This document shows, one piece after another, positions 1 through 64,000 of a DNA stretch of 64,000 bases (the stretch's first letter is position 1; the number at the start of each line of letters is the position of its first letter). The translations under genes were made by a program, and so were the position numbers. The stretch is from assembly GCA_039621445.1 (NCBI GenBank), contig CP154954.1:19454642-19518641 (forward strand), read 5' to 3'. The notes below the pieces were generated by a model, which made no database searches, was not told where the DNA came from, and saw nothing but the letters and a program-made list of their open reading frames with translations. This stretch comes from Euglena gracilis. Its lineage: Eukaryota.

Positions 1-1312
1 AGCGATAGAGGGTCAATAGGGGCATATATTGTGTGACAGACCCTTTCAGAAATAATGAAAATTTTCTCGGCAGTCCACCCACACCCTACAAACATTGTGC
101 CAAGCATTGTGGGGGCTTTTGGGGGAAAACCCCACAATGGGCTCTTTGGGGGGTCCCCCCAAAGTGCCCCCCCCCCCCCCACTCACTTCGCCTTGAGCCC
201 ATATCTCGTTTTCCAGGACCAGCGGGTTACCCAGACACAATCCCAGACAATACAATGCTGTTTTCACAGGAACCGTTTTTGTTCGCGATTATCAGGGCAT
301 TGAATCATGAACAGCACCTTTTGGAGTGCCTGCGTGAAGCATGTCAACAAAATGGAGGGCAGGTGCCGGTTTTTTCTGTTCACGGCTACAGAAAAGTCGT
401 GGGTTGTCACCCGCATACAGGCCGTATTCGGGTGATACCTACAATTTTTATATAACCCCCCGGGGTCAGTGCTATGGGCAGGCAGGGGGTAGGGCACAGC
501 CCCCCCGGGGGGGCTGGACTGCAGCTAGTCCAAATTTGGCTAGTGGGATTTCTAGCAGACCCCCGGGGGGGGGGGGTCTGCTAGCAGGGCTAGCTAGTGG
601 AATTTTTTTTCCAGTGACCGGCGCGAAGCGCCGGAGTTTTTTTGGGGGACCCCCAAAAATGGCCAAAAATGCCCGTTTTTGGCCATTTTTGGGAAAAGGC
701 AAAACCTCTTAAAAACCTCATTTCCACCTCGGGGCGCAGCGCCGGAGGGAAAATTTTTTTTCAGTGGGGGGGGATCCCCGGCCCCCCCCCCCCGGGGGAG
801 CTAGTCCATTTTTTCCAGTGTCTGGCGCAATTTTTGGCGGTCACTTATCGACCAATTGTTTGCTACCATGGTGGCTAGCGACTACCATCCCCCCCCCCTG
901 AACGACACCCCTCAACCAAGGCAAAATATCCCGCGGGGTGTGCCCTGGGGGTGTGCCGTAGCACCACCCACCCCAAAACCCGACTCCCCCCCCCCCACGG
1001 GGTCGAAGGTGCCCTACCAGGCTTTTGCTTAAGGACCCCCGGGGGGGGTGGCTAGCCAATCGGCAAACTGCCAATCTGTTGTCTTTTCTGGCTCCACAAC
1101 CAAATCCGAGTTCAACGACCATTTTGGACGATTTTTGGGCAGTTTTTATCGTGGACCTTTTAGATTTCCGCCCAAAGTTGCAGGTTTCCGACCGTATATT
1201 CGAAACAGCCATTTTGTTTGTTTTCACTCTGCATTTTTTTTTAGGCATAATGCTGCATGAAAACAGCATTATCCTGATTTTTTTTTTTGCAATCCTTCCC
1301 CCCTGTTTGTAG

Positions 1313-3055
1313 CGGACAGAGGATGGTCTGATTGTTGTGAGCTCTCAAAAGGAGGCGTATGACCTGGATGCTGCTGATGGAGTTCTTGACGGAAAGTATT
1401 TTGGGGCCGAGGTACGTTGCGCTGCTCTGAGTGAGCTTTCTGCATTTTATGCAAAATTCTTTATCCATTCATATTTTGTGGAAAGAAATCATAGCTGGCA
1501 GCTCGTTCAAAATGAAGCCAAAAAACGTTGTTCTTGTTTTAAAAAAATGCTTTTTATTAAACAAAAAAAACAAAAGAGGGACATTTTTTTACTGTATGAA
1601 TTTGACCAAAAATTATGTGTTTTTGAAGCATTTTGACCCATTTCAACCTTGCAACCAAGGCAAATGTGGTCTGATTGTTTTTTTTGCTACCTTTTTTTAT
1701 TTTTAAAAAACAGTTTTTTTTAAAAAAATGCCAGCTATGAAAGAAGGTAAGTCAAGGAGCATCATGGCAGGACGGGTGCAGGCTTCTTTTTCATGAAATT
1801 CGCACCTCTGGGGGGTGCTATGGGCAGAGGGGGGGGGCATTTTTGACCCCCTGGGGGTTGGGGTTAGGGGTGGCACCCCCCTTCATTGTTGCAGTACAAC
1901 CCCCCCCCCCTGACGCCGAAGGTGCTGGCCTAAAAATGACCTTTTTCACGCGAAAATTGGCTTGGTCGGCGACTGACCTCCGGGGTGGGGGGGGATGCCT
2001 GTTGCAAAAAAATAAAGCACACAGTTCAAGCAACATTTTTTTTTGCATTGTGGCTGAATATCATTGAGGCATAATTGGTCAGTATTGAAGTTCACACTCT
2101 CTCTCAGATTGCGGTAACTGCGCCTGGAAGTTACACTCAAACAAAGGAAGTTCCCCCTCCTCCTCCAGTATGTTATCTCTCTTCATTATGACATATGGTG
2201 TGGCCACTGCCACCACAATGCGTGTTCTCCTTTCTTGGTTGGTTTTGTGTGCATTTTTATTTCAAGGGTCTATGTTGCGTCCAACCCCCTGTCTTGGGTG
2301 GTAAATGCATTTTTTTTTAATGCCAAAGAAAAGAGAAAGGAAAAGACGCAGGAATCAAAGCAAAAGACAACACACAAACCAGTGACGACAACGCAGCCCC
2401 GAATTAATGCACTGTTTTGCAAAGCTTTCATATCGTGGAGTGCACCCACTCCAAGGCCCCGAACGAGGCATTTTTTTTTAATGATTCGGTTCTCTTGTAC
2501 TTGTGTGTGTGTGCGTGTGTGTGGGGGTGTGTTGAGCTGAAGTGGTAGCATTTTGTGCTGTACAATAAGAAACTAATTCATCATGTACAACCAAAGAATA
2601 TCAAGAGAAAACTTCAATAACAAACTTCAAAAATGAAGCTAACTAGGGGCAGGAGTGGAGTGTTGCGTGGGATACACACAGCTGTCTTTTTTCAAATTTC
2701 CTTTTTCAGAATTAAATGTTTTCGGTGAAGAATTTGTTTTTCCCCCAAGAAGATATGAACCAGAAGATTTCTCAATGTCATCCCCACGAGGGTTCACGCC
2801 CCCCTCTTGACCCAAATGACCCCCGAAAAGTGTGCAAACCCCGAGCCCCCACTCTTCCCCAAGGTAGGGGGGTGTTTGGGGTAGCCGGTTTTCCGTTCCT
2901 GAAAAACCATTGGCCTGGACTATTTGTATGAGAACACACAATACGCACGAGAACCATTGGATGTGGATTTCATTTTTTGGTGTTTTTTTTCCTTCTTTCT
3001 CTGTTGGGTTTTCTCTCTCTTTAGTCTCTTTGTATTTTTTTGATATATATAATGT

Positions 3056-3144
<89 letters not shown>

Positions 3145-3183
3145 GAGATAGATAGATAGATAGATAGAGAGATAGATAGATAG

Positions 3184-3232
<49 letters not shown>

Positions 3233-3941
3233 TCTATATATAGATATATATCTATGTATATATATCTATGTATATATGTATATATATATCTACATACACA
3301 TACATACATACATACATACATACATACATACATACATACATACATACATACATACATACATACATACATACATACATACATACATACATACATACATACA
3401 TACATACATACATACATACATACATACATACATACATACATACATACATACATACATACATACATACATACATACATACATACATACATACATACATACA
3501 TACATACATACATACATACATACATACATACATGCAAACATATGTATCAAGATCAGGTTTCATTATTTAATTTGGAATTTTCCCTCCCATGCAAGGTGTT
3601 TTGGGTGTGTGGGTGCCCAGCCCTAAACCCATCGCTTGTGCCAACGCCCAGCCCCAAACCGAGACGTCTGTTTACGCATGTCGTGGTCCTGGTTTCTCGC
3701 TTGAACTGGTGTCTTGGACACGGTTGTTGAAGCTGTGCACAAGGTCCACTTGTTTCACACCCGAAGTTTAATGAAGGAAGTGAACAAGAATGGAGTGTGC
3801 AGAGGAGACGTCGCTTAAAGGGGATTTTAAGACTCCAGGTGGGGGTGCTTTCCATGGTCATTTTTGTCAAGAACCGGTTGTAGTAAATTGGGTTGTAACC
3901 AGTTTTATCAAGAACCGGGTTGTACAATTAAAAATGGTGCA

Positions 3942-3973
<32 letters not shown>

Positions 3974-6900
3974 ATACACGCCCACACAAAAGTGAAAGAA
4001 AAAGCAAATTTGATTTGAGGCCAAATTTGATTTGAGGCGTTTATTGTTTGTGCATGATTGTGTATGGGGCCACTGGCTTTGCACCCATGGGATGGGCAGC
4101 CGTGGCAGCAGTGGAAGGGACATGAAGCTGGTGTCTTGTTGGGTTTCACTGTTTGAAGAAATGACTGAGGCGGAAAAAGTGCAACATTCAGAGGTGAAAT
4201 GCGGTTCGCATTTTTTTCCCGCAGTTTTTTCGCAGTTTTTTTTGCGCTTTTTTCAAATGCTCATTTTTGCAGAATTCTTCGCTTTTTTGCATCTTCTATT
4301 TGTTTTCCAGCACATTTTTTTTGCTTTTTGGCACATTTTTTTTGCTTTACCTGTTTTTTTTTGCATTTTTTGGACCATTTTATTTATTTATTTATTTGAG
4401 TTTTTTGAAATTTTTTTGAAACCTTGTAGATTTGGGGTCTTTTTTTTTGCATGTTTTGGGCATTTCTTTTTGCATTTTCGTGATTTTTGCGCCTTTTCTA
4501 TTAGTGTTTGCAAATTTCTGCACATATTATTATTAATATCATCCTTCCCAAACAGCCAAAATCGAGGAAAACTGGTGAAGAAAAAAATGGACCTGAAAGA
4601 CCCAAAGCGGCCGGCCCAAAATGGTCAGCAACCAGAAATGGCTCAAAGTGTCCTAAAAAAGCAAATTGTGGCCCAAAATAAACCCAAGGGTGAACAGTTG
4701 GCCCAGAACGGCCCAAATGGTTCAGAAAGGCCTCGAAGCCATCAGAAATTGGCTCAATCTGCCAAAAATAGCAATTTTCGGGATTAAATGGTTTGAAATC
4801 CTCAAAAATTGCAAAATTTTATTATTGTTCAAAATATTTGTCCCCAGAAAGTGCCCATGAGGCGGACCCACCCAAGGACCACTGGCCGAAACCAGCCGAA
4901 AATTGCGCTACTGTTGTTGATAACACCAATATGTCATCATACATGCCAAACTTAAAGACGGTTTGCCATATTTGTTGACATAGAAAAATAATTTTAAACA
5001 TTTAAAATGCCCCACTTCCCCCCAACTCAATGGCGGTGGTATTTGGCAGCGCCACCCCACCTCCGCTGCTGAGCTCTCCCATCGCCTCTCTCAGCCGGAG
5101 CCAGTTCACCAACCCGCCCCAGCCGTCCAGGCGGTTCAGACCAGGGTGTTGCTTTAGAAAATTTGACCCACTCCTGGGGTCAAATACCAGCCAGCAGCCT
5201 TTTTCCAGACAGCAGCCTATTTCTAGCCCGGAACCCCCCTCCCCCCCCCCAATCAACGACTTTTATTTATCCCCAGCTGCCCTTCGAGCAGCTGGACGGT
5301 ACCGTACTTTTCGATTTCGGGGGGCACAAAAATGGGTCCAAAAACGGGTAAAATTGGAAAACAGCTGCCCAGGACATTTTTGGGGTTCAAAAAAAATCGT
5401 TTTTGCATAATTGGAAGTTTTTTTTATTATGTCTTTGCGATTTCGATTTTTGGTACCCGGTTTAACAAGTTGAGCCCAGCTCCAGCCGGGACCCCTAGGG
5501 GAGAGAGGGGGTCAGCCAGCAGCCTTCTTTCAGCCAGCTCAAATTTTCCAGCCTCTGAGCTGACCCCCGGGGTCCTCAAGCAACGTCCTGGTGCAGACCA
5601 CCGTGGTAGAGCAGGTGCAGCAGGCCGTCGCCCAGCCCGTGGTGGCCACCGCTGCGCCGGCTGTGCCCGTCTCACCTGCGCCTCCGCTTTCCCGCGAATT
5701 TTCTTGGTTGGTGATGCGGGCATAGGGTTTGAGGGGTTTGTTCCCCCCCCACCCCCTTGCTCAAAGTTCTCAAAGTGCTGGCCAGGGACCAAATGCAATT
5801 GCCCCCACGGTGGATCAGTCGAGAAATCCTCCTGAATTGGTATTGTGAAACAGGCAAGGAGGATTTCCAACCCTTTTTCAGTTCTTGTATGGAACCTATG
5901 TTACATTTCTAGTTTACGTATATTATGAATGATGGTGTCAAACCTCACAGCTGGGATGACCCGGCTGATTTTAGGTGGGGGGGTGGACCTCCCACCAGGT
6001 TTCCCATTCAGGTGGGGGAAGTCCACGGGGCTCTTCCTGCGTCTCAGCCCTCGCACTGTGTTTCATTCCTCAATGGTGTGTGATCCACACATCCACACAC
6101 TGCATGCACACTTCTGAGTCAAACTGAGGTGTGGATGCGACCCGCTACTGCCGCGTAGCCCCCGATGGGTCGCCTCTGCCATGCACCTGCCATGGAACAC
6201 ACAGCACCACCGTGAACGTTGTCGCCCCGCCCCCAACTCCGCCGCCTGCTCAGCAATACACTTGTATCCCCACGCCGGTATCTCCCCTCCTGGAAACCCC
6301 ATGATATGAACTGAACGAATTCTTTACTGGAACACAGTAACGTTTTTTTTGCGCCTTTTTTATGCGTTTTTTGATTTTGGTGACTTTTGTGGACATTGTT
6401 TTGTGTCGTGTTTTTCGGGTTGCGAGGGTAAAGCTCCGTGAATATAAACTCCATTTTCTTCATTCCGTTTTCTTAACCGTGTTGGCGGATTCTTTTCAAA
6501 AACTGTTTCATTCGACAATGCCTTCGACAAAGATATGATGCAGCAACACGAAGTCAGCAACAAAAATTTCCGAGGGAGGAAACGGAATGGGAAGGGGTTA
6601 TTTTCAGCAGCGGTGTTCCCCCCTTCAGTGGCCTGATGACCAAAGCTGCCACCGTCCAGCAGCGGGCATTCGACTGCCCCCATTCCCCTCTTCCCCACAG
6701 GTGGCGCAGCCCCTGCCGGCGATGCCCCGGCTGGCCCTGCCCGCCGCACCCCCGGTGCAGTACGTCGCCGCCCCCCGGCCGGTGCGCCTCGTCCCCGCCT
6801 CCCCCCGGCTGCGGTACGTCGCGCCCGCCCCACCCGTCCAGTACGCCATTCCCTTGCCCCGGGCCCAGTACGTCGCGGCTGCCCCGCCCTTTCAATACGT

Positions 6901-8126
6901 CGCCCCTCCCCCGCCGGTCCAGTACATTGCCGCTGTCCATACAATCGGCTTTTGCCTTGCGGCGGGTTTCTGCTGGCTTCCGTTTGCCCTGGAAGACATT
7001 CTCCACGAACGGTGACCTTTGGATGGTTTTGTATTTGTGTAAAAGCGGGTGATTTCTCCCACCTTAATTTCTCCTGCCGTAACCCCGAACCAGAAGCTTT
7101 GAATTCTTTTTTTGGGGTGGACTGTTCATCCCGCCCAAAGTCAATGAGTGATTTATGATACATAGAAAGAAGCGGCCCCCTCTTGAAGCTGAGCCATTGC
7201 ATGGCTCTGCCCCTCCCCCACCGCCGGTGCAAACCATCCAGTATGTCGCCAGCACAACGACAGTGCAGACCCCACCGCTACACACTGGGTACAGCTACGC
7301 CCAGGGGAACGTCGTGCCCATGGGGAACAAAGCTGTTGAAGTTGAGCAGGTATTAATTTCTCCCTGTTTAAGGGGATCGCAGACCTGGAAGCCACCAAGG
7401 TCAGATAAGGCCAGCAAGTCGTGCTTTGGCTTTCTTCAATTTCCGCAGATTTCTTCAGGTCTCTAAATTCCCGGTTGGCTTCCCACCCTCTCCCGATGTC
7501 ATTCCTGACACTAACCCCCAACCCCAACCCAACCCAAACCAAAAAATGATCCCTACCCTGAATACGTTTGAATGCCTGTCTGTGCTGACCATATGCGTGA
7601 AAATGTCACAATTTTGTTATTTCAGATGCTTTTTCTGGCAAAAAATACTGGAAAGTATGCAATATGTATTTAAAAAGGTACACGTCTACATGTTTAAAAC
7701 ATGTGTGTACATGTGCATAAATTTATCTATATCTTTGCACATGTTTCTATGTGCACTGTCCCCCTTCCTAACCCATCCCCCCGGTCCCAATCCCCGCCGG
7801 TTGTGTCACATGTGGCCCCCCCCCCCCGCCCGCAGACCTCCGCCTCCGTCCTGGTCCCGGCCACCGGCGCGCCGCCCGCCGTCCCGCCGGCCGCCACGCT
7901 GCCCCCGCCGACCGGCGCGGTGCGCTGGGAGTGGGCGAACGGCACCGGCATTGCGGGTGGCAACACCAACTTCGACTACCGCCCCGTCAAGCTGGACGAC
8001 ACCCCCATGGCCTCGTCCTTCATCCCGGCCGCCGGGTCCAACCTGCCCCTGGCGTTTGGCTCGCAGAACGTGCACGTGCCTGGGATGGGCCACAGGCTGC
8101 AGTTGTCAACGGTTCATCACTGGTGA
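1313..8126 (+). CDS. Multi-exon gene (5' end probably upstream of the window) for a Pro/Val/Ala/Gln/Tyr-rich low-complexity protein with VQYV(A)P repeats; possibly a pellicle/cytoskeletal (articulin/epiplastin-like) protein
   Basis: Exons joined in frame: 1313-1411 (AG|RTEDGLIVVSSQKEAYDLDAADGVLDGKYFGAE|GT), 5095-5138 (PEPVHQPAPAVQAV), 5596-~5668 (QTTVVEQVQQAVAQPVV...), ~6131-6277, 6701-6934 (VAQPLP...PVQYVAAP...), 7209-7349 and 7836-8126 (TGA). Canonical introns are 6278-6700 and 7350-7835; non-conventional introns are 5139-5595 and 6935-7208. Extra exons between 1412 and 5094 are possible. The function is inferred from composition only. Confidence 0.7.
3056..3532. repeat. Compound microsatellite (TAGA)n-(TA-rich)-(TACA)n
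   Basis: Direct reading. Confidence 0.97.
5139..5595 (+). other. Non-conventional intron formed entirely by a TIR element
   Basis: GAC+CAGGGTGTTGCTTTAG...CTCAAGCAACGTCCTG+GTGCA. Removal gives GTT CA|G ACC (AVQTT) in frame. The borders are not GT-AG. Confidence 0.8.
5142..5590. mobile_element. hAT-like MITE (CAG...CTG TIR, 8-bp TSD)
   Basis: TIR of about 16 bp; TSD GTTCAGAC/GTGCAGAC (7/8); the right half is similar to the copy at 50600-50840. Confidence 0.85.
6935..7208 (+). other. Intermediate-type intron (GT start, non-AG end, paired ends)
   Basis: 5' gtCCATACAATCGGC pairs with 3' GCCATTGCATGGctct in the +4/-6 register. The junction IAA|APPPP is in frame. Confidence 0.65.
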
Positions 8127-8554
8127 GAGGTGGTGGGAGCAACTTAGAGACTAAACTCAAAGCCCTGAGGCTCTTTGCCATTTCCTAATTGCTGACCATC
8201 AATGAAGTCTTATTATCACTCTGAAGGTTCAAGAAAAGTGATGGGCATTGGTGAATGAAAATCACACGCCATCGTTTGCAATGGTGTTGGATGATCACAC
8301 CCCCAGATCCAGTCCTCCGGCAAACCATCACCCCATTATCTTTTTTATTTTCCTAGTTTCGAGTGCTCCAATTTTCACCCTCCTCTGTTCAATTGCACAA
8401 AATATGGTCCCATTCCGTCGCCAAAGCCTTTTCGCTCCGCTGAGCTGTGAGCCTGTCTCAACCGTTCCCATCCCCCATCCCTCTGGTTTACCTGTTAGCC
8501 ACAGCCGTTCGCACGTATCCTGCCCACAGGTGTGTTTCATTGAATTTCATGCAC

Positions 8555-9182
<628 letters not shown>

Positions 9183-11024
9183 AAAGGATTTCAATATTTT
9201 TGTGAACTGCTTTAAGACACACATGTATACCGCTCCATTGCCCTGGGACCTCAAGCCGCGATCCAGATATCTGCTTGCGCCACTCAGCAGCATCATTTCC
9301 TGTGGTGGGAGGGGACATTTTCTGCAGTGGTAGTGTGGCAGCCATACCACCATCAATCCTTGCGTTGGATGCCTGCGGGGATGCGATTGCATATTTTTTG
9401 CATTGAATATTTTTTTTGCATTGCATCCGCCTTGCCCCTGATGATATGAGAAGCAGAGGGCTCAGCGGCATTGGCTCACCGTCCACACTCCCCCACACGT
9501 ATTCCCCCACACGTTCCGCTCAGGGGGACCAGTGCCACCGGGAAATATTTTAGTTTTTCTTTAAGTTCTTTTTTTTATTAGATTATGTATTTATAGTTTA
9601 TATGTTTATTTTGTACCCAACACACAAACCCCACCACACGCCCCCCCCTGCCACGCAACCCCATCCCCCCCACCGCGTGCACACCACACACCTCCACAAC
9701 CCACCTCCGCCCCCCACCCTTCTACATTTATATTTCCCCCACACGTCCGCTCAGGACCAGTGAGGGCCTAGACTGCGAATGCACCATTGCAATACTGTGC
9801 GGTCCCTTCAGACGTGCGTGCATTCTCCTGCTTGTTTAATAAATTTGGAAAGCACAACGCCGGCCGTTGCTTAATCGTCTTCAAGGTGGGGTTTGAAACG
9901 TTTGTCAGATCAGAGGGAGGTGTGGATTCCCCCCCTCCGGCTTGGGGGTGTCCGGACCACAGGGAACAATTCACAGTAACCAGGGACCTCTGGGAAACTT
10001 GACGTCTTTTGGTTTTACCCTTTTGGAAGTTGACCAGGAGCGTTCCCCATCCATTGAACAGGAGGATAGACCAGCAGAAGGTGTCCATCGGCTGACGACT
10101 CCATGGTGGACTTCGAGCCCCACGGATGTGTTCCACTCGATCTTTGGGGGGTATTCTGGGCAGCATCGAATGGATAAGATACGGTGGCTGGCGGCGGTTA
10201 ACGGTATGCACCACGCGCCCGCCACGCAGGGGTACCAGTGCAACAAGAAGGGGGCTGAGCAATGAAGTGTGCAAAACAGAGCAGACATGGCGAGGTTGCC
10301 GTTTCTTTTGATTTAATCTCACGATCTTCGTTGCAATGGGCCGGCAGGGACAGGGAAGGCCTTTTGATATCTCTGCCCTGAGGGGTTGGTTTCGGGTCGG
10401 ATGTTGCAAAGTTGCAGATCACTGAGGCTGAAGTTGCGAGGACCCAAAAGTGGCGATTTTGAAGGAATCTGAATGGTTTCGGACCAGTCTGGATCCAAAA
10501 ACCTGCCCCCTCCCCACTGGGGGGACAGTCAATACAGAAGGCACCCCCCTCCCTCTCGGGGCCGGCAGAAGCCTGGCGGTTCCTTCAGCAAAGACCCAAG
10601 TTCGTCAGTTTGCGATCCCCCAGCTCAGGTGGAGGGGAGGGGGCAGGAATCAGGCTTGTGCTTAGTCGGGTGCCTACCCCACGGGGGGGGGGGGGGGCTA
10701 GGGACAGGCACGCCATAGCCCCCGATCCGCCCCCCCCCCCCGGGCGGTGGGGGGTAGGGTTTTGGGGGGTGCCTGCCCCTAGCAGGCACCCCCCCTCCCC
10801 GGCGCCTTCGGACCTTCTCCGGCCTGGAAAAGCCCATTTTCAATGAAAATTTTCTGGGTCCCCCCGGACCCCTATCCCCGGGGGGGGGGGGTGCCTGCTA
10901 GGGGCAGGCACCCTATAGCACCCACCCACCCCCCTCCCCCCCCGGTTGGTAAGCACAAGCATGGCAGGAATGATGCTGTCTGGGCTGCAGGGGAGGCATT
11001 GGCGGTCTGGCTTAGTCTCAGTGT

Positions 11025-11075
<51 letters not shown>

Positions 11076-11239
11076 ATGCGTGGGGTGTGGTGTGTGTGGC
11101 GGGGGGGGGGGTGGGGGGTCTGCCACAGCGAAAGGGACAGGATTTGACAGCGACTCCCAGCCGGGTTCATTCACCACTGGGCCCAGCGTCAACCGTGGTT
11201 CCCCTTCCCCTCCTCAACCAGCTCCTTCCTCCTCGGCCC

Positions 11240-14200
11240 ATGCTGCTCTCCGCCCCGGCGGCTGACCGCCGGTGCGGCCCCCTCCTCGTCTCTCTCCTGG
11301 CGGTGGGTTGCGTTCTGAGCACGCCACGGCCTGTGGGTGAGCCATGGAACACGGGAGAACCGGAATAAAATATCCAAAAGACGGCAAATGTCAGTATCAA
11401 TATCAAATATCAAATATCAATATCAATATCAAAAAGGGTGAAACCCCAATGATGTAAGTCTTGGCGGGAACATCAACCTGGTGTCGGCACCTCCGGAGTT
11501 CCAAAATTTGTCATGCAAGAAAGTCCACCTCCCCAAATGAACCAATCAGTGGAGAGTAAAACATCGTTCCCTTCTTTTACTTGCCTTTCTGACTCTTTTT
11601 TTTCCCGACACAAAAGCTTGTGCAATGATCGTGCATCAACCTTGGGGGGGTTGAGGGGTCATTGAAATTGACATGTTGAGAAGTTGCGATGGGTTTTTTT
11701 TTATTCTGTTCTTTGGAACCACAGACATCCCTTCAAATTGACCTCGACCAAGCAGCAAACTGCACACGCAGTGGTGTGGCCGAAATCATTTCTTCTGGAC
11801 GGGACTCTTTGGCGGCAGGCTGTTTTCAATGGTCATCCCTCACACACTGTCTGCTCTGCCAGCAAAAAGCCTTTGTGGATGGCTTTGGCTGAATACCCCA
11901 CCGCCCAGGAAAATTGGCTTTTCTAGGAAACCAGCCTCTGCCCTCTGTATTCGTTAATCTGTCCTCATAGGGACCTGCACTTGCTTACCTGTGTCCATCC
12001 ACATTTTTTCAAGTTGGTCAAGCTGCGAGCATGCCTGGACACTTTCTGATGCGTGGCATTTTCGCTTGGCAATGCCAGCCTGCCTTCCCGTCCCCCAGCA
12101 CGGAGTTGGCCGCTGGCCTCCCTCCCGCCGTACCGCACACCGGGAACGTTGGCACCGCCCGCCTGATGGTTCCGGGTGAGCGTGGGGAACCAGGCTGTGC
12201 TGTGCGCATTGCTCGTTTTTTGACACCCTATCCCACTGTGTGCGGAGTTCGTTGGATTTCTCAAAACAGCCCGCGAGTTGGCGCCGGATTGCTTTCCCAA
12301 ACCTCGCTTTGTGCCCGCGTGATCCGCGTGGACTGTTTGGAGGCGCTCCGGCCTGGACGGGACCGCGGGATTTCCGACGAGTGGGTCCACCGCCGGCCGC
12401 ACTGAACGGGGAAGGGCCCCCTGGCCACAATCCTCGGCCCAAACAGCTCTGTGCTGCCATGCCCACCAACTGAACGAGGCACCTTTTTTTCGCACTTCCC
12501 AAGAAATCTAAGTTGCTCCAACGAACACGAAAGTGCGACACCACGGCCCGGGTCCCAGAAGAGTTGGCATCCTGACTTTTGTTCAGGCTCCGTAGATGCA
12601 CCGCCCGGTTACCCAGGCCTCTTTGGAAACCAATCTTGTTGAACCTGACTGGAGGTTTTTTTCTTTTTGGCATTGATCATACGGTGGAGATGATCTGCGG
12701 TTAATTCAAGGACTGGGGTTAGGGTTCAGATTGCATCCCCTCAGTGGAACCTGTTTTCCTCTACAGGGGCCCCAGCGAGGCCGAAGTGAGTGAAACGCCA
12801 CCCTTGTACATTTAACACAAGTTGGGTCACTCTTTGGGTTCACTGAGTACCCTGTAGAGGCAAATGGGCAAATTCATCATGAGGAAAGAGGGCAAAGTAT
12901 CTTTTTTTTAGTAAAAAATTCGCACACAAAACTGGTCCTCCCCGGAGGCTGGTGGTCTCCTTGGAGCGTTCTGCGCGTGACCGGCAGGATTCCATTTTGT
13001 TGTAGCCAAAAGACCTCAGCAAAAAAACACACACAAATGACAAAGTTGCCAGCAGGGTACCTCCCCCCCCCCCATGCCTAATGAACACCCTTGCCCAATG
13101 AACAGGGGGTGTTCGGACCGTCTAGATTGTCACCATATACCTTATCTACACAGAAACTGTACCCAAAGCCCAATGAACACCCCCGTTCGGACCGTCTAGA
13201 TTGTGACCTTAGTGTTCATTGGGCTTGGGGGGGGGGGAGGTACACCCAACGTCTCAGTCAAGTTGGTCCGATGATGCGTTGCTTCCCCAATGCCGCGTGG
13301 TGTGTGGCGTGGCTTGCAAACTGAGTCGCTCCCGGGCTGCTCAAAGCCAATCAAAACCCTCCACTCCTCTGCGGATGAAAAAGAATCCATCCAGTTGAGG
13401 TTGCAATGGAGGAAATCTCCACAGAGTCCATCCCCAACTTAGACTTTTATTTTATTGAGAACCCCCAACTGGAAGGGGTCGACCCGCCCCTTTCCCCTGT
13501 CTGATTTTCCCCCTGCTTTAACACCCTCCCAAGTGTTTGCCACGCTTCACCTGAACCTCGTTCTCCCGTGGCCCTCCCTGCCAACGCCTGGGGTTTTACG
13601 CACAGGGCTGGTCCATTGGCCGGCTCACTGCCCTCTTCTCCGGAGTTTCTGCCCTCTGTGGAGTGGTGGCTGCCCTCACGTTGGCGGTCCGCAAGTCGCT
13701 GCCCTCCCGCCAGCCCGACCAGGGAGAGGCCGACACAGCACCACATGTTTTTTTTTGGTTCATTTTTCCATTTTTTTTTTATTGTGCAAAGAGGGGCTTT
13801 GAATTGTGATGTATAGCATCAAATGCATTTTGATGCAGATCCATCTTTGCCAACATGAGAGGAGCCCTTAGCTACTTTCTTAGGGTGCTACTCCCCACCG
13901 ACCAAGCATTTTCATCTCAGGGTGTTAACAAGGGTGTAGGGCACTCATTTGCCCCCATCTGGACCATTTCTGGAAGATTTGAAGATTTGCGATATGTTTG
14001 GTTCCAAATTTAGTGCAATACTAATTGCTGGCGTGGCATCCTGCTCCTCAGAAGCTGGGCTGGGACTTGGAAGAAGGAAGTGAAAGCAATTTCTTTTTGC
14101 TTGGCTGAGTGCGTGCTGGGGTTAATTTCTGATGCCCATGGCACCGAATTTCTGGGAACTAATTGCACTGATTCTTCTGCACTTTCTTTAACACATCTGA

Positions 14201-17200
14201 CAACCCATTGAGGAACTCTTTAAAATTGCGTTGAGCTTTCCACCTGGAGGAGTTGAGCTCCTGACTGTCGATGAATGGTGTGGAAAATCCTCCCATTTCA
14301 CCCAAAGGAGCCAGCCATTCCCTAACTTGCCTCATGCAAACTTTGGGGGGCACCCACCCCCAGCCCCGTCTGCCAGCCCCCTGAGGCAGTTGCAAGTTGC
14401 CCAAGCCAGTTCTACCGTATTGCGTTCTTTGTGGGAGTGGTTTTTTTGAAAAAACATTTTGGCCCCAACTGCGGCCCCGAGGTGGGGTCTCCGCTATTGT
14501 GACTTCCACCGCAGCTGGGGGAAATCCCAGCCAGACCCCTCCTCCGCCCTGTGGCAACAAGCGCCCTGACCTCCCCCTGCGCAGGGTGAACCGCACGGCG
14601 GGGGACGACGGGGGGCGTTGGCCTCGTTGGTCGCCGCGGCGGCCGCCCCCTTGTTAGTGCACCGAGGGCAGGACCACCAGGACTGACGGAGGGCGTCCCT
14701 CGTCGCTTCCCACTTCACAGCCTCATTTCTTACGTGCATTCCGGTCCACCGCGGGGTTTGGCAGCCAACTATTTGTAAAATGCCAATTTCTGCCAATTTA
14801 CTTTGGGAAAGGACCTGCTCGCCATCTCCAGTTTCGCCGTCACCAGTTGGCTCGCCCTCGGTTTTGCTTGTTGACCGTCAGTGTTCGAGTTGGCTCTCGC
14901 CTTTCAGACCTGCCCCCCCCCCCCCTGTTTGCGGGGCCCGGCGTGTCCCCAGGGAGGTGCCCCGCCTTCGTTCGGCTCGCCGGTTCTGCCCTCCGGCCCT
15001 CCCGCAGCCGACGCCATCGTGGGCGGGGTGGACGTCTCCGCCGCCGAGGCCGCCAGCGTTGGCGCGGTGGGCCTCTACATCGGCCAGGCCCGGACATGCA
15101 GCCCCGAACACCTCCCGGACGCATCGGGCACGCTTGCGTTCCCGTTGCCATTTCACCGGCCTTCCACCACAGGCCAGTTCTCCAGACAGCCCCACCCCCC
15201 CAACACGCCACTGGGACGTGCTGGGGCGTGCGTGGTGACCTGGCGGGCTGCACCGTATGCCGCAAACAGGCTGACCCTCATCCTGTCCTCCCTGGGAGGC
15301 AGGCGGGCTAATTTGGCCAAAAGTGGAACTTCAGCGCTGAAGCCCTGGAGGCCTTTTGGCGATATTGTTTTGATTGAGGGTATGTCTTCCTTAGCACCCG
15401 AAGGACCCACAGGCGCCCCTCTGGGAATTTCTAAGCCCCGTCCCTGGGGAGGAGCCCCCACCCCTGGGGGAGTCCAGCTAGCAGCTTTTTTTCCAGCACC
15501 CCCCCCCCTGGGAGTCAGGTGGAAACAAAGTCAGTCATCACAGCCCCACGAAGCCGGGCTGGACCGAAAAAAAATGGACGTTTTGAAAATCAATTTCAAA
15601 AAGGTGAAAGATTGGCATTTTTGAGCATTTTTGAGGTTATCACCTCAAATCTTTGGCCAACAGTTTCCAACCCAGGTGGGTTTGGTCTTTTTTTGCCCGT
15701 TTTTGGGCACCACCTGGGTCCAGCCTGGTATTTGGTTGGACCCACCCCCCTGGACCACCCCCCTAGGGGGTCCAACAGCATGTTTTTATTCCCCCAGCAA
15801 GCACCATTTTCCAGCCAGACCTCCACCTCAAGGTCCTCAAGAAATTCCCTGCCCTGGATCCTCGACCAGCCTGGCGGGAAGGACGTCCCCGCCACCTGCA
15901 GTGGGACGCTCATCGCTCCCAACCTCGTCCTCTCCGCAAAGCACTGCATCGACATCAGCACTCAGCTGAATGCCAAGCTCACCAAGATCGTCTTCTCCCC
16001 CAATCTGCTGGACCCCTCCCAGAGCTGTTATTCTGCTCACCTTTTCCGACCTAACTTTTGGTGCGCTACCAAAAAGACGCGTGGCTGATTTCTTCAGCAT
16101 GCTCCCTGAAGGGGTTGACCTTCGCGAGTCGGAACATTCACATAGGGTCGGCATCCACGCAGTGCTGAATGTGGCGTACCTTAACTTTGGCAAGCCCAAC
16201 GTTACTTTCTTTCTTACTTACTTACTCAGCTCAGATGTTGAGTCACTCAGAATCAAAAATCTTTGCTTTCAGGGGTTGCCCTGGCGACCCGACCCCAACC
16301 TACATCATCTGTGACACCACAAATAGTGAGTCGCCTGCCCCCCCCCCCCCCCGTGTCCAACGAACACCCTGTTCGGACCATAATTTTTGCCACCGTAAGT
16401 AAAATTTTGCCTGTTCGGAACCCCTTTGTCCAATGAACACACCTGTTACACTGTTGAGTGCACGTGCCTGTGTGCGCTATGTTTGTCGGTGTGTGCGTGA
16501 CGTGCGTCTGCGTGTATGTGCGCGCGCACGCGCGCAAGTTGTATTTGCGTTTTGTATGTATTTGCGCATATTCTGCGCCTGTCATTTTGACCCAATCCCC
16601 TCCCCTCCGTCATGGCACACCAGTGCATTTCCGGGGCATCCCCCTGCCGCCAACAGCCCTTCCGGCAACGCCCCGGCCCGGGAGGTGGACAAGGTGGTCT
16701 CCACCACCGACTACGGCATCGACCTGCAGGGCAACGACCTCGTTCTGATCCGCATCAAAGACAGGCAATCGCTTGTTTGACACCCCCAAGGCTGAATGCG
16801 GTGGGCAGTCGGGTCGTGGTCGCCCCTTCTGATGCCCCATCATTGTCATTTTGGCTGCATTTTTTTTTATTGTGACTCATTTGTCTCACAGGACAAAAAT
16901 GACGGGGAAAAATGATGGGAAGTTTTTGAGTTTGGAAAAATCGATGATGGGGAAATTACCACAATTCACAGAAAATTGTGGTGATTTCTCCCACTTTTGT
17001 GGAGATTTTTTTTTGGAAAAAGGCAGTTCAACGTTAAATAAAAAAACTGGTCAAAATGGTCTTCTGGGTGTCTTTTTTGCTTTTTTTTGTGACATAACAA
17101 TCCCAAAGTCTCATCCCAACTGTTTTATCACCCCTGAATGTGGCTCCTCCAAAACGGCGTGGAAAGGGTGTGGGGATAAAATGGCGGGAAAAATGAATGG

Positions 17201-18997
17201 AAAAGTCGGGTGGTTTCCCATCATTTTTTGTTCCTGTCATTTTTATCTGGACTTATGGTTTGACCCCTTTGTCTTTCTCTCCCACACCCAAGTGCCAAGT
17301 GACCTCCAAGTGACCTCCAAGTGACCCCCCAGTGACCTCCAAGTTCAGTGACCTCCAAGCGACCTGGTGTGTCAGTTGTTGTGCAATGTTCGTGGCTCCC
17401 GCCCAGTGTGTGTAGGTCCGCAAGCGGAAAGCGATTCCATGGTCGCGGGCACCGCCCCCGAGCCCTGGCGGCCTGTCCAACTGCCACTGCGCCTCCTGCC
17501 ACGGGAGGCGGAACTGCCGGAGGCGGAGCAGACCAGCCGCCTTGTGGGCCTTGGCACCCCCCAGCCAGTGGCCGGCTTATGGAAGTGTGTGCGTGTGTGT
17601 GTGTGCATGGGTGCTCAACTGTTACTTCTTCCTTTTTCTCTCCGTTTCTTCTTCTTCTTTCTTTTTAGTTGTTGTTTTTTGCGTGATGCATTGAGGGTTA
17701 AACTGACGTTTTCCTCGGCCTTTCTGTATGTGAGGGGTGTTGTGTGCAGGCGCGTGTGTGTGATGGTATGCGTGTTGTTGTGAAGTACCACAAAAACCCA
17801 AAGCTGTGGGGTTTTCTTGTGTGGTCTGTGCAATGTGTGCATTTAAACGCTCTGGTGTTCTCCAAGGAGACTTACACAGCGTCCATAGGAGGGGTGGCCA
17901 GGTCCTGCCATCAAATGGCCGCCTACGGCTACGGCGAGACCAAATGGGACACCCGGCCGGAGGACTACACCTCCGGCCGCTTGAAGCGAATCATCATCCA
18001 AGTGATCAGCGAAGTCCAGCCAGGGATGCAAGCACCGGTTGATGGTCTTCGGCTCAACATGCGACCAAAATGGCATTTTTGACAAATTGGAATTAGGGCA
18101 CCTAATGGTGCCCTCAAAACCAGAACAGGTAAATGAAACCAGTACAGGTAAATGAAGAAAGTTTTAGTCTTTTTATGTGCAGCGTGGAACTGAGATGACA
18201 TATTGAAGCAAGAAATGATCGTCTTCAACAGCAGGTCTTCCCCAAGCAGTGGATATGGACGGTCGCTGTTACCTTCCACCACCCTGATTTGCATTGGGGT
18301 GGGGAAGGGAGACAGTCTTTGCATCATGTCGAGAACCCTTTGAATGGCTGTGCTCGGGCCTGCAGCTGACCGTGGGCACCCGGCTTCCTCACCGCTCCTG
18401 TTGCCCAATCCTGTTGCACTCGTCTTTGCCTTTTTTTTTGTGCAATTTTTCTTTGTCTTGTGTCTTATTGGTATTTATTTATGTGTGCCGTGCGCACCTG
18501 ACAACTCGCGGCCCATTGGGGTGGTGATTGTCCATGGATGTCGCGTTTCGTGTCCACGGCACAGGACTGCTGTTTGACCCCGAGTCCGGCACCTGCGCCG
18601 GGGACTCCGGTGGCCAGAGATTTTTTTTTTCAAGTTTAGTGACCTGGGGGTGGGGGATGGATGGTGGGTCTCCCCTGGAGGGGGTGCCCCCCCAGAGGGG
18701 TATTCCTCAATTTTTGATGCGAAGCGCCAGAACAAAATTTTGGACCCCAAAATTTCCCCCCAAAGTGGGTCCCCCCAAGCCCCCCAGGGGGGCCCCAGGG
18801 TTGGGTGGGCGGGTTTGGAACCCCCTCGGGCCCTGAAAAGAATACCTCTGCTGGCGGCGCTGCCATCATGGGCCTGCTCAGCCCAACTGTGGGGCCCCCG
18901 CGCACCCTCCTGATGGGGGTGCAGGCTGCTGCGGAGCTGCCTTGCCGGGCGAACCGCGCCGCTCAGGGCGGCGCCAGCCCGTCAGGCGTGCGGTGCT

Positions 18998-19086
<89 letters not shown>

Positions 19087-19492
19087 TGTGTGGACCGTGC
19101 TGAAAATGGAGCGGTGTTGTTGTAGTTGTACTTCGCAATCGTCATGTGACACACTGCAGGCACCCCCCCCCTCCCCTGTTGTACGACCAGATTCTCTGGT
19201 CTTTGACCGGTTGTTGGTTGGGCCTGGGTGATCTCCCTTGTGGTCACGGAGCTCATTTTTCTGGATTTCTATTTGTGTGCCCCTTTGTTGAACGACGGCA
19301 AGTATTACAAGTATTAAAATAATCGGGAAAAAATAGCAAAATCATTTTGGGATATTTGTAGTCGCCCGATTGGGGTTGCCCTGGGCCATCTACATCTACC
19401 CGGATACGTTCACGGAGTTCCTCGAGAAGGCGAGTGCGGACCTCGGCACTCCCCTCACCTCCCAACTCTCCTGGCGCGATTACGCCTCCTGA
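11240..19492 (+). CDS. S1-family (trypsin/chymotrypsin-fold) serine protease with a multipartite plastid/thylakoid-lumen targeting presequence
   Basis: Mature domain exons: 15001-15081 (PAADA-IVGG, Ile at 15016), ~15861-16016 (CSGTLIAPNLVLSAKHC, His 15942), 16667-16758 (GNDLVLIRIK, Asp 16736), 17447-17541, 17913-~18031 (AYGYG), ~18564-18611 (GTCAGDSG, Ser 18606), 18856-18960 and ~19388-19492 (TGA). Presequence exons: 11240-11336 (MLLSAPAADRRCGPLLVSLLAVGCVLS), ~13576-13710 (LTALFSGVSALCGVVAALTLAVRK) and 14585-14659 (GRRGALASLVAAAAAPLLV). The 5' exon chain is not fully resolved. Confidence 0.85.
13060..13240. mobile_element. TA-flanked MITE (Tc1/mariner/Stowaway-like)
   Basis: TA|CCTCCCCC..CATGCCTAATGAACAC ... 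GTGTTCATTGGGCTTGG..GGAGG|TA. Confidence 0.8.
16017..16666 (+). other. Non-conventional intron (protease gene)
   Basis: tccCAGAGCTGTT pairs with AACAGCCCTTccggc. The junction LLDP|NAPAREV is in frame. Confidence 0.7.
16759..17446 (+). other. Non-conventional intron (protease gene)
   Basis: agaCAGGCAATCGCTT pairs with AAGCGATTCCATGgtcgc. AA|G reconstitutes Lys, giving IRIK-GTAPEPW in frame. Confidence 0.75.
18612..18855 (+). other. Non-conventional intron equal to a degenerate TIR element, splitting the catalytic GDSG|G motif
   Basis: ggcCAGAGATTTTTT...AAAAGAATACCTCTGctggc. The flanks ccggtggc/ctggcggc match 6/8, and the internal GCGAAGCGCC core is present. The junction GDSG|GAAIM is in frame. 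Confidence 0.8.
19000..19084. repeat. (GT)n microsatellite
   Basis: Direct reading. Confidence 0.97.
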
Positions 19493-19997
19493 TTCCCCCA
19501 CATCCACCCCTGTCACCGACACTTCTGGTGCTGCTCTCTCGTGCCACCTGATGATTGGCGCTGTTGTCTGTCCCCAGTTGACACCTCCTCCGCCCCTTTT
19601 TGCAGCCCAATCAATTGTGCTGTCTGTCAGTTGACGATGCCATCACTGCATACCACTGGGCTGTTTCTCTCTGTTAGCTTTCTGTTGGCTATCCTACCAT
19701 CTAATTATGGTGCTAATTAGAGAATGTTTTTGAGCACTTTTATTTTATGGTTCTTTGTGGACCACAGGGTTTCCAGGATTCCTCTTCAGCCTGCGACCGT
19801 ACGACACGCACCACCAGGGGTTAAATAATCGGACCACCATTCCAACTCGTTGTCAGCGGGAGTGACGAACTGGCTGGCACAGTGAGTAGGTGGGGGGGAT
19901 CAACCCCCCCCACCTTCAGGTGGGGCGGGAGAGTTAGGTTTAGGGTTGGGTTAGGGGGTGGGTTGGGGGTATGATTCAGGTTAGGTTTACGCTGCAG

Positions 19998-62114
<42,117 letters not shown>

Positions 62115-62406
62115 GTCCCCCGCCCCTGCCTCCCCTGCCTCCCTGGCGTTGACGTCCCGGCCCAGAGTTGGTTTTTCCGGGGCGAAACCTGCGAGGACAA
62201 CCCCCCCCCCAATAGAAGCACGGGTGCGCTTATAGCAGACCGCCTCAGCAGCGGGAGTTTGGACCCTGCGCTTCTTTGCAGCCCCGCGCTTCTATTAGAG
62301 TTTTATTACATCATACCGTATTATTGTTTATACATACACTTTATCGTGGGGGGCAGAATCCTGTGGCATATTCATTGGCATGTTTTGGTGGCGCCACGGG
62401 GGGGTA

Positions 62407-62997
62407 TCCGTAGGAGGAGGCTCGAGATCGAACGCTCGACCTCGAGCCTCCTCGAACATTTTTAAGCCCACCCCCCCCCTCTAGGGGGGGGCTTAAAAGG
62501 CGTTCGAGGAGGCTCTAGAGCCTCCTCGAACCATGTTCGAGGAGGCTCTAGAGCCTCCTCGAACATAGTTCGAGGTCGTTCGAGGAGGCTCTAGAGCCTC
62601 CTCGAACGTGGTTCGAGGACGTTCGAGGAGGCTCTAGAGCCTCCCCGAACGTGGTTCGAGGTCGTTCGAGGAGGCTCTAGAGTCTCCTCGAACGTGGTTC
62701 GAGGTCGTTCGAGGAGGCTCTAGCGCCTCCTCGTACGGGTTTGGAGGTCGTTCGAGGAGGCTCTAGAGCCTCCTCGAACGTGGTTCGAGGTCGTTCGAGG
62801 ACGCTCTAGAGCCTCCTCGAACGTGGTTCGAGGACGTTCGAGGAGGCTCTAGAGCCTCCTCGAACGTGGTTCGAGGTCGTTCGAGGAGGCTCTAGAGTCT
62901 CCTCGAACGTGGTTCGAGGTCGTTCGAGGAGGCTCTAGAGCCTCCTCGAACGTGGTTCGAGGTCGTTCGAGGGAAATCTCGAGCCTCCTCCTGTGTA
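62407..62997. repeat. TIR-bounded array of a 43-bp unit containing a 30-bp perfect palindrome
   Basis: GTTCGAGGAGGCTCTAGAGCCTCCTCGAAC + GTGGTTCGAGGTC, about 11 copies at 62502-62970; outer IR AGGAGGAGGCTCGAGAT / ATCTCGAGCCTCCTCCT. Confidence 0.9.
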
Positions 62998-63035
62998 TAT
63001 GCTTCACCGTATCAGGAGACTGTGCTTCTATTTTC

Positions 63036-63038
<3 letters not shown>

Positions 63039-63117
<79 letters not shown>
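63039..63117. repeat. (GA)n microsatellite
   Basis: Direct reading. Confidence 0.97.
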
Positions 63118-63120
<3 letters not shown>

Positions 63121-63122
<2 letters not shown>

Positions 63123-64000
63123 ACTTGCACCCGAGAAGGGGTTGGCAGATAAAAGGGGTTTATTTTGTTAATGAAAGAGATAGGGTTAGGTCGACTTGCA
63201 CCTGAGAAGGGGTTGGCAGATAAAAGGGGTTGGCGGATAAAAGGGGTTTATTTTGTTAATGAAAGGGATAGGGTTAGGTCGACTTGCACCCGAGAAGGGG
63301 TTGGCGGATAAAAGGGGTTTATTTTGTTAATGAAAGGGATAGGGTTAGGTCGACTTGCACCCGAGAAGGGGTTGGCAGATAAAAGGGGTTTATTTTGTTA
63401 ATGAAAGGGATAGGGTTAGTTAGTTAGTTAGTTAGGTCGACTTGCACCTGAGAAGGGGTTGGCGGATAAAAGGAGTTTATTTCGTTAATGAAACGGATAG
63501 GGTTAGGTCGACTTGCACCCGAGAAGGGGTTGGCGGATAAAAGGGGTTGGCGGATAAAAGGGGTTTATTTTGTTAATGAAAGGGATAGGGTTAGGTCAAC
63601 TTGCACCCGAGAAGGGGTTGGCGGATAAAAGGGGTTTATTTTGTTAATGAAAGGGATAGGGTTAGGTCGACTTGCACCCGAGAAGGGGTTGGCAGATAAA
63701 AGGGGTTTATTTTGTTAATGAAAGGGATAGGGTTAGTTAGTTAGTTAGTTAGGTCGACTTGCACCTGAGAAGGGGTTGGCGGATAAAAGGGGTTTATTTC
63801 GTTAATGAAACGGATAGGGTTAGGTCGACTTGCACCCGAGAAGGGGTTGGCGGATAAAAGGGGTTGGCGGATAAAAGGAGTTTATTTTGTTAATGAAAGG
63901 GATAGGGTTAGGTCGATTTGCACCCGAGAAGGGGCTGGCGGATAAAAGGGGTTTATTTTGTTAATGAAAGGGATAGGGTTAGGTCGACTTGCACCCGAGA
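63121..64000. repeat. Satellite with a 71-bp monomer and a 317-bp higher-order repeat; runs off the window end
   Basis: Monomer starts at 63189, 63277, 63348, 63435, 63506, 63594, 63665, 63752, 63823, 63911 and 63982 (spacing 88,71,87,71 repeating). Confidence 0.92.

What the first reader, a model, noticed from the sequence alone, without database searches (positions are those of the whole stretch)
5095..5668. Direct example 1: a 449-bp MITE in mid-exon is removed in frame
The exon after a clean polypyrimidine-AG acceptor (5095) reads PEPVHQPAPAVQAV. It is interrupted by GTTCAGAC[CAG...CTG]GTGCAGAC and resumes QTTVVEQVQQ. Excising 5139-5595 joins GTT CA|G ACC. The one TSD mismatch (T/G) is at a synonymous Val third position. 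A sister element at 50600-50840 lies inside another intron, showing the intron sequence is a dispersed mobile repeat.
Basis: seen in the sequence. Interest (0 to 1): 0.88.

Follow-up and report, generated by a model that had tools for sequence, protein, structure and literature searches.

The report
MITE-derived nonconventional intron, confirmed in RNA
A 449-base transposon-like insert inside a protein-coding exon is cut out of the messenger RNA exactly, together with one copy of its 8-base target duplication, following the non-standard splicing rule already described for Euglena, so it is a clean worked example of a known but poorly understood kind of intron.

Summary
A 449-bp element (5142-5590) has terminal inverted repeats (CAGGGTGTTGC.../...GCAACGTCCTG) and a 7-of-8 direct repeat, GTTCAGAC/GTGCAGAC. 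It splits an open reading frame on the + strand. Public RNA data show a 457-nt skip, which is the element plus one repeat copy. The skip is in two RNA-like contig sets and in 35 raw RNA-seq reads, and in 0 contigs of a DNA-like run. None of the eight compatible cut positions gives GT/GC-AG. Cutting at 5139-5595 fits the published Euglena nonconventional-intron code exactly: N3-CAG ... CTG-N5, then a purine. It also fits the E. gracilis consensus CCAGG/CCTG. The intron ends pair strongly. The same transcript mixes GT-AG introns that have C-rich pyrimidine tracts with other nonconventional introns. A shorter sister copy (50600-50840) has its own 8-bp duplication, and DNA reads show that parts of the element are highly repeated. 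This is a euglenid-type nonconventional intron that still carries the hallmarks of a MITE, probably hAT-like. The class is known, and a MITE origin is a published hypothesis. I found no paper showing a member of a dispersed repeat family with an intact 8-bp target duplication. Circular excision, the organism's name and the sister's intron location remain untested.

The parts
2138..2167 (+). [quoted passage not shown]
   Evidence: The loose-end consensus before 5095 (34 X21 reads, plus X1 and X2 contigs) matches here with 0 mismatches. The frame stays open across 2167|5095.
2168..5094 (+). Conventional GT..AG intron (2927 nt) with a C-rich pyrimidine tract
   Evidence: GTATGT at 2168 and ...CTCTCTCAG at 5094. 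The 25 nt before the AG hold 12 C and 7 T.
5095..5138 (+). First part of the split exon (PEPVHQPAPAVQAV + CA of the Gln codon)
5134..5141 (.). Target-site duplication, copy 1 (GTTCAGAC)
   Evidence: (D4).
5139..5595 (+). Nonconventional intron (457 nt): GAC-CAG ... CTG-GTGCA, followed by G
   Evidence: 457-nt skip in RNA, absent from the DNA run. It is the only + strand cut that meets the N3-CDG..CH'G-N5-6|R code. The code is taken from PMC12501133.
5142..5590 (.). 449-bp MITE-like element, GC 0.51, longest M-to-stop ORF 86 aa
5142..5157 (.). Left terminal inverted repeat (CAGGGTGTTGCTTTAG)
   Evidence: I1. The stem appears in both the MFE and the centroid fold. Duplex energy is -24.5 kcal/mol against -10.5 +/- 2.9 for shuffles.
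5575..5590 (.). Right terminal inverted repeat (CTCAAGCAACGTCCTG)
5591..5598 (.). Target-site duplication, copy 2 (GTGCAGAC)
5596..5672 (+). Second part of the split exon (G of Gln, then TTVVEQVQQAVAQPVVATAAPAVPVS)
5673..6137 (+). Next intron, also nonconventional (465 nt, CA..TG). It does not fit the strict code and its terminal pairing is weak.
   Evidence: Joint 5672->6138 in X1, X2 and 55 X21 reads, and 0 in X20. (fraction of shuffles at least as stable: 0.38).
50600..50840 (.). Shorter sister copy of the same element family (241 bp), with 8-bp repeats at 50592-50599 and 50841-50848. Its 5' end is CCG, not CAG.
54300..54377 (.). Fragment related to the 5' subterminal part of the element (75% over 84 nt)

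Best explanation
The window comes from a euglenid-like nuclear genome. A non-autonomous DNA transposon inserted into a coding exon and duplicated 8 bp of target. It is a MITE, probably hAT-like. The gene still works because the pre-mRNA is processed by the nonconventional intron pathway described in Euglena.

In that pathway the element's inverted ends (CAG...CTG and beyond) pair in the RNA and bring the two junctions together. The RNA is cut 3 nt upstream of the CAG and 5 nt downstream of the CTG. The 3 + 5 nt of spacer add up to one copy of the 8-bp duplication. The mRNA therefore regains what would have been the sequence of the uninterrupted exon.

Shown here:
- the anatomy of the element;
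- its removal from RNA but not from DNA;
- its fit to the published code;
- the terminal pairing;
- related copies elsewhere in the window.

Inferred: the exact cut among eight equivalent positions, the transposon superfamily, the machinery (unknown in the literature and thought to be non-spliceosomal), and the host taxon.
For: RNA: a 457-nt skip at 5136->5594 in X1 (depth 455), X2 (281.6) and 35 X21 reads from 30 starts, and in 0 X20 contigs. X20 contigs cross both element borders (records 15 and 17).

Frame: open for 321 codons across six junctions, with the stop at 8448. Retaining the element gives a stop after 5 codons.

Splice sites: none of the 8 compatible cuts has GT/GC..AG.

Code: cutting at 5139-5595 gives N3=GAC, CAG at +4..+6, CTG at -8..-6, N5=GTGCA, and G as the next exon base. 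This is the code in PMC12501133. CCAGG at +3..+7 and CCTG at -9..-6 match the E. gracilis consensus in PMC11170887.

Pairing: the terminal duplex is -24.5 kcal/mol against -10.5 +/- 2.9 for shuffles, and 0 of 300 shuffles reach it. The whole-intron fold has z = -3.99, with the terminal stem in both MFE and centroid.

Context: of 12 RNA-supported introns between 2 and 14 kb, 3 are GT..AG with C-rich tracts (12-17 C of 25) and 9 are not GT/GC..AG. Seven of those 9, and 0 of the 2 GT..AG introns tested, have terminal pairing stronger than at least 96% of shuffles.

MITE hallmarks: 8-bp repeats matching 7 of 8 in both family copies. The window holds 4 elements with CAG..CTG inverted ends (at least 10 of 12) and 8-bp flanking repeats (at least 7 of 8). 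About 0.07 are expected among 163 inverted-end pairs, and slid controls give 1, 0, 0, 0.

Copy number: DNA-run word depth is 2,290 and 11,948 in the two bins over the element, against about 37-59 in most other bins. In X20, 20 and 15 records diverge at 5187 and 5562.
Against: The cut position cannot be read from the data, because 7 letters are shared.

X1 and X2 are only guessed to be RNA, and X20 is only inferred to be DNA from its even depth.

The RNA and DNA runs come from different studies. A strain difference at this site is therefore not formally excluded.

Only 2 of the 9 nonconventional joints meet the strict published code, fewer than the 61.2% reported for E. agilis. The second code-type intron (12188-12360) has only 4 of 8 matching flanking bases by my own reading.

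The family evidence in the window is two copies and one fragment, at about 75% identity, so this is not a recent burst. Summed contig depth is not a copy number.

Confidence: 0.85

Rival explanations
1. The RNA comes from an allele or strain that never had the insertion (an empty site). The 457-nt 'skip' would then be a DNA polymorphism, not splicing.
For: Removing the element plus one duplication copy gives exactly what an empty site would look like. The RNA runs (X1, X2, X21) and the DNA-like run (X20) belong to different studies. Position 7880 differs between the RNA runs and X20, so strain or allele differences do exist.
Against: X2 holds a 207-nt contig from the single-copy interior of this element (5302-5508, 0 differences). 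It also holds a contig that crosses the unspliced 5672 border. The element therefore exists in that material. Eight other non-GT/AG skips in the same transcripts are likewise absent from X20, and they cannot all be polymorphisms. The element fits a splicing code that has been proven by knock-in.
Confidence: 0.04
2. The element is removed by the ordinary U2 spliceosome using non-canonical sites. This has been proposed for MITE-derived introns of Fritillaria and discussed for Amoebophrya and diplonemids.
For: The literature has not identified the machinery for Euglena nonconventional introns. Conventional and nonconventional introns sit in the same transcript.
Against: None of the 8 possible cuts has GT/GC..AG or AT..AC. 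There is no pyrimidine tract before the 3' end (GGGGTCCTCAAGCAACGTCCTGGTGCA), whereas the three GT..AG introns here have C-rich tracts. Published knock-in data show dependence on CAG/CTG pairing and on fixed spacers.
Confidence: 0.07
3. The intron is not a DNA transposon insertion. Its inverted ends and flanking repeat would be features selected for, or created by, the nonconventional pathway itself, for example by re-insertion of excised intron RNA circles.
For: Inverted ends are functionally required for splicing (and abstract), so selection could maintain them. Short direct repeats flank 84.4% of all E. agilis introns, conventional ones included. Circular excised introns are reported.
Against: The sister copy at 50600-50840 has its own 8-bp repeat, although its 5' CCG end breaks the published code. 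Three further elements of another family carry 8-bp repeats matching 8 of 8, 8 of 8 and 7 of 8. This pattern is typical of cut-and-paste insertion.
Confidence: 0.06

Closest known systems
Nonconventional (NC) introns of Euglena (code 5'-N3CDG-/-CH'GN5-6|R; Nomura et al. 2025, PMC12501133; E. gracilis consensus in Gao et al. 2024, PMC11170887; Milanowski et al. 2014, PMC3935182)
   Same: It has no GT-AG ends. CAG sits at +4..+6, CTG at -8..-6, and a purine starts the next exon. The ends pair. A direct repeat makes the border 'slidable'. It shares a gene with GT-AG introns. Its length is near the published mean of about 520 nt.
   Different: Nothing in the splicing features differs. What is added is that the intron body is a member of a repeated family with an intact 8-bp flanking duplication. 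The papers I read propose this origin but do not show it. They say 'origins remain unclear' and speak of 'TSD-like' repeats.
Introners of Micromonas, Aureococcus and dinoflagellates (Huff et al. 2016 and later work; seen here only as cited in PMC11282704 and PMC7789003, details recalled)
   Same: DNA transposons with inverted ends and target duplications create introns on insertion into exons.
   Different: Those elements supply or co-opt GT..AG sites and are removed by the spliceosome. Here no compatible cut has GT/GC..AG.
Introner elements and non-canonical introns of Amoebophrya (Farhat et al. 2021, PMC7789003; passages read)
   Same: Those introns have non-canonical borders, 8-20 nt inverted repeats forming a hairpin, and direct repeats overlapping the junctions. 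Nuclear-gene GC is similar (54-58%).
   Different: Direct repeats there are 3-5 nt and splice positions vary relative to the hairpin. Mean lengths are 120-240 nt. Here the repeat is 8 bp, the spacing is the fixed 3/5 of Euglena, and introns reach 2.9 kb with large microsatellites.
MITE-derived non-canonical introns of Fritillaria borealis (Henriet et al. 2019; seen only as cited)
   Same: Many non-canonical introns there are attributed to MITE insertions.
   Different: They are thought to be removed by a modified U2 spliceosome and have other border patterns (a preceding exonic TAC). No CAG/CTG spacer code is described.
hAT-superfamily MITEs and maize Ds acting as an intron (Giroux et al. 1994, seen only in the reference list of PMC3935182; hAT features recalled, from no call)
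   Same: The target duplication is 8 bp and the ends begin with CAG(GG). The duplications of both family copies fit the recalled hAT target pattern nTnnnnAn.
   Different: No transposase partner could be looked for. Ds is spliced imprecisely by the spliceosome, whereas here removal is exact.

Membership tests
Euglenid nonconventional intron | Removed from mRNA although no compatible border pair is GT/GC..AG | tested here: met
   the 457-nt skip is in RNA and absent from the DNA-like run. The 8 possible end pairs are CA..TG, AG..GC, GA..CA, AC..AG, CC..GA, CA..AC, AG..CC and GG..CA (read).
Euglenid nonconventional intron | Three spacer nt, then CDG (usually CAG) at +4..+6 | tested here: met
   GAC-CAG at 5139-5144.
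Euglenid nonconventional intron | Complementary CH'G (usually CTG) followed by a 5-6 nt spacer | tested here: met
   CTG at 5588-5590, then GTGCA.
Euglenid nonconventional intron | Purine as first base of the downstream exon | tested here: met
   G at 5596.
Euglenid nonconventional intron | Intron ends pair and bring the junctions together | tested here: met
   A 15-bp terminal stem appears in both MFE and centroid, z = -3.99. Duplex energy is -24.5 against -10.5 +/- 2.9, with 0 of 300 shuffles reaching it.
Euglenid nonconventional intron | Excised as a full-length circular RNA, after the conventional introns | not tested
   Reported in the literature (review passage).
Euglenid nonconventional intron | Host is a euglenid | tested here: inconclusive
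   No genome or organism name is available. Indirect support: conventional and nonconventional introns are mixed, the pyrimidine tracts are C-rich as reported for E. gracilis, and the borders match the CCAGG/CCTG consensus. Rfam found nothing.
MITE (non-autonomous inverted-repeat DNA transposon) | Terminal inverted repeats | tested here: met
   (14 of 20).
MITE (non-autonomous inverted-repeat DNA transposon) | Flanking target-site duplication of fixed length | tested here: met
   8 bp, 7 of 8, in both family copies. P is about 4e-4 per pair.
MITE (non-autonomous inverted-repeat DNA transposon) | Short, with no transposase gene | tested here: met
   449 bp, longest M-to-stop ORF 86 aa. That ORF was not searched against protein families.
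MITE (non-autonomous inverted-repeat DNA transposon) | Many dispersed copies | tested here: inconclusive
   The window holds two copies and one fragment. High DNA word depth and 15-20 diverging contigs at subterminal segments point to many copies, but depth is not a copy count and no genome is held.
MITE (non-autonomous inverted-repeat DNA transposon) | Evidence of mobility (insertion polymorphism, empty sites) | not testable with these tools
   No genome or population data are available. X20 shows no empty site.
hAT superfamily | 8-bp target duplication and short inverted ends starting with CAG (features recalled) | tested here: met
hAT superfamily | Autonomous partner encoding a hAT transposase with matching ends | not testable with these tools
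   No genome is held.
Spliceosomal Introner elements | GT/GC..AG splice sites supplied by the element or its duplication | tested here: not met
   The GT(5134)..AG(5596) pair would remove 463 nt. RNA shows 457.

The most novel reading that the evidence does not exclude
The fixed spacers of the Euglena nonconventional splicing code (3 nt before CAG, 5 nt after CTG) may exist because they add up to the 8-bp target duplication made by CAG-ended, hAT-like MITEs. On this reading, nonconventional splicing is an RNA-level copy of precise transposon excision. Any such MITE landing in an exon, in either orientation, would be erased from the mRNA at once, leaving the original reading frame. Most of the 'slidable' nonconventional introns would then be MITE insertions. 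The unknown machinery would recognise transposon ends and might itself derive from transposon or hairpin-processing enzymes.
Probability: 0.35. Interest if true: 0.75.

Novelty: new member of a known kind. Interest (0 to 1): 0.45.

Why it matters
Nonconventional introns make up more than half of all introns in Euglena: 71.8% in E. agilis and about 57% in E. gracilis by the counts. Their origin is still called unclear, and their removal machinery is unknown. This locus still shows all the marks of a transposon insertion: inverted ends, an 8-bp duplication and a related copy elsewhere. It also obeys the proven splicing code and is removed in real RNA.

It suggests a simple genome-wide test of the MITE hypothesis. 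One would cluster nonconventional introns into families and measure the flanking repeats. It also suggests why the code has a 3 + 5 nt spacing. It is one locus, and it extends a published hypothesis rather than overturning anything.

Tried and rejected
1. My first guess was a spliceosomal intron from GT(5134) to AG(5596), 463 nt and also in frame. I rejected it because RNA shows a 457-nt skip and keeps GTT-CAG.

2. A search of the window's own genome for further copies failed because no genome is held.

3. In the run index, no RNA holder is listed. The laid runs were X1 and X2 (RNA only by guess), X21 (RNA-seq raw reads, about 5% of the run read) and X20.

4. A scan of metagenome contigs with a degenerate pattern of the family's conserved subterminal core gave 0 hits.

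5. Rfam gave 0 matches at gathering threshold over the whole window.

6. Earlier findings by place, sequence and words returned nothing.

7. Pfam found no family for two exons of the host gene, so the gene product remains an unnamed P/A/V/Q-rich protein.

8. I tested ORF continuity across the three other 8-bp-duplication elements. It was uninformative, because most frames are open in this GC-rich DNA.

9. I asked whether 3 + 5 = 8 spacing holds for the other nonconventional introns. Measured from CAG/CTG it holds for 2 of 9 (5139-5595 and 12188-12360). My hand alignments of the others gave sums from 6 to 12, so it is not general in this small sample.

10. Back-splice (circle) reads and RNA over the sister element could not be examined, because the read laying cap is 1.

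11. Supplements of the Euglena papers were not opened. Their intron tables and the distribution of sliding distances could bear on the 8-bp claim.
Full report
**What is in the sequence**

On the + strand the frame starting at 5095 reads PEPVHQPAPAVQAVQ. It follows the acceptor-like ctctctcAG. At 5142 an insert begins with CAGGGTGTTGCTTTAG. It ends at 5590 with CTCAAGCAACGTCCTG (449 bp).

The two ends are inverted repeats. The repeat finder gives arms of 18 nt at 83%, and 14 of the first 20 positions match. The insert is flanked by GTTCAGAC (5134-5141) and GTGCAGAC (5591-5598), which match at 7 of 8 positions. At this base composition the chance of at least 7 of 8 is about 4e-4. The single difference is GTT versus GTG, both Val. 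If the insert were kept, the frame would stop at TAG 5155-5157.

**RNA evidence**

No genome is held for the window. I therefore used the run index and laid four runs on 4000-15000:
- X1 and X2 are contig sets whose depth follows exons. Their RNA label is only a guess.
- X21 is raw reads recorded as RNA-seq, of which about 5% was read.
- X20 has an even depth of about 37-59 across exons, introns and spacers, so it behaves as genomic DNA.

The joint 5136->5594 skips 457 nt. It is in one X1 contig (depth 455), one X2 contig (depth 281.6) and 17+18 X21 reads from 30 start positions. It is in 0 X20 contigs, and X20 contigs run across both borders of the insert.

Seven letters (CAGACCA) fit both sides, so the cut may lie at any of eight positions. 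I had expected a GT(5134)..AG(5596) intron of 463 nt, and the data exclude that.

Inside the insert, X1 and X2 show only low depth (about 3-10). This includes a 207-nt X2 contig identical to 5302-5508. The element is therefore present in that material and is removed from nearly all transcripts.

**Gene model**

The loose ends before 5095 (34 X21 reads, plus the X1 and X2 contigs) match 2138-2167 exactly, and GTATGT follows. Intron 2168-5094 is therefore a conventional GT..AG intron.

Joining the RNA-supported pieces gives one frame that stays open for 321 codons. It runs across 2167|5095, the insert junction, 5672|6138, 6276|6700, 6932|7207 and 7345|7832, and stops at 8448. Two more skips (8077->8423 across the end of the coding frame, 8521->9232 in the 3' untranslated part) complete the transcript.

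Pfam finds no family for two exons of this P/A/V/Q-rich protein.

**Kind of intron**

One search listed 15 joints; 148 more were not shown. Eleven of the 15 are RNA-only. Two of these are GT..AG and nine are not. With 2168-5094 this makes 3 conventional and 9 nonconventional introns.

The three conventional introns have C-rich pyrimidine tracts, with 12, 16 and 17 C in the 25 nt before the AG. I compared the first and last 24 nt of each intron with 300 shuffles:
- Seven of the 9 nonconventional introns pair better than at least 96% of shuffles.
- The intron at 5673-6137 (fraction 0.38) and the one at 12186-12358 (fraction 0.08) do not.
- The two GT..AG introns tested give fractions of 0.36 and 0.66.

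For the insert, the terminal duplex is -24.5 kcal/mol against -10.5 +/- 2.9, and no shuffle reaches it. The fold of the whole intron closes with this stem in both the MFE and centroid structures (z = -3.99).

**Comparison with the literature**

Nomura et al. 2025 (PMC12501133). I read the abstract and outline, passages and sections 5, 8 and 11.
- 71.8% of E. agilis introns are nonconventional.
- Short direct repeats make most borders 'slidable'.
- Knock-in tests define the code 5'-N3CDG-/-CH'GN5-6|R.
- The 5' spacer is intolerant to a change of 1 nt, and the 3' spacer is 5 nt, with 6 tolerated.

Cutting the present intron at 5139-5595 gives GAC-CAG ... CTG-GTGCA followed by G. This meets every element of that code, and it is the only + strand cut that does.

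Gao et al. 2024 (PMC11170887). I read the abstract and sections 10 and 6. For E. gracilis they report:
- CCAGG at +3..+7 and CCTG at -9..-6. Both are present here.
- C-rich pyrimidine tracts in conventional introns.
- Mean intron lengths near 520 nt.

Only 2 of my 9 nonconventional joints meet the strict code. That is fewer than the published 61.2%, but the sample is small.

From these features I infer a euglenid host, most like Euglena. This is an inference, because the organism is coded and Rfam gave nothing. Amoebophrya has similar GC and hairpin introns. However, its direct repeats are 3-5 nt, its cut positions vary and its introns are short (passages). Hemistasiid diplonemids have G/C-rich inverted ends (passages).

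**Is it a mobile element?**

A shorter sister copy lies at 50600-50840. Its ends are similar and it is 74.5% identical over 165 nt. It has its own 8-bp repeat, TTTCACAC/TCTCACAC. A fragment lies at 54300-54377.

In X20 the bins over the element reach word depths of 2,290 and 11,948, against about 40 nearby. Twenty and 15 records diverge at 5187 and 5562. Subterminal segments therefore occur in many genomic contexts, although summed depth is not a copy number.

I scanned the whole window for CAG...CTG ends (at least 10 of 12 complementary, 60-1600 bp apart) with 8-bp flanks matching at least 7 of 8. The scan finds four elements: this one, 22399-22659 (8 of 8), 40184-40455 (inverted ends 12 of 12, flanks 8 of 8) and 48112-48407 (7 of 8). 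Flanks slid outward by 8, 12, 16 or 20 nt give 1, 0, 0 and 0. About 0.07 hits are expected among the 163 inverted-end pairs. The last three elements belong to a second, related family with further partial copies.

An 8-bp duplication, ends beginning with CAG(GG), and the pattern nTnnnnAn in both family-1 duplications are hAT-like features. I recall these features; they come from no call. No transposase could be sought.

**Mechanism**

Shown here: the element, its exact removal from RNA, its pairing ends and its fit to the code. Taken from the literature:
- Pairing of the inverted ends is required for splicing.
- Nonconventional introns are removed after conventional ones and appear as full-length circles (review passage).
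- The machinery is unknown and is suspected to be non-spliceosomal.

My inference concerns the spacing. The cuts fall 3 nt before the left end of the element and 5 nt after its right end. The removed spacers therefore add up to one 8-bp duplication copy, and the mRNA regains the presumed pre-insertion sequence GTT CAG ACC.

I did not find this arithmetic link between the 3 + 5 spacing and an 8-bp target duplication in the sections and passages I read. The supplements were not open.

**Novelty**

Milanowski et al. 2014 proposed a MITE origin for these introns (passages). The 2024 Mobile DNA review repeats it and speaks of 'TSD-like' repeats (passages). Nomura et al. 2025 mention it while stating that the origins remain unclear.

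Six full-text searches found no paper showing a Euglena nonconventional intron as a member of a dispersed element family with a defined 8-bp duplication. The library lacks many subscription journals.

The finding is therefore a well-supported new example of a known class, and it gives direct support to a standing hypothesis.

**Open points**
- The cut position among the eight equivalents.
- Circular excision.
- Whether the sister copy lies in an intron. Its 5' end is CCG, which breaks the code, and a roughly 300-bp microsatellite follows it, so it is probably a passenger in non-coding sequence.
- Whether the RNA and DNA runs are the same strain.
- The name of the organism.

Noticed in passing
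window 22399-22659, 40184-40455, 48112-48407 (partial relatives near 49267-49520 and 53598-53806): Three more MITE-like elements have CAGG...CCTG inverted ends and 8-bp flanking repeats (8 of 8, 8 of 8, 7 of 8). They form a second family. In all three, and in the main element, the sixth base of the right-hand repeat is G, which is the purine the splicing code needs. No RNA was laid there, so it is unknown whether they are spliced.
   Followed up: partly
window 10606-10972: This G/C-run-rich repeat has a DNA-run word depth of about 287,000 against about 40 nearby. It shows variable internal deletions (joints 10688/10690/10692->10896) in both DNA and RNA runs, so it is a very high-copy family.
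   Followed up: no
window 12808-13541 and 4000-4733: Further high-copy segments show DNA-run word depths of 37,000-65,000 and 7,000-10,800. The first lies inside the 1174-nt nonconventional intron 12439-13612.
   Followed up: no
window 5673-6137, 6933-7206, 8078-8422, 8522-9231, 11317-11783, 11811-12089, 12186-12358, 12439-13612: Eight other RNA-supported introns lack GT/GC..AG. Only 12188-12360 meets the strict published code. Six of the eight still have significant terminal pairing. The intron at 11811-12089 has a perfect 9-bp stem (GGCAGGCTG/CAGCCTGCC) placed 3 and 5 nt from the cuts.
   Followed up: partly
window 6932->7207: This 274-nt skip is in the X1 and X2 contigs but in 0 X21 reads, although it is needed to keep the frame open. 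Possible causes are low sampling in X21 or variable splicing.
   Followed up: no
window 7880: C in the window and in the DNA-like run X20. T in all X1 and X2 contig depth and in 21 of 51 X21 reads. This is a strain or allele difference, or possibly editing.
   Followed up: no
window 8078-8422 and 8522-9231: The first of these two nonconventional introns ends 26 nt before the stop codon at 8448; the second lies in the 3' untranslated region and encloses a roughly 650-bp CA/CACA microsatellite.
   Followed up: no
window about 14660-16088 (+): A trypsin-like serine protease gene (Pfam PF00089, E = 1.8e-4, on the exon holding ...CSGTLIAPNLVLSAKHC...). RNA loose ends at 14660 continue into the IVGG-encoding exon beyond 15000.
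   Followed up: partly
window 31700-62500 (+): Many short exon-like frames with heptad-like, Q/E/A/L/R-rich text suggest a very long coiled-coil protein gene split by many introns and microsatellites.
   Followed up: no
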